Both the position numbers and the translations under genes were made by a program. This document shows, piece after piece, positions 1 through 64,000 of a stretch of 64,000 bases of DNA (positions within the stretch are counted from its first letter, which is position 1; each line of letters opens with the position of its first letter). A model generated the notes under the pieces. It searched no databases. It was not told the DNA's origin and saw only the letters and a program-made list of their open reading frames with translations. Source of the stretch: a bacterium. GTDB lineage: Bacteria > Desulfobacterota > Deferrisomatia > Deferrisomatales > BM512. The stretch spans positions 71,817 to 135,816 of the forward strand of contig SCTA01000005.1 in NCBI GenBank assembly GCA_004322275.1. The letters are read 5' to 3'.

Positions 1-6
1 AACAGC

Positions 7-906
7 TTGAGTCTCACCTCACTTGTTTTCATAAAGCAGGTGCCCGACACCAAGAACATTACCGGCGAGGCCATGAAGCCCGACGGTACGGTGAACCGCG
101 GAGCGCTTGCCGCCATCTTCAACCCCGAGGACCTTAACGCCCTCGAAATGGCTCTGGATTTAAAGGAGCGGTTCGGCGGAAAGGTTGTCGTCTGCACGAT
201 GGGCCCGCAGGCCGCCGCCACGGTCCTTCGTCATTCGCTTTACATGGGCGCGGACGAGGCCATCCTTCTTACCGACCGTAAATTCGCCGGGGCGGATACC
301 CTCGCGACCAGCTACGCCCTCTCCCTCGCCGCGAAAAAGCTGGGGAACGTCGACCTCGTCCTCTGCGGAAGGCAGGCGATTGACGGCGACACGGCGCAGG
401 TGGGCCCGCAGGTGGCGGAAAAGCTGGGGATTCCCCAGCTCACCTACGTCGAGGCGGTGATTTTTGCGGAAAAAACGAAAATTACCGCCAGAAGCCTCAT
501 CGACGGCGGCTACGAGATCGCCGAGTGCCCCCTTCCCGCCCTCTTCACCGTCGTCTCTTCCGCCAACACCCCGAGACCCGCCGGAGCCAGAAGGCTGATG
601 CAGTACAAGAAGGCGGTCACGCGGACCGAGCTTCTCGCCAGCCACGCGGGCGCAACCTACGAGGACGCCGGGGCTCTCGCCGCCGAGGAGAAGCGCCTGC
701 GGTCGAGGGGCCTCTGGATTCACGAGTGGAGCGCCGCCGACGTGGGCGCGGACGAGGGAAGAATCGGCTTCGCCGGTTCGCCGACGAAGGTCAAGAACGT
801 CGCCAGCGTCGTCATCGCCGGGGCCGACTACAAGGACATCCTGCCGACCAGGGAGGGCATCGCCTCCCTCGTGCAGGAGCTCAACGCGGACCACGTCTTC
901 GTGTAA
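7..906 (+). CDS. etfB: Electron transfer flavoprotein, beta subunit
   Basis: 299-aa ORF. The N-terminus (SLVFIKQVPDTKN...) resembles the canonical EtfB start (..CIKQVPD..), and an EtfA-like ORF follows directly. The TTG start is only 6 nt from the window edge, so the true start may lie upstream. Confidence 0.85.
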   Translation: MSLTSLVFIKQVPDTKNITGEAMKPDGTVNRGALAAIFNPEDLNALEMALDLKERFGGKVVVCTMGPQAAATVLRHSLYMGADEAILLTDRKFAGADTLATSYALSLAAKKLGNVDLVLCGRQAIDGDTAQVGPQVAEKLGIPQLTYVEAVIFAEKTKITARSLIDGGYEIAECPLPALFTVVSSANTPRPAGARRLMQYKKAVTRTELLASHAGATYEDAGALAAEEKRLRSRGLWIHEWSAADVGADEGRIGFAGSPTKVKNVASVVIAGADYKDILPTREGIASLVQELNADHVFV

Positions 907-972
907 AAAGGCTTAAACAAAGAGCCCTCGCTAGCAAGATTGCGCAGGCTCTTCCTGAACGGAAATTTCTCA

Positions 973-2001
973 ATGAGCGACAAGAAGATCGGAAACGTCT
1001 GGATATTCATCGAGCAGGACGCGGGCAAGATAGCCGAGGTCAGCCTCGAACTGCTCTCGAAGGGAACCGAGCTGGCGCAGCGTCTCGGCGTAAAGACCGA
1101 AGCCGTCCTCCTCGGGAAACATGTCTCGGCGCTCGCCAAAACCCTGCACGAGCACGGCGCGGACAACGTCTTTCTGGCCGAGGACCCCAGGCTTGAGCCC
1201 TACTCCGCCCTTCCCTACACGAAGGTGGTCTGTGAGCTCATCCGCGCGCACAACCCCAACATCCTCATGTTCGGCGCAACCAACATGGGAAGGTCTCTGG
1301 CTCCCCGCGTAGCCTCCACGGTGCTGGGCGGCCTCACCGCCGACTGCACCGCCCTCGAAATAGACGATTTCGAGGACAGGGCCAATTCGCGGGTGATGAA
1401 GGACCGTCTCATGCAGATCCGCCCGGCTTTCGGCGGCAACATCATCGCCACCATCGCCAATTCCTGGGGCGATCCGCAGATGGTCACCGTGCGCGAAGGC
1501 GTGATGCAACTAAAAGAGCCCAAACCCGGCAGGACAGGCAAGGTCACTCCCGTAAAGGTGGAGCTTACCGACGCCGAGACGGTGGTTAACATCATCGAGA
1601 GGGTCAAGTCCGAGTCGAAGGTCAACCTCAAGAGCGCGAGGATCATCGTAGCGGGGGGTTACGGCGCGGGCAGCAAGGAGAATTTCGGCCTGATCCACAA
1701 GCTCGCCGAGGCGATCGGCGGCGAGGTGGGCGCCTCGCGCGCCGCCGTGGACGCGGGGTGGATAGACCACGAGCATCAGGTCGGCCAGACCGGCGTGACC
1801 GTCCGTCCGAAGCTCTACATCGCCTGCGGCATCAGCGGCTCGATACAGCACCGCGCCGGAATGAGCTCCAGCGCCAAGATAATAGCGATAAACACCGACG
1901 CCTCGGCCCCCATCTTCTCCATCGCCCATTACGGCATCGTCGGAGACCTCAAGGAGGTCATCCCGATGCTGATAAACGCGATCAAGGGCAAGGATCAGTA
2001 G
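973..2001 (+). CDS. etfA: Electron transfer flavoprotein, alpha subunit
   Basis: The ORF runs 940..2001; I chose the ATG at 973 (MSDKKIGNVWIFIEQD). The C-terminal FAD-binding segment PKLYIACGISGSIQHRAGM is typical of EtfA, and the gene pairs with etfB. Confidence 0.85.
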   Translation: MSDKKIGNVWIFIEQDAGKIAEVSLELLSKGTELAQRLGVKTEAVLLGKHVSALAKTLHEHGADNVFLAEDPRLEPYSALPYTKVVCELIRAHNPNILMFGATNMGRSLAPRVASTVLGGLTADCTALEIDDFEDRANSRVMKDRLMQIRPAFGGNIIATIANSWGDPQMVTVREGVMQLKEPKPGRTGKVTPVKVELTDAETVVNIIERVKSESKVNLKSARIIVAGGYGAGSKENFGLIHKLAEAIGGEVGASRAAVDAGWIDHEHQVGQTGVTVRPKLYIACGISGSIQHRAGMSSSAKIIAINTDASAPIFSIAHYGIVGDLKEVIPMLINAIKGKDQ

Positions 2002-2049
2002 GCCGGGAAGCAGCGTTGAAATACAACTCCTCTTGGGAGAAACACCAAA

Positions 2050-3777
2050 ATGGCTGAAAACTTTTTTCTGGACAATAAAGACCTCAGATTTCACCTACGG
2101 AACGTAGACCTCGAAGAGGTGGTCCGTTTCCGCGAGAGAGACTTTCGCGACGCGCTCGACTTTCCCGACGCTCCCGAATCCTTCGCCGACGCTCTGGACA
2201 GCTACGAGCAGGTGTTAAAGATGCTGGGCGAGCTTTGCGGCGAGTTCATCGCCCCCCGCGCCCGTTCGGTGGACCTCGAAGGCGCGAAGCTGGAAAACGG
2301 CAAGGTCAGCTACGCGAAAGCGACCGTCGAAAACCTCGACGTGCTGAAAAAGGCGGAGCTTCTCGGCGTCACCCTTCCCCGCAAGTACGGCGGCCTGAAC
2401 ATGCCGAGCACCCTCTACTCGATGATGATGGAGATGGTCTCCCGCGCCGACGCCAGCCTCCAGAACCTTGTCGGCCTGCAGGACATCGGCGAGACGATCT
2501 ACCGCTTCGGCACCGAGGAGCAAAGGATGAACTACCTCCCGCGCTTCGCCTCCGGCGAGGTTGACGGCGCGATGGTGCTCACCGAGCCCGAGGCCGGAAG
2601 CGACCTCCAGTCGGTACAGCTCAAAGCCACGCAGGACCCCAAGACCGGCCAGTGGTACCTCAACGGGATGAAGCGCTTCATCACCAACGGCTGCGCCAGC
2701 GTCCACCTCGTCCTCGCCCGTTCGGAAGAGGGCACGAAGGACGGCCGGGGCCTTTCGATGTTCGTCTGCGAAAAGACTCCGGGGCTCAAGGTCCGCAGAA
2801 TAGAGGAGAAACTCGGCATCCACGGCTCCCCCACCTGCGAGCTCCAGTACGTGAACGTGCCCGCTGAGCTTGTCGGCTCGCGCAGAAGGGGCCTGACCCG
2901 CTACGTCATGTCGCTGATGAACGGCGCGAGAATCGCGATAAGCGCGCAGGCTATCGGCATAGCCGAAGCCGCTTACCGCGAGGCGCTTGAATACGCCGGG
3001 GCGAGAGAGCAGTTCGGCAAGACGATCGACAACTTCCCCGCCGTCTACGAGATGCTTGTCCGCTCCAAGGTCAATATCGTCGCCGCGCGCACCCTCCTCT
3101 ACGAGACCACCAAGTACGTAGATCTTCGCGACAATTACGAGCACTGGGTCGATCACGGCGAGCCGGAGACGGTCACCGCGGAGGTGAAGGAAAGATCGAA
3201 GTTCTACTCGAAGGTCGCCGCCGTCCTCACCCCGCTCTCCAAGGCGTGCAGCACCGAGCTGGCCAACAAGGTCGCCTACGACGGCTTGCAGGTTCACGGA
3301 GGCACCGGCTACATGAAGGATTTCAACGCCGAGCGCTACGCCAGAGACGCCCGCATCACCAATATCTACGAGGGCACCACCCAGCTCCAGCACATAGCAG
3401 CCATCGGCGGCGTCACCCAGAGGGTGCTCGATCCGCTGATGGACGAGATAAGCCACCTGCCCTTCCAGGGCAAGCTCCGCAGGCTGGCGAGCGCGGTGGA
3501 CATGGGCCGCGAAAGGCTGAAACACGCCGCCGCCTACGTCCTTTCCCGCGACGACTCGGAATACCAGCTCCTGATGGCGACGCGCCTCTGCAACATCGAG
3601 ACGGCGATCTTCTCCGGCTACCTGCTCCTTCGCGACGCCTTCGCCGACGAGTCCAGAACGCCCCTCGCCGAGCGCTACATCCGCGAGGCGCTCCCCGTCG
3701 TCGAACAGGACTGCGCCGTCGTCATGAGCGGCGACTACTCGATAATCGACAACAAAAAAGACATACTCGACATGTAG
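2050..3777 (+). CDS. Acyl-CoA dehydrogenase (long form with C-terminal extension)
   Basis: 575 aa. ACAD-like segments are present: GAMVLTEPEAGSDL, QVHGGTGYMKDF and ARITNIYEGTTQLQ. A GGGAGA RBS lies upstream of the ATG, and the gene follows etfBA. Confidence 0.85.
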   Translation: MAENFFLDNKDLRFHLRNVDLEEVVRFRERDFRDALDFPDAPESFADALDSYEQVLKMLGELCGEFIAPRARSVDLEGAKLENGKVSYAKATVENLDVLKKAELLGVTLPRKYGGLNMPSTLYSMMMEMVSRADASLQNLVGLQDIGETIYRFGTEEQRMNYLPRFASGEVDGAMVLTEPEAGSDLQSVQLKATQDPKTGQWYLNGMKRFITNGCASVHLVLARSEEGTKDGRGLSMFVCEKTPGLKVRRIEEKLGIHGSPTCELQYVNVPAELVGSRRRGLTRYVMSLMNGARIAISAQAIGIAEAAYREALEYAGAREQFGKTIDNFPAVYEMLVRSKVNIVAARTLLYETTKYVDLRDNYEHWVDHGEPETVTAEVKERSKFYSKVAAVLTPLSKACSTELANKVAYDGLQVHGGTGYMKDFNAERYARDARITNIYEGTTQLQHIAAIGGVTQRVLDPLMDEISHLPFQGKLRRLASAVDMGRERLKHAAAYVLSRDDSEYQLLMATRLCNIETAIFSGYLLLRDAFADESRTPLAERYIREALPVVEQDCAVVMSGDYSIIDNKKDILDM

Positions 3778-3796
3778 TTTTTAATTTCCGGCAGAG

Positions 3797-3832
3797 AAAA
3801 GGGCCTCCCGAAACCGGAGGCCCTTTTGCTGT
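3797..3832 (+). terminator. Rho-independent terminator after the acyl-CoA dehydrogenase gene
   Basis: An 8-bp GC stem, GGGCCTCC/GGAGGCCC (3801-3823), is followed by TTTTGCTGTGTT. Confidence 0.65.
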
Positions 3833-3837
3833 GTTAT

Positions 3838-4248
3838 AGCTGTTAAAACCTTACCTTCGAGTCCAAAAACATTTCATTGACTAGTTTTTGGACGAGCCAT
3901 CTTTTCGTTCCCCTTCGGGGCCCGTACGCGGCGCAACGAGTGAAGGCGTCGGGCCGGCGCGGGGTCTTAGCGAGCCTTGGCGAGCGGGTGCCCCGTACGG
4001 CCCAGCCGGAACGAAGTGGTCGCGCCAAAGGCGCGAGCAACGCGTTTTCGGGCCGATTTCTTGGGCACTTCTTTCTAAAAGAAGCGCCAAGGAGCGCGAG
4101 GCGAAGTCTCGCTAGCTGTAAATTGATGGGCTAAAGCCCATCCTACCCCTGCTCAAAAGGTGGCTTGGGGACGCGGGGCGGATAGCCCCACAAATATCAT
4201 ACCGGTTTACACAGACAGGATTTGCTTGGTGGGCCGAGCCCACCCTAC
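3838..4248. repeat. Modular hairpin-chain mosaic repeat, copy A
   Basis: It shares linkers with the other copies (TACCTTCGAG, CGAGCC.TC.TTTCG, GCTAGCTGTAAA). It contains hairpin TCCAAAAAC/GTTTTTGGA (3862-3892) and two hairpin+CCTAC units (4125-4146, 4228-4248). It lies between convergent gene ends. Confidence 0.8.
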
Positions 4249-4250
4249 CA

Positions 4251-5003
4251 CTAAAGCTCCAGCCTGAGCCCGTCGAACCCCAGGACAACCTCGCCGCCGA
4301 AGGCGCTTTTGGCCTCCCTGACCGGGTCGCCGGTTTCGGTCTCGGGCTGGATGTGGGTGAGGACGAGCTTTTTCACCCTCGCGGCTTTCGCCAACTCTCC
4401 CGCCTGCACCGGCGTCAGGTGGCCGTCGGCGGGGTTGTCCGAAGCGCGCGAAGCCTCGGCGATGAGGATGTCCGCGCCGCTGGCGAAGACGGCGAGTTCG
4501 CCCGAGGGGCCGGTGTCGCCGGTGATAACCGCCGCGCGCCCCCCGAGGGAGACGCGGTAGGAGATCGAGGATTCGATGTGGTCGGCGTGGCCTGTAGCCA
4601 CCGAAAGCCCCCCGACGAGCAACTCCGCCCCCTCCGAAAGCTCCAGCACCTCGCGGCTGTAGCCGCGGGCCTCCACCCACCTGCCGAAAATCGTCGAAAC
4701 CCCGGAGATCAGGGCCAGAGTGTCCGGCCCCCCCGCGAGAAGAAACCTCTTCTGCCTCGGCGGCGGCGCGTAATTGCAGGCGAAAAAGAAAGGCAGAAGC
4801 TCCGAAAGATGGTCAGGGTGCCTGTGGGTCAGAAAAATCGCGTCCAGGTCCCGGTGCGAAACCCCCGCCCGCAAAAGCCCAACCAGCGCCCCCATCCCCA
4901 GATCGATCGCAACCCTCGCCCCGCCCCCCTCCACGAGAACACACGCCCCCCCTCTCGTCAGAGAAGGAGAACAACCACCGGTGCCAATAAGAGTTATTAG
5001 CAT
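4251..5003 (-). CDS. MBL-fold metallo-hydrolase (RNase Z/PhnP-like)
   Basis: 250 aa with the HxHxDH motif (THRHPDHLSEL) and the later His/Asp ligand pattern typical of the beta-lactamase fold. Confidence 0.75.
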   Translation of the reverse strand: MLITLIGTGGCSPSLTRGGACVLVEGGGARVAIDLGMGALVGLLRAGVSHRDLDAIFLTHRHPDHLSELLPFFFACNYAPPPRQKRFLLAGGPDTLALISGVSTIFGRWVEARGYSREVLELSEGAELLVGGLSVATGHADHIESSISYRVSLGGRAAVITGDTGPSGELAVFASGADILIAEASRASDNPADGHLTPVQAGELAKAARVKKLVLTHIQPETETGDPVREAKSAFGGEVVLGFDGLRLEL

Positions 5004-5015
5004 AAATACTAGTCG

Positions 5016-6143
5016 CTAAACAGTAGGACTTATCTTTTTTGACTTGCTGTCATATTTATCGACAGCACTTTTAAACCTACCAGCAAAAGCAAACAGGTCT
5101 TCCAGTTCGTTAATGACAGATCCCTCCTCTTTTTCTGTATCAAAAAATCCCACGGATTTCCTAGATCCATTAAAATATAAACGGCAAATTGGCTTACGAT
5201 TATTATCGTCAAGCAAAATGCCGCAATAGCTCTGTACATCCCGCATAGCCACTCGTTTTGGACTAATATGTTCGCGAAGAATGGCGCGAATAATATTGTA
5301 CGCCTCTATCTCCTCTTCGGTGGTGATAATTGCTGATTCTGTTTCAGTTGCAGCTGGGATTTCTTTATTATTGGTTGTAGAGGCTGCAATTTGAGGGGTT
5401 GCGTTTGGCGTTGTCTGGGCTTCTGGCGAAAGAACCGACTTTAGACGATCATTAATTTGGTCATTTAAAAGCAATCTAAATGCTCTTTTTGTAAGCTGTG
5501 TAAATTGTTCACGAATTGGCTGAGTCATTCTCCCGCTATAAACTTTACTAGCGAAAAACCTTACAAATTCCTCCGAAGGTTCTTGCATTTGTTCAGACAG
5601 AAGGCGAGTTATCTCCCGCGTATATTTCAGTTCCGCCGCAGTTGAAAGAATAGTGCTCAGGTCGAAAGAAGACTTTGAAAATTTCTTTAGTTCCTCAACA
5701 GCATTTTCCTTTGCGTCCAAAACATTGAATTCAAAAAAGGGCTTTTTATCCATTTTATTTGGTTCGTCGAGATCAGCATAAAACCAATATAATAAACCAT
5801 TGGTTAATACACCGAAGCGTGCTTCGGTTACACTGTAATACCGATATAGCTGAGATGCATGCACCTTTCCCAAATCTGTAGAGTAGTGCTTGCATTCGAT
5901 AAGGATTATCGGCTTGCCGTCTTTCAAGATAGCGTAATCAATCTTTTCGCCTTTTTTAGTACCGAAATCTGCATTCAACTCAGGAGTAACTTCGGATGGG
6001 TCAAACACGTTGTATCCGAGGGCGTGCAGAAATGGCATTACAAGAGCGTGCTTTGTTGCCTCTTCTGTTTGAATACTATCAAGTTGCTTCGGTATTCGGG
6101 CAGACAGTTCGCGTATCTTGTCAATTAGGTCCATTTTGCTCAT
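5016..6143 (-). CDS. PD-(D/E)xK nuclease-fold protein, type I restriction HsdR N-terminal-domain-like, with an uncharacterised C-terminal domain
   Basis: The ORF runs 5016..6179; likely starts are the ATG at 6143 or 6134 (GAGAGG upstream). The N-terminal region (EEATKHALVMPFLHALGY ... EKIDYAIL...KPIILIECKH) shows the D...E-x-K nuclease signature of HSDR_N-type domains. GC content is far below that of the flanking DNA. Confidence 0.6.
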   Translation of the reverse strand: MSKMDLIDKIRELSARIPKQLDSIQTEEATKHALVMPFLHALGYNVFDPSEVTPELNADFGTKKGEKIDYAILKDGKPIILIECKHYSTDLGKVHASQLYRYYSVTEARFGVLTNGLLYWFYADLDEPNKMDKKPFFEFNVLDAKENAVEELKKFSKSSFDLSTILSTAAELKYTREITRLLSEQMQEPSEEFVRFFASKVYSGRMTQPIREQFTQLTKRAFRLLLNDQINDRLKSVLSPEAQTTPNATPQIAASTTNNKEIPAATETESAIITTEEEIEAYNIIRAILREHISPKRVAMRDVQSYCGILLDDNNRKPICRLYFNGSRKSVGFFDTEKEEGSVINELEDLFAFAGRFKSAVDKYDSKSKKISPTV

Positions 6144-6203
6144 CCTCTCTTGCCTAATGTTGTCGGTTTTTCGTTTCACTCAAACCGACCTACTTTTACA
6201 TAC

Positions 6204-6682
6204 TATAAACAAACTACCTTCGAGCCGATAAGCTAATAATCACCCCGCTTATCGGCGAGCCTTCTTTTCGTCTCCCACAGAGCCCGTACGCGGCGCAACG
6301 AGTGGAGGCGTCGGGCCGGCGCGGGGTCTTAGCGTAGCGAAGCGGAGCGGGTGCCCCGTACGGCCCAGCCGGAACGAAGTGGTCGCTCGTAGAGCGAGCG
6401 ACGCGTCCGGGCTGAGTTTTGGGCCACCTTTTGCTCACTCAAAAGGTGGCTTGGGGCGCGGGGCGGACAGCCCCGCTAGCTGTAAATTGATGGGCTGAAG
6501 CCCATCCTACTCCGGCTAGCTGTAAAAGTGCAAAGCACACAAAAGTCACTGGATTCCCGCGCTTCGCGCGAGAATGACGACCGAAGAATGGTGCGTTACG
6601 GCTACGCCTAACGCACCCTACGTAACTACCCCTCAAAGAAATTAATGTTTTGTCGCCTTTCGCTACGCTCAAAGCGACCTAC
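6204..6682. repeat. Modular hairpin-chain mosaic repeat, copy B
   Basis: Same architecture and orientation as copy A. Hairpins: GCCGATAAGC/GCTTATCGGC (6224-6256), GCCACCTTTTG/CAAAAGGTGGC (6423-6450) and GCGGGGC..GCCCCGC. GCTAGCTGTAAA occurs twice (6475, 6515). Three hairpin+CTAC units are present (6489-6510, 6590-6621, about 6651-6682). Confidence 0.8.
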
Positions 6683-6689
6683 ACAACTA

Positions 6690-6866
6690 CTAATCAATAA
6701 ACTTGCTGGCCATCAGCAGCGCAAAATTAACAATCGCCAGCGCCATGCCGGTATACGACAGCATTTTCCGCTTCTCGTAACTGTTTTTCCGAAAAATCAC
6801 CATAACCGCCAGAACGATAAAAACTTCCGCCCCAACGAGAAAAAACAAAGCATTCTTATCTAACAT
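6690..6866 (-). CDS. Hypothetical small membrane protein (two predicted TM helices)
   Basis: The ORF runs 6690..6989; the internal ATG at 6866 gives MLDKNALFFLVGAEVFIVLAVMVIF...GMALAIVNFALLMASKF with two hydrophobic stretches. The patch is low-GC, and no clear RBS or homology was recognised. Confidence 0.3.
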   Translation of the reverse strand: MLDKNALFFLVGAEVFIVLAVMVIFRKNSYEKRKMLSYTGMALAIVNFALLMASKFID

Positions 6867-6948
6867 CTTTATGATCCGCAAAGCTGGTGTTGCCTGTGTA
6901 AATAAGCCGGGCTGCCGTAATTTTATACACCTATCCGCAACGTAAAAA

Positions 6949-7059
6949 AATACCTTCGAGCGAATGAGCCGGGAAATCCCCGCTCGCATGCGAGTTTTCT
7001 TTTCGTTCCCATGGAGGCCCCGCGAGGTTTTTTAATTTGGCGGGCCGCGCCCTCCCTAC
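6949..7059. repeat. Truncated copy of the hairpin-chain repeat
   Basis: It starts with the conserved TACCTTCGAG, continues with ..TTTTCTTTTCGTTCCC, and ends with a GC hairpin plus CCCTAC (7054-7059). Confidence 0.55.
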
Positions 7060-7167
7060 GAATGGTTGACCACGCCCGCCTCTTCTTATAGGCTTACCAC
7101 TTGGTAAATTAAACGTGACGAGCGCCCGAGGGAATCCGGGACGCGCGATGGTTTATCTGGAGAAATC

Positions 7168-8214
7168 ATGGCAAAGACCACGACCTACAAAGACGCCGGA
7201 GTAGACATAGACGCGGGCAACCGGCTTGTTTCAAAGATAAGCGAGATCGTCAAGCCGACGATACGGCCCGAGGTTATAGGCGGCATCGGCGGCTTCGGCT
7301 CTCTTTTTTCCCTTGCGAAGCTCCCCTACAAGAACCAGGTGCTGGTGGCCTCCACCGACGGCGTGGGGACGAAGCTGAAGATCGCCTTCATGGCGGACAG
7401 GCACGACACGGTGGGCATAGACCTCGTGGCGATGTGCGTGAACGACGTGGTGGTGCAGGGCGCGGAGCCCCTCTTCTTCCTCGATTATTTCGCGACGGGG
7501 CAGCTGAAAGAGGGCACGGCGGAGCAGGTAATCTCGGGAATCGCCAAGGGGTGCGTGCAGGCGAACTGTTCGCTGGTGGGCGGCGAGACGGCTGAGATGC
7601 CGGGGATGTACCCGGAGGGCGAGTACGACCTCGCGGGTTTCTCGGTGGGCATAGCCGACCGCGAAAAGCTGATCGACGGCACCTCGATAAACTTCGGAGA
7701 CGCCGTCATCGGCATAGCCTCCTCGGGCGTCCACTCCAACGGCTACTCGCTGGTCCGCAAGGTTCTCTTCACCGACGGAAAATACTCCATCGACCACGTC
7801 TTCCCCGAGCTGGGAATCCCGCTGGGCGAAGAGCTGCTGAAACCCACCCGCATCTACGTGAAGACGATAATGAACCTCAACCGCGACTTCACCATCAAGG
7901 GTGTGGCGCACATCACCGGCGGCGGGCTGCCGGAGAACCTTCCGCGCGTGCTGCCGAAGGGGTGCGGGGCGCGGATAGATTCCTCGAAGTGGGTGGAGCA
8001 GCCGATCTTCGGCCTTATCGCGAAGATGGGCAACGTCCCCCGTCCCGACATGCTACGCACCTTCAACTGCGGCGTGGGAATGGTTATCGTGGTGCCCGAC
8101 AGGGAGAGCGCGGACGTGCTGGAGAGGCTGCGCGCCCTCGGGGAGAAGGCTTCGGTCATCGGCCACATCATTGAACAGAAGAAGGGCGCTCCCGAAGTGG
8201 AGGTTATAGACTGA
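7168..8214 (+). CDS. purM: Phosphoribosylformylglycinamidine cyclo-ligase (AIR synthetase)
   Basis: 348 aa. The N-terminus YKDAGVDIDAGN and the GGFGSLF motif match PurM, the RBS is GGAGA, and purN follows. Confidence 0.95.
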   Translation: MAKTTTYKDAGVDIDAGNRLVSKISEIVKPTIRPEVIGGIGGFGSLFSLAKLPYKNQVLVASTDGVGTKLKIAFMADRHDTVGIDLVAMCVNDVVVQGAEPLFFLDYFATGQLKEGTAEQVISGIAKGCVQANCSLVGGETAEMPGMYPEGEYDLAGFSVGIADREKLIDGTSINFGDAVIGIASSGVHSNGYSLVRKVLFTDGKYSIDHVFPELGIPLGEELLKPTRIYVKTIMNLNRDFTIKGVAHITGGGLPENLPRVLPKGCGARIDSSKWVEQPIFGLIAKMGNVPRPDMLRTFNCGVGMVIVVPDRESADVLERLRALGEKASVIGHIIEQKKGAPEVEVID

Positions 8215-8867
8215 TGGGTTTAAAAATCGGGGTTCTGGCTTCGGGCGGCGGCTCGAATCTCCAGTCTATCCTCGACGCCTGCGGTGAGGGGCGGCTGGAC
8301 GGAAAAGTGCTGGTTGTGATCAGCGACAACCCTCACGCCTTCGCGCTTGAACGCGCCTGCAAATACGGGGCGGCGACAGTCGTAATCGAACTCGACCGCG
8401 GGGAATCCCGCGAGGCCCATGACGAGAAGATAGTGGCGGCCATGCGCGGCTACGGCGTTGATACGATCGCGATGGCGGGCTACATGCTGATGGTGACGCC
8501 GGTGCTGCTGCGGGCTTTCCCCGGCAGGGTGCTGAACATCCACCCGGCGCTCCTCCCCTCCTTCCCGGGCCTCCACGTCCAGAAGGCGGCCATCGACCAC
8601 GGGGCGAAGTTCTCCGGCTGCACCGTCCACTTCGTGGACGAGAATATGGACACCGGGCCGATAATCATTCAGGCGGTCGTTCCCGTGCGCGATGACGACA
8701 CGGAAAAGACCCTCGGCGCGAGGATACTCCGCGAGGAGCACCGCATCTACCCGCAGGCGCTGCAGTATCTGGCCGAGGGAAGATTGAAAATCGTGGGAAG
8801 GCGGGTACTTCTGATGCCGCAGAGCCCCGGTTCCGGGGCGCTGCACAACCCGGCGGTAAGTTCCTGA
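8214..8867 (+). CDS. purN: Phosphoribosylglycinamide formyltransferase
   Basis: 217 aa. It has the GVLASGGGSNLQ start and the NIHPALLPSFPG motif. Its start overlaps the purM stop (TGATG). Confidence 0.9.
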   Translation: MGLKIGVLASGGGSNLQSILDACGEGRLDGKVLVVISDNPHAFALERACKYGAATVVIELDRGESREAHDEKIVAAMRGYGVDTIAMAGYMLMVTPVLLRAFPGRVLNIHPALLPSFPGLHVQKAAIDHGAKFSGCTVHFVDENMDTGPIIIQAVVPVRDDDTEKTLGARILREEHRIYPQALQYLAEGRLKIVGRRVLLMPQSPGSGALHNPAVSS

Positions 8868-8904
8868 AAACTTGCTGCGCGCGATGTTTTAAGTTCGAGA
8901 CAAT

Positions 8905-10218
8905 TTAACCGTTTTCATCGGGCCACAAAACCTCGGCCACCAGATCATACGGCTCCGCCTCGACGATTTTCGCCTTCACGAAGCTTCCCACCTCGATTAT
9001 CCGGTCGCCGTAGTCCCGAAGGCGGGTTATGCCGTCCACCTCGGGGGCCTGGCCGTAGGTTCTGCCGACCACTTCCCCCTCCTCGTCTATCCCCTCGACA
9101 AGAACGGGCAGTTCCCTGCCGACGAAATCGAGGTTGCGCTCGTAGCTGAGCTCGGCCTGCAGTTTCATCAGGGTGTCGTGGCGCTCCCAGGCCGTCTCGG
9201 GGTCTATCTGGTCCTTCATTTTCTCGGCGGCTGTGCCCTCCTCGGGGGAGTAGACGAACGCCCCGAGGTGGTGGAAGCGCACCTCCTCGACGAAGCGCAA
9301 AAGCTCCTCGAACTCCATCTCAGTCTCGCCGGGAAAGCCTACTATTGCGGTGGTGCGAAGGACTATTCCGGGAACCTGCTTTTTGAGCCGCTTGAAGAAC
9401 TCGGCCGTCTCGCCCGCCGTGACCTTCCTGCCCATCGCCTTGAGTATCCTCGGGTGGGCGTGCTGGATGGGGGCGTCGATGTAGGGGAGAATCTTGTTCG
9501 GCTCGGCGAGGAGTTCCAGAAGTTCGTCCGGCAGCGCCCTCGGGTAGGCGTAGAGGAGGCGTATCCACTCGATTCCGTCGATGGCGGAGAGCTCTTTCAG
9601 GAGCTTCACCAGTTCCCCTTGCCTTCCGATCTCCAGCCCGTAGGAGGTGGTGTCCTGCGCTATGAGGTTGACCTCTACCGCGCCCTGCCCGGCGAGCCAG
9701 CGCGCCTCCTCCAGGAGCTTCGCCGGGGGGAAGGAGTGAAAATCCCCCCTGATAATCGGAATCGTGCAGAAGGTGCAGCGGTTCGAGCATCCTTCGGCGA
9801 TCTTCAGGTAGACGCTGTGGGGGGGAGCGGTGAGGAGCCTCGCGGGATGGACCGTGGAAGTTACCGCGCCCTTGCTTCCGCAGAGCGTTTCGGGGATTTT
9901 GTCTATCTCCTCGGGGGTGAAAAAGAAATCGACCTCCGAAAGCTCCTCCTTCATCTCCGGGTAGCGCTTGTAGAGGCAGCCGGAGACGGCGAGGATCTTG
10001 CAGTTGCCCTCAATCTTCAATTTCGCGGCGAGGAGTATCTCCTCCACCGACTCTTCGACCGCATCGCGGATGAAGCCGCAGGTGTTCACGATGACCACCT
10101 CGGCCTCGGCCGGGTCTTCCGCTATCTCAAAGCCGCGAGCGACGAGGCCGCCGAGGATACGCTCGGCGTCTACCCTGTTCTTTGCGCAGCCGAGGCTGAT
10201 GAGACCGACCTTCTTCAA
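8905..10218 (-). CDS. rimO: Ribosomal protein S12 methylthiotransferase
   Basis: 437 aa. It has an N-terminal UPF0004 domain (SLGCAKNRVDAE), the radical-SAM motif CSNRCTFCTIP and a C-terminal TRAM-like region. Confidence 0.9.
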   Translation of the reverse strand: MKKVGLISLGCAKNRVDAERILGGLVARGFEIAEDPAEAEVVIVNTCGFIRDAVEESVEEILLAAKLKIEGNCKILAVSGCLYKRYPEMKEELSEVDFFFTPEEIDKIPETLCGSKGAVTSTVHPARLLTAPPHSVYLKIAEGCSNRCTFCTIPIIRGDFHSFPPAKLLEEARWLAGQGAVEVNLIAQDTTSYGLEIGRQGELVKLLKELSAIDGIEWIRLLYAYPRALPDELLELLAEPNKILPYIDAPIQHAHPRILKAMGRKVTAGETAEFFKRLKKQVPGIVLRTTAIVGFPGETEMEFEELLRFVEEVRFHHLGAFVYSPEEGTAAEKMKDQIDPETAWERHDTLMKLQAELSYERNLDFVGRELPVLVEGIDEEGEVVGRTYGQAPEVDGITRLRDYGDRIIEVGSFVKAKIVEAEPYDLVAEVLWPDENG

Positions 10219-10859
10219 TTCTTTTCTCCGTTTTCGTCCACTACCTCTACCCCTTCGGGCGGGGTGAATGTGAATATCGCGTCCTTGACGCCGGTGTTTT
10301 TCTTCGCTTCGGAAAATTCGACCTTGGTGATGTTCCCGAGGGCGTTTTCGGTGGTGACCGAGGTTATAAAGCCTTCAGTTCCGTGGCGCACGACAAGGCG
10401 CTTTAGATCCGGGTCGGTCTTTTTGGGCTTGAGCTCAAGGCACCCCTCGCCGCAGGAGGACTGCTCGAAGTATTTTCCGGCGTCGCGAAGACCGCCTAGG
10501 AGGTCGAGGGCGACCTTTGCCGAAGGGGGAAGATTCGCGGTGTCGCGTCTGACGGCGGTGCGGTCGCGCACCTGATAGAACCAGAGGACCTTCCCGTCGC
10601 TCACTATGAGCTGGGGGTCCGCGCCCTCGTACTCCCACCGCATCTTCCCCCCGCGCTTGAAAAAGACGTTGCCGGAGGTGGTCTTTTCGATCTCGGTGGT
10701 CTCTATGGCGGTTATCTGCGAAAAGCGGGCGCTAAGGTCCGAGACGCCCTCGTAAGCTTTCAGGATCAGCGCCGCCGAGTCCTCGCCCGAAGCGGAGACG
10801 CGGGAAGGGGCCAGGACAAGCAGCAAAAGCCCGCACAGGGGCAGGAACTTCTTGATCAT
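10215..10859 (-). CDS. lolA: Outer-membrane lipoprotein carrier protein LolA-like
   Basis: 214 aa with a signal peptide (LLLLVLAPSRVSASG). Length and position immediately downstream of ftsK fit the classic ftsK-lolA synteny. It overlaps rimO by 4 nt. Confidence 0.7.
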   Translation of the reverse strand: MIKKFLPLCGLLLLVLAPSRVSASGEDSAALILKAYEGVSDLSARFSQITAIETTEIEKTTSGNVFFKRGGKMRWEYEGADPQLIVSDGKVLWFYQVRDRTAVRRDTANLPPSAKVALDLLGGLRDAGKYFEQSSCGEGCLELKPKKTDPDLKRLVVRHGTEGFITSVTTENALGNITKVEFSEAKKNTGVKDAIFTFTPPEGVEVVDENGEKN

Positions 10860-10866
10860 TTTATCC

Positions 10867-13062
10867 TCAGACCCTCTGGGCCAGAACTTCGCGTGGTTTC
10901 GCGCCTCGGTTGGGGCCGACTACCCCTTCGCGCTCCATCATGTCTATGAGGTTGGCGGCGCGGTTGTAGCCGATCTTGAACTTTCGCTGCACCATCGAGG
11001 TGGAGGCCTGCCCCGCCTCGGTGACGAAGCGCACCGCCTCATCATAAAGGGAATCGAACTCTCCCTCGCCGTCATCGTAATACCCGGATTCGTCCGCCGC
11101 AAGAATCTGGTCGTTGTAATCGGGAGTCCCCTGCTGGCGGAGGAAGGCGGTAAGCCGCGTTATCTCCTGCTCGCTGACGTAGGAGCCGTGGACGCGGTTT
11201 ATCTTGGCGGTGCCGGGGGGCAAAAAGAGCATGTCGCCGCCGCCGAGGAGCGATTCGGCCCCCATCGAGTCGAGAATCGTCCTTGAATCTACCCTCGAAG
11301 CCACCTGAAAGGCGATGCGGGCGGGGAAGTTGGCCTTTATCATGCCGGTGAGGACGTCCACGGAGGGGCGCTGGGTGGCGACAATAAGGTGTATGCCCGC
11401 CGCTCGCGCCATCTGCGCAAGCCTCGCTATCGATTCCTCGACGTCCTTGGCTGCGACCATGAGGAGGTCGGCAAGCTCGTCTATTATGACTACTATGTAG
11501 GGAAGGTGTTCGGCGCACTTCTCGTCGGGGGAGGCGTCGCCGGTCTTGAGCAGCTTTTCCACCTTCTTGTTGTGCGAGGTGATGTTCCGCACCCCACCCT
11601 CGGCCATCAGCCGGTACCTTCTCTCCATCTCCACCACCGCCCACTTGAGCGCCACGGCGGCCTTCTTCGCCTCGGTGACGACGGGGAGGAGGAGGTGGGG
11701 GATGTCGTCGTAGACGGAGAGCTCCAGCATCTTCGGATCGACGATTATGAAGCGCACGTCCTTGGGTGTGGCGCGCGCAAGGAGGCTGGCCAGCATCGAG
11801 TGGACGCCGACGGATTTGCCGGAGCCGGTCGCGCCCGCGACGAGGAGGTGCGGCATCCGGGCGAGGTCGGCCACCACGGGGTTTCCCGCGATATCTTTGC
11901 CCATCGCTATGGTAAGGAGAGATTCGGACCCCCTGAAAAGCTGGGAGTTGAGTATCTCGCTGATAAGAACAATGTCGCGCTCGGCGTTGGGTATCTCCAC
12001 GCCGACGGTGTCCTTGCCGGGAATGGGGGCGACTATGCGTATGGACTGGGCGCGAAGGGCCATCGCGAGATCGTCGGAGAGGTTAACTATCTTGTTTATC
12101 TTCACTCCCGCGGCGGGCTTTATCTCGTACATGGTGACGACGGGGCCGGGGTGGACAGTCTCGACCATGCACTCGACCCCGAAATCCTGCAGCTTTTTCA
12201 CCAGCAGCTTGGAGGCCATGAGCAGGGTCTCCTGATCGGGCCCCTTGCCCACTCCCTGCCGCGCCTCGAAGATGTCGAGGGGGGGCAGCTTGTAGCCGTC
12301 CACCTCCCGCACGAAGTCGAAGGTCTCCTGAACCTTCTGGTGGTGGACGGGCTCTTTTTCGGAGACGATCTTCGGGGGCTTCTTGACAGCCGCCGCCCGT
12401 ATCTCGGCCCTGTCCTCCTTTAACTCCCTTTCCCTCGCCTTCTCCTCTTTTCTCGTCGCCCTCCACTCCCTTAAACGGGCCAGAAGCTCGACCGTCTTGT
12501 CCCTTAGCCTTCCGCCGAAGGCGAAAAGGGAGAAATTGACGGTGAAGATGAGGGAGCAGACGAGGCCTGTGACAACGACAAGGTACGCGCCGGGGCGGTT
12601 CAGGATAAAGATCAGCCCCCGCATCAGAAGCTCGCCTAACGCGCCCCCCGCCGGGAAAGCGTCGCGGTCGAAGTGTATCTCGCCGAAAAAGAGGCTTGAG
12701 AAGGTGGCGAAAAGAAGGGTTATAAGGACGTACCCCCCGGCGACCCAGCCTGGGTAGCGTATCGGGCGGAGGATTATGTAGCGCACCGCGAAGACCAGGA
12801 GCGCTATGGGTATCAGAAAGGAGGCCTGCCCCAGAATCTGGATAAGGAGGTCCGCGACGTAGGAGCCGAAGAGCCCCATGGCATTCTGCGGTACCGGCCC
12901 CGCGGTCCCGGCGTTGTTGAAGGAGGGGTCGGCGGAGTTGTAGGTGATGATGGCGGAGGCGAGAAAGACTGCGGCAAGCAGGAGGGTTATCCCCGCGAGC
13001 TCGGCCCTGACCCTCTCGCCAAGCCTGCTGACGCTCTTTTCTTCTCCCTTTGTTTCCGACAT
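10867..13062 (-). CDS. ftsK: DNA translocase FtsK
   Basis: 731 aa. It has N-terminal TM helices, Walker A GATGSGKSVGV, the motor-domain segment HLIVATQRPSVDV and a C-terminal gamma (winged-helix) segment SMVQRKFKIGYNRAANLID. Confidence 0.95.
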   Translation of the reverse strand: MSETKGEEKSVSRLGERVRAELAGITLLLAAVFLASAIITYNSADPSFNNAGTAGPVPQNAMGLFGSYVADLLIQILGQASFLIPIALLVFAVRYIILRPIRYPGWVAGGYVLITLLFATFSSLFFGEIHFDRDAFPAGGALGELLMRGLIFILNRPGAYLVVVTGLVCSLIFTVNFSLFAFGGRLRDKTVELLARLREWRATRKEEKARERELKEDRAEIRAAAVKKPPKIVSEKEPVHHQKVQETFDFVREVDGYKLPPLDIFEARQGVGKGPDQETLLMASKLLVKKLQDFGVECMVETVHPGPVVTMYEIKPAAGVKINKIVNLSDDLAMALRAQSIRIVAPIPGKDTVGVEIPNAERDIVLISEILNSQLFRGSESLLTIAMGKDIAGNPVVADLARMPHLLVAGATGSGKSVGVHSMLASLLARATPKDVRFIIVDPKMLELSVYDDIPHLLLPVVTEAKKAAVALKWAVVEMERRYRLMAEGGVRNITSHNKKVEKLLKTGDASPDEKCAEHLPYIVVIIDELADLLMVAAKDVEESIARLAQMARAAGIHLIVATQRPSVDVLTGMIKANFPARIAFQVASRVDSRTILDSMGAESLLGGGDMLFLPPGTAKINRVHGSYVSEQEITRLTAFLRQQGTPDYNDQILAADESGYYDDGEGEFDSLYDEAVRFVTEAGQASTSMVQRKFKIGYNRAANLIDMMEREGVVGPNRGAKPREVLAQRV

Positions 13063-13078
13063 CCATTATCCTTCCGTT

Positions 13079-13183
13079 GGCGAAAGATCTTCCCGTGATA
13101 CGTCGTCGCGTGCTCGCTTGGGGCTCGCCGTAGCGCTGCTACTGCCTCGCCCCGCGCTGCGCGGCTCCTCGTCTGACGGGAAG
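13079..13183. repeat. GC-rich hairpin repeat (GGCTCGCCGTAGCG.TGCTACTGCCTCGCCC family)
   Basis: It is closed by TTCCCGT/ACGGGAA. Its core GGGGCTCGCCGTAGCGCTGCTACTGCCTCGCCCC is near-identical to 51262-51295. It also carries CGTCGCGTGCTCGC, the reverse complement of part of the 17330/30900 repeat core. Confidence 0.7.
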
Positions 13184-13362
13184 CTGTTTCGCCAAATTAA
13201 AAGCTTAAGGAACTGCCTTGCCTTACCGTCAAGGAATTCCTTCGACGGGAACTCTCACGGTTTTCCCGAACTTCGACAGTTTATTCAGTTGGTGGGCATC
13301 CCGTCAATGGCAGCAGTAAAATGGATTTTCCCCGGCGGGTGAAGTTTTACGGCAATTTCCCC

Positions 13363-13391
13363 TTGCGCGGCTTTTTTTCTTCGGATATAAA
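13363..13391 (+). promoter_or_regulatory. Candidate sigma70-type promoter for rplM-rpsI
   Basis: TTGCGC-N17-TATAAA, about 80 nt upstream of the rplM ATG. This is a pattern match only. Confidence 0.35.
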
Positions 13392-13468
13392 GGCATGCTT
13401 CAAAGCTCCTCGAAGCTTGTGACGCGGGAGGGGCGTGCTAAATTACCGTTTAATGAGGTTTTAAGGTC

Positions 13469-13897
13469 ATGAAAAGCTATATGGCTACACCGCAGACCGT
13501 CAATCCCGAGTGGTTCGTGGTCGACGTTGAAGGTCTGCCCGTGGGCCGCATTGCCAGCAAGATCGCTTCGGTACTGCGCGGCAAGCACAAGCCCACATAT
13601 ACGCCTCACACCGACGCGGGCGACTTCGTCGTCGTCGTCAACGCCGAGAAGATCCGTCTTACCGGCTCCAAGCTCGATCAGAAGATGTACTACTGGCACA
13701 CCGGATATCCGGGCGGCATTCGCGGACGTTCCGCCCGCGAGATGCTGGCCCTCAAGCCCGAAGAAGTCATCAGCATAGCGGTGAAGGGAATGCTTCCCAA
13801 GAATCCCCTCGGCCGCAAGATGTTCGGCAAGCTGAAGGTCTACTCCGGCGCCGAGCACCCCCATGCGGCCCAACAGCCCAGACCCCTTGACGTGTAG
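13469..13897 (+). CDS. rplM: 50S ribosomal protein L13
   Basis: 142 aa. The sequence [28 protein letters not shown] is highly characteristic of L13. Confidence 0.95.
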
Positions 13898-13912
13898 GGC
13901 GGAGGAATTCAT

Positions 13913-14302
13913 ATGAGCGACATCAGAACCACCGGCAAGAGAAAAACCTCTATCGCCCGCGTCACCCTCTCCGAGGGCGAAGGCAAGATAGTCATAAACA
14001 ACGGCCGCACCCTGGAGCAGCACTTCCCCCGCGAAGCGCACCAGCGCGCGGTGCTCACTCCTCTCGCCATAACCGAGAGGCTTGCGAAGTACGACGTCAA
14101 GGTCAACGTTGTCGGCGGCGGCAACACCGGGCAGGCCGAAGCGGTCCGCCACGGCATCGCCCGCGCCCTCCTCGAAGCCGAGGTCGAGCTTCGCGACACG
14201 CTGAAGAAGGCCGGGCTCCTCACCCGCGACGCCCGTATCGTCGAGACGAAAAAGTACGGCCACCACAAGGCCCGCAGGAGCTGCCAGTTCTCCAAGCGTT
14301 AA
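13913..14302 (+). CDS. rpsI: 30S ribosomal protein S9
   Basis: 129 aa. It has [10 protein letters not shown] and the C-terminal [17 protein letters not shown]. Confidence 0.95.
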
Positions 14303-14332
14303 GATCCCGCAGATACGCTTATTCTTTAAAAA

Positions 14333-14360
14333 AGGGCTCCGTTCGCGGGGCTCTTTTTGT
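14333..14360 (+). terminator. Candidate rho-independent terminator after rpsI
   Basis: The stem AGGGCTCCG-TTCG-CGGGGCTCT (with G-U pairs) is followed by TTTTTGTTT. It lies only about 15 nt before the argC start. Confidence 0.5.
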
Positions 14361-14374
14361 TTACGGAGGCTACA

Positions 14375-15409
14375 ATGACCAGAGTCGGCATCATAGGCGC
14401 AAGCGGTTACACCGGGGCGGAGCTTCTCCGCGTCCTTTGCGCCCATCCGGGTGTTCGCATCACCCTCATCACCTCGCGCCAGTACGAGGGCAAGCCTCTC
14501 TACGACTGCTACCCCGGTCTCTCCCCCCTGCCTTTCGTCTTCGAGAACCACGAGGACGAAAAGGTGCTCGAAAAGGCCGATTTCTACTTCACCGCCCTGC
14601 CCCACGAGGCCAGCGCGGAGGTGGTGGCGAAGCTCCTCGCCCTCGGGAAAAGGGTCGTCGACCTCTCGGCGGACTTTCGCTTCTCCGACCCCGAGGAGTA
14701 CGAGGCCCACTACGGCCCCCACCCCCACCCCGAGCTCTGCCGCGAAGCCGTCTACGGCCTTTCGGAGATCTACGGGGAAAAGGTGAAGTCCGCCCGGCTG
14801 GTGGCGAACCCCGGCTGCTACCCGACCTCCTCCCTTTTGCCGCTCCTTCCCCTGATACAGGAGGGGATGATCGACCCCGATTCCATAATAATCGACGCCA
14901 AATCCGGCGTCTCCGGCGCGGGGCGCGGCGCGAACCAGACGACCCACTTCTGCGAGGCCAACGAGAGCCTGAAGGCCTACAAGGTCGCCTCCCACCGCCA
15001 CACCCCCGAGATCGAGTCCCACCTCTCGGCGGCGGCGAAAAAGCCGGTGAAGGTTGTCTTCACACCCCACCTCATACCGATGACGCGGGGAATGCTGGCG
15101 ACGATCTACGCGACCCCCCTCAGGGGCGTGAAGCGGGCGGACGTGGAAAACATCTGGAAGAAGTTCTACGAGAAGACCCCCTTCGTCGAGGTCGCCCCGA
15201 AGGACATACTGCCCGACACCGCCTTCGTGCGCGGCACCAACCGCTGCATGATGGGGGTGCGCGACTACCCCTCCTGCAACCGGCTCGTCATCCTCTCCGT
15301 CATAGACAACCTGGCGAAGGGAGCGAGCACGCAGGCCATCCAGAACATGAACCTGATGCTCGGCTACGGCATGGCCGAGGGGCTGAGCCTTCAGACGCTG
15401 GTTCCGTGA
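14375..15409 (+). CDS. argC: N-acetyl-gamma-glutamyl-phosphate reductase
   Basis: The ORF starts at 14357; I chose the ATG at 14375, preceded by GGAGG. It has IIGASGYTGAELLR and the active-site motif NPGCYPTS. Confidence 0.9.
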   Translation: MTRVGIIGASGYTGAELLRVLCAHPGVRITLITSRQYEGKPLYDCYPGLSPLPFVFENHEDEKVLEKADFYFTALPHEASAEVVAKLLALGKRVVDLSADFRFSDPEEYEAHYGPHPHPELCREAVYGLSEIYGEKVKSARLVANPGCYPTSSLLPLLPLIQEGMIDPDSIIIDAKSGVSGAGRGANQTTHFCEANESLKAYKVASHRHTPEIESHLSAAAKKPVKVVFTPHLIPMTRGMLATIYATPLRGVKRADVENIWKKFYEKTPFVEVAPKDILPDTAFVRGTNRCMMGVRDYPSCNRLVILSVIDNLAKGASTQAIQNMNLMLGYGMAEGLSLQTLVP

Positions 15410-15654
15410 TGGACGGCGACGTAGAGATCATCTACCGGACCGGGAACCCTGTCGAGCTGGAGACCGCGAAATCCCTTCTGGAAGAGGAGGGTCTGGACGT
15501 GGTCGTAAGAGACATGACCATCACCCCCTATCCGGCGGTGGTCGGCATGGGCGTCTACGAACTGGTCGTGCCGGTCGAAGAGGCCGAGGATGCTAGGGAA
15601 CTGCTGATCCTCGCCGCAGACGACGGACTACTGGAAAAGGGGAATATAATTTAG
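15409..15654 (+). CDS. Small DUF2007-like protein (putative signal-transducing protein fold)
   Basis: 81 aa (MDGDVEIIYRTGNPVELETAKSLLEEEGLDVVVRD...). Its start overlaps the argC stop (TGATG). It is the only plausible part of the long alternative-frame ORF 14437..15654. Confidence 0.5.
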   Translation: MDGDVEIIYRTGNPVELETAKSLLEEEGLDVVVRDMTITPYPAVVGMGVYELVVPVEEAEDARELLILAADDGLLEKGNII

Positions 15655-16333
15655 GAAGGGCGGGCTCGGCCCGCCGTTTTACAGCTTGCGGGGCTATCCG
15701 CCCCGCGCCCGGACCCCATCTTCTTTTAGCGCCAAAAGAAGATGGGGGAGAAGAAAGGCGCGCCCCCTTTGCGCCAAGGCGCTCATTCGTCGCTCGGCGA
15801 GCGCGCAAATCGCCACGGGCTCATGGCGCGCTCGGAACACCCTCGCTCCCTGGCGCCGGAGGGCGTTGGGTACGAAAAGAAGGCTCGCCGATAAGAGGCG
15901 GGCTTTTTCTCTTATCGGCTCGAAGGTAATTTGTTTACAACTATTCAAAGAATACGTGTAGACAATCTACCTTCGAGTCCAAAAACATTTCATTATCCCG
16001 TTTTTGGCCGAGCCTTCACTTCGTCCTCCCCGTGGCCCGTAGGTGACGCAGGGAGCTTAAGGCGGAAAGGGCGGCGGGGGGGTCTTAGTGAGCGCAGCGA
16101 ACGAGTGCCCCCTCACGCCCCCGCCGCAGCGACCGGTCGCTCGAAGAGCGAGCGGAACCTTCCGGGCCGAGTTTTGCCCCACTTTTTCGACAAAAAGTGG
16201 GGCGCGGGTGCGGGGCGCGCCAAGCCCCGCTAGCCGTAAACGTGCGGAGCACACAAATCCGGTGCGTTACGCCGCTTCGCGGCTAACAGCACCCTACACA
16301 ACTAGTAGACCGATGGGCTAAAGCCCATCCTAC
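15655..16333. repeat. Modular hairpin-chain mosaic repeat, copy C (head-to-head inverted doublet)
   Basis: The left arm (15655-15940) has the reverse-complement architecture of the right arm (15960-16333). Hairpins: CCCCATCTTCTTTT/AAAAGAAGATGGGG (15714-15747), CCGATAAGAG/CTCTTATCGG (15888-15918), CCAAAAAC/GTTTTTGG (15979-16007) and CCCCACTTTTT/AAAAAGTGGGG (16177-16202). Hairpin+CTAC units lie at 16261-16297 and 16312-16333. Confidence 0.8.
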
Positions 16334-16367
16334 AAGGGGTTTCCAGCCTTCGTGAAAATGCCGATAG

Positions 16368-16865
16368 TTATCTGGCGCAATCCGACGGATCTCCCGCTAA
16401 TTTTTCAAGAGCATGGGGCAAGGCCGGAAGTATGACTTCAAGATTCTCCCTGACTCCCTTGGGGCTTCCCGGCAGATTGACGATCAGGGTCTTTCCCCGT
16501 ACTCCTGCGACCGCCCGCGAGATCATGGCGTGGGGGGTCTTTAACATACTCGCCGCCCGCATAGCCTCCGCCATCCCCGGAACCTCGAAATTAATCACCG
16601 ATTTCGTGGCCTCGGGGGTCACGTCCCTCGGCCCGAGCCCGGTGCCGCCCGTGGTGAGTATCAGGTCGGCCTTCTCAACGTCGGCCCACTGCACCAGCCT
16701 CTCTACTATCGTTCCCGCATCGTCGGGTATGACCTCGTAAAGGGCGGGGTCGAAGGGGCCGGTGGAAAGAAGCTCCTTTATAAGCGCCCCGGAAAGGTCC
16801 TCGCGCTCGCCCCGCGACCCTTTATCGGAGAGGGTAAGAACCCCCACCCTGAATCTGCACTCCAT
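16368..16865 (-). CDS. mog: Molybdenum cofactor biosynthesis protein MogA/MoaB family
   Basis: The ORF extends to 17000, but the upstream part is Arg-rich and overlaps the MOSC gene. The ATG at 16865 has a GAGG RBS. The motif LILTTGGTGLGPRDVTPEA is present. Confidence 0.8.
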   Translation of the reverse strand: MECRFRVGVLTLSDKGSRGEREDLSGALIKELLSTGPFDPALYEVIPDDAGTIVERLVQWADVEKADLILTTGGTGLGPRDVTPEATKSVINFEVPGMAEAMRAASMLKTPHAMISRAVAGVRGKTLIVNLPGSPKGVRENLEVILPALPHALEKLAGDPSDCAR

Positions 16866-16867
16866 CC

Positions 16868-17302
16868 TCACTCTCCCTTTACGATGACGATTTCGTCGCC
16901 GTTTTTGACCTCGCCCTCGCTGAGCACCTTCGCGAAGATCCCTTCCTTGGGCATGACGCAGTCGCCCGCCTGATGGTAGATCGCGCAGCGCGTGTGGCAC
17001 TCCTTGCCGTGCTGGGTTATCTCCATGAGCACCGGGCCGACCTTGATCTTCGAGCCGAGCGGCAGGGCGAGGAGATCGAGCCCCCGCGTGGTGAGGTTTT
17101 CGGCGAAATCGCCCGCCTTCACGTCAAGCCCCATCGCGCGCATCTTGTCTATCGACTCCTCGGCGAGGAGGCTGACCATCCTGTGCCAGTCGCCGGAGTG
17201 GGCGTCGCCCGCAAGGCCGGTAAAGGTTATGAGTACCGCCGGAATCGGGGTTTTTCTCATCCCCTTTTTATCGCTTATGTTAATGGAAACCAGTGTCGCC
17301 AT
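16868..17302 (-). CDS. MOSC domain-containing protein
   Basis: 144 aa with an AAGGAG RBS. It has the small MOSC beta-barrel pattern (..GDAHSG....ENLTT.GLDL..L..G....G..L.EIT....C..C) and forms an operon with mog. Confidence 0.75.
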   Translation of the reverse strand: MATLVSINISDKKGMRKTPIPAVLITFTGLAGDAHSGDWHRMVSLLAEESIDKMRAMGLDVKAGDFAENLTTRGLDLLALPLGSKIKVGPVLMEITQHGKECHTRCAIYHQAGDCVMPKEGIFAKVLSEGEVKNGDEIVIVKGE

Positions 17303-17329
17303 GTAACTTACTCCTTCTCAAGGAAACTT

Positions 17330-17453
17330 TGAAAAACGTAACGAGAAACCCGGTTTCAAGGAGACGCGCAGCGAGAAGCGAGACATAACAAGTAGTTAGG
17401 CGAGTTTCGAGCGAGCACGCGACGCAGAAAACGGGTTTCGCAGTAGTTTTTCA
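17330..17453. repeat. Long-hairpin repeat element (GGAGACGCG.AGCGAGA.GCGAGACATAAC core), copy X
   Basis: It is closed by TGAAAAAC/GTTTTTCA (17330-17337 / 17446-17453) and GAAACCCG/CGGGTTTC (17345-17352 / 17432-17439). By manual alignment its 68-nt core is about 85% identical to the core inside 30900-31035. Confidence 0.8.
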
Positions 17454-17460
17454 TGGTTTC

Positions 17461-18633
17461 CTAGTGCTTTTTCTTTTCCCTGCGCTGGCTGATCCTGCTA
17501 GCCGCCTGCGCGATGATCTGGGGTACGTTCTTGGACTTGGATATGTGCTTTATATCCTTGTCGTAAAGGGTTTCGAGGAGCCTGAAAGCCTTTTGCGGCG
17601 GGGTCTTAGGATTCTGCGAGAGGGCCAGCCGGAGACTGTATTCCTTTAGCCACTCTTTTTTCGTGAGTATGAAATATATTATCTCATCGGGGGTGATCTT
17701 GTCGGACGCTATCGCAAGGACCTCGTCCTCGCGGAGCTTGGGGCTCCTTATCACGGCGTTGACTACCGTTCTGTTCGAGTCCCTGGCGAGGAGCTTTCTC
17801 GCTCCTTTCGACCCGAGGGTCGCCAGCTTTATCTTTTCGGCTATCGAAAGACTGCCGATGATCTTGTAGAGGTTGGTCGAGCCCGAGTCGGTCATATCCT
17901 TCAGAAGTTCGTCGGGCAGATTCGAGATATCCGCCTTCGCGACCTCCTCTTCGTCGATCTCGCCGCCGGGAAGAAGAACTTCTTCCTCCTCCTGAACTTC
18001 CTCCACGGAGGGCTCCGCTTCGACTTCGGCGGCCTCGGCAGGAGACGCGAAGACCTCTTCGGCTGGCGATTCGCACTCCGGCTCCGCCGGGGGCTCTTCC
18101 ACCGCGAAGCTTTCGAGCTCGATCTCCGACAGGGGCCCTTCGCCCCAGGTCTCCTGCAAAGCTTCGGCTATCTTTGAGCCGAGACAGGGATTTCTCAGCA
18201 GTTCCCCGATGACCGAAGGATAGTTTGCGAGCGAAGGATTGTTTTCCGCTATCGTGCGGAGAAGCTGCGGGTCGCGGCTCCCCGCGAAGCGGTGCAGCGT
18301 CTCCTCGCTTATGTTGGGGTGGGAGACGATCTTGTAGAGGATGCGGGAGACGTTGGAAAAATGCGTCGCGAGAAGGTCGATTATCGCTGGGTGGAGCGAA
18401 TCTATCCCCAGAGCCTTCTCGATAAGGGAGGTTTCGAGGGCGCAGATCGCATTGTCAACCGTCTTTCGCACCTCACCGTGGGGGTCGGCGGCGAGGTGGG
18501 TGAGAACGCCGAGCCTCTCGGTGGCGCTCATCGGCACGTCGCCCCTGGCGAAAGCGAGCCTGGTTGAGAGGGGAGAGGCCGGATCCACCCCCCTTTTCAG
18601 GGTTTCGGGCAGCGGTACTGCGCTAAGGGTCAT
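17461..18633 (-). CDS. Hypothetical protein with alpha-helical repeat ends and an acidic central linker
   Basis: 390 aa. The central Glu/Pro/Ala-rich region reads EEPPAEPECESPAEEVF...EEVQEEEE. The C-terminal part looks helical-repeat-like. No family was recognised. It overlaps the upstream SPOR gene by 4 nt. Confidence 0.55.
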   Translation of the reverse strand: MTLSAVPLPETLKRGVDPASPLSTRLAFARGDVPMSATERLGVLTHLAADPHGEVRKTVDNAICALETSLIEKALGIDSLHPAIIDLLATHFSNVSRILYKIVSHPNISEETLHRFAGSRDPQLLRTIAENNPSLANYPSVIGELLRNPCLGSKIAEALQETWGEGPLSEIELESFAVEEPPAEPECESPAEEVFASPAEAAEVEAEPSVEEVQEEEEVLLPGGEIDEEEVAKADISNLPDELLKDMTDSGSTNLYKIIGSLSIAEKIKLATLGSKGARKLLARDSNRTVVNAVIRSPKLREDEVLAIASDKITPDEIIYFILTKKEWLKEYSLRLALSQNPKTPPQKAFRLLETLYDKDIKHISKSKNVPQIIAQAASRISQRREKKKH

Positions 18634-19505
18634 CTAGCTCGCCGGGTAATCTTCGCGTCGTCTATGTTCTTTTCCTTAAGCCTCGCGAGGACCAGCCCCG
18701 CGTCGCCTTCGGAGAAGGGGCCGCAGTAAAGCCTCCAGATAGGCACGTCGCCGGTGAATTTCTCGACGGTCGCGTTTATCCCTTTCGCCGAGAGGGCGGA
18801 CTTCGCCTTTTCCCACTCCTTGTCGAGAAAAAAGTAGGAATCGACCCTTCCCTGCCCCAGTTCCGCGTCGTAACCGCTGGCCGCGAGGATATCCTTGGCC
18901 TTCGATGCGTCTGCGCCGACCACCGAAAGCCGAAAGCCGTCGCCCTTGCGCATCACCTTCTCGCGGAAATAGGGTATTCCCATCGCCTTGAGCCTCTCCT
19001 CGAGGGAGATGAGGTAGAACTGGCTGCGGAATATACCCGCGTGGACGACGTAATCCCCGCCCACGGCAAGCGGCTTGGCCGCTTCCTTCGCGGGGGGCGG
19101 AGGTTTTACCGCCGGAGCGGCGGGTGCGGGCTTCGGCGCTGGCGCTTCCTTCGGAACCGCAGCCGTGGCGACCTTGGCCGGAGCGGGCTCCGGCGGTTTG
19201 ACTGGAGCAGGAGGCGTCACGGGCCTCACCGCTTCGGCGGCAGCCTTGGCCGGTTCCACGGAGGGCTTCGCCTCGGGAGCGGGAGCGGCCGGAGGGACCT
19301 CCGCCTTGGCCCTGGGCTTTCCCAAAACCGAAAGGGCTTCCTTCGCGCTCGATAGCGGATAGCGCTCGGGGGGCTTCTCCTTGATGAAGAGGTTCATGAC
19401 GACGATAGCGCCGAGTAAAGCGGCGGCCACCGCCACGACGAGGGTCGGGGAAGCCTTCCCCGACAGCCCGCTCTTTTTCTGAAGACTCCGCGCTTTCAAG
19501 GCCAA
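18630..19505 (-). CDS. SPOR-domain-like membrane protein with Pro/Ala-rich linker
   Basis: 291 aa. It has an N-terminal TM helix (PTLVVAVAAALLGAIVVMNLF), a long PAPxP linker and two C-terminal segments of about 70 aa resembling SPOR repeats (YVVHAGIFRS..., WRLYCGPFSEGDAGLVLARLKE). Confidence 0.55.
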   Translation of the reverse strand: MALKARSLQKKSGLSGKASPTLVVAVAAALLGAIVVMNLFIKEKPPERYPLSSAKEALSVLGKPRAKAEVPPAAPAPEAKPSVEPAKAAAEAVRPVTPPAPVKPPEPAPAKVATAAVPKEAPAPKPAPAAPAVKPPPPAKEAAKPLAVGGDYVVHAGIFRSQFYLISLEERLKAMGIPYFREKVMRKGDGFRLSVVGADASKAKDILAASGYDAELGQGRVDSYFFLDKEWEKAKSALSAKGINATVEKFTGDVPIWRLYCGPFSEGDAGLVLARLKEKNIDDAKITRRAR

Positions 19506-19508
19506 TAG

Positions 19509-21578
19509 CTACTCCTCATCCTCTTCTACCGAGGATCCGGCAATTATCTTCTCGGCTAGCTGTGCAGGAACTTCCTCATAGTGGTCGAATTTCATTGTAA
19601 AGGTTCCGCGCCCCGATGTCATCGACCGAAGTCCTGGGGCGTACTCCTGAATCTCGACGAGGGGCACCTGCGAGTGAACCGCCTGCCAGCCCTTGCCGGG
19701 GTCCATCCCGAGAATCCTTCCCCTTCTGGAGTTCAGGTCGCCGATAACGTCGCCCAGACTCTCGTCGGGCACCAGCACGGTAACGTCCTGAATCGGCTCA
19801 AGGAGGATCGGCTTGCATTCCAGCGCGCCCTTCTTGAAGCCCACCGAACCGGCGATCTTGAAGGCCATTTCGGAGGAGTCCACGTCGTGGTACTTGCCGT
19901 CGAAGAGGGCGACCTCCACGTCAACGACTGGATATCCCGCGAGAACCCCCTTCTTCATGCGCTCTCTAACGCCGTTCTCGACGGCGGGTATGTAATTGCG
20001 GGGTATCGCGCCGCCGACGATCTTGTCAACGAACCTGAAACCCTCTCCTCGCGGGAGGGGGCGTATCTCTATCCAGGTGTCGGCGAACTGCCCTCTGCCT
20101 CCGGACTGCTTCTTGTGCCTGCCCTGGACCTTCGTCGAGCCCTTGAGGGTCTCGCGGTAGGGAATCTTCGGGGTTTTAAGCTCCATGTCGGCGCCGTACT
20201 TGCGCTTCATCCTCTCGGAGAGGATGTCGATGTGGAGGCGCCCCATGCAGGAGACTATCTGCTCGTGGGTCTCGTCGTTTCTCGTGACGTGGAGGGTCAG
20301 GTCCTCGTCCTGGAGGCGGCGGAGCCCCTGCCCCAGCTTGTCCTCGTCACCCTTGGACTTGGCGAAAGCCGCGAAGGAGATGAGGGCCTCCGGCGGCTCG
20401 GTGAAGGGAATGTGAAGAACCTTTTTCCGGTCGGAAAAGGTGTTTCCCGTCATCGTCTCCTTCAGCTTGGGCAGGGCGAAGATGTCGCCGGGACCCGCGT
20501 CGCCGAGGGGGATCAGTTCCTTGCCGAAGAGCGCCGTGACCTGGCCGAAGCGCTCGTCCACGTCCTTGGTGGCGTTGTAGTAGGTGGAATCGGCGCTCAT
20601 CTTGCCCTGATAGACGCGGACGAGGTTCAGCCTGCCCGCGAAGGGGTCCGAAATTGTCTTGAAGACGAGGGCCGCGAGGGGCGCGTTTTCGTCGACCTTG
20701 AGCTTCTCGCCCTCCTTCGTCTCGACGGGGGCGCGGTCCGCCGGAGAGGGGAAGGCGGCATTGATCACGTCAAGGATGGCGGTCGCGCCGATGGCCTTGG
20801 GACCGACGGCGACCATCACAGGCACTATCTGGCCGGAAACCATGCCGGTCCGGAGGGCCTTGGACAGCTCTTCGGTGGAGATATCCTGCCCGTCGAAGAA
20901 CTTCTCCATCAGGGTTTCGTCGGTTTCGACAAGGCCCTCTATCATGGCGTCCCTGGCGGCCGCTGCCTCGTCGGCGAGGTTCGCGGGAATCGGCCCCTCG
21001 ACCCCCTTGCCGGATTCGTCGGCGAAAGCGACGGCCTTATTCTTGATGAGGTCAATGTAACCCTTGAAACCCGCCGCCTCTCCGATGGGGAGCATTATCT
21101 TCACGAAATTGGCCTCGAAGTGCTTGCGCAGGTATTCGAGGGTTCTTTCAAAGGAGGTGTTGTCCTTGTCGAGCTTGGTGATTACTGAGGCGCGGGGAAG
21201 GCCGAGGGAGAGCGCCTGCTCCCACATCTTTTCGGCCTCGAACTTTATGTCGCCGTCACCTCCCACCACCAGTATCGCGGCGTCGGCGGCGTGGAGACAC
21301 CCCATGCCGTCGAAGAGAAACACGTCGTAACCGGGGGTGTCGAGGATCGTTATCTTGTTCTTCTGGTACTCGAAGCTGGCTACTCCGGTCGAGATGGTGA
21401 GGCGGTGCGACCTTTCCTCGGGCTCGAAATCGAGCAGGGAATTCATTTCGTCAACCTTGCCCAGACGCTTGGACGCCCCCGACACGAAGAGCATGGCTTC
21501 TCCAAGGCTGGTCTTTCCGCTTCCGCCGTGACCAATCAAGGCGACGTTCCGTATCTTGTCGATTTCAAACCTCTTCAT
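19509..21578 (-). CDS. Elongation factor G family GTPase (paralogue)
   Basis: 689 aa. GTPase motifs are GHGGSGKTS, DTPGY and TKLD, followed by EF-G domains II-V (GRLNLVRVYQGK...). It is not in a str-operon context. Confidence 0.85.
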   Translation of the reverse strand: MKRFEIDKIRNVALIGHGGSGKTSLGEAMLFVSGASKRLGKVDEMNSLLDFEPEERSHRLTISTGVASFEYQKNKITILDTPGYDVFLFDGMGCLHAADAAILVVGGDGDIKFEAEKMWEQALSLGLPRASVITKLDKDNTSFERTLEYLRKHFEANFVKIMLPIGEAAGFKGYIDLIKNKAVAFADESGKGVEGPIPANLADEAAAARDAMIEGLVETDETLMEKFFDGQDISTEELSKALRTGMVSGQIVPVMVAVGPKAIGATAILDVINAAFPSPADRAPVETKEGEKLKVDENAPLAALVFKTISDPFAGRLNLVRVYQGKMSADSTYYNATKDVDERFGQVTALFGKELIPLGDAGPGDIFALPKLKETMTGNTFSDRKKVLHIPFTEPPEALISFAAFAKSKGDEDKLGQGLRRLQDEDLTLHVTRNDETHEQIVSCMGRLHIDILSERMKRKYGADMELKTPKIPYRETLKGSTKVQGRHKKQSGGRGQFADTWIEIRPLPRGEGFRFVDKIVGGAIPRNYIPAVENGVRERMKKGVLAGYPVVDVEVALFDGKYHDVDSSEMAFKIAGSVGFKKGALECKPILLEPIQDVTVLVPDESLGDVIGDLNSRRGRILGMDPGKGWQAVHSQVPLVEIQEYAPGLRSMTSGRGTFTMKFDHYEEVPAQLAEKIIAGSSVEEDEE

Positions 21579-21642
21579 CTACGCTCCTTTCACCCGGGCG
21601 GCCGGTCACCCTGCGCGCCCCAATTATCTTAATTAAAAGACC

Positions 21643-22407
21643 TTAAAGGTTTCTTGCGTAAATTATTCTGAGACCCTCCAGGGTCAGGAACTCGTCTACA
21701 TAATCTATCGCCTTTATCTCGTCCGCTATCTGGCGGGCCGCTCCACCCGTGGCAACGACCAGGGGGTTCGTGCCGACCTCGTCCGTCAGCCTCTTTATCA
21801 GCCCCTCCACCATCGCCGCGTAGCCGTAATAGCTTCCCGCCTGCATGGCGTGGACGGTGTTCTTCCCTATGACCTGCGGAGGCTTCGCGAAGGCCACCTT
21901 GGGAAGCTTGCTCGCGCGGCTGAAGAGAGCCTCCATACTAACACCAATTCCCGGCGCAATCACCCCCCCCATGTAAGCCCCGTCGGGCGTGACGTAGTCA
22001 AAAGTCGTCGCAGTGCCGAAATCCACTATGATTACGGCCTTTTTGAAGCGCTCGTAGGCCGCGACGGCGTTTACTATCCTGTCGGCCCCCACCTCCCTCG
22101 GGTCGTCGTAGCGGATGGGCATGCCCGTGCGGATGCCGGGACCGATGCAGACAGGCTCCAGTCCCATGTAGACGCGGGCCACGTCGGCTATGACGCGGTT
22201 CAGGGCGGGAACCACCGAGGAGATTATCACGCCGTCGATGGCCTCGACGGGAATCTTCGCGAAATCGAAGAGCCCGCGAAGCAGGACTCCGTACTCGTCG
22301 GTGGTACGGTTCGGGTCGGAGCCGAGGCGCCAGTGGCCCTTCTGCTCTTCTCCGGAGAAGACCCCGAGGACGGTGTTGGTGTTGCCGATGTCTATAGCGA
22401 GAAGCAT
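21643..22407 (-). CDS. coaX: Type III pantothenate kinase
   Basis: 254 aa. It has MLLAIDIGNTNTVLGVF and the DRIVNAVAA motif, and lies downstream of birA as in many bacteria. Confidence 0.9.
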   Translation of the reverse strand: MLLAIDIGNTNTVLGVFSGEEQKGHWRLGSDPNRTTDEYGVLLRGLFDFAKIPVEAIDGVIISSVVPALNRVIADVARVYMGLEPVCIGPGIRTGMPIRYDDPREVGADRIVNAVAAYERFKKAVIIVDFGTATTFDYVTPDGAYMGGVIAPGIGVSMEALFSRASKLPKVAFAKPPQVIGKNTVHAMQAGSYYGYAAMVEGLIKRLTDEVGTNPLVVATGGAARQIADEIKAIDYVDEFLTLEGLRIIYARNL

Positions 22408-22425
22408 TTAAAACCCCATGCCCCC

Positions 22426-23418
22426 TTACTTTCTGGTTGTCGAAAAGCTTACGTCACCCGCCAGAATCCTCTTGATTCCGCCGCCGGTCTCAAGTTCGAG
22501 CGCGCCGTCCTCAGCGAGGCCGAGAACCTTCCCCCGAAGCTCGCCGCCGCGGGAGACCACCGTAACCTCGCGCCCGGCCATACGGAAAAGCCTCCCCCAC
22601 CTCTCCCTGAAAGGGCCGAAACCCTCGCTTGAGAAGAGGAAGTAATCCCCTTCAAGCCGTTGGAGGTAGGCCGAGAGCACCTCCACGGGGGCCGGACAAT
22701 CCGCTTTTGAAAACTCTTCGAGCGTCGCGGCGCTTTCGCGGAACTCTTCCGGAAACCTCGCCGGGGTTCCCAATACGTTCACCCCGACGCCGAGGGAAAG
22801 GTAGTCGATTCGCACACCCTCAACCCGCGATTCGAGGAGTATCCCCGCGACCTTGCGACCGCCGAGAAGCACGTCGTTGGGCCATTTCACCTCCACCGCC
22901 TCCCCTTCGACCCAGCCGAGAAGGGTTTCGGCGAGGGAGATAGCCGCGACGAAGGTCAGGAGCGGGGCCAGCGAAAGCTCCACCTCGGGCCGGAGTATCA
23001 CCGTCATGGCGAGGCTCTCGCCCGGCTCTCCGAACCACTGCCTTCCCAGCCTTCCCCTGCCCGCGCTCTGGCTGTCTGCGGTGACGAGAGCCCCTTCCGG
23101 CGCTCCGCCTTCCGCCCACTCCGCCGCCCGGCGGCTGGTCGAATTCGTGGCGGCGTAGTGGCGGTGGTGCCTGCCGAAGGTCTTGGTCCCAAGGAGGGCC
23201 GAAAGCTCGCCCGGCCGTAGCGTCCCCTTCCCCCCGGCGAGCCGGTAGCCGAGGCCGTGGACGCTCTCGACGACGTAGCCTTCCTCGCGAAGGGCGGTGA
23301 CCGACTTCCACACCGCCGCCCGGGTTACGCCGAGCGACGCTGCCAGCTCCTGCCCTGAAACCGGTTCGCCCCCGGCCTCTATCAGCGCTTTGAGGACCGA
23401 GTCAACGAGGGTTGCCAT
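22426..23418 (-). CDS. birA: Bifunctional biotin-[acetyl-CoA-carboxylase] ligase / transcriptional repressor
   Basis: 330 aa. It has an N-terminal HTH (SGQELAASLGVTRAAVWKSVTALRE) and the biotin-binding loop GRGRLGRQW. Confidence 0.9.
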   Translation of the reverse strand: MATLVDSVLKALIEAGGEPVSGQELAASLGVTRAAVWKSVTALREEGYVVESVHGLGYRLAGGKGTLRPGELSALLGTKTFGRHHRHYAATNSTSRRAAEWAEGGAPEGALVTADSQSAGRGRLGRQWFGEPGESLAMTVILRPEVELSLAPLLTFVAAISLAETLLGWVEGEAVEVKWPNDVLLGGRKVAGILLESRVEGVRIDYLSLGVGVNVLGTPARFPEEFRESAATLEEFSKADCPAPVEVLSAYLQRLEGDYFLFSSEGFGPFRERWGRLFRMAGREVTVVSRGGELRGKVLGLAEDGALELETGGGIKRILAGDVSFSTTRK

Positions 23419-23547
23419 TTAAAAAATCCGCTTTTGTGTCAATCACTTCCACAGCCAAAAAGCAAATATCTACACTAGCAAATCGCCGTTTGCGGTGTCA
23501 ACGCATAACGGTTTTCCAAAGCGCCTCCCGCCATTTAAACCCGCCCG

Positions 23548-24528
23548 TCAGCTCTGAAAAAACCAGAGGCACCCCCCGAAGAGGAGGAGGGCAAAAAGAG
23601 AGAGGAGCCGGGTGAGCGTCAGGGCGCTTAAAACCTTTTTCGGCGTGAGGGGTTCGATATCGTCGCCGATGAAGGGCGAAGCCCTCTCCACACCCTTGTA
23701 GACGTTGGTTCCGCCGAGGCAGACGCCGAGCGCCCCCGCGTAGGCCGCCTCCGGGTAGCCGGAATTGGGGGAGGCGTGGAGGCGGGCGTCGCGAAAGGCG
23801 ATTTTGAGCGCCCGAAGCCCCTTTCCCGGTCCGAAGAGCGCGGAAAGCGCGACCAGAAACAGGGTCAGCCTTGCCGGTACGTAATTGAAAAGGTCATCGG
23901 CGCGGGCGGAGACCTTGCCGAAATCCTTGTATCTCTCGCTCCGGTAGCCGACCATCGAATCGAGGGTGTTGACCGCCTTGTACGCTAGCCCCAGCGCCGG
24001 GCCAAAGCCCAGCGCGCCCCCGAGGGCGAGGTAGAAGAGGGGTGCGACGACTCCGTCGGAGCTGTTCTCCGCCGCCGTCTCGAAAGCGCCCCTGAGTATC
24101 TCCCTCTCGGAGAGATTTTCGGTGTCGCGCCCGACTATCATCGAGAGGTGTTTCCGTGCCTCTTCCAGCCTCTTTTCCTTTACCGCCACCGCTACGCGCC
24201 GCACCTGCCTGTCGAGGTCGCGGGTGGCGACGCAGAAGAAGGCCAGAACCACCCCCACCGCGCGCCCGAGGTTTTCGTCGTACCTCCCTAGCAGCGCGAC
24301 AGCGCCGAAACCTGCCGCAAAGACTATGCCCACGGTGAGGAGAAACAATATCCCTCCCCTAAGGACCCTTCCGGTTCCGGCGCTCTTCCCGTAGAGAGCC
24401 TTTTCCAGAAAAGCTATCAGCTTCCCGGTGAGCACCACGGGGTGCAGGCGCGACAAGACCGGGGGGTCGCCGATGATCAGGTCGAGCCCCCAGGCCGCCG
24501 CGAGGTCAAGGTGGGTGAAGGGGATCAT
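23548..24528 (-). CDS. cbiB: Adenosylcobinamide-phosphate synthase CbiB/CobD
   Basis: 326 aa and multi-TM. The N-terminal DLIIGDPP....HPV pattern is typical of CbiB. Confidence 0.85.
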   Translation of the reverse strand: MIPFTHLDLAAAWGLDLIIGDPPVLSRLHPVVLTGKLIAFLEKALYGKSAGTGRVLRGGILFLLTVGIVFAAGFGAVALLGRYDENLGRAVGVVLAFFCVATRDLDRQVRRVAVAVKEKRLEEARKHLSMIVGRDTENLSEREILRGAFETAAENSSDGVVAPLFYLALGGALGFGPALGLAYKAVNTLDSMVGYRSERYKDFGKVSARADDLFNYVPARLTLFLVALSALFGPGKGLRALKIAFRDARLHASPNSGYPEAAYAGALGVCLGGTNVYKGVERASPFIGDDIEPLTPKKVLSALTLTRLLSLFALLLFGGCLWFFQS

Positions 24529-24531
24529 CGC

Positions 24532-25614
24532 CTAAAGCGGCTGGCCCGCGGTCCCCGATATCTTCTGGAGGTGCCTGACGAGGTCGGCGTTCTCCCCCAC
24601 GGTTCTCACCGCCACGCGGACGTAGCGCGAGCCGAGGCCGAAGCTGCCGCAGTGGCGCACGAGGGTCCCCACGCGGCGCAGCTTCGCATAAAGCTCGTCG
24701 GCGTTAGGGGCGGGGGGATCGAGGCGTACGAGGAGGTAGTTCACCTCGGAGGGAAGCGGGGTCATGCCGGGAATCGCTTTCAGTCCGGCGACCAGCTTTT
24801 CCCGCGAGCGCAGGAGATAGTCCCTGCTCCTCGCGGCCCAGTTGTCGTCGGAGAGGCAGTGTGCCGCCAGCACCTGCGCCGGGACGCTGACCGACCAGGG
24901 AAGCTGGAGGGCGGAGATTCTCTTGACGAGTTCGCACCCCGCGCTGAGGAACCCCGCCCGTATCCCGGGTATCGCGTAAAACTTGGTCAGGGAGCGGATA
25001 ACCACGAGACCGGGCTCGTCGCAGGGGAGGTCGAGAACCGAGCAGCGGGGGCAATAGTCCGCGAAGGCTTCGTCAACCGCCAGAACCGCTCCCGCGCTGC
25101 TTATTCCCCTCGCCAGCGCCAGCACCTCTTCCCTCGCCAGCACCGCGCCGGAGGGGTTTCCGGGGTTGGAGAAGAGGACAAGGTCGCCCGGGCGCACGGC
25201 TTTGAGCAGTTTCCCGGGATTTATCCCGAACCCCGTCTCCTCGTCGCGCGGGATTCTCACAATCTCGACGCCCGCAGGCGCGCAACGCTCGTAGAGGCCG
25301 AAATCCGGCGGGCAAAGAAGCAGCCTCTTCACCGCCAGCGACCGTATGACGAGGTCCAGAAGCTCGGCCGAGCCGTTCCCGCAGAGCACCTCTCCCCCCG
25401 AAAGCTCGTAGCGCCCCCGTATCGCGGCGACAAGCGCCCTCCAGTGGCGGTCGGGATAGTGGAGCACCTCCCCCCAGTGCTCCTCCAGGGCTTTGGTCAG
25501 CCCGTCGGGGTAGCCGAGGGGGTTTATGGAGGCGGAAAAATCGCACAGGACCGGCCCCTCCTCCCTGGAGTAGAGGTCGCCTCCGTGATCCTGCGGTATA
25601 AAGTTCTCAGCCAT
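24532..25614 (-). CDS. cobD: Threonine-phosphate decarboxylase (class I/II aminotransferase fold)
   Basis: 360 aa. It has HGGDLY....DFSASINPLGYP and SLTKFYAIPGIRAG (PLP lysine context), and is adjacent to cbiB. Confidence 0.75.
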   Translation of the reverse strand: MAENFIPQDHGGDLYSREEGPVLCDFSASINPLGYPDGLTKALEEHWGEVLHYPDRHWRALVAAIRGRYELSGGEVLCGNGSAELLDLVIRSLAVKRLLLCPPDFGLYERCAPAGVEIVRIPRDEETGFGINPGKLLKAVRPGDLVLFSNPGNPSGAVLAREEVLALARGISSAGAVLAVDEAFADYCPRCSVLDLPCDEPGLVVIRSLTKFYAIPGIRAGFLSAGCELVKRISALQLPWSVSVPAQVLAAHCLSDDNWAARSRDYLLRSREKLVAGLKAIPGMTPLPSEVNYLLVRLDPPAPNADELYAKLRRVGTLVRHCGSFGLGSRYVRVAVRTVGENADLVRHLQKISGTAGQPL

Positions 25615-26716
25615 TAAGTCCTTCCGTAATCTTCTCTATCTTTTCGACCAGCCGGCCGTGTGAAACGTTCGCGACTCCGAAAGCGCCGAAAGCCGCCGCC
25701 CCCGCGCCCACGCCTTCCTTTACAAGCCCCTCCTCATACATGCGAAGGCCCTGGAGCCTCGAACCTCCGAAATCCAGCCAGGCCGCCAGCGCCGGGACCT
25801 CGTCGTTTATCTCCAGAAGTATCCCGCGAAGGTCCGCCGACGGGTCGGCGGCGACCCAGCTCGTTGTGGCGAGCCCGATGTTCCGGAGGTTCCCCTCCTC
25901 GCCTTCCTTTACCAGCCTGCAGATGAGGGCGTAGACGGCGGCCATCTGGGTTCCCCCGCCGAGCACCACAGGGACGCGCTTGCTGGCTTCGAGGGCCATC
26001 AGCGCGACTGCGGGCTGCATCGGGTCGCCCACGGCGGAAGCTATCTCCATTCCCGTTGAACCGGCTTTAAGGGCGGCGTTTTTCAGCGCGGTCCTGACAA
26101 CCTCCTCCTTCTGGGAGTGGTTTCCCCCCGGCATAGAGGAGGAAACCTTGCCGAGCGCGTCTATGCCCAGCGCCAGCAGAATGGAAAGAGCCGTCGTGGT
26201 CCCTCCCGGCACCGATTCGGAGAGGATGAGCCACTCCTTCTGGCAGGCCAGCACCCTTCCGGCGGCGCGGCACCTGTCGGCGAAATCGGCGGGCAAATCG
26301 AGCGCCTTCCCGGTCCTGATATCTTTCCCCGGTTTTAGCTTCAAATCCAGTATCGGGGTCGCCGGGGGGACTTCGGTGCCGGAATCGACGATTACCGGGG
26401 CGATCTCCATCTCCTTCAGCGAGGCGTGGGTTATCACCACTGGGCTGGGGGGGCCGAGGGGGTTGCGGGGGATGTCGGGAAGGGTTACGGGCCTTCCGTA
26501 AACGAGGAACTCCGCGTCGAGGGCGGCGGTATAGCGCCGCTTTTCAGGGGTAGCCCCGGCTGCCGAGATGCCCTCGATCAGCGCCGTTTCGGTCGAGCCG
26601 ATGACGCAGGCGAAGAGGGGCGCGCCCGAAAGGCCCGATATAAACTCCAGCGACCTCTTTTCGTGGGTTACCGCGCGAATGCGCCCGTCCTCGAAGGCGG
26701 GGACGAAAAAGCTCAT
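25607..26716 (-). CDS. cobT: Archaeal-type CobT-like protein (TIGR00303/UPF0284 family, putative nicotinate-nucleotide--DMB phosphoribosyltransferase)
   Basis: 369 aa. FACVIGSTETALIEGISAAGATPE....ALDAEFL resembles the conserved N-terminal block of the archaeal CobT family, recalled from memory. It sits in the operon with cobD and cbiB. Confidence 0.65.
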   Translation of the reverse strand: MSFFVPAFEDGRIRAVTHEKRSLEFISGLSGAPLFACVIGSTETALIEGISAAGATPEKRRYTAALDAEFLVYGRPVTLPDIPRNPLGPPSPVVITHASLKEMEIAPVIVDSGTEVPPATPILDLKLKPGKDIRTGKALDLPADFADRCRAAGRVLACQKEWLILSESVPGGTTTALSILLALGIDALGKVSSSMPGGNHSQKEEVVRTALKNAALKAGSTGMEIASAVGDPMQPAVALMALEASKRVPVVLGGGTQMAAVYALICRLVKEGEEGNLRNIGLATTSWVAADPSADLRGILLEINDEVPALAAWLDFGGSRLQGLRMYEEGLVKEGVGAGAAAFGAFGVANVSHGRLVEKIEKITEGLNG

Positions 26717-27441
26717 CTTCCATCCTCATTTATATCGCACGCCTTCGCCAGCGAAAGGGCGAGGGCGAGGCCGGGGGAGGGGTTTTCGGAGTCCGCGAAG
26801 TGAATCCTCCCGATGTATTTTTGCAGAAGCGGAGCGGGAGAAAGCGGCGTGCCCCACTCCTTAACGGCGTAAAGGGCCGATTCCAGTTCCCCGGCAATCT
26901 CGTGGCCTGCAAAACCCGTCACCAGATGGACGTAGGAGCGCTCCTCCCTCATCAGCGGCAGGAGCCGGTCGAGGAGAGAGGGGAAGAACTCCCCGGTTTT
27001 TGAAGGCAGGCCGCGCCAGAGAACACCGCCCGCCTTCTCGAATTCTCCGATTTCCGCTTTCCCGCCGTTTTTTGCCGGAAGTTTTTCAAGCGCCGGTTTT
27101 CTTATAATAGCTACCGCCGAACCCTCGCCTTCGAGGGCGAAAAAAGCGACGTGGTTCCAGACCTTGCTCGCCGTAACAGGGAAAGGCAGCCGTTCCTTGT
27201 CCCACGGGGTATTTGAAAGCTCAAGAACCGCCCCCGCGCCCCAGAATTCCCTGACCGCCGAGGAAAGCTCCTCTCTCCTTGAAAAAATTTCCGCTCCCGG
27301 CCACCCCTCGCCCGGCGCTCGTATCTCCACCCTCCGGCCGGAACTGCCGATGGAGCGCGCGCCGTCGAGGAGGCGGGCGAGTTGCGGCTTCCGGCTCCTG
27401 AGCCAGAGGAGAAAGTTCTGCGGGGTTCTATCGAAATCCAT
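26713..27441 (-). CDS. Hypothetical protein, first gene of the cobalamin operon
   Basis: 242 aa. It overlaps the cobT-like gene by 4 nt (translational coupling). No motif was recognised (no P-loop, no metal or cofactor signature). Confidence 0.5.
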   Translation of the reverse strand: MDFDRTPQNFLLWLRSRKPQLARLLDGARSIGSSGRRVEIRAPGEGWPGAEIFSRREELSSAVREFWGAGAVLELSNTPWDKERLPFPVTASKVWNHVAFFALEGEGSAVAIIRKPALEKLPAKNGGKAEIGEFEKAGGVLWRGLPSKTGEFFPSLLDRLLPLMREERSYVHLVTGFAGHEIAGELESALYAVKEWGTPLSPAPLLQKYIGRIHFADSENPSPGLALALSLAKACDINEDGR

Positions 27442-27460
27442 TTAGCGGTTCTTCAAGCCT

Positions 27461-28123
27461 TCAGGCTGTGCGCCTTCTCGTCCTTAGCAGTTTGTGGATC
27501 CAGATTGCGTGGGTCCGCCCGTCAATGGTCACCTCTTCTAGGTGGAGTGTTCGCTTGAACCCCTCCCCTTCGAGCCTTTCCACGGAATTTCGCGCGATCT
27601 TCCGCCACGGCTCCGCCACCAGCGCCATCCCTCCGGGGGCGGTCGTCCTTTTCAGGGCGCGAAGGAAGGGCTCGATGAAGCGGCTCTCGTAGATGACGTC
27701 CGAAGCCAGCACCAGCCGCGCCGAAAGGTTTCGCGGGGGGTCGCGCCAGTCGAAAATCCGCGTCAGCCCCGGTCTGCCGGTGTTTAGAGCGTGGTTCGCC
27801 CTCGCGAACCGGAGCGCGTCCCGCTCGTAGTCGGTGAAGGTAACCCTCGCGCCCCGAAGCGCCGCGACGACCCCGCAAAGGCCGGTGCCGCACCCAAGTT
27901 CTATCGCGGGAAGGCCAAAGGGAATATCCATCCGCGAAATATACGCCGCCAGCCCCAGCGAGGAGGGCCAGACCTCCGACCAGTAGGGGAAGCGCTCGTC
28001 CACGGCGAAGGTGGCAGGATCGACCGAATCCGCCAGGGCGTTGGGATCGGCGACGCGGTAAAGGGAAACCGCCAGCTTCCCGGCCCGCACCTTCGTCAGG
28101 GCAACGTCGAGCCCTTTCGGCAA
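27461..28123 (-). CDS. Class I SAM-dependent methyltransferase (Methyltransf_16/lysine-MTase-like)
   Basis: The ORF extends to 28567, but the upstream 148 codons are an Arg/Pro-rich low-complexity frame. The in-frame TTG at 28123 is proposed as the start. SAM motif I is IELGCGTGLCGVVAALRG, followed by FTDY. Confidence 0.6.
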   Translation of the reverse strand: MPKGLDVALTKVRAGKLAVSLYRVADPNALADSVDPATFAVDERFPYWSEVWPSSLGLAAYISRMDIPFGLPAIELGCGTGLCGVVAALRGARVTFTDYERDALRFARANHALNTGRPGLTRIFDWRDPPRNLSARLVLASDVIYESRFIEPFLRALKRTTAPGGMALVAEPWRKIARNSVERLEGEGFKRTLHLEEVTIDGRTHAIWIHKLLRTRRRTA

Positions 28124-28278
28124 AAATCTTTTAGCTAAAATCGCACTTGTCCTTTTAAAACAGCATATCTTCTGGCGAGCCCCCCAGTCCACGCAAAAAC
28201 ACTGGCTTTTGGCGCTCCCCGCTGGTAGATGTGCTCTGGATAATAACCGGGAAAATCGATTTTGAGCCAAGGATTTTA

Positions 28279-29040
28279 ATGCGCGTATTCGCCATCTCCG
28301 ACCTCCACCTCTCCTTTTCGGGGCAAAAGCCGATGAGCGTCTTCGGCCCCTGCTGGGACAACCACGCCCAAAGAGTCGAAAAAGAGTGGAGAAGCGAGGT
28401 TTCGGAGAGGGACATCGTCTGCCTCGCCGGGGATTTTTCCTGGGCGACGAAGCTCCCTGAGGTCCTGCCCGAACTGGAATGGCTCGGCTCCCTACCCGGA
28501 AGGAAGGTGCTAATAAAGGGCAACCACGATTACTGGTGGCCTTCCATATCGAAATTACGGAGCGCACTCCCGGAGGGCGTCTTCGCCCTCCAGCACGACA
28601 GCGTGATTATCGACGGTATCGGCTTCGCGGGGGCGCGCGGTTGGGTGGACCCCTCGCTCGACCTCACGCCCCTCTACCCGGCGCGAAAGGACGAGAGCGG
28701 GGATATCTTCTACTCGATACTGGGCGAGGAGGAAGACAAAAAGCATTACGACAGGGAGGTGGAGCGCCTGCGTATGAGCCTCGCTTCCCTAAGGGGCGAA
28801 ACGAGGCTCAGAATCGCGCTGCTCCACTTCCCCCCCGCCTCGCCGGCGATGGAGCCGACGAAGGTGACGGAGCTTCTGGAGGAATTCGGGGTCGATCACG
28901 CGGTCTTCGGCCACCTCCACCTCTCGGGGGAGAGCGGCTTTAAAAATCCTTACGGAAAAAGGAATAACGTGACCTATCACCTTACCAGCGCGGATTTTAT
29001 CGGCTTCACCCCCGCGCTCATAGCCGAAGTGGACTCGTAA
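28279..29040 (+). CDS. Metallophosphoesterase
   Basis: The ATG at 28279 gives MRVFAISDLHLSF. The motifs DxH (SDLH), GDFS and GNHDYW are present. Confidence 0.75.
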   Translation: MRVFAISDLHLSFSGQKPMSVFGPCWDNHAQRVEKEWRSEVSERDIVCLAGDFSWATKLPEVLPELEWLGSLPGRKVLIKGNHDYWWPSISKLRSALPEGVFALQHDSVIIDGIGFAGARGWVDPSLDLTPLYPARKDESGDIFYSILGEEEDKKHYDREVERLRMSLASLRGETRLRIALLHFPPASPAMEPTKVTELLEEFGVDHAVFGHLHLSGESGFKNPYGKRNNVTYHLTSADFIGFTPALIAEVDS

Positions 29041-29951
29041 TGGCGAATCCGGCAAGAAGGCTCGACCATTACGCCGATCTGATCCCCGAGTTCGAGGATT
29101 TTCTGCGCGCCGTGAAGACCGCCCCTCCCTCGCACATCCGGGTGAACACCCTTAAGGCGACGCCTGAAGAGGTAGTGAGAAACCTCGAAGGGCTCGGCTT
29201 CGCGCTCAAGCCGGAGCCCTTCAGCGACATAATATTCCGCGTCGAGAAGGCCCCGATGCCGCTGGGCTCGACCCTCGCCCATGCTCTCGGTCTCATCTAC
29301 ATGCAGAGCGCCTCCTCCGCCGTTTCCGCCCTCGCCCTCGGCGCGAAGCCGGGCGACAGGGTGCTGGACCTTTGCGCCGCCCCCGGCTCGAAGACCACCC
29401 TCATCGCGCAGATGATGGGTAACACCGGCCTCATTGTCGCCAACGAGCCGAGCCACAAGCGGATAACATCGCTGAACGCGAACCTGCGCCGCGTGGGCGT
29501 AGCGAACACGATAATCACCTGCTACTCGGGGCAGAACTACCCGCTTCGGACGAAATTCAACAAAATACTCGTCGACGCCCCTTGCTCCGGCGAAGGGACC
29601 TGGCGCGGCCTCGACTCGCGCCCCCGCGACAACACCGAAGACACCCGCGACCGGATGACCGAGCGGCAGGAGGGGATACTCCGGCAGGCCCTCGAAATAC
29701 TGGAGGAGGGCGGGGAGCTTGTCTACTCCACCTGCACCTACGCCCCCTCGGAGAACGAGCTTATAGTCGCCCCCTTCATCGAGAAACACGGTCTTCGCGT
29801 CCTCCCGCTGGGCCTCGGTCTGCCCGCGGTGGACGGCCTCACCGAGTGGCAGGGGAAAAAACTGCCCGGCGAACTCAAAAATGCCGCCCGGCTCTACCCG
29901 CACTACTTCGATTCGGAGGGATTCTTTGTCATTCGACTGGCTAAATCCTAA
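29040..29951 (+). CDS. RsmB/RsmF (NOL1/NOP2/Sun) family RNA m5C methyltransferase, catalytic part
   Basis: 303 aa. It has DLCAAPGSKTT (SAM), DAPCSGEGT (motif IV Cys) and YSTCTYAPSENE (motif VI Cys). Confidence 0.85.
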   Translation: MANPARRLDHYADLIPEFEDFLRAVKTAPPSHIRVNTLKATPEEVVRNLEGLGFALKPEPFSDIIFRVEKAPMPLGSTLAHALGLIYMQSASSAVSALALGAKPGDRVLDLCAAPGSKTTLIAQMMGNTGLIVANEPSHKRITSLNANLRRVGVANTIITCYSGQNYPLRTKFNKILVDAPCSGEGTWRGLDSRPRDNTEDTRDRMTERQEGILRQALEILEEGGELVYSTCTYAPSENELIVAPFIEKHGLRVLPLGLGLPAVDGLTEWQGKKLPGELKNAARLYPHYFDSEGFFVIRLAKS

Positions 29952-30396
29952 AGAGAGCCACAAGGCCCTCTCCTCGCTTAGCGAGCGCTTCGGGATCGAC
30001 CCCGAGGTCTTCACGGGCTACCGCCTTTTCAAGAAGGGCGACCAGATCTTCATCGTCCGCGAAGAGGCCGTGGAGGCGGAAAAACTTCTCTTTCCGGTGG
30101 AAGGGGGTATACCGCTGCTCAAAGAAAGCCACAGCGGGGCCATGAAACCCGCGACCGGGGGCATACTCCTCTTCGGCGTCCACGCAACCCGCGCCGTCGC
30201 CGAGATAACCGCGAGCGACCTGAAAGCGCTGACCGAGGGGAGAAGCCTCGAAGCGGGCGAGGGCAAGGGCTTCGTCATACTGAAAGTGGGAGGGAAGGTC
30301 GCCGGGATGGGGCTCCTTCGCGACAGGAAGATAGTGAGCCAGCTTCCGAAGTGGATGACGGAGACTTTGAGGATGCGGGGCGACGAGCACTTCTGA
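29926..30396 (+). CDS. RsmF C-terminal PUA-like RNA-binding domain protein (separate ORF in the +1 frame)
   Basis: The ORF runs 29881..30396. GFVILKVGGKVAGMGLLRDRKIVSQLPK resembles the PUA-like tail that is normally fused to RsmF. The start is uncertain (ATG 29881 or TTG 29926). Confidence 0.5.
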   Translation: MSFDWLNPKESHKALSSLSERFGIDPEVFTGYRLFKKGDQIFIVREEAVEAEKLLFPVEGGIPLLKESHSGAMKPATGGILLFGVHATRAVAEITASDLKALTEGRSLEAGEGKGFVILKVGGKVAGMGLLRDRKIVSQLPKWMTETLRMRGDEHF

Positions 30397-30439
30397 CCCG
30401 GCTTCCTGTTTCGGCTATGCCTGCCCCCGGAAGCCTCTA

Positions 30440-30545
30440 CCGGGGGTCGTTTCTCGGGCGCGGGTCTTGGCGTATAGACGACGATACTGCCTTCGACCGC
30501 GCGCCCTGCGGACTCCTTGCCCTTCGCCAAAACAGTTTGCCGGAA
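30440..30545. repeat. About 90-bp GC-rich repeat (GGCGAAGGGCAAGGAGTCCGCAGGGCGCGC... family), minus orientation
   Basis: Its reverse complement is near-identical to 40810-40895, with a few substitutions and a 3-4 nt indel by manual alignment. Confidence 0.8.
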
Positions 30546-30659
30546 GGCGAAGGAAAATCCGGCGCGAAATCGAAAGACGTTTATGGAACCTCGGAAGCGG
30601 GGCCGGACGGAATTTCGGGTTTCCGGAAGTCAAAAAAGGTCGCGACGGCCTCTACCTTC

Positions 30660-30688
30660 TTGTATTACACTTTATGTTGTGTTAGCTT
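30660..30688 (+). promoter_or_regulatory. Candidate promoter of the tRNA cluster
   Basis: TTGTAT-N17-TAGCTT ends 12 nt before tRNA-Pro. This is a pattern match only. Confidence 0.3.
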
Positions 30689-30700
30689 TTGCGTCCTCAT

Positions 30701-30777
30701 CGGGACGTGGCGCAGCCTGGTAGCGCACCTGCCTTGGGCGCAGGGGGTCGAAGGTTCAAATCCTTTCGTCCCGACCA
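30701..30777 (+). tRNA. tRNA-Pro (anticodon TGG)
   Basis: Manual cloverleaf: acceptor CGGGACG/CGTCCCG, D arm GCGC..GCGC, anticodon stem CCTGC/GCAGG with loop CTTGGGC, T arm GAAGG-TTCAAAT-CCTTT, CCA encoded. Confidence 0.9.
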
Positions 30778-30792
30778 CAAGAAGGGAAACGC

Positions 30793-30869
<77 letters not shown>

Positions 30870-30899
30870 ATATATTTACAACCGCTTGGGAGTTGCGTC

Positions 30900-31035
30900 T
30901 AAATCGCTTTAAAAACCGTCGCGGAAGCCACGGAGACGCGGAGCGAGACGCGAGACATAACTTATTGTTAGGCGAGCGTGGAGCGAGCACGCGACGAAGC
31001 ATACGAGGCTTTAAGCAGGTTTTTAAAGCGATTTA
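30900..31035. repeat. Long-hairpin repeat element, copy Y, inserted between tRNA-Arg and tRNA-His
   Basis: A perfect 18-bp terminal inverted repeat, TAAATCGCTTTAAAAACC (30900-30917) / GGTTTTTAAAGCGATTTA (31018-31035), encloses the same core as 17330-17453. Confidence 0.85.
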
Positions 31036-31036
31036 T

Positions 31037-31113
31037 GGTGGGTGTAGCTCAGTTGGTAGAGCATCGGATTGTGGCTCCGGTTGTCGTGGGTTCAAGCCCC
31101 ATCACTCACCCCA
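31037..31113 (+). tRNA. tRNA-His (anticodon GTG) with encoded G-1
   Basis: An extra 5' G precedes the acceptor GTGGGTG/CACTCAC. The anticodon loop is TTGTGGC, the T loop is TTCAAGC, and CCA is encoded. Confidence 0.9.
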
Positions 31114-31121
31114 TAAATGAC

Positions 31122-31158
31122 AAGGGCTTACGGGTAAAACCGTAAGCCCTTTGTTTTT
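31122..31158 (+). terminator. Rho-independent terminator after the tRNA cluster
   Basis: A 12-bp stem, AAGGGCTTACGG/CCGTAAGCCCTT, is followed by TGTTTTT. Confidence 0.75.
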
Positions 31159-31214
31159 GGCCGGAACAAAGTCAGAGATAAACTAACACCAATAAAACCT
31201 GAATGTAATTATAT

Positions 31215-31700
31215 AGTTGCGGGGCTATTCGACCCTGCGCCCCAACACCGCTTCTTTTGACCGCCCAAAGGTAGATTTTCTACACATATCTCGAATAGCT
31301 GTAAACAAACTACTTTCGAGGCCAAAAACATTTCATTATCCCGTTTTTGGACGAGCCATCCTTTCGTCTCCCCCTCGTGGCCCGTAGGTGACGCAGGGAG
31401 CGGAGGCGGAAAGGGCGGCGGGGGGGGTCTTAGTGAGCGCAGCGAACGGGTGCCCCCTCACGCCCCCGCCGCAGCGACCGGTCGCTCGAAGAGCGAGCGG
31501 CTCCTCCCGGGCCGATTTCTTGGGTACTTCTTTATAAAAGAAGTACCAAGGGCGCGGGGCAAAGCCCCGCTAGCTGTAAAACCTGCGAAACACACAAAAG
31601 TCACTGGTTTCCCGCATTCGCGGGAATGACGAAGGAGAAGTGGTGCGTTACGCCGCTTCGCGGCTAACACACCCTACATATCTAAAACCCATCCTACACA
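31215..31700. repeat. Modular hairpin-chain mosaic repeat, copy D
   Basis: The forward unit starts at AGCTGTAAACAAACTACTTTCGAG (31297). Hairpins: CCAAAAAC/GTTTTTGG (31322-31350), GGTACTTCTTT/AAAGAAGTACC (31523-31547) and GCGGGGCAAAGCCCCGC. GCTAGCTGTAAA lies at 31569, and a hairpin+CTAC unit lies at 31642-31677. A short reversed fragment lies at about 31225-31262. Confidence 0.8.
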
Positions 31701-31707
31701 CCTGTAT

Positions 31708-32502
31708 CTATTTGGCCAGAGTTTTCAGCCTGGCTCTCGTTTCCTCGGCTTTCGCGGGTTCGCCGACCTTTTCGTACAGCTCCACGAGCAGGACGAGCGC
31801 TTCGGCGTAGTTGGGGTCTTCTTCCATCGCCTTCCCAATCGCCTCTATCGCCTTGTGGGGCATCCCCCTTTTCTGGAATAGCTGCGCCGATCTCAGGTAC
31901 CTGACCGCCTTGCCCGCAGCTGCAACGTGTATCTCGGGTTCCTTCGGCTTCGCCCCGAGGCCGAGCATGCCGTCCACCTTTTCACGAAGTTCGTCGCGCA
32001 TCGAGGTGGGGTAGCCGGAGAGAGCGTAGACGATGGTGGAGGAGGAATCGAGGAGAAGGGTGGAGGGGAGGGCGCTGACGCCGTACTCGTTGTAAAGGGT
32101 GAGAGACTTGTCCATAAGCACCGGGTATTTGGCCCCGGCGAGGGAGACGGCGGCCCTGTAAAGGCCCATTTCCCCAGGCACGAACTCCTGATGCTCGGCG
32201 TTTATCGCGATTACCTGTAACCCCGCCCCGCTGCGCTTTTCGTAGATTTTCTGATAGTCGGCGAGCGCCTCTACGCTTCGCGGCGACCAGGAGGCCCAGA
32301 AGATAACGAGGGTTGCCTTCTCACCAAGGTTTTTGGAGAGGGAAAAGTCCTTGCCGTCGATGGTTTCGAGGGTGAAGTCCTCTATCTTCGAGCCTTCCTG
32401 CACTCTCCTAAAGGCGCTGGCGTGGGCCGCCGACACGAGGATGCACGCCAGAAGAAGCAGCGCGCCTATTCCGGCTTTGCCCGTTATGGTTTTTATCGTC
32501 AT
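31708..32502 (-). CDS. TlpA/redoxin-fold lipoprotein-like protein with C-terminal TPR, lacking the CxxC active site
   Basis: 264 aa with a signal peptide. The thioredoxin-fold block LVIFWASWSPRSVEAL aligns to the canonical FWA.WC..C and has Ser at both Cys positions. The C-terminus has a TPR-like segment (AEALVLLVELYEKVGEPAKAEE). Confidence 0.7.
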   Translation of the reverse strand: MTIKTITGKAGIGALLLLACILVSAAHASAFRRVQEGSKIEDFTLETIDGKDFSLSKNLGEKATLVIFWASWSPRSVEALADYQKIYEKRSGAGLQVIAINAEHQEFVPGEMGLYRAAVSLAGAKYPVLMDKSLTLYNEYGVSALPSTLLLDSSSTIVYALSGYPTSMRDELREKVDGMLGLGAKPKEPEIHVAAAGKAVRYLRSAQLFQKRGMPHKAIEAIGKAMEEDPNYAEALVLLVELYEKVGEPAKAEETRARLKTLAK

Positions 32503-32658
32503 CTTTTAAATCCCGTTCTATCCGTTAACGTTTCATTAAATATACCGGGTACGGCGAAAAAAGCAGGGAAAGGTTTTTCCCTCTAAGGATTCAGAGGTGA
32601 ACCGGTATATGCTAAAATCATTACTGCTAACGGACGCCCTCCCCGAGGTGGCTAAACT

Positions 32659-35600
32659 ATGATACAAACCCCCTCCCCCGGAGCCGAACTGGTCCGCTTC
32701 ACCGGCGACCTTCTGACGGTTACCCTCGAGACGCAAAAGGACAAGGGCGTCGAGGCGTACCTGCGGACGACTCTCGGGAGGGCGGGAGTGCGAAGGCGCG
32801 AGATAATCGATGAGGTCGAGGCGGGCGTTCCGAGGCTCGACCGCGACTGGCGCGACCTGCGCATGGAGCGCAAAGGGCCGGGAGTTTTTTCCGTCACCTT
32901 CCCCCTCCTCGAAACCGGCGTCTTCTGGGCGAAGGCTTTCTGCCTGCCTCGCGGCGGCGAGCCCCAGTGGCCTTCCGGCGGGAACATTCGCATAAAGGTT
33001 ATTTCCGCCGAGTATTCCTTCGCCAACACCATCTATTCCGCTTTCGTCAGGCAACACTCGCAGACCCTTCCCGGCCCGGCGGAACTCAGCCAGAACGTCG
33101 AAAAACTGGAGGAGGAGGGGTATACGGTCATCCCCCCTTCCGGGCGCTTCCGCGATTTTAGCGAGCGCATACCCTTCATCGTGGAGACCCTCGGCTTTCG
33201 CATTATCCAGCTTCTTCCGGTGCACCCGGTCCCCACCACCTACGGCAGGATGGGGAGGTTCGGAAGCCCCTTCGCGTCGCTGGACTTCATGGACACCGAT
33301 CCGGCGATGGCGGAATTCGACAGGAGGACCACCCCGCTGGACCAGCTTCGCGAGCTGGTGGACAAGAGCCACTCCCTTCACGCGAAGGTCTTTCTGGACA
33401 TCCCGGTAAACCACACCGGCTGGGCCTCCTGGCTTCAGATTCACCACCCGGAATGGTTCGCCCGCTCCAGCGACGAATCCTTTCTCTCCCCCGGCGCGTG
33501 GGGGGTGGTCTGGAGCGACCTTTCCAAGCTCGACTACTCCTCGAAACACCTCTGGCGCTACATGGCGGAGGTCTTTCTCTGGTGGTGCAGGCTGGGGGTG
33601 GACGGTTTTCGGTGCGACGCGGGGTACATGGTCCCGGTGGAGGCCTGGCGCTACATGGTGGCCAAGGTCAGGGAGGAGTTCCCCGACACCGTCTTTTTCC
33701 TCGAAGGGCTCGGGGGACCGCTCTGGACGATGGAATCTTTGCTGGTCGAAGCCGGTCTGGACTGGGCTTACTCGGAACTCTTCCAGAATTACACGCGCGA
33801 CCAGCTCGACGCCTACATCCCCTGGTCGGACGGAGTATCGCGATTAAAGGGGCCTCTCATCCACTTCGCCGAGACCCACGACAACGACAGGCTGGCCGCC
33901 CGCTCGGAGAATTACGCAAGGATGCGGTGCGGCCTTAGCGCCCTGGTATCCCAGTGGGGCGGCTTCGGCCTCACCAACGGCGCGGAGTGGCTGGCCACAA
34001 AAAAGATAGAGGTCCACGAGGCGGGCGAACTCAACTGGGGCGCGGCGCACAATCAGGTGGACTGGATCGCGAAACTCAACACCCTCCTTTCGACCCATCA
34101 GACCTTCGTCAACGAGGCGGAACTGAAAATCGTCGGCTGCCTTAAGAACCGCTCGGCGCTCGCCGTCAGGAGAAGCTGCGGGGGCTCGGCGGTGCTGGTA
34201 ATAGCCAACCTCGACACCGAAAAGGAGGGGACAGTCCGCTGGAAACGGCAGGACTTCCCCTTCGACAAGGCCGAGGCGGTCGATCTGCTCTCCCGGAAGG
34301 CGGTAAGCGTCGGAACCCAGAAGGAGGAACACCTGCTGACCCTCCGGGCCGGCGAGGTCCTCTGCCTCGGCTACGCCCACGAGCGCCACGGGGAGGACTT
34401 TCGGGCGCTGATGAGCCAGCGGATGGCGAGGCGCTCGCTCCTTCGCCTCGCGAAGGTCTGGGGAAAGGCCGGTGAGATTACCCCCGAAAGGCTTATGGAA
34501 CTGGAGAGTATTCATCAGGGCGACCCCTACCTCCTTTGCGCCGAGCTTTCCGGCTGCCCCCTGCCGCCGGTTTCGCGGTGGCGCTACCCCTCCGACCTGC
34601 GCCGCGTCCTCCCCCTTCCCCCCGGAAACGTCCTTCTGGCCGAGTCAAAGGAGGATTTCGAGCTGACTCTGGTGAGCGGGGGAAAGGTGCTTTTAAGGGA
34701 AAGGGCCATACGCTCATCGGGAGGAGATTATTTCGTCCTCGTCCCTCCGCTCGGCGAGAAACACGAGACGCAAAGAACCGTCGAGCTGGAGATTCTGGTC
34801 TACGGCCGGGTGGCGGCGCGGTACAAGGGAAAGGCGCTGCTCCTCGGCGGCGGGGAGGATACGGCGGTGACGATGTACCGTCCCGCCGCGAAAGGGTTTC
34901 CCCCCCGCAGCCACGCGATTCTCTCCAACCGAAGGGGGACGATGGCGATGGCGCGCGCCCGGTGGGGCCACCTCGAAAGCGTTTACGACGCCTTCCTTAG
35001 CGCCAACCCCTCCGGAACCGACCCCTCCGACAGGTGGGTCTTCCTGCGAAGGTGCAGGGCGTGGCTGGTGTACCGGGGATATTCGAGAGAGCTTTCCGCC
35101 GAGTGCATGACAGGCTTTGCGGTAGACGACAACTGCCACATGGCCTGGTTTTTCGAGATTCCCTGCGGGATGGGCAAGTACGTGAGAATCGAGGCCCGCC
35201 TCTCCATCCTCCCCTCCCAAAACGCGGTGGAGCTGAAGTTCCTCCGGCCCACGGGAGTCATCGAGGAGGAACTGCCCCCCGACGAGCCTGTGGCGATTAT
35301 CGTCCGGCCGGATATCGAGGACCGCCCCTGCCACGGCGTGACGAAGGCGTGGATGGGGGCCGAAGCGAGGTTCCCCGGAGCCGTTTTCCCCTCCAAGGAG
35401 GGTTTCGCCTTCAGGCCCGACCCCTTCCGCTCCTTTGAAATGCGCTTTTTCGACTCGCTCTTCACAAGCGAGCCGGAGTGGCTCTACAACGTCGCCCATC
35501 CCTTCGAGGAGGGGCGCGGGCTGGAGTCGCGAAGCGACCTTTTCAGCCCCGGCTATTTTCGGATGGAGCTTCGGGGCGACGGCGTCGTCTCGTCGCGGGC

Positions 35601-36882
35601 ATGGGCGCTCTTCGGGGGAGAGGGGGAACCCGAGTGGCCGGCGCCCGTGAGGGAGGGCAAGTTTCACCGCGAGGTCCCTATCGCCGAGGCTCTCGAATCC
35701 TCCGCCTCCGCTTTCGAGGTTCAAAGAAGCGGCTCCGTATCCCTTCTGGCCGGTTTCCCGTGGTTCCTTGACTGGGGCAGGGATTCGCTCATAGCCGCTC
35801 GCGGGCTCATAGCGATGGGAAAAACCTCCACGGCGGCGAAGGTGATTACCTCTTTCGCCGCGATGGAAAGGGAGGGGACCCTGCCCAACGCGCTTCGGGG
35901 AAGCGATTCCTCCAACCGGGATACCTCCGACGCCCCCCTGTGGCTCGCGGTCGCGGCCTTCGAGTACGCCGCGGCCACCGGAAACGAGGATTTCTGGGAA
36001 ACCGCCCTAGGCAAAAGGACGCTCCGGGAGGTAATCGTCTCCATCGCGAAGAGCTACATCCGGGGCACCCCCAATTCGATAATCATGGACCCGGCCACCG
36101 CTCTGGTCTTCAGCCCCGCCCACTACACCTGGATGGACACGAATTTTCCCGCCGGAACTCCCCGGGAAGGTTATCCCGTCGAGATTCAGGCGCTCTGGTA
36201 CAAGGTTCTCCGGGGGCTCTCCGGAATCGACGGTTCTGAAAACTGGGCTGCGCTGGCCGGTCAGGCGAGATCCTCCATACTTGAACTCTTTTATTCTCAA
36301 AAAAGGGGGTTTATGTCGGACTGCCTCCACGCCGCGCCGGGGCAGGGAGCGAGGGAAGGCGTTCCCGACGACCACCTGCGTCCGAACCAGCTTTTCGCCG
36401 TCACCCTCGGAGCGGCGGGAACGAGCGAGGCTCACGGGATAATCGAGGCGTGCAGGGAGCTGCTGGTTCCGGGCGGCATGAGGAGCCTCGCGGACAGGGA
36501 GGTGGCCTTCCCCCTCCACATCGAGCAGGGCGGCAAGCTCCTCTCCGACCCCAGGCACCCTTACCGGGGCCGCTACGAGGGGCCGGAGGACTTTTCCCGG
36601 AAGCCCGCCTACCACAACGGCACCGCCTGGACCTTCCTTCTCCCCTCCTTTTGCGAGGCCCTCTACCTAACCCTGGGAGAGTGCGCCAGGGCGGAAGCGC
36701 TTTCGCTGATGAGCTCCTGCGGCGCGGTGATGGAGGCGGGATGTCTGGGCCACGTGGCGGAGATTATGGACGGCGACGCCCCCCATTCGCTTCGCGGCTG
36801 CGGGGCGCAGCTCTGGGGAGCGACCGAGGCGTACAGAATTTTTGTGTTATTGAAAAACAGGAGTAGAATTATTAAGGGCTGA
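32659..36882 (+). CDS. GH13 alpha-amylase-family domain fused to amylo-alpha-1,6-glucosidase (GDE_C-type) domain; eukaryote-style glycogen debranching enzyme-like
   Basis: 1407 aa. GH13 regions I-IV are VFLDIPVNHTG, GVDGFRCDAGYMV, FFLEGLGG and FAETHDNDRLA. The C-terminal third shows (alpha/alpha)6 debranching-enzyme-like blocks (GFPWFLDWGRDSLIA, DAPLWLAVAAFEY, HNGTAWTFLLP). Confidence 0.8.
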   Translation: MIQTPSPGAELVRFTGDLLTVTLETQKDKGVEAYLRTTLGRAGVRRREIIDEVEAGVPRLDRDWRDLRMERKGPGVFSVTFPLLETGVFWAKAFCLPRGGEPQWPSGGNIRIKVISAEYSFANTIYSAFVRQHSQTLPGPAELSQNVEKLEEEGYTVIPPSGRFRDFSERIPFIVETLGFRIIQLLPVHPVPTTYGRMGRFGSPFASLDFMDTDPAMAEFDRRTTPLDQLRELVDKSHSLHAKVFLDIPVNHTGWASWLQIHHPEWFARSSDESFLSPGAWGVVWSDLSKLDYSSKHLWRYMAEVFLWWCRLGVDGFRCDAGYMVPVEAWRYMVAKVREEFPDTVFFLEGLGGPLWTMESLLVEAGLDWAYSELFQNYTRDQLDAYIPWSDGVSRLKGPLIHFAETHDNDRLAARSENYARMRCGLSALVSQWGGFGLTNGAEWLATKKIEVHEAGELNWGAAHNQVDWIAKLNTLLSTHQTFVNEAELKIVGCLKNRSALAVRRSCGGSAVLVIANLDTEKEGTVRWKRQDFPFDKAEAVDLLSRKAVSVGTQKEEHLLTLRAGEVLCLGYAHERHGEDFRALMSQRMARRSLLRLAKVWGKAGEITPERLMELESIHQGDPYLLCAELSGCPLPPVSRWRYPSDLRRVLPLPPGNVLLAESKEDFELTLVSGGKVLLRERAIRSSGGDYFVLVPPLGEKHETQRTVELEILVYGRVAARYKGKALLLGGGEDTAVTMYRPAAKGFPPRSHAILSNRRGTMAMARARWGHLESVYDAFLSANPSGTDPSDRWVFLRRCRAWLVYRGYSRELSAECMTGFAVDDNCHMAWFFEIPCGMGKYVRIEARLSILPSQNAVELKFLRPTGVIEEELPPDEPVAIIVRPDIEDRPCHGVTKAWMGAEARFPGAVFPSKEGFAFRPDPFRSFEMRFFDSLFTSEPEWLYNVAHPFEEGRGLESRSDLFSPGYFRMELRGDGVVSSRAWALFGGEGEPEWPAPVREGKFHREVPIAEALESSASAFEVQRSGSVSLLAGFPWFLDWGRDSLIAARGLIAMGKTSTAAKVITSFAAMEREGTLPNALRGSDSSNRDTSDAPLWLAVAAFEYAAATGNEDFWETALGKRTLREVIVSIAKSYIRGTPNSIIMDPATALVFSPAHYTWMDTNFPAGTPREGYPVEIQALWYKVLRGLSGIDGSENWAALAGQARSSILELFYSQKRGFMSDCLHAAPGQGAREGVPDDHLRPNQLFAVTLGAAGTSEAHGIIEACRELLVPGGMRSLADREVAFPLHIEQGGKLLSDPRHPYRGRYEGPEDFSRKPAYHNGTAWTFLLPSFCEALYLTLGECARAEALSLMSSCGAVMEAGCLGHVAEIMDGDAPHSLRGCGAQLWGATEAYRIFVLLKNRSRIIKG

Positions 36883-36909
36883 TATAAACCTCACAGAAAG
36901 AGACACAAA

Positions 36910-37191
36910 ATGGCTACTCACAACGCCGGGAAAAAGAAAGTGGTTTTCTCCTGCAAGGCAAATCCGGGGGACGAAGTCTTTATCGCCGGAAGTTTCAACG
37001 ACTGGGAGCCGGCCGCGATTCCGCTTGTGGACGAGAAGGGCGACGGAAATTTCCAGAAGACGCTCTTTCTCCCCAAGGGCAGGCATGAGTACAAGTTCGT
37101 CATCAACGGAGTCTGGTCTCTCGACACTTCGTGCCCCGAGTGGACCTCCAACGGCATGGGTTCCCTGAACAGCGTAATTGATGTCCAGTAG
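36910..37191 (+). CDS. Stand-alone glycogen-binding module (CBM48 / AMPK-beta GBD-like)
   Basis: 93 aa. VVFSCKANPGDEVFIAGSFNDWEPAAIPLVDEKGDGNFQKTLFLPKGRHEYKFVINGVW matches the CBM48 pattern (F.W......V.V.GSFN.W....L......F.....L..G.Y.YKF.VDG.W). Confidence 0.75.
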   Translation: MATHNAGKKKVVFSCKANPGDEVFIAGSFNDWEPAAIPLVDEKGDGNFQKTLFLPKGRHEYKFVINGVWSLDTSCPEWTSNGMGSLNSVIDVQ

Positions 37192-37202
37192 AGGAAAGCC
37201 TC

Positions 37203-38756
37203 ATGCCTCCAGCTAAAAACCGGGCCGGGGCAAGGAAGGCGAGACAGCCGCGCATACTTATCGTCACCCCGGAAATTACCTACCTGCCCAACGGCATGGG
37301 AAACATGGCCAACCGCCTCAGCGCCAAGGCCGGAGGCATGGCCGACGTTTCGGCTTCACTGGTCTCGGCCCTCTTCGAGATGGGCGTGGACGTGCACGTC
37401 GCCATCCCCAACTACCGCCAGCTCTTCTCCATAGACATAAACCAGCTCATAAGCGACGAGCTTCGCCTCTACCAGCGCAAGCTCCCCCACGACAGGATAC
37501 ACCTTGCCGAGGACAGGATCTTTTACTACCGCTCCGCGGTCTACGGAAACTACGAATCTGAAAATCCCCGGCTCTCGCTGGCTTTCCAGCGCGAGGTGAT
37601 AAACAACATCATACCGAGGGTCCACCCCGACCTTATCCACTGCAACGACTGGATGACCGGCCTCATTCCCGCCCACGCCCGCAGGCTCGGAATTCCCAGC
37701 CTCTTCACCGTCCACAACATCCACACCCAGCTCATGGAACTGGCGAAAATAGAGGACTACGGGATAGACGCGGCCGGGTTCTGGTTGAACCTCTACTACG
37801 TCTACCCTCCTTCGACCTATGAGGAAACGAGGGACCGTGACCCGGTGGATTTTCTGACCAGCGGCATCTTCGCGGCGCACTTCATCAACACCGTTAGCAA
37901 GTCCTTTCTGGAGGAGATAGTCGAGGGGCAGCACGACTTCATCCTTCCGCACATAAGAAACGAGCTTCGGGGCAAGTACTACGCCGGGTGCGCCACCGGG
38001 ATACTCAACGCCCCCGACGGTTCCTACACCCCTTCGACCGACCCCGCCCTTCAGGTCAACTACACTTCGGCCGACCACAGGGAGGGAAAGCGCAAGAACA
38101 AGCTCCACTTCCAGAAGTCGATGGGGCTCTTCGAGGAGCAGGACGCGCCGATCTTCTTCTGGCCCTCCCGCCTAGACCCACAGCAAAAGGGGTGTCAGCT
38201 GCTTGCGGAGATACTCGAAGCCATCGTCCGGGATTACGGTTTCGAGGGGCTGCAGGTCGCAATGGTGTCAAGGGGCCCCTTCGCCCACGAGTTTCACGAG
38301 ATTATAAGGTCCAGAAACCTCCAGGGAAGGGTAAGCCTGCGGGATTTCGACGAAGACCTGAGCAGGCAGGGGTTCGCCGCCGCCGATTTCGTGCTGATGC
38401 CCTCCCTTTTCGAGCCCTGCGGGCTTCCCCAGATGATAGGCATACTCTACGGCGCCCTGCCGGTGGTGCGGGAAACCGGGGGTCTCAAGGATACGGTCTT
38501 CCCGCTCGACGTGAAAAATTCCACCGGCAACGGCTTTACCTTCCGCGATTTCGACGCCGGGGGGCTCCGGTGGGGGGTAGACAGGGCTATGGATTTCTAC
38601 AGGCTGCCGGAAAGCATGAGAGAAACGCAGACCAAGAGGATCATGACGGATGGAGAGAAGACCTTCCGCCACGACGTAACCGCGGCCGAGTACATCAAGC
38701 TCTACGAAAAGATGCTGGAGAGGCCCCTTGTCACCAAAGACATGGGCGCGGGGTAG
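37203..38756 (+). CDS. glgA: Glycogen/starch synthase (GT5)
   Basis: 517 aa. It has the K-x-G-G motif variant SAKAGGMADV, and the C-terminal segment PSLFEPCGLPQMIGILYGALPVV is typical of GT-B glycogen synthases. Confidence 0.85.
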   Translation: MPPAKNRAGARKARQPRILIVTPEITYLPNGMGNMANRLSAKAGGMADVSASLVSALFEMGVDVHVAIPNYRQLFSIDINQLISDELRLYQRKLPHDRIHLAEDRIFYYRSAVYGNYESENPRLSLAFQREVINNIIPRVHPDLIHCNDWMTGLIPAHARRLGIPSLFTVHNIHTQLMELAKIEDYGIDAAGFWLNLYYVYPPSTYEETRDRDPVDFLTSGIFAAHFINTVSKSFLEEIVEGQHDFILPHIRNELRGKYYAGCATGILNAPDGSYTPSTDPALQVNYTSADHREGKRKNKLHFQKSMGLFEEQDAPIFFWPSRLDPQQKGCQLLAEILEAIVRDYGFEGLQVAMVSRGPFAHEFHEIIRSRNLQGRVSLRDFDEDLSRQGFAAADFVLMPSLFEPCGLPQMIGILYGALPVVRETGGLKDTVFPLDVKNSTGNGFTFRDFDAGGLRWGVDRAMDFYRLPESMRETQTKRIMTDGEKTFRHDVTAAEYIKLYEKMLERPLVTKDMGAG

Positions 38757-38762
38757 GCGGCG

Positions 38763-40763
38763 ATGAAAAACCTCCCCGGCTGGCTGGACGAATACCTTCT
38801 TCCCTACGCGGATAAAATCGCGGCGCGCGCCGCCGTCGTCGAACAGCTCGGGCGAAGACTCGGCGACCTCGTCAAATTCGCCGACGCCCACGAAGCCTAC
38901 GGACTCCAGGGGTGCGCGGGCGGGGGCTGGCGCTTTAGGGAGTGGGCTCCGGGCGCTACGGATATTTACCTCATCGGGGATTTCAACGGATGGCGGGAAA
39001 GCGAGGAATACCGCCTCCAGCGGACCGGGGGAGGCGACTTCGAGGGGTGTTTTCCCGAGGAATCCTTCAGCCACGGGCAGCACTACAAGCTCGGGGTACA
39101 CTGGCGCGGAGGCTACGGAGAGAGGATTCCTGCGTGCGCAAGAAGGGTGGTTCAGGACAACGCCACCAAAATCTTCTCGGCGCAGGTATGGAAGCCCGAA
39201 AACCCCTTCCGGTGGGAGTTTCCGCGACCTCCCTCCCCGAAAACGCCGATAATCTACGAGGCCCACGCCGGCATGGCCGAAGAGCGAGAGGGGGTGGGAA
39301 CCTGGGTCGAATTTCGCGACAACCTCCTCCAGCGCATAGCCGACGCCGGCTATAATACCCTGCAGCTAATGGCCGTCGCCGAGCACCCCTACTACGGCTC
39401 CTTCGGCTACCACGTATCGAGCTTTTTCGCCCCCTCTTCCCGCTTCGGCACCCCCGAGGAATTCAAATCGCTCATCGACCGCGCCCACGCGCTCGGCCTT
39501 TGCGTTATAATCGACCTCGTCCACTCCCACGCGGTGAAAAACGAAAACGAGGGCCTCTCCCGTCAGGACGGCACCGATCACCTCTATTTTCACTCCGGCC
39601 CGAAAGGGCTCCACCCCCTCTGGGACTCGCGCCTCTTCGATTACGCGAAGCCGGGAGTGCTCCGGTTCCTCCTCTCGAACTGCCGCTACTGGCTTACCGA
39701 GTTTAACCTCGACGGCTTTCGCTTCGACGGGGTGACGAGCATGCTCTACACCCACCACGGGGCGAACAAGAACTTCACCTCCTACGACGACTACTTCACC
39801 GGCGAATTCGACACCGACGCCTTCGCTTATCTCGCCCTCGCCAACCTCCTCATACATGAGATATACCCCGGTGCGATTACGATCGCCGAAGACGTGAGCG
39901 GCGCGCCGGGGCTGGCCGCACCGGTGAGCGAGGGGGGCGCGGGGTTTGACTACCGCCTTTCGATGGGGATACCGGACGTCTGGTTCAAGGTCGCCGAAAC
40001 CCTGCGTGACGAGGAGTGGGACATAGGGGGAATATGGTTCGAGCTTACGCGCAGGAGAAGGGAAGAAAAAACCATCTCCTACGTCGAGAGCCACGATCAG
40101 GCCCTCGTCGGCGGCAAGACGATGCTCTTCAAGCTGGCCGACGCGAGGGTCTACACGGCGATGGAGGAGACCAGCGGCGACCTCGCCATCGACAGGGCCA
40201 TAGCCCTCCACAAGATGATGCGCCTTTTCACCCTCGTCGCCTCCGGCGGGGGGTATCTCACCTTCATGGGCAACGAATTCGGCCACCCCGAGTGGATAGA
40301 TTTCCCCAGGGAGGGCAACGGCTGGTCCTACAAGTTCGCCAGAAGGCAGTGGAGCCTTCGGGACGACCCGCGCCTCCGCTACCGCTTCCTCGCGGATTTC
40401 GACCGGGAGATGCTCCGGCTCTTCACGAATCCCGACAGGCTTTTCGGGAGCTGGCCGAGGGTTCTGGACCTCATAGCGTCCGACAAGGTTGTGGCCGTGG
40501 AGCGCGGCGGCCTCTTCGTCATCTTCAATTTTTGCCCTCACTCCTCCTACACCGACTACGGAGTGGCGCTGCCTCCGGGCTCCTACACCCTGCTTATGGA
40601 CTCGGACGAAAAGAGGTTCGGAGGGTTCGACAGGATTTTACCGGGGCAAAGGTATTTCACTTTCCCAAGAAGGGCGGGAAGCGAGATGATGCACGTTGCG
40701 AATTTTTATCTGCCCAGCCGTACGGCTATCATCCTCGAAAGGGATTCCAGTGGGAGCCGTTGA
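38763..40763 (+). CDS. glgB: 1,4-alpha-glucan branching enzyme (GH13, eukaryote-type subfamily)
   Basis: 666 aa. GH13 regions are DLVHSHAV, LDGFRFDGVTSMLY, ITIAEDVSG and YVESHDQALVG. The DGFRFDGVTSM signature is the one I associate with eukaryotic-type branching enzymes. Confidence 0.85.
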   Translation: MKNLPGWLDEYLLPYADKIAARAAVVEQLGRRLGDLVKFADAHEAYGLQGCAGGGWRFREWAPGATDIYLIGDFNGWRESEEYRLQRTGGGDFEGCFPEESFSHGQHYKLGVHWRGGYGERIPACARRVVQDNATKIFSAQVWKPENPFRWEFPRPPSPKTPIIYEAHAGMAEEREGVGTWVEFRDNLLQRIADAGYNTLQLMAVAEHPYYGSFGYHVSSFFAPSSRFGTPEEFKSLIDRAHALGLCVIIDLVHSHAVKNENEGLSRQDGTDHLYFHSGPKGLHPLWDSRLFDYAKPGVLRFLLSNCRYWLTEFNLDGFRFDGVTSMLYTHHGANKNFTSYDDYFTGEFDTDAFAYLALANLLIHEIYPGAITIAEDVSGAPGLAAPVSEGGAGFDYRLSMGIPDVWFKVAETLRDEEWDIGGIWFELTRRRREEKTISYVESHDQALVGGKTMLFKLADARVYTAMEETSGDLAIDRAIALHKMMRLFTLVASGGGYLTFMGNEFGHPEWIDFPREGNGWSYKFARRQWSLRDDPRLRYRFLADFDREMLRLFTNPDRLFGSWPRVLDLIASDKVVAVERGGLFVIFNFCPHSSYTDYGVALPPGSYTLLMDSDEKRFGGFDRILPGQRYFTFPRRAGSEMMHVANFYLPSRTAIILERDSSGSR

Positions 40764-40799
40764 AAAGCGTCGCGAGAAGCCCGGACTACTCCAGCACGC

Positions 40800-40905
40800 T
40801 ATTTCGGCGAAGGGCAAGGAGTCCGCAGGGCGCGCAGTCGAAGGCAGTATCGTTTATACGCCGAGACTCGCGCCCGAGAAACGACACAGCCATTCGCCGA
40901 AATCG
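40800..40905. repeat. About 90-bp GC-rich repeat, plus orientation, in the glgB-glgP spacer
   Basis: It is closed by an 11-bp inverted repeat, ATTTCGGCGAA/TTCGCCGAAAT. Its core is near-identical to the reverse complement of 30450-30535. It ends about 10 nt before the glgP start codon. Confidence 0.8.
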
Positions 40906-40916
40906 GAGAATAAATA

Positions 40917-43478
40917 ATGAAGGTGCATCCGTTCAGCATAGTACCCAAGGTGCCGGACCTCCTCTCCCCGCTTAAGGAGATAATGTTCAATCTCTGGTGG
41001 AGCTGGAATCCCGAGGCGGTCGACCTCTTCCGGCGCATAGACCACGAGATGTGGTCCAAAACCGCCCACAACCCCGTGGCGATGCTCGGCATGGTCTCGC
41101 AGCAGAGGCTCCGGGAGCTGGCGCAGGACCCGCCTTTCATAGCCCACATGGAGAGGATAAGCGAAGCCCTGAAGGAGTACCTCGACACCGCCCCAAAATC
41201 GGATATGACCGACGGGGAGCCGTGCGATTTCGACGGAAGCTGCCTGGCCTACTTTTCAATGGAATACGCAATCCACGAGTGCCTCCCGATCTACGCGGGC
41301 GGCCTCGGGGCGCTCGCGGGCGACCACGTGAAGAGCGCCAGCGACCTCGGCCTCCCCCTCGTGGCCGTCGGCCTTCTCTACCGGCAGGGCCACTATCACC
41401 AGTACCTCTCCTACGACGGCTGGCAAAAGGAGGTCTATCTGGAGAACGACTTCCACAATATGCCGCTGACGCTGGTGCGGGGCGAGGACGGCGAGCCCGT
41501 GGTCATCGAGGTGAAGATTCAGGAGGAGACGGTCCGCCTGCGCGCCTGGGTGGTGAAGGTCGGGAGGGTTCCGCTTTACCTTCTCGACGCGAACCTGGAC
41601 GAAAACACCCCAAGCATGAGGGAGATAACCTCCCGCCTCTACGCGCCCGGCGCGGCGATACGCCTCCAGCAGGAGATAGTCCTCGGAATCGGCGGCGTGA
41701 GATTCCTCCAGAAGATCGGCAAGTCTCCCAGCGTCTTCCACATGAACGAGGGCCATTCCGCCTTTCTGGCCCTCGAACGGGCGAGAATCACGATGACGGA
41801 GTTCGGCCTCTCCTTCGAGGAGGCGATCGAGGCCATACGCGCCGGAAACATCTTCACCACGCACACCCCGGTACAGGCTGGAATAGATCACTTCCCGGCA
41901 GACCTCATAAAGGCCCAGCTAGGCCAGGAACTCATACATATGGGGATACCGATGGAAGGGGTGATGCGCCTCGGCCTCAGCGACCCCTCGCAGGGGCAGC
42001 AGGACCTTTCGATGGCGGTGCTTGCCATACGGACCAGCATCTACCGCAACGGCGTAAGCCGCCTTCACGGAGTGGTGGCGCGCAAGATGTGGGCGGACGT
42101 GTGGCGCGGGACGCCGGTGGACGAAGTCCCCATCGGCCACGTCACCAACGGCATCCACGTGCGGACCTGGCTCTCGGACGAGATGGCGAGACTCTATTTC
42201 CGTTATCTCGGCCCCCAGTGGATGAACGAGACCAACAGCGAAAAAACCTGGGAGCGCATCCACGAGATACCGGACAACGAACTCTGGCGCGCCAAAGAGA
42301 GGCTCAAGCAGCGCCTCATCGGCTACGTGAGGAAGAACCTTCCCAAACACCTCGCCCGGCGCGGCTGCGCCCAGAGCGAGGTCTGCTCCGGCGAGCAGGT
42401 GCTCGACCCCGAGGCGCTCACCATAGGGTTTGCGAGGCGCTTCGCCTCCTACAAGCGGGCGGCTCTCATCTTCCGCGAGCCGGAGAGGCTCTACAAGATA
42501 CTCGGCGACAAGGACAGACCCGCGCAGATAGTCTTCGCGGGCAAGGCGCACCCCGCCGACGACGAAGGCAAAAAGCTCATCCAGCAGATAATACGCTTCT
42601 GTAGGCAGAGGGAATTTCGCGACCGGGTGGTTTTCGTAGAGGACTACGACATAAACATCGCCAGATATCTTGTGCAGGGCGTGGACATCTGGCTGAACAC
42701 CCCCAGAAGGCCGCTCGAAGCCTGCGGCACCAGCGGAATGAAGGTCATACCCAACGGCGGCCTCCATCTTAGCGTACTCGACGGCTGGTGGGACGAAGCC
42801 TACACCAACGAAGTCGGGTGGGCGATAGGCAACGGCGAAGAGCAGGGCGACCTGGAGACCCAGGACCAGCTAGACAGCTACGACATCTACGAGGTCCTCG
42901 AACAGGACATAATTCCGCTCTTCTACGACAGGCTCGAAGAAGAGGTGCCGATCGGCTGGGTCAAAAAGATGAAGCGGGCGATGGCAACCCTCATCCCTGT
43001 CTTCAACACCGACCGGATGGTGAGCGAATACGCCGAAAAATATTACAAGCCCGCCATAAAATATCGAAGGCGCATCGGGGCGGAGAACTACCGCGCCGCC
43101 ATGCACCTCGCCAAATGGAAAAAGAAGGTCCAGACCGCCTGGCCGAACGTCGCCGTCACCAAGGTCGAAGAACTCAGCCGCAAGGAGACGCCGATAGGGG
43201 AGCCGCTCGAGATAAGCTGCACGGTGGCTCTGGGCGGCCTCGAAAACGACGACGTGCGCGTCGAGGCCTACTACGGCCCGCTCGACAACAGCGGCGAGAT
43301 ATCCTCCCCCAAATCCCACCCCCTCCACTTCGACATGAAAAAAGACACCGGCGAAGTGGTCTTTGGCGGGACGATACTGGGCGAAGAGGTGGGGCGCAAC
43401 GGTTTCGCCATCAGGGTCAGACCGACCCATCCCAATCTTGTGAACGAGCCGGATTCGGGTCTGGTGATCTGGGGATAG
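40917..43478 (+). CDS. glgP: Alpha-glucan phosphorylase (GT35, alpha-glucan family)
   Basis: 853 aa. It has GGLGALAGDH near the N-terminus and the PLP-lysine block EACGTSGMK. Confidence 0.9.
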   Translation: MKVHPFSIVPKVPDLLSPLKEIMFNLWWSWNPEAVDLFRRIDHEMWSKTAHNPVAMLGMVSQQRLRELAQDPPFIAHMERISEALKEYLDTAPKSDMTDGEPCDFDGSCLAYFSMEYAIHECLPIYAGGLGALAGDHVKSASDLGLPLVAVGLLYRQGHYHQYLSYDGWQKEVYLENDFHNMPLTLVRGEDGEPVVIEVKIQEETVRLRAWVVKVGRVPLYLLDANLDENTPSMREITSRLYAPGAAIRLQQEIVLGIGGVRFLQKIGKSPSVFHMNEGHSAFLALERARITMTEFGLSFEEAIEAIRAGNIFTTHTPVQAGIDHFPADLIKAQLGQELIHMGIPMEGVMRLGLSDPSQGQQDLSMAVLAIRTSIYRNGVSRLHGVVARKMWADVWRGTPVDEVPIGHVTNGIHVRTWLSDEMARLYFRYLGPQWMNETNSEKTWERIHEIPDNELWRAKERLKQRLIGYVRKNLPKHLARRGCAQSEVCSGEQVLDPEALTIGFARRFASYKRAALIFREPERLYKILGDKDRPAQIVFAGKAHPADDEGKKLIQQIIRFCRQREFRDRVVFVEDYDINIARYLVQGVDIWLNTPRRPLEACGTSGMKVIPNGGLHLSVLDGWWDEAYTNEVGWAIGNGEEQGDLETQDQLDSYDIYEVLEQDIIPLFYDRLEEEVPIGWVKKMKRAMATLIPVFNTDRMVSEYAEKYYKPAIKYRRRIGAENYRAAMHLAKWKKKVQTAWPNVAVTKVEELSRKETPIGEPLEISCTVALGGLENDDVRVEAYYGPLDNSGEISSPKSHPLHFDMKKDTGEVVFGGTILGEEVGRNGFAIRVRPTHPNLVNEPDSGLVIWG

Positions 43479-43611
43479 TTGCCCTCGCAAGGATAATAAA
43501 TAAGTATACTGCCCAAAATGCCGCCCCCGACTTCTAATCCGCTTCCCTTTTTTTTCATAGGGAGAAAAGAGGGAGAAAATTCCTTTAAAAAAATAACAGT
43601 AGTGCCCGTCG

Positions 43612-43659
43612 GGATGGACTCGGATTTGAAGGGCATTTCAAATCCTCGGGGCTTCGCCC
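43612..43659. repeat. 48-bp direct repeat, copy 1
   Basis: GGATGGACTCGGATTTGAAGGGCATTTCAAATCCTCGGGGCTTCGCCC recurs at 43918-43965 with 3 mismatches. It contains the hairpin GGATTTGAA/TTCAAATCC. Confidence 0.85.
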
Positions 43660-43662
43660 CAG

Positions 43663-43712
43663 CCCTTTGGGCTGTCCAATTCGACATTCGGCGAATTGGA
43701 CAGCCCAAAGGG
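43663..43712. repeat. Perfect 21-bp-stem hairpin
   Basis: CCCTTTGGGCTGTCCAATTCG - ACATTCGG - CGAATTGGACAGCCCAAAGGG. Confidence 0.9.
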
Positions 43713-43737
43713 GTTCTCACCCGACGAGCTAATAAGC

Positions 43738-43772
43738 AAAAAAGCCATCCCTTGCGGGGTGGCTTTTTTGCT
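43738..43772. terminator. Bidirectional rho-independent terminator (glgP / tRNA-Arg)
   Basis: In AAAAAAGCCATCCCTTGCGGGGTGGCTTTTTTG, the stem is flanked by an A-run and a T-run. Confidence 0.7.
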
Positions 43773-43776
43773 TAAT

Positions 43777-43853
43777 TGGCGCGCCCGGAGGGATTTGAAC
43801 CCCCGGCCTGCGGATTCGAAGTCCGACGCTCTATCCGGCTGAGCTACGGGCGC
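43777..43853 (-). tRNA. tRNA-Arg (anticodon TCG)
   Basis: The reverse complement folds with acceptor GCGCCCG/CGGGCGC, D arm GCTC..GAGC, anticodon loop CTTCGAA and T arm GGGGG-TTCAAAT-CCCTC, with CCA encoded. There is one mismatch at the top of the anticodon stem. Confidence 0.8.
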
Positions 43854-43917
43854 ATGGTGGTCTGAAATCTATACTTTTCGGTAGGGCGGGTCAAGGGCGT
43901 GCCGGAACCCGGCCTAC

Positions 43918-43965
43918 GGATGGACTCGGATTTGAAGGGTGTTTCAAGTCCTCGGGGCTTCGCCC
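43918..43965. repeat. 48-bp direct repeat, copy 2
   Basis: See copy 1. This copy lies on the other side of tRNA-Arg(TCG). Confidence 0.85.
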
Positions 43966-43998
43966 ACGGTCTTTCAACCCGGCTTTTTAGCAGGTTCT

Positions 43999-47196
<3,198 letters not shown>

Positions 47197-47298
47197 GTCA
47201 CCTCTGTGAAAAATCAGGTTATCCCCCGGAGCCGCTCCGGGCGTTCGTCTTAGCGTCTCGGTGAATATGGATATTATAAGCCGCCGGGGGCCGGCCGC

Positions 47299-47652
47299 CT
47301 AGCCCTGCTCCGAATCAAGCTGGGAGATTATCTCGGGGATGAGCCCTGTCGCCGTCAGGGTGACGAGGTCGGTTTTTACCGTGGCGTCGCCGAGAATAAT
47401 GAGAACGGCCCCCTTCCTTATGCCGAGGCATACGAGCACGTATTCCTCGAAAGAAACCGTAACGGTCTCAAGACCCTCGAAAAGCTTGTCGGGTATGTTG
47501 TAGATGCGGCCGACGACCCTTCCGACCTGTTCCATGAGGAAAGGATCGAACTCCTCGGGCATGTTGGAGTAGGCGATATTCCTGCCGCCCAGGTGGATCA
47601 TGGCTCCTGCCACACCCGGAACGAATTTTATCTCCTGCAATATCTCGTTCAT
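47299..47652 (-). CDS. Roadblock/LC7 domain protein (MglB-like fold)
   Basis: 117 aa. The length and pattern (IKFVPGVAGAMIH..G.......EEYVLVCLGI.KGAVLIILGD) are typical of Robl_LC7. Confidence 0.7.
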   Translation of the reverse strand: MNEILQEIKFVPGVAGAMIHLGGRNIAYSNMPEEFDPFLMEQVGRVVGRIYNIPDKLFEGLETVTVSFEEYVLVCLGIRKGAVLIILGDATVKTDLVTLTATGLIPEIISQLDSEQG

Positions 47653-47667
47653 TCTGGCGTGCCCGGC

Positions 47668-48702
47668 TCAGGCGACCCTGGCGCTTTGTACCGAATGGGA
47701 TAGCATGTTGATCACCTGTGTCGTGGAAACGGTGGCGAAGGTCTGCAGGCCGACTACTATCTGCTGTCCGAAGAGTATAATCAGTTTTTCGCCGGATTTG
47801 TTATTGATAACGATGTGGGTGGGGCCGGTCCAGTCCATAAGGGTGCGGACGCGCTCGAACTCCATCGACATATACGCTAAAAGAGCCCCCAGGTGGTCTC
47901 CGCTCTGCTTCTGGGCGAGCAGGGTGCCGTCGCGGAGAATTACCGCCATCTCGCGGAGCCCCTCGACGGAGAGAATCAGGGACAAAAGCTCGCCGGGCAG
48001 CTGGAACTGAAGCTTTTTCGCGGGAGTCTGCTCTTCTGCGGAGTCCTTGAGGCGGCAGCTTTCCATTATGAGGGCGTCCACCGGCTCTTTTATGGCGCGT
48101 CTTCTGGCGCTGTAGAGCTTTCGGACCTCGATGTTGGCTTTCTCCTGCCAGCACAGGACCGCCAGAGCCGCTTCACGCCCGCGCAGCGACCCGAAAAAGG
48201 CGTCGATCAACTGCCCCTGGAGGAAAAAAAGCGTTCCGATTCTCCCCCGGGAACGCACGGTGAGCGAACAGGTCTTCTGGTCGGAGGTTATTATCTGAAG
48301 AAAGTAGCCTATGTGCGCGCCTGCGGCGTAGGCCTTCGCCTCTTTCCCGGTGATGGAGATGGCCGCGTCGAGGATTTTTTTCGGCTCGGCGGGTTTCCGG
48401 GCGAGCCATATGCCCTTGAGTCCGGCAAGGTTGGGAGCCGCGTCCTTTTTCGCCAGCACGAGGAAGGGGGCGTCCGGCCTCGCCTCACGGAGAAGAGAGA
48501 GCCAGCCGGGGGCCTCCGCGTCGGAGACGCTGAGGTCTGCGAGCACCAGATCGACCGGCGTGGTGGACAGAACGTGCGCGGCCTCTTCGCCGGAGTAAGC
48601 GATACGCAGGCCGAATTGATCCGCGTCCGTGCGGGACCGAAGTTCCAGAAGGAGCGATTCTTCCAGAGCATTTTCCGAAGTTACGAGCATGATGGTGTTC
48701 AT
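47668..48702 (-). CDS. Receiver-like domain / DUF4388 (PATAN-like) / roadblock-like C-terminal domain protein
   Basis: 344 aa. It has an N-terminal REC-like segment (VDLVLADLSVSD), a central DUF4388-like segment (FLQIITSDQKTCSLTVRSRGRIGTLFFLQGQLIDA...REAALAVLCW) and a C-terminal roadblock-like segment (GLREMAVILRDGTLLAQ). Confidence 0.65.
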   Translation of the reverse strand: MNTIMLVTSENALEESLLLELRSRTDADQFGLRIAYSGEEAAHVLSTTPVDLVLADLSVSDAEAPGWLSLLREARPDAPFLVLAKKDAAPNLAGLKGIWLARKPAEPKKILDAAISITGKEAKAYAAGAHIGYFLQIITSDQKTCSLTVRSRGRIGTLFFLQGQLIDAFFGSLRGREAALAVLCWQEKANIEVRKLYSARRRAIKEPVDALIMESCRLKDSAEEQTPAKKLQFQLPGELLSLILSVEGLREMAVILRDGTLLAQKQSGDHLGALLAYMSMEFERVRTLMDWTGPTHIVINNKSGEKLIILFGQQIVVGLQTFATVSTTQVINMLSHSVQSARVA

Positions 48703-49094
48703 GTCGCTCCCGAAAGAACAAGAGTAACGTGAGATGAATATCGAATTTTAAAAGGAAACCGCAACTATCTGCAATTCTACCTGCTCAAAAAAGCAAACTC
48801 AACGCAAAGCTGCGAAATAGGCGAAATTTTTAAGTTTTTCACCCCGCCCACTTATCGGCAATCCTGCCCGCGAGCTACAGCATTTCCCGAATCATAAAAT
48901 CAGCGGCAGTCGCCTTAGCCGGAAAGTCCGCTAAAAATGTCGCTGGCTTTTCAAAAGCCTTCTAGTGTTTTCCGGAAATAATCGGTTAATATGAAACCGC
49001 CGGTTTTCAGGCTGACTTCGTGTTTCCGGGGCATCCTCCGCTCCTTTAAATTATATTGAAGCACCTCCGCTCCATCCCAATATCCGGGACTGAT

Positions 49095-51218
49095 ATGATG
49101 CAAAAAAAGAAAAAATTCACTCTTCTTTTTGCCCTGATCATTCTGGCGTTGAGCAGCACGGCCCGCTCCCTTGAAGGCGTAAGCTGGGTATTGCCGCCCC
49201 CGAACAGCCTCGTCCCGGAAAAAACCCTTACAATACAGGGGTACGTAAAGGCTCCCCTGAAAGAGGGCGACGAACTCGTCGTAAAGCACCTCGCCAAGGG
49301 GGGCTCGTCCAGGTTCCCGGTGAGCCTTACGATGGAAGGCCGCGTCTTTTCGGCGAAAATAGAGGTCAAAGAGGGGCAAAACGACGTACTCCTCGGCAAC
49401 TCGGTGCTCTCCGTCCTCTTTGCCCCCGATTCAAAGGCGAACAGGGAGGGCAAATTCACAAGGTTCAAAGCCCACGCCGCCGCCGAGAAAAAATGCGACT
49501 CCTGCCACTCTCTCTGGGAGGGGGAGATAGTAATAAACGAAGAGTTCCCCAAACTCTGCATCGGCTGCCACAAGAAGCTGGGCACGGTCGCCAGGGATAT
49601 CGCGGTAAAGAGCAACGAACACACCAAAAAGGTGACGCAGTTCTGCATCGGCTGCCATCTTCCCCACGGTTCCGAGAATCCGAAGCTGCTTAAATGGGAT
49701 GAACTCAAGACCTGTTCCCGCTGCCACGAAAAGCGCGGGGGCGGCGCCGGGCATGAAATCGCGGGGGGGCAGTCCTGCGCTTTCTGCCACGATTCCCACC
49801 TCTCCAGTTTTCCCTCGCTCCTCAAAAAAAGCTCTCCCCAGACTCTTTGCATCGAATGCCACAAAGACCGGGCGAAGCGCCTTCCGGGAATGAAATCGGC
49901 CCACGCTCCGGCGATGGGAGGGAAGTGTTTCGAGTGCCACCTCTCCCACAAGGGCAAGGAGCAAAAGCTTCTTAAAGAAGCTTCGGCGTCCCTGTGCATC
50001 CGGTGCCACGACAAGGCCAGGGTAAAGCTGCATGAGGAACGCCTTGGGGATTGCTCCTCCTGCCACCTCTCTCATCAGTCGGAGCGGGACAAGCTGGTGA
50101 GGAACGAGACCGCGAAGGCTTGCGTTGACTGCCATCAGGAAAAAGCCGGGAGTCAGGGCCATTTCAAAGGCGCTTCGGGGGACTGCATCACCTGCCACGA
50201 TCCCCACAAGTCCACCGCCGAACTCACGGCGCAGATTTGCGGCAAGTGCCATAATTCGACCCTCTCCGAGTTCCAGAATACCCACGGAAATCTGCCGATA
50301 AAGTCCGCGTCGCAGTGCGTTCTTTGCCACAACCCCCATCTGGGAGAGGGCAATCCGGGGAAATTTTACGGGGCGCTGCATTACCCGGTGAGAAACGGCG
50401 GCTGCGGGGTCTGCCACGTTGTCGAAGATGGAAAGGTGGGGCTCCGCTACGCCAAGAGCGAAACCTGTTACCGTTGCCACGGCGACACCGTGGGCACGGC
50501 CACCGCCGCGGGCAAGGATACCGTCCACAGCCCGGTCGCCAACGACGCCTGCACCGCCTGCCACAACCCTCACATCAAGCAAAGGGACAAGATGCTGCTC
50601 ATCGATCCCAAAGACCTTTGCAAGTGGTGCCACGGCGAGGAGCGGGAATCCAAGAAATTCCTTCACGGGGCGCTTAAGGACAAGGATTGCAGGGCCTGCC
50701 ACCTTCCGCACATCAGCGACGCCAAGCCCCTCCTCCCCGAAAAGCAGCCCGAGATATGCATCTCGTGCCACAAAAAGACCTTCAAGACCCCGCCCGCCCA
50801 AGACAAGCTCGCGCACGGCATAGTAAAGACCGGAAAGTGCAGCGCCTGCCACGACCCGCACAGCGAGGACAACAAGGGGCTCATCAGGGGCGGCGCGGAC
50901 GCGGCCTGCAAAAACTGCCACCCGAAGGTGCTGCTGGACGAGTACGGCAAGCAGTGGACCAATTACCACGGCCCTATCGCCTCGGGAAGCTGCACCGCCT
51001 GCCACGAGCTTCGCCACAGCCACAAAAAGGGAACCGGGGACAAGTTCCTGACGGCGGAGCAGCCGGACAGGGTCTGCGACCAGTGCCACGAGGTGGCGCC
51101 GAAACACATACCCCCGGATTACCTCGTAAGAGAGAGGGTCAGGCCGGACAGTTGCCTTGCTTGTCATAATCCGCATGGGGCCAGAAACAGCCTGATGCTG
51201 AAGAGGATGGCCTATTAG
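49095..51218 (+). CDS. Multihaem c-type cytochrome, 24 CxxCH motifs
   Basis: The ORF starts at 49056; I chose the ATG at 49095 (MMQKKKKFTLLFALIILALSSTARSLEG, a signal peptide). I counted 24 CxxCH motifs, from CDSCH to CLACH. About 110 N-terminal residues carry no haem motif. Confidence 0.9.
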   Translation: MMQKKKKFTLLFALIILALSSTARSLEGVSWVLPPPNSLVPEKTLTIQGYVKAPLKEGDELVVKHLAKGGSSRFPVSLTMEGRVFSAKIEVKEGQNDVLLGNSVLSVLFAPDSKANREGKFTRFKAHAAAEKKCDSCHSLWEGEIVINEEFPKLCIGCHKKLGTVARDIAVKSNEHTKKVTQFCIGCHLPHGSENPKLLKWDELKTCSRCHEKRGGGAGHEIAGGQSCAFCHDSHLSSFPSLLKKSSPQTLCIECHKDRAKRLPGMKSAHAPAMGGKCFECHLSHKGKEQKLLKEASASLCIRCHDKARVKLHEERLGDCSSCHLSHQSERDKLVRNETAKACVDCHQEKAGSQGHFKGASGDCITCHDPHKSTAELTAQICGKCHNSTLSEFQNTHGNLPIKSASQCVLCHNPHLGEGNPGKFYGALHYPVRNGGCGVCHVVEDGKVGLRYAKSETCYRCHGDTVGTATAAGKDTVHSPVANDACTACHNPHIKQRDKMLLIDPKDLCKWCHGEERESKKFLHGALKDKDCRACHLPHISDAKPLLPEKQPEICISCHKKTFKTPPAQDKLAHGIVKTGKCSACHDPHSEDNKGLIRGGADAACKNCHPKVLLDEYGKQWTNYHGPIASGSCTACHELRHSHKKGTGDKFLTAEQPDRVCDQCHEVAPKHIPPDYLVRERVRPDSCLACHNPHGARNSLMLKRMAY

Positions 51219-51224
51219 CCGATG

Positions 51225-51405
51225 CGGGTTTCCGCCCCCGGCTTCGTCATGTCCTCTCTCAAGGGCTCGCCGTAGCGATGCTACTGCCTCGCCCTCTCGT
51301 TGCGGGATTCCTCGCCGGGAACGAAAAACCGCATCGGCAAAGGCCTCACGCATTAGCTTTGGCGGAGGCACCCGCTACGGACTCCTCGCCCGGCGGCAAA
51401 ATCCT
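51225..51405. repeat. GC-rich hairpin repeat (GGCTCGCCGTAGCG.TGCTACTGCCTCGCCC family plus CTCCTCGCCCGGCGGCAAAATCC tail)
   Basis: The core at 51262-51295 matches 13121-13154. The tail CTCCTCGCCCGGCGGCAAAATCC (51383-51405) is identical to 53348-53370. Confidence 0.75.
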
Positions 51406-51407
51406 TA

Positions 51408-52721
51408 TTATCGGACTCCTCCGTTCCCAGCCAGCGCGCAGAGCATCGCCCCCCTGTAGGTGGCCTGGATTATCAGTCCGGCTCCCCGTTTTCCGGCGAA
51501 GCTGGTGAGAAGGTATCTTCGGGCGGCTTTGGCGAAATCGAAATCGCCGTGAAGCGTTCTCGCCGAGCCCTCGACGGTCAGTAGCGCCTTTATCAGCAGC
51601 GCGTACTTGTGGGGAAAGGCGACCCTGTTCCTCCTTACCGCCCCCAGTATCCCCCTTCCGATTACCCGCAGGTCCGCGTCCTTCAGCTTTCCAGTCATGG
51701 CGCTTTCCATCGCCCGGCGGATATCCTCCGCGAAGGCGGCCTCCCTCTCCCTGTCAACCCTGACGCCGAGTTTTTTCAAGTGGCGAAGCGCCAGCGGCGC
51801 GTCCTCGGCCAGAAGCCCGGCCAGAGTGCCGAAGATGGCGTGGCGTTCTTCCTCCGAAAGCTCTCCGTTTATCCCGAAGTCGAGATAGGTTATCTCCCCG
51901 CTTTCGGAGACCAGAAGGTTGGCGGGGTGGAGGTCGGCGTGAAAGAGGCCGTGGTCCAGAACCTGCCGGAGGAAAAACTCCGCGCCCTGCTCGGCCAGTT
52001 CGGGGTAGCCTTCCTCCCGCCGGAGGGAGGGGTCGGAGATCTTTTTGCCGGGGATGTACTCGGCCGTGAGGATTTTTTCGGTGGTGTGGCTCCAGAAAAT
52101 TCTGGGAATGCGCGGGGAGAGAGGTGTTTTGAAATTCCGGGCGAAGCGCTCCGAGACCTCCGCCTCCCTGCGGAAATCAACCTCCGCCTCCGCGCTTTTT
52201 TGAATCTCAAGGGCGAAGGCGGGCAGATCGATATGTTTTTTGAAGAGCCCTGTCCGGTGCAGCAGGTTGGCCATACCGGCAAGCAGGCGGGCGTCGCCGA
52301 GGAGGAGGGTTTTAGCCTCGGGGCGGAGTACTTTTACCGCCACCTCTTCGCCGGTGTGAAGTCTCGCCCGGTGGACCTGACTCACCGAAGCGGAGGCCAG
52401 CGGCAGGGGCTCGAAGCTTGCGAAAAGCTCCGGCAGCGGGGCGGCAAGCTCCCTCTCGACGACGGAGCGCACCACGGAGAACTCCATCGGAGCGGCGCTG
52501 TCCTGAAGCTTTTCCATGACCGAGGCGAAAGCGGGGCCGACGAGGTCTTCGCGGATGGAAAAAAACTGGCCGAGCTTTACGAAAGCCGGTCCCAGCTTTT
52601 CAAAGGCGTTTCTTATTCCCTCGTAAAAAGGCAAGGGAGAGGAGTTCGCGAGCGAGACGAGGGAAGGATAGAAGGTGTGGCGAAAGAGCGAAAAGGAGAT
52701 TTCGAGCGCCCTTAAAACCAC
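51408..52721 (-). CDS. ubiB: ABC1/UbiB-family atypical kinase
   Basis: 437 aa. ASASVSQVHRARLHTGEEVAVKVLRP and HADLHPANLLV are typical ABC1/UbiB blocks. Confidence 0.85.
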   Translation of the reverse strand: MVLRALEISFSLFRHTFYPSLVSLANSSPLPFYEGIRNAFEKLGPAFVKLGQFFSIREDLVGPAFASVMEKLQDSAAPMEFSVVRSVVERELAAPLPELFASFEPLPLASASVSQVHRARLHTGEEVAVKVLRPEAKTLLLGDARLLAGMANLLHRTGLFKKHIDLPAFALEIQKSAEAEVDFRREAEVSERFARNFKTPLSPRIPRIFWSHTTEKILTAEYIPGKKISDPSLRREEGYPELAEQGAEFFLRQVLDHGLFHADLHPANLLVSESGEITYLDFGINGELSEEERHAIFGTLAGLLAEDAPLALRHLKKLGVRVDREREAAFAEDIRRAMESAMTGKLKDADLRVIGRGILGAVRRNRVAFPHKYALLIKALLTVEGSARTLHGDFDFAKAARRYLLTSFAGKRGAGLIIQATYRGAMLCALAGNGGVR

Positions 52722-52729
52722 GGCGGAGC

Positions 52730-53068
52730 TCAGATCTTCTCTTTGAGCCGCGAGAGCTGGTCTTCCAGAGCGCGGAGCCTTTCCTTTACCTGACGAAGCT
52801 CTTCGCCCTGCGCCGAAAGGTCATCCCCGTGAAGGAAGCCGAGGTGGCGAAACTCGCACACCAGCGCTTCGGAGAAGATTCCCTTCAGGTATTCCTTTTC
52901 CCTGTCCACCGAAAGGAGAAAGTTCTGGTATTCCTTCCGCGCCTCGCCGGGGGTCTCGTTGGCGCGCCGGACCGCGTCCTTCAGCCACTCGTCGGCCTTT
53001 TCGTGAAGGAGCAGCCAGGCGGCGAAGAAGCTGTGCGGGCCGCCCGCAATATTGTCATTGTCCGCCAT
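52730..53068 (-). CDS. Small coiled-coil protein (UbiK/BMFP-like or phasin-like)
   Basis: 112 aa. The C-terminal segment FRHLGFLHGDDLSAQGEELRQVKERLRALEDQLSRLKE resembles the ..L.L.sREEf..q...l...rekl..LE.r...LE pattern of UbiK/YqiC and PF05597 phasins. It is adjacent to ubiB. Confidence 0.4.
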   Translation of the reverse strand: MADNDNIAGGPHSFFAAWLLLHEKADEWLKDAVRRANETPGEARKEYQNFLLSVDREKEYLKGIFSEALVCEFRHLGFLHGDDLSAQGEELRQVKERLRALEDQLSRLKEKI

Positions 53069-53254
53069 TTTTCCTCCGAATAATGGAAAGATAAATAAAT
53101 TTAAAAAAAATCACTCCTTGGAGTGAAGAAACACGGTTATAAATAAAATATATTAAACCCGTGGCCAGCCAAAGGGCCATTATTCTCCGGGGGATCGGGG
53201 CACAGGACTGTGGTTCCGGACTGAAGGGGGCTCTTGCCGAAAGGGGAGAGCCCC

Positions 53255-53371
53255 CGGCGGCTTCGTCTTTTGCCGCAGGGCTTCGTCGCTACTCGGGAGC
53301 GCTCCTCGCCGTATGAACGATACTGTCTTCGTCGCGCTCCCTGCGGGCTCCTCGCCCGGCGGCAAAATCCT
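53255..53371. repeat. GC-rich hairpin repeat, related to 51225-51405
   Basis: The outer stem is CCGCAGGG/CCCTGCGG, and it shares the tail GGCTCCTCGCCCGGCGGCAAAATCC. Confidence 0.7.
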
Positions 53372-53434
53372 TTACCGTAAGGAAAAACGCAGGGGCGAGT
53401 TTTCGACGTTTTTTGACAGCCTTTCCGGAATTAT

Positions 53435-54439
53435 TTAGCCCTCGAAGTGTTCAAATCCCCTCAGGGGCGGCTCGATCTCGACCCCGGCACCGGACAGGAG
53501 CCGGACCCTTCCCTTCTTCGCGCTTTCCTCCACTTCCCCGATGAGCGTTACCGCCGTACCCGTATTTTCACCGGTTTTTTTGATTTTCGCCCGGTTTTCT
53601 TTAGGGGCGGTGAAGAGAAGCTCGTAATCCTCGCCGCCGCCGAGGGCGAGAGCGAAGGGGTCTTTGCCGGTGAGGCGTTTCACCTCAAGAAGTTCCGGAG
53701 TGAGCGGGACGGAGGGCTTGTCGATGCGGATGACCGCGTTGCTGCGCTCGGCCAGATGGGAGGCGTCGATAAAAACCCCGTCGGAGACGTCGATCATCGA
53801 GTTCGCCAGACCCTCGGAGGCGAGACCGAGGGAGAGAGAAAGCCTCGGCTCCGGGCGAAGGTGTCTTTCAATCAGCTTTTTCGCCGGGCCGGCATGGGCA
53901 ATCCCCTTTTCAAGGCAGTAAAAACCTCCGGCGCTCTCCCCCGTGGCCCCGCTTAGCCAGAGATCGTCGCCCGGTTTCGCCCCGGAGCGAAGGAAGGCTT
54001 TGCCGGAGTCCACCGAGCCGAAGGCGGTCACGGAGATGAACACCTTGCCGGAGGAGGAGGTGTCTCCGCCCGCAAGGGCGCAGGAGTATTTTTCAGAACA
54101 TTCCCGGAGCCCCGCGTAAAACTCCTCGGCGAAGGAGAGGGGCAAATCCCCCGGCAGGGCAAGGCTTATGGTGCAGGCGAGAGGGGCGGCTCCCATCGAA
54201 GCGAGGTCGCTTATGCTTGCCGCCAGCGCTTTGTAGCCGAGGTCGCGGGGCGGCGTAGTGGAAAGGCGAAAATGAACCTCCTCGACGAGAAGGTCGGTGG
54301 TGACCGCTATCTGCCCTTTGGGAGCCGGGAAGAGGGCGCAGTCATCGCCCGGCCCCAGCCACCCTTCCCCGGAGAGGGGTTTGAAAAGCCCCAGAGCTTC
54401 AAGGAGACCGAACTCTCCGAGGGAAGAGATGGTTTTCAC
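53435..54439 (-). CDS. thiL: Thiamine-monophosphate kinase
   Basis: The ORF extends to 54637, but the upstream part overlaps lon in another frame. The GTG at 54439 overlaps the lon TGA stop (GTGA). The sequence has GEFGLLEAL, GDDCALF and the AIR-synthase-like fold. Confidence 0.85.
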   Translation of the reverse strand: MKTISSLGEFGLLEALGLFKPLSGEGWLGPGDDCALFPAPKGQIAVTTDLLVEEVHFRLSTTPPRDLGYKALAASISDLASMGAAPLACTISLALPGDLPLSFAEEFYAGLRECSEKYSCALAGGDTSSSGKVFISVTAFGSVDSGKAFLRSGAKPGDDLWLSGATGESAGGFYCLEKGIAHAGPAKKLIERHLRPEPRLSLSLGLASEGLANSMIDVSDGVFIDASHLAERSNAVIRIDKPSVPLTPELLEVKRLTGKDPFALALGGGEDYELLFTAPKENRAKIKKTGENTGTAVTLIGEVEESAKKGRVRLLSGAGVEIEPPLRGFEHFEG

Positions 54440-56865
54440 TTCTTTTTCGTCGTTTTTCCGGCCTTCGCCCCCGGTTTCGCCTTGGGCTTGAGGGCGAGTT
54501 CCGCGACCTGATCCATGGTGGTGACGAAGTGGAACTCGATGGCCTTTCTGGCCTCCGGGGGGAGTTCCGACAGGTCTTTCCGGTTCCTTTCGGGAAGGAT
54601 GATCCTCTTTATTCCGGCCCTTCTCGCTGCAAGGCACTTTTCCTTGACGCCGCCGATGGGCAGGACCCTTCCTCGGAGGCTTATCTCGCCGGTCATCGCA
54701 AGCTTGCTGTCCACCGGCCTTCCCGTCATGAGGCTGAGGAGAGAGGTGGCGATGGTGATGCCCGCCGAGGGGCCGTCCTTGGGTATCGCGCCCGCGGGGA
54801 CGTGGACGTGGAACTGGCGCTTCTCGAAGAACTCGTTATCGACGCCGTACTCCTCCGCTTTTCCCCGCGCCCAGGAAAAAGCCGTCTGGGCGGACTCCTT
54901 CATAACGTCGCCGAGCTGCCCGGTGAGAATCAGCTTGCCGTGGCCAAGCGTGGTCGTCGATTCGATGAACAGGATTTCGCCGCCGGACTGAGTCCAGGCC
55001 AGCCCGTTGGTGACGCCCACAAGGTCCGCTTCAAGCCCCTCTTCCTCAAGAAAAATGGGCGGGCCGAGGTAGGAGGCGAGATTGCCCTTGGTGATCGTCT
55101 GGAGTTTGGACTGCCCTTCGGCCACCTTGCGCGCGACCTTGCGGCAGATGTTGGCTACCTCGCGCTCAAAGTTGCGAAGGCCGGATTCGCGGGTGTACTG
55201 GTCGGCTACCGCGCTGAGGGCTTCGTCGGAGAAGCGTATCTGTGAGGCGGTTATCCCCTGCTCGCTCATCTGGCGGGGGAGAATGTATTTTTTGCCGATT
55301 TTCAGCTTCTCCTCGCGGGTGTAGCCGGAAAGGCGGATTACCTCCATCCTGTCCAGAAGCGCCGGGGGTATCGGATCGGTCAAGTTCGCCGTGCAGATGA
55401 ACATGACGCCGGAGAGATCGAAAGCGACGTTGAGGTAGTGATCCTCGAAGGTGGAGTTCTGGGCGGGATCGAGGACCTCCAGGAGGGCGCTCGACGGGTC
55501 GCCGCGGAAATCCTGCCCGATCTTGTCCACCTCGTCGAGCACGAAGACGGGGTTGTTCGTCCCGGCCTTCTTGATGCCCTGTATCACCCTGCCGGGGAGA
55601 GCGCCCACGTAGGTGCGCCGGTGGCCGCGTATCTCCGCCTCGTCCTTGACTCCGCCGAGGCTCATGCGTACGAACTTTCTTCCCATAGCTCTGGCGATCG
55701 ACTGGCCGAGGCTCGTCTTGCCGACCCCGGGGGGGCCGACGAAGCAGAGTATCGGGCCCTTGGCGTCGGGCTTGAGTTTCTTGACGGCGAGGTGTTCGAG
55801 GATTCTCTCCTTCACCTTTTCCAGATTGTAGTGGTCTTCGTCGAGAACCTGTTTCGCGGCCTTCAAATCGAGGCGGTCCTTGGTGGCCTTCTTCCACGGC
55901 ACCGAGACCAGCCAGTCGATATAGGTGCGTATCACCGAGGCTTCCGCCGACGAAGGGGACATGTCTTTCAACCGGCCGAGTTCCTTTAGCGCCTCCTCGC
56001 GGGCCTCCTTGCTCATCTTCGCTTTTTCGATGGAGGCCTTGAGCTTGTCCATCTCCTCCGAGTGCTCGTCGCTCACCCCCAGCTCGTCCTGTATCGCCTT
56101 CATCTGCTGGCGAAGGTAATACTCGCGCTGGGAACGGGACATCTCCTCCTTGGCGGCGCTCTTTATCTTCTTCTGGACTTCGAGGACCTGCAACTCGCGC
56201 TCGATGAGGGCGAGCACGAGTTCGAGGCGGGCCCTGGGCTGCGGCTCCGAGAGAATGGAAATGGCGTCGGAGAGTTTCAGGTTCATGTTGGCCGCGACTA
56301 TGTCGGCCAGCCTGCCCATGTCCTCGACGTTTTCGAGGACCATCATGATCTCGGTGGAGATTCCCTTGCCCTGATCGACGACGGCCTCCACCTTCTCGCG
56401 CACCGAGCGGATAAGAGCCTCGGATTCAAAATCGGTAGCAGTACCGGCCACTTCCGGCATGGGCTGGATTCTCACCTGAAGGAAAGGGTCCCTGGAGACC
56501 AGTTCCAGCCTGCGGGCGCGGGTGAGCCCCTGCACCAGTATCTTCACCCTCCCGTCGGGGAGCTTTAACATTCTCATTATGAGGCCGACGGTCCCGATAT
56601 CATGGAGACCCTTTTCGTCGGGGTCCTCGTCGGTTATCTCTTTCTGGGTGTTTAAAAAGATCATCCTCCCGGCCTTGAGGGATTCCTCGACGGCCTTTAT
56701 CGAGCGGTCGCGCCCGACGAAGAGGGGGAGGATCATATAGGGAAAGATGACCACGTCCCGGATGGGCAACATGGGCATCAATTCGGGGATTTCGGCTTTC
56801 TCGGGGTCGAAGCCTTCGGGAAGTCCGTCGGCCGCTCCGCCAAGGGGGGTATCGTCGATAGCCAT
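54436..56865 (-). CDS. lon: ATP-dependent Lon protease
   Basis: The ATG at 56865 has an AAAAGGA RBS. It has a Lon N-terminal domain, Walker A GPPGVGKTS and the protease-domain motif DGPSAGITIATSLLS (catalytic Ser). Confidence 0.95.
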   Translation of the reverse strand: MAIDDTPLGGAADGLPEGFDPEKAEIPELMPMLPIRDVVIFPYMILPLFVGRDRSIKAVEESLKAGRMIFLNTQKEITDEDPDEKGLHDIGTVGLIMRMLKLPDGRVKILVQGLTRARRLELVSRDPFLQVRIQPMPEVAGTATDFESEALIRSVREKVEAVVDQGKGISTEIMMVLENVEDMGRLADIVAANMNLKLSDAISILSEPQPRARLELVLALIERELQVLEVQKKIKSAAKEEMSRSQREYYLRQQMKAIQDELGVSDEHSEEMDKLKASIEKAKMSKEAREEALKELGRLKDMSPSSAEASVIRTYIDWLVSVPWKKATKDRLDLKAAKQVLDEDHYNLEKVKERILEHLAVKKLKPDAKGPILCFVGPPGVGKTSLGQSIARAMGRKFVRMSLGGVKDEAEIRGHRRTYVGALPGRVIQGIKKAGTNNPVFVLDEVDKIGQDFRGDPSSALLEVLDPAQNSTFEDHYLNVAFDLSGVMFICTANLTDPIPPALLDRMEVIRLSGYTREEKLKIGKKYILPRQMSEQGITASQIRFSDEALSAVADQYTRESGLRNFEREVANICRKVARKVAEGQSKLQTITKGNLASYLGPPIFLEEEGLEADLVGVTNGLAWTQSGGEILFIESTTTLGHGKLILTGQLGDVMKESAQTAFSWARGKAEEYGVDNEFFEKRQFHVHVPAGAIPKDGPSAGITIATSLLSLMTGRPVDSKLAMTGEISLRGRVLPIGGVKEKCLAARRAGIKRIILPERNRKDLSELPPEARKAIEFHFVTTMDQVAELALKPKAKPGAKAGKTTKKK

Positions 56866-56962
56866 ATCTATCCTTTTCCACCGCGCGAAACTGTTTTGGG
56901 CGTTCACGCGATTTATTTACGGTGCATTTGTCTTTAAATGATAGTCACCGCTTTTGCCATCG

Positions 56963-58879
56963 TCAAGAAACCCCGCCGCTGATTTTAAAAAACTCTTCGA
57001 TGTCGCCGATGTTTCTTGTGAAGGGCGCGGGGGGCAGGTTTTTCCTCAGAAATCCCCCGTACCCCTTTTTAAGGATGCGCTGGTCCAGTATCGCGATGAT
57101 TCCTCTGTCTCCGACGCTCCGGATAAGCCTTCCCGCGCCCTGCCGCAGCGACATGGCCGCCATAGGGAGCTGGTACTGGTTGAAAGCGGAGCCGCCGTCG
57201 GCGGAGATCTTTTCGATGCGCGCCTCGACGAGCGGATCGCCGGGGCTGGAGAAGGGGAGCTTGTCTATTATCACCGCCGAGAGGGCTTCGCCGGGCACGT
57301 CCACCCCTTCCCAGAAGGCCTGCGCCCCCAGAAGCACCGAATGGACGTCGCTGCGGAATTTTTTCAGCAGCGCATCCCTCGGGGCCTCCCCCTGCACCAG
57401 CAGGGTAAAGCCGAGGCGCGAGCCCCCGAGGCGGGCGGCGACCTCTCTTAGCACCCGGTGCGAGGTGAAGAGGCAAAAAGCCCTCCCGGAGGTAAGGGAG
57501 AGTATCTTCTTCAGCTCCTCGGCGACGGCGCCGGCGAAGGCGGAGTCGGAGGGGTCGGGCATCTTCTCGGGGACGTAGAAAAGGCACTGTTTCGCGTAAT
57601 TGAAAGGCCCCTCGATGGTTATCTCCCCCGCTTCCTCCGGTATGCCGAGCCTTCCCCTGAGGTAGGAAAAGGAGTTGCCGACCCTAAGGGTGGCCGAAGT
57701 CAGCACAATCGGTTTTTGTCCGGCGAAGAGGCGTTCCGAGAGGGCGGGGCCGACCTCCACGGGTACGCTCGAAAGGTGAACGGAGCGGCCCCTCGTCTCC
57801 GCCCATCTCACCTCTCCGGGTTTCGGGGGCTCCAGGAAGGAGCGAAGGTCGCCGAGCAGCAGCGCGGCCCGCCTTGAAACCGCCTCGCTCTCCTCGTCTT
57901 CGGCGAAATTGTCTCTTATGGCTACCGTAAGCTGCTCCAGAGCCCCGGCCAGAAGGCCAAGCCTCCTCCCCGGCTCGCCGGAAAAGGATTCGCGAAGGCG
58001 TAGCGAGTTCTCGCTCGGGCCGAAGACCGTCCAGAAGGCGAAGGAGGCGTTTTCCAGGTCTTCGAGGGCGGTCAGGAGAGCCGGGGGAAGGGATTTTTTC
58101 TTCCCCCCGAGGGCGTTGGCCGCGTCGCGCAGAAGCTCGGCGGTCTGGCCGGAGCTTACGCGGGTTCCGAAATACTGGGTCGCCACCTGCTCGATGTGGT
58201 GCGCCTCGTCGAAGATTACCGCCGAGGAGGCGGGGATGACCTCGCCCCCCGAGGAGCGGATGGAGAGGTCCGCGAAGTAGAGATGGTGGTTCACTACAAC
58301 TATCTGGGCCTTCGCGGCGGCTTTTCGCACAGCCTGAAGGTAACAGTTCTGGGTTTCGGCGCAGCGCGAGCCGAGGCAGTTGTCGGAGGTGGCGCAGACC
58401 TGACGCCAGACCTCGAAATCCTCCGGCAGGTCTTCAAGCTCTCCCCTGTCTCCCGTTTTTGTCTTCTCGGCCCACTCCCAGAGGGCGTCAGCCACCGAGC
58501 CGAGGCGAAGCCCCCCCTGCGAGGCGAACCTCTTGTACCTTCTTAGGCAGAGGTAGTTCTCCCTGCCCTTGAGGAGCACCGCGGAAACGGGTTTTTCGAG
58601 GATGCGCTCGACGAGCGGGGCGTCGCGGCCGATAATCTGGTTCTGAAGGGTCTTGGTGGCCGTGGAAATGGTGACCTTGCGGCCCGAGAGGACGGCTGGA
58701 AGGAGGTAGGCGAGGGTCTTGCCCGTGCCGGTTCCCGCTTCGGCAAGAAGGACGCCGCCTTCCGAAAGGGTCTTTGCGACTCTTTCGGCCAGTTTCGCCT
58801 GCTCCGGGCGGAAGTCGTAGTTCTCGACAGCTCCGGCCAGAGGCCCGGAGGGGGAGAAGAGTCCGGTAAGGTCGTCCAC
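56963..58879 (-). CDS. dinG: DinG/Rad3-family ATP-dependent DNA helicase (Fe-S type)
   Basis: 638 aa. It has Walker A AGTGTGKTLAYLLP, DEAH (IFDEAHHIE) and a Cys cluster region (YLCLRR...CATSDNCLGSRCAETQNCY). Confidence 0.85.
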   Translation of the reverse strand: MDDLTGLFSPSGPLAGAVENYDFRPEQAKLAERVAKTLSEGGVLLAEAGTGTGKTLAYLLPAVLSGRKVTISTATKTLQNQIIGRDAPLVERILEKPVSAVLLKGRENYLCLRRYKRFASQGGLRLGSVADALWEWAEKTKTGDRGELEDLPEDFEVWRQVCATSDNCLGSRCAETQNCYLQAVRKAAAKAQIVVVNHHLYFADLSIRSSGGEVIPASSAVIFDEAHHIEQVATQYFGTRVSSGQTAELLRDAANALGGKKKSLPPALLTALEDLENASFAFWTVFGPSENSLRLRESFSGEPGRRLGLLAGALEQLTVAIRDNFAEDEESEAVSRRAALLLGDLRSFLEPPKPGEVRWAETRGRSVHLSSVPVEVGPALSERLFAGQKPIVLTSATLRVGNSFSYLRGRLGIPEEAGEITIEGPFNYAKQCLFYVPEKMPDPSDSAFAGAVAEELKKILSLTSGRAFCLFTSHRVLREVAARLGGSRLGFTLLVQGEAPRDALLKKFRSDVHSVLLGAQAFWEGVDVPGEALSAVIIDKLPFSSPGDPLVEARIEKISADGGSAFNQYQLPMAAMSLRQGAGRLIRSVGDRGIIAILDQRILKKGYGGFLRKNLPPAPFTRNIGDIEEFFKISGGVS

Positions 58880-58885
58880 GCCGGG

Positions 58886-59110
58886 CTACCGGGGAGGCAT
58901 TCTTTTGAGCGGGCTTGGGGGCAGCGAGGAGCTCTGTTCCGCTCCGAGTTCTTCGATGGTGGATACCTTCTCCACAGGTATTTCGCTGTGGCCGGTGGAA
59001 GAGCGCAGGATCACCGATTCCAGGCCGATCTCCAGAAGGATTCCGGTGTAGGTCAGCCCCCCGGCTTTGACCAGCACGTTTTTTCCGATGAGTTTTCTTG
59101 GCTCCTTCAT
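58886..59110 (-). CDS. Hypothetical small protein
   Basis: 74 aa. The first 50 residues or so look like a small beta-barrel (KLIGKNVLVKAGGLTYTGILLEIGLESVILRS). No family was recognised. It lies between gspK and dinG. Confidence 0.35.
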   Translation of the reverse strand: MKEPRKLIGKNVLVKAGGLTYTGILLEIGLESVILRSSTGHSEIPVEKVSTIEELGAEQSSSLPPSPLKRMPPR

Positions 59111-59123
59111 TTCTTTTTCCCCG

Positions 59124-60029
59124 TCACATCTGCGTCCAGTCGACTATCTGGTATACGCCTTTTTTTTGTTCAAATATCGCTTCGGCCTTCGCCCTCACCT
59201 CCCGCACGTCCGCTTCGATTCGCACCTGTAGCCTTGTAGAGGAAATTTTCGGGTCCAGCAAGCGGTCCCTGCGGGGAAAGAGCACGTTAAGGTCCGCCGT
59301 TGTCGCCGGGGCGGTGGTAAAAAGGTCGTAGTCGTTTTGCGCGTCCGCAAGGTCAACGTAGTTTTTGTTAAGCGCGTAGAGCACGGGCGCGGAGGCGGTG
59401 TTTACGTTTACGGCTTTCCCGGTTCTGGCGTCCAGGTGGGAAAGTATCCTGTCCAGCGCGTATTTTGGCAGTTTGTCGTAGCCCTTTATCCGTCCGATCT
59501 CGTCGAGATGTTTGGGAACCGAGTCGGGAACGGTGAAGTTTTCGTTGAATTCGTAGTTGCCCGAGACGTCGCCGTCGATCCAGTCCACCAGAGCCCCCGC
59601 CAACTCTTCGGGGGTAGCGTCCTCTATTTCCAGCGAGTCTATCAGCCGCTTGTAGGCTTCGTAGACGTTGGTTACGGCCTTGCCGTTGCTGTCGACAAGC
59701 GCTCCGATGGGGAATTTGCCTTCGGCGTCCTCGATCTTTACCAGCACCGTGCTTTGCTCTACGGGTATCAGCTGCCCTTCCTCGGAGTACCACAGTTCGG
59801 TTCTGTCGATATTCGGCGAGCCCAGCGCGCGCATCATCGCCAGACCCGCCGCGGCGCCCGAGTGCACCATAGCCTGCGCCTCGATTGAGGCGAGGATGTT
59901 GTCGGCGTAGTTTTGCTCCACCCTCGCCTCGCGCTGGAACTCTACCACGCTGACCGTCAGAAAAGCGATAATCGCTATGACGAGGAGTAGCGCCGCTCCC
60001 TTTTCGCGCTTCAATGGAAGCCCTCCCAT
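59124..60029 (-). CDS. gspK: Type II secretion minor pseudopilin GspK
   Basis: 301 aa. It has an N-terminal hydrophobic helix (GAALLLVIAIIAFLTV) and the VNVNTASAPVLYAL helix-hairpin-helix-like motif typical of GspK. Confidence 0.75.
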   Translation of the reverse strand: MGGLPLKREKGAALLLVIAIIAFLTVSVVEFQREARVEQNYADNILASIEAQAMVHSGAAAGLAMMRALGSPNIDRTELWYSEEGQLIPVEQSTVLVKIEDAEGKFPIGALVDSNGKAVTNVYEAYKRLIDSLEIEDATPEELAGALVDWIDGDVSGNYEFNENFTVPDSVPKHLDEIGRIKGYDKLPKYALDRILSHLDARTGKAVNVNTASAPVLYALNKNYVDLADAQNDYDLFTTAPATTADLNVLFPRRDRLLDPKISSTRLQVRIEADVREVRAKAEAIFEQKKGVYQIVDWTQM

Positions 60030-60644
60030 TTACGGAGCCCAGACCGGCGTCGAGCAGGTGAGTATCTTCTCAACGGAGTTTTTCTCCAGCCAGACCAGAG
60101 TAAGCCTTACCGCAAGGGGGAGCTTGGGGTCCGGCAGACCTCTGTAATCCCACTCGCCGGTCCAGCCGTCGTCGTCGTACCCCTCTATGGTAAGCCTTTT
60201 TACCCGTTCCATCATCACGAGGGAGAGGCCGTCGCGGTCGATGTCTCCGAAGGGGTCGGCCATCTCGGTCCGGACTATCTTGTAAAGGCCGTCCTCCTCT
60301 TTATCCTCCGTGAGCTCGTAGCGGACGGTGGTGTCGCCGCCCTCCCGCATGCCCGCCACCCGAGGGGTTCGCGTGGAGAATTCCACCGTGGAGTTCTTGT
60401 CGAAATCAGTTTTCAGTAAAAACAGGGTCTGGTCGGGCCTGCTGTCGTTCTGAAAGGTCATGGAGAGCTCGTCCGCCATGCGGTGGAGCAACGAGACGGA
60501 GCCGTGAGAGGAGATGGTGAGTTCGGAGCTGGATTTTTTGTTTCTGGCGACGGCGGTGTAGGTCCCCTGTATCAGGACCATAAGTATCGCCAGCAGCATA
60601 AGCCCCATAAGGACTTCGACAAGGGTGAAGCCGCGCCTCGTCAT
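60030..60644 (-). CDS. gspJ: Type II secretion minor pseudopilin GspJ
   Basis: 204 aa with the prepilin N-terminus MTRRGFTLVEVLMGLMLLAIL. Its position follows gspI. Confidence 0.7.
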   Translation of the reverse strand: MTRRGFTLVEVLMGLMLLAILMVLIQGTYTAVARNKKSSSELTISSHGSVSLLHRMADELSMTFQNDSRPDQTLFLLKTDFDKNSTVEFSTRTPRVAGMREGGDTTVRYELTEDKEEDGLYKIVRTEMADPFGDIDRDGLSLVMMERVKRLTIEGYDDDGWTGEWDYRGLPDPKLPLAVRLTLVWLEKNSVEKILTCSTPVWAP

Positions 60645-61093
60645 GGTGCCACCGCGTAGTAGGTCATCGTCACGTGAAAAGGTTTCTGGTTTTCTTCCCA
60701 GTCGATGGTAAGAACAACCTTTCGCACGGTGTCGAGGCCCGCGGGAACGACCATCCCGCCCGCTGCGGGGTCGATGCCGAGGCTCGTCAGGGTGCTCGTG
60801 AGCATCCCCGTGATGTCCGCCTCGCTTATCTTTCGCGTCCAGGCGTAGCCGGGAAAGTTTTCGCCGAAATCCCCCTTGTCCTCGGCTATGGAAGGGTACC
60901 CCCCCAGCTCGGTTTCGGTGAGGATGTTTCTCAGGAGGGCGGAAGCGGTGAAGAGGCGTCTGGCGTGGGCTTCCTGACGCGAGGCGGCGGTGTGCCCGGC
61001 GAGGAGCACCCCGAAGGACGCCGCGAAGATGGCAAGGGCCACCATCAGCTCGACGAAGCTAAAACCCTTTTCGTTCCATCTCGACGCGGCCAT
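60641..61093 (-). CDS. gspI: Type II secretion minor pseudopilin GspI
   Basis: 150 aa with the prepilin N-terminus EKGFSFVELMVALAIFA. It overlaps gspJ by 4 nt. Confidence 0.7.
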   Translation of the reverse strand: MAASRWNEKGFSFVELMVALAIFAASFGVLLAGHTAASRQEAHARRLFTASALLRNILTETELGGYPSIAEDKGDFGENFPGYAWTRKISEADITGMLTSTLTSLGIDPAAGGMVVPAGLDTVRKVVLTIDWEENQKPFHVTMTYYAVAP

Positions 61094-61582
61094 CCTTCAA
61101 CTCCGTGCGCCCTGTGAGGGGGTTGACGATAAGGGTGTAGAGGCGGCTTTCGCCCTCTTCCTCCATGTGTATCCAGGTTGGGGTAGCGTACCCCTGGGGT
61201 ACGAAGAGGGTCATCGCCGTTTCGCCCGCTTCGCGCCCCTTGTAGGGCGTCTCTACGTCCACGATCCGCAGCCCCTCGGGGAGCTTTGTCTCTTTTACCG
61301 GGAGGGAGTCGTTGGGCTCGTACTCGGCGGTCTCGTCATTCATCTCCCCCGCCCAGTACTTCTGCTCGTCAAGGTCATAGACGAGGGCAAGGCTTTTTTT
61401 TTGAAGGAGGCGTATTCGTGGAGGGACTGGATGCCGTAGGCGAGGGTGCGGAGTGACTCTTTTTTTCTCGCGCCGGTGAAATCCGGCAGACGGGGCAGCG
61501 CTATCGAGGTGACCACCGAGATTATCAGTATCACGAGGATAAGCTCGATAAGCGTAAAGCCGCTCCGGCGCGCTTTGGTCAA
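61059..61582 (-). pseudogene. gspH: Type II secretion pseudopilin GspH, interrupted by a frameshift in an A9 tract
   Basis: The TTG at 61582 (TTGA overlap with the gspG stop) gives MTKARRSGFTLIELILVIL...HEYASFKKK. The frame breaks at T9 (61394-61402 on the plus strand), and the second half continues in ORF 61059..61343. One extra A restores a 174-aa protein. Confidence 0.75.
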
Positions 61583-62037
61583 TTTATTTCCCAGCTGTTT
61601 ATGTCGGCGTTTTCGTCTTCCCCGCCGGGCATGCCGTCGGCTCCGTAACTGACGATGTCGTAGGGGCCGTTTGAGCCGGGGCTCAGGTAGATGTATTTGT
61701 TGCCCCAAGGGTCCTTGGGAACGCCCTTCTGGAGGTATCCTCCCGCGCGCCATTCCTTGGCGTCCTTGCCGGTTGCGGGTTTTGAGACGAGGGCTTCGAG
61801 CCCCTGCTCCGTGGAGGGGAAAAAGCCGTTTTCCACCTCGAACTGCGAGAGGGCGTCTTCCAGCGAGCGTATCTGGATCTTCGCGGCGCTGACCCTGGCC
61901 TTGGCCGTCTGCCCGGTGAATTTCGGCAGGACGATGGCGGCGAGGATGCCGAGCACGGTTATGACGACCAGAAGCTCGACAAGGGTGAAACCGGACCTTT
62001 TGTTTATCTTCATTGTTTTTTGATTTTCTCTTTTCAT
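61579..62037 (-). CDS. gspG: Type II secretion major pseudopilin GspG
   Basis: The sequence KRSGFTLVELLVVITVLGILAAIVLPKF is followed by the GspG core (DPWGNKYIYLSPG..GPYDIVSYGADG). The start is ATG 62037 (ATGA overlap with gspF) or ATG 62013. Confidence 0.9.
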   Translation of the reverse strand: MKRENQKTMKINKRSGFTLVELLVVITVLGILAAIVLPKFTGQTAKARVSAAKIQIRSLEDALSQFEVENGFFPSTEQGLEALVSKPATGKDAKEWRAGGYLQKGVPKDPWGNKYIYLSPGSNGPYDIVSYGADGMPGGEDENADINSWEIN

Positions 62038-63254
62038 CCGAGTGCTTCCGTAAGGTCGAAAATGGGCAAAAGTATTGACAAGACTACGAATCCGACCGCT
62101 ATTCCCATAGCAAGAATCATAAGTGGTTCAAGGAGGGCTGTCAAGGAAGCCACCGCTGACTCTATTCTGGATTCGTAGCTGTCGGCTATCTTGAGGAGCA
62201 TCCGGTCGAGCGCCCCGGACTCCTCGCCGACGGAGACCATCTGGCGAAATTCCGAGGGGAACTGCCCCGTGGCCTGCATCGCGGCGCGAAGGCTCTTGCC
62301 CTCCCGCACGTCCGCCTCCACCGATTCCACCGCCTCCTCCAGGACGGCGTTTCCGAGCACCGGCCTGCTTATTTCGAGGGCGAAGAGAAGCTTGACCCCG
62401 CCGGTCGTGAGGGTTCCGAGGGTTTTGGCGAAACGGGCCATCGCCGTTATCCGCAAAAAGGGCCCGAGGCGCGGAACCTTGAGGAGAAAAGTATCCACGG
62501 CCTTTCTTCCCGCCGGGGTCTTGAGGTAGGAGCGAAAGGTGATAATAGACAATACGACGGCGATGGCCGCGAAGGGCCAGTAAGAGCGCACCGCGTCGCT
62601 CAGCGCCAGCAGAATCCGCGTGGGAAGGGGCAGAGTCCTTCCGAGGTCCTCGAAGATCCCGGTGACCTGCGGCACCACCGAGCCTAGAAGGTAGATGAGA
62701 ATCCCCGCTCCGAGGCAGGTCATGAGTATCGGGTAGATCATCGCCGCCTGAATCTTGCGCTTGAGGGCGACCTGGCTTTCGATGAAATCCGCCAGCCTTC
62801 CGAGGACGAGGCCGAGGGTGCCGCTGGCCTCGCCTGAACGGACCATGTTTCTGAAAAAGTCGTTGAAGATTCGCGGGTGCTCCGAAAGGGCGTCGTGAAA
62901 GGACCTTCCCTCGTTGACCTTCTGGCGCACCTGCGAGAGGACGCGCCTCGCGTGGGCGGCCTCCATCTGGTCGATGAGGGAGGAGAGCGCCGCGACAAGG
63001 GGGAGGCCCGCGTCTATGAGCGTGGAAAGCTGGCGGGTGATGAGAGCGAGGTCGGACTGGGAGATCGAGCGCCGGAAAAGAAGCGGGAACTTCTCCTCGG
63101 CTCCGCTCTCCTCGACGGTGGAGACGAAAAGAGCGGTGGTGAAAACGCCGTCGCCCTTGAGCTTGCTCCTTGCCTGCCGCGGGCTTTCGGCCTCGATTAT
63201 CCCCGTGACCTCGCGCCCCTTCGCGTCAAGCCCCTCGTACTCGTAAACCGCCAA
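62034..63254 (-). CDS. gspF: Type II secretion platform protein GspF
   Basis: 406 aa. It has two T2SSF repeats and three TM segments, and lies between gspE and gspG. Confidence 0.9.
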   Translation of the reverse strand: MAVYEYEGLDAKGREVTGIIEAESPRQARSKLKGDGVFTTALFVSTVEESGAEEKFPLLFRRSISQSDLALITRQLSTLIDAGLPLVAALSSLIDQMEAAHARRVLSQVRQKVNEGRSFHDALSEHPRIFNDFFRNMVRSGEASGTLGLVLGRLADFIESQVALKRKIQAAMIYPILMTCLGAGILIYLLGSVVPQVTGIFEDLGRTLPLPTRILLALSDAVRSYWPFAAIAVVLSIITFRSYLKTPAGRKAVDTFLLKVPRLGPFLRITAMARFAKTLGTLTTGGVKLLFALEISRPVLGNAVLEEAVESVEADVREGKSLRAAMQATGQFPSEFRQMVSVGEESGALDRMLLKIADSYESRIESAVASLTALLEPLMILAMGIAVGFVVLSILLPIFDLTEALG

Positions 63255-63257
63255 CGC

Positions 63258-64000
63258 CTAGTCCTCTTCCTGGGTAACGCGAATTACTTCCTCGGCGCTG
63301 GTCATTCCTCGCGCGGCCTTGGTCGCGCCGTCTTCGCGGAGGGTCAGCATTCCCCGCGCGACGGCGGATTTCTTTATGGTGGAGGCGTCGGAGCCGCTTG
63401 TGACCTCGTTTCGCACCTCTTCGCTCATCGTCAAAAGCTCGTAGATTCCGCTCCTGCCGCGGTACCCGGTATGCTTGCAGGCCGGGCAGCCCATCGGGCG
63501 GTAGAGGACTCCGCCCGTCAGTTTGTCGCGGGTGAGGCCGAGCTGGGTCAGTTCGGCGTCTTCCGGCCTGTAGGGCTTGCGGCAATCCGGGCAGAGGAGG
63601 CGTATCAGCCTCTGCGCCAGAATCGCGTGGACCGAGGAGGAGACGAGGAAGGGCTCTATGCCCATCTCTATGAGGCGGGTGACCGCCGAGGCCGCGTCGT
63701 TGGTGTGAAGCGTCGAAAAGACCAGATGGCCCGTCAGCGAAGCCTGAATGGCGATCTCGGCGGTCTCTCCGTCGCGTATCTCGCCGACCATTATAACGTC
63801 GGGATCCTGACGGAGTATCGAGCGCAGCCCCGCCGCGAAGGTGAGCAGTATCTTGGGGTTGACCTGTATCTGGCCGATGCCCCGTATCTGGTACTCGATC
63901 GGGTCTTCGACGGTGATGATGTTTATGTCCTCGGAATTTATCCTCGAAAGGGCGCTGTAGAGGGTGGTGGTCTTGCCCGAGCCGGTGGGGCCGGTGACGA
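63258..64000 (-). CDS. gspE: Type II secretion ATPase GspE (C-terminal part; 5' end outside the window)
   Basis: The frame is open to the window edge. It has Walker [11 protein letters not shown], Walker B/Asp box [12 protein letters not shown], His box [11 protein letters not shown] and the tetracysteine CPDC...CPAC. Confidence 0.9.

Follow-up and report, generated by a model that had tools for sequence, protein, structure and literature searches.

The window, by which we mean the whole 64-kb stretch of DNA analysed here, has a G+C content of 60%, and its genes include multihaem cytochromes, a type II secretion cluster and purM. The PurM protein is 64-68% identical to those of Deferrisoma and Desulfuromonas, and 97% and 82% identical to metagenomic proteins; the host is probably an uncultured lineage near Deferrisoma and Desulfuromonas. 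By BLAST, alignment and direct reading we identified in five of the spacers a non-coding hairpin-chain unit of ~285 nt, present in six copies and three fragments (Table 1). Four of the copies are full and lie on the plus strand, one on the minus strand has a divergent core (C1) and one is short (E). The genes next to them code for an acyl-CoA dehydrogenase, an MBL-fold hydrolase, an HSDR_N-domain protein, PurM, a DUF2007 protein, a MoaB-like protein and a redoxin-TPR protein. A previous sequence-only reading of this DNA had recognised one architecture in four long spacers and a truncated copy; BLAST, alignment and a covariance model give six copies. We read the four spacers and the short copy, and all the hairpin arms and junction words that it had quoted were found where it had placed them.

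The full copies are 72-84% identical to each other in pairwise BLAST comparisons (D/C2 84%, B/A 79%, D/A 77%, B/D 72%). C1 resembles the other units in its end modules alone, with an identity of 88% over 66 nt in the left one and of 94% over 33 nt in the right one, and the cores fall into two or three independent lineages (A with B, C2 with D, and C1). We also scanned the whole window, filters off, for the left module by means of a covariance model, which recovered exactly the six copies, with E values from 7.5e-17 to 6e-13, the next-best match in the window having only 0.17. The internally deleted copy at 31215-31290 gave a weak covariance-model match at 31259-31280. The sequences that flank the copies in the window are unrelated to one another. 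Conserved coding potential was not found in the units, the alignment indels not being multiples of three, and small protein genes were rejected because these indels disrupt the reading frames.

C1 and C2 are placed head-to-head around an axis at ~15946-15956, as had been proposed for the stretch 15655-16333, although that span takes in, besides the two units, the stop codon of the upstream gene, a terminator hairpin and the small elements X', REP-d and REP-a. A second head-to-head doublet, formed by D and the internally deleted copy on the minus strand, had escaped the earlier reading.

Table 1. Units, fragments and neighbouring small elements in the window, and the unit copy of the related species R
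Feature	Positions	Strand	Remarks
Unit A, full	3836-4122	+	Hairpin 1 at 3862-3892
REP-like a, GATGGGCTAAAGCCCATCCTAC	4125-4146	+	Directly 3' of the junction word of unit A
Right-module fragment	4152-4189	+	5'-truncated B-type unit without the final junction word; 94.7% to B positions 235-271
REP-like b, GGTGGGCCGAGCCCACCCTAC	4228-4248	+	Abuts the stop codon of the minus-strand gene 4251-5003
REP-like c, GTCGGTTTTTCGTTTCACTCAAACCGACCTAC	6162-6193	+	Similar unit in species R, L007 ~10936-10970
Unit B, full	6203-6486	+	Hairpin 1 at 6224-6256; hairpin 2 at 6423-6450
REP-like a, then a second (TCCG)GCTAGCTGTAAA	6489-6526	+	
Right-end fragment	6511-6526	+	Last ~14 nt of a unit, (TCCG)GCTAGCTGTAAA
Module X	6527-6589	+	
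REP-like d	6590-6621	+	
REP-like e, GTCGCCTTTCGCTACGCTCAAAGCGACCTAC	6652-6682	+	Direct reading
Short copy E	6944-7028 (mosaic to 7059)	+	Left linker, degenerate hairpin 1, linker, core start
Degenerate REP-b-like unit	7038-7059	+	Behind copy E
Unit C1	15678-15945	-	Hairpin 1 at 15888-15918; hairpin 2 at 15714-15747
Unit C2, full	15957-16240	+	Hairpin 1 at 15979-16007; hairpin 2 at 16177-16202
Short X'	16241-16260	+	
REP-like d	16261-16297	+	
REP-like a	16312-16333	+	
Internally deleted unit	31215-31290	-	Most of the interior gone; right GC hairpin fused to the type-2 left end GTAGAAAATCTACCTTT
Unit D, full	31295-31580	+	Hairpin 1 at 31322-31350; hairpin 2 at 31523-31547
Module X	31581-31641	+	
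REP-like d	31642-31677	+	
REP-a remnant, CCCATCCTAC	31688-31697	+	
Species R unit copy, right part	L007 10990-11136		Same gene end as unit D of the window

Organisation of the units and of the mosaic around them

A unit starts on the left with (GAA)TAGCTGTAAACAAACTACCTTCGAG. Hairpin 1 is AT-rich, with a stem of 9-10 bp and a loop of 13 nt, and it is closed by CGAG/CGAG, which could pair as C-G, G.A, A.G and G-C. On its 3' side there is the linker CGAGCCWTCYTTTCG, and a multi-helix core of ~140 nt extends from this linker to hairpin 2, one arm of which is T-rich and the other A-rich. Then comes the right GC hairpin, GGGCGCGGGGC-loop-GCCCCGC, with the stem GCGGGGC/GCCCCGC. In unit A, for example, the parts follow each other as left linker, hairpin 1, linker CGAGCCATCTTTTCG, structured core, hairpin 2, right GC hairpin and the junction word GCTAGCTGTAAA. 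Allowing up to two mismatches, this junction word has eight matches in the window, seven of them at unit ends, against a mean of 2.2 in shuffled sequence (none of 100 shuffles reached eight).

The left end exists in two variants, GAATAGYTGTAAACAAAYTAC and RATAYGTGTAGAMAATCTAC, which face each other in both head-to-head doublets. The hexamer TGTAAA lies before the left linker and also closes the unit, and at A and B it is followed by REP-a. The 10-nt word TAGCTGTAAA is found at both ends of the unit as a direct repeat. Terminal inverted repeats were not seen in single units; inverted ends appear solely in the head-to-head doublets, by construction. Nor did the flanks of A, B, C and D contain a copy-specific direct repeat of the kind left by a variable target-site duplication. 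Hairpin 1 shows no relationship to the right GC hairpin. A CTAC is located 7 nt 5' of hairpin 1, on the side opposite to the tag position of REPs, and hairpin 2 and the GC hairpin are untagged.

The units are embedded in a mosaic of smaller elements. In the spacers that contain them there are 11 small hairpins of five stem types that close with CCTAC; two of the 11 are degenerate or a remnant. All the intergenic ones are on the plus strand, the only minus-strand matches falling in coding sequence, and shuffled sequences give about one per strand. Read on the opposite strand they become GTAGG followed by a hairpin, that is, the format of GTAG-tagged REPs. In all, the 64 kb contain six units and ~11 REP-like hairpins. 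To the right of units B and D there is a module X that, on the minus strand, reads as a hairpin followed by UUUUGUGUGUUU and has a terminator-like aspect (at 6527-6589, a hairpin followed by UUUUGUGUG). It looks like a terminator for the converging minus-strand gene and a module separate from the 285-nt unit. At D, the mosaic of 31581-31697 reaches the stop codon of the minus-strand gene 31708-32502. Another repeat of the window, at 13120-13153 and 51263-51294, resembles the GRCGTAGCGCTGCTACGCC family of Geobacter/Pelobacter.

Base pairing and covariation

We examined whether pairing was kept among copies that differ in sequence. For hairpin 1, 93.9% of the cells were paired over the six copies, compared with 29-39% when the partner was slid, and seven of the 11 pairs had changed on both sides. 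None of 500 shuffles reached the observed percentage of paired cells, the cells changed on both sides or the covariation score, and one of 500 reached the number of pairs so changed. All six right modules, that of the species R copy described below among them, have kept hairpin 2 intact. Folded together, A, B, C2 and D share a consensus of 72 pairs, and in 16 of these both sides have changed with the pair retained. Over this whole-unit structure 95.1% of the cells were paired, compared with 40-50% when the partners were slid by one to three columns, and slid structures had between zero and five compensated pairs instead of 16. Here the observed values were not reached in any of 500 shuffles for four of the five measures; for the remaining one, further pair types, they were reached in 16 of 500. 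Given that there are only two or three core lineages, the compensated pairs stem from few events.

The earlier description of the spacers as modular hairpin chains, in which the linkers are conserved and the stems compensated, is upheld. Two aspects of that description have to be modified. The stems had been said to be replaced wholesale, and they are in fact homologous: TCCAAAAAC and GCCGATAAGC, for instance, align in register and differ by three pairs and one inserted pair, and in general the difference amounts to three or four compensated pairs. The loops of the hairpins are also partly similar between copies. Besides, structure had been attributed to the two hairpins, and the core has compensatory changes as well, so that the structure extends beyond them.

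With respect to the molecule that folds, the two strands behave nearly alike. Single-copy folding gave -137.8 kcal/mol (z -3.2) for the plus strand and -134.0 kcal/mol (z -3.6) for the minus strand relative to shuffles. The consensus fold had -86.1 versus -78.7 kcal/mol, with 16 compensated pairs on either strand, and the counts of G-U and A-C showed no strand asymmetry. That both strands fold about equally well is what is expected of a DNA palindrome, and not of an RNA made from one strand. Pairing is conserved through compensated changes, and this holds alike whether the relevant form is RNA, single-stranded DNA or a duplex palindrome. Of the selection on structure proposed before, the conserved pairing is supported and selection on RNA is not.

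Gene neighbourhood and transcription signals

Three of the four full copies are located between convergent gene ends; the gene positions agree here with the earlier description. The right end of the unit faces the stop codon of a gene read towards it in five out of five cases (A, B, C2, D and the species R copy). B occupies a spacer between two minus-strand genes and E is upstream of the purM promoter. There are also three convergent spacers in the window without any unit (8867/8905, 43478/43999 and 51218/51408). Transposase, RAYT, recombinase, tnpA and tnpB genes were not found among the scanned neighbouring ORFs of the window.

A and D begin from a few bases to 60 nt past upstream intrinsic terminators (3797-3827 and 31122-31151, respectively), which belong to the upstream plus-strand gene or tRNA cluster. 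C adjoins a hairpin, GGGCGGGC-TCG-GCCCGCC, followed by a short T-run, that the terminator scan did not flag. As A, C and D start beyond a terminator-type hairpin, the main transcripts may not include them. What the 285-nt unit tends to fill is thus the gap between the terminator-type hairpins of convergent genes. The promoter scans detected no sigma-70-like promoter inside the units, and promoters at the head-to-head axis were discarded, the hexamers being weak and none appearing in the scan. Terminator scans gave no consistent site inside the units either, and the unit hairpins are devoid of T-runs. The unit was accordingly rejected as an intrinsic terminator, as it has no consistent site with a GC stem and a T-run. 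The GC skew (-0.04 to +0.03) was too weak to assign leading and lagging strands.

Distribution beyond the window

At gathering thresholds, the Rfam search of the window returned only four tRNAs, and the units were unmatched even at E<=10, in line with the earlier reading, which had not recognised in them a named family. Two overlaps with the mosaics were at chance level: ncS16 in module X (6547-6616, E 1.6) and STnc320, which matched the terminator at 3789-3846 and clipped the first bases of unit A (E 5.9). We searched for the unit in several other collections. The left-module pattern had a single match in ~185,000 species genomes, in a histidine-kinase coding region and attributable to chance. 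In JGI metagenomes the right-module pattern had no match, and a relaxed left-module pattern retrieved from metagenomes one AT-rich chance match. Viral contigs gave no match to either module pattern, and blastn in distant mode found nothing with unit D (31288-31590) against plasmids or with the unit B mosaic (6195-6690) against phages. Contigs of the same organism in SRR8426595 end inside unit A and inside REP-d. These ends hint weakly at further copies, considering that the assembly also breaks inside genes.

One copy was found in a related uncultured species, here called species R (JGI metagenomes 3300045051, 3300044712 and 3300042876), with a nucleotide identity to the window of 86.6% over 9.3 kb. 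The two share the glycogen-gene cluster and the redoxin-TPR gene. Downstream of the latter, species R has a canonical terminator, a REP-c-like GTAGG hairpin and the right part of the unit, at which point the contig ends. Its right end is GCTAGCTATAA, which explains why the right-module pattern scan missed it. The copy is 94.9% identical over 138 nt to C2, compared with 80.3% to D, its positional counterpart, and the modules between the gene and the unit differ from those of the window. The acyl-CoA dehydrogenase had no close homologue from species R.

It follows from these comparisons that the unit family predates the split of the two species, that its subfamilies are better conserved than the surrounding coding DNA (95% versus 87%) and that the spacer content was rebuilt independently in each. 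The species R copy also rules out a simple local duplication, which the earlier reading had already considered insufficient. It suggests turnover, mobility or recombination among copies, or else a strong constraint.

Origin and role of the units

We consider that the units are a lineage-restricted family of non-autonomous, non-coding intergenic repeats, which have been spread or reshuffled as DNA and survive where they do no harm. We would give this reading a probability of about 0.55. Each ~285-nt unit is a fixed series of stem-loops joined by conserved linkers, set within mosaics that also have GTAG/CTAC-tagged REP-like hairpins. Spread or reshuffling would take place at the DNA level, and the likely agent is an enzyme or a recombination process for which the folded single-stranded hairpins and the junction word are the recognition signals, by analogy with RAYT acting on REPs or TnpA on the ends of IS200/IS605. 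The pairing would be kept because propagation needs the hairpins, with template switching within palindromes perhaps contributing. The units would then persist where insertion is harmless, that is, in the gap between terminators at the 3' ends of genes, and effects on the host, for instance as a barrier that separates convergent transcription units, would come only second. The truncated, internally deleted and head-to-head copies (4152-4189, 6511-6526, 31215-31290 and E) resemble what is seen in decaying families of mobile repeats. There are points against a mobile repeat. An identity of 72-84% within one genome is old for an active family; the scanned ORFs include no enzyme gene, inverted ends and target duplications are absent and the end hairpins are unlike each other. 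Moreover, the 95% identity between species might instead reflect purifying selection for a host function.

Such a function is the essence of a second explanation, in which the mosaics are cis-acting gene-end elements of the host, similar to BIMEs and conserved for their role. They could end or insulate convergent transcription, protect mRNA 3' ends, or bind nucleoid proteins or gyrase. The location of three full copies between convergent gene ends is as expected, and so are the right ends, which always face the stop codon of the incoming gene. At B and D, module X comes after the minus-strand gene and provides a hairpin and UUUUGUGUGUUU on the minus strand, and the unit is more alike between the species (95%) than the genes are (87%). 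Even the gene next to D may be brought in here, since in species R it has instead a canonical terminator of its own. However, the terminator-like part of the mosaic is module X and not the 285-nt unit, whose hairpins have no T-runs and in which the scans show no consistent terminators. With terminator-type hairpins on both sides the unit is perhaps not transcribed at all. In addition, E is in a promoter region, B is between two minus-strand genes, and the three convergent spacers listed above do without a unit. On balance we regard a host role as the main reason for the conservation of the mosaics as a rather doubtful proposition.

The units might also be the non-autonomous form of an undescribed mobile element that has no terminal inverted repeats and that either moves as folded single-stranded DNA or joins at GCTAGCTGTAAA. 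An element of this kind would account for the same word being present at both ends, the chaining at GCTAGCTGTAAA, the 5'-truncated neighbours and the bias towards one strand, and the conserved multi-helix core might assist the mobilising enzyme as an RNA or DNA cofactor. We think this unlikely.

We find it similarly improbable that the unit is a structured ncRNA gene, or the RNA or guide part of a mobile system in which variable stems and loops give specificity, comparable to omega RNAs (TnpB/IscB elements) or bridge RNAs (IS110). The multi-helix core, conserved with compensated pairs between two subfamilies, would fit an RNA, as would the slightly better consensus energy of the plus strand (-86 versus -79 kcal/mol), the four full copies all on that one strand and a conservation between species that exceeds that of the flanking genes. 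But Rfam gave no match at E<=10, with the IS605-orfB and HEARO-type families included, and there is neither a promoter consensus nor a terminator at the end of the unit. The strands lack a G-U versus A-C asymmetry, no associated protein gene was seen among the scanned neighbours, and truncated and internally deleted copies are tolerated. From a functional RNA core one would predict the opposite of C1, which retains the ends and has lost the core.

Finally, local segmental duplication or chance hairpins in GC-rich spacers, with no family at all, might be invoked from the clustering of the window copies within 28 kb and from the pattern scans of other genomes, which had no true exact match, but this is already refuted by the copy in species R and by the shuffle and slide controls, and is contradicted by the unrelated flanks and by the 72-84% identity, subfamilies and compensated pairs.

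If the units are repeats spread as DNA, as we favour, they add one more lineage-specific family of structured repeats, in an uncultured relative of Deferrisoma and Desulfuromonas, and their practical value is modest. They would account for assembly breaks in these genomes, would mark gene-end spacers that are permissive and could serve as strain and lineage markers. Were the full genome to reveal a dedicated hairpin-recognising enzyme or a discrete transcript, they would gain in importance: there would be a new mobilisation or RNA system, whose substrate is defined by the conserved linkers, by the word repeated directly at the ends and by the core with its covariation.

Comparison with known repeat families

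The REP/BIME elements of Enterobacteria and Pseudomonas (REPIN-RAYT) are similar in being extragenic, clustered at gene ends and arranged as mosaics of hairpins with conserved linkers. They also form subfamilies with alternative complementary stems under a conserved tag (PMC3733652). Stems that vary and stay complementary between constant flanks are accordingly typical of hairpin-dependent repeats and no mark of novelty: REP families are described as having them beneath their tag, and as preferring convergent and unidirectional gene ends (PMC3733652). The REP format, a palindrome of 20-40 nt with an unpaired GTAG/CTAC tag, is that of the small CCTAC hairpins and not that of the 285-nt unit, which has ~10 times the length of a REP. 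The REP-like hairpins have here a single orientation, whereas REPs alternate in BIMEs, and a RAYT gene was not found among the scanned neighbouring ORFs. In REP systems the RAYT gene codes for a Y1 transposase and is flanked by REPs, which number ~100 or more per genome.

The non-autonomous derivatives of IS200/IS605 are alike in other respects. Like our unit they have subterminal hairpins, a bias towards one strand and, flanking the left end, a constant short word found again at the right end, and they lack both terminal inverted repeats and a variable target duplication. In contrast, the left and right hairpins of our unit are unrelated, while one TnpA recognises similar hairpins at both ends; the scanned ORFs include neither tnpA nor tnpB, and no match to the IS605-orfB RNA of Rfam was obtained. 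We also rejected an integron attC site. The attC consensus consists of R''/R' core sites, RYYYAAC ... GTTRRRY, that bound an imperfect palindrome, and by inspection CCAAAAAC/GTTTTTGG and TGTAAAC depart from it.

BOX of Streptococcus pneumoniae, ERIC and the Correia-type MITEs are non-coding, structured, intergenic and lineage-restricted elements of 100-300 nt. BOX is modular (boxA-boxB-boxC) and has truncated variants. Terminal inverted repeats bound all these families, with a TA duplication in addition in Correia elements. In size, structure, modularity, truncated variants, intergenic location and lineage limits our unit is like them. It differs in having the direct word TAGCTGTAAA at both ends and no visible target duplication, so that neither of the features that define a MITE, terminal inverted repeats and a copy-specific target-site duplication, is found in it.

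Related in host lineage are the genomes of Geobacter/Pelobacter, which contain many palindrome-based intergenic "multicopy nucleotide sequences", often several per spacer (Aklujkar et al., PMC2700814, PMC2996986, PMC3543383). The diagnostic words of the unit are absent from the supplementary alignments of G. metallireducens. The likeness lies in the related host (Desulfuromonadota-like) and in the palindrome-based intergenic repeats that both have. Most likely the family described here is new and its class is one already known, represented elsewhere by the REP/BIME mosaics and by the BOX, ERIC and Correia elements.

Orientation of the units and module X

All four full copies of the hairpin-chain unit in the window lie on the plus strand. 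In 5/5 cases, the partial copy on contig L007 of a related species included, the neighbouring gene on the right is transcribed towards the unit, and the unit's right end faces that gene's stop codon. Three of these units have module X beyond their right end. Its predicted minus-strand fold is GUCAUUCCCGC...GCGGGAA..UGAC, then UUUUGUGUGUUU, which would make a plausible intrinsic terminator for the minus-strand gene that converges on the unit. In place of module X, the related species carries a canonical terminator belonging to that gene.

We also compared the spacer upstream of purM (window 6690-7167) with positions 780-1560 of contig L002, from a relative with 97% PurM identity. There the promoter-like TTGACC...CTTCTTATAGGCTTACC is kept, and no recognisable counterpart of the left-hand unit fragment was found in this spacer. 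Beyond the small ORF, the relative has a different gene from that of the window.

Repeat elements and associated features (window positions unless stated)
Feature	Positions	Strand	Location
Full units	3836-4122; 6203-6486; 15957-16240; 31295-31580	plus
Unit, right part	10990-11136 (L007)
REP-like hairpins	4125-4146; 4228-4248; 6162-6193; 6489-6510; 6590-6621; 6652-6682; 7038-7059; 16261-16297; 16312-16333; 31642-31677; 31688-31697	plus
Module X	6527-6589; 31581-31641; 16241-16260 (shorter form)		3' of units' right end
95-nt direct repeat	17357-17451		upstream of minus-strand gene 16868-17302
95-nt direct repeat	30929-31023		between tRNA genes
~39-nt repeat	30499-30537; 51368-51406; 53334-53372		gene boundaries
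57-nt direct repeat	43612-43668; 43918-43974		both sides of minus-strand tRNA gene 43780-43853
GTAGC/GCTAC-stem repeat	13120-13153; 51263-51294

Other repeats near tRNA genes and gene boundaries

The two copies of the 95-nt repeat (CA.GGAGACGCG.AGCGAGA.GCGAGACATAAC...) are 78% identical and gave no match in Rfam. The ~39-nt repeat reads GC.C.CCCTGCGGACTCCT.GCCC..CG.CAAAA; a similar sequence in reverse orientation lies near 40790-40830, and a contig of the same organism (L006) terminates inside this copy, near 40821. The 57-nt pair (88% identity) may be what is left of a duplication, or may mark both ends of an integrated segment.

Comparison with known repeats

Among the predicted short RNA elements described for Geobacter metallireducens (PMC2700814, Additional file 4), the 'GRCGTAGCGCTGCTACGCC' family is similar to the repeat GGGCTCGCCGTAGCG(C/A)TGCTACTGCCTCGCCC, which has a GTAGC/GCTAC stem. 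The REP-like hairpins comprise five stem types, and every one ends in CCTAC on the plus strand, the minus strand reading GTAGG followed by the hairpin; none in reverse orientation was found in the intergenic DNA of the window. GTAG-tagged REPs have this same format, and its presence here would imply a RAYT-type system somewhere in the genome.
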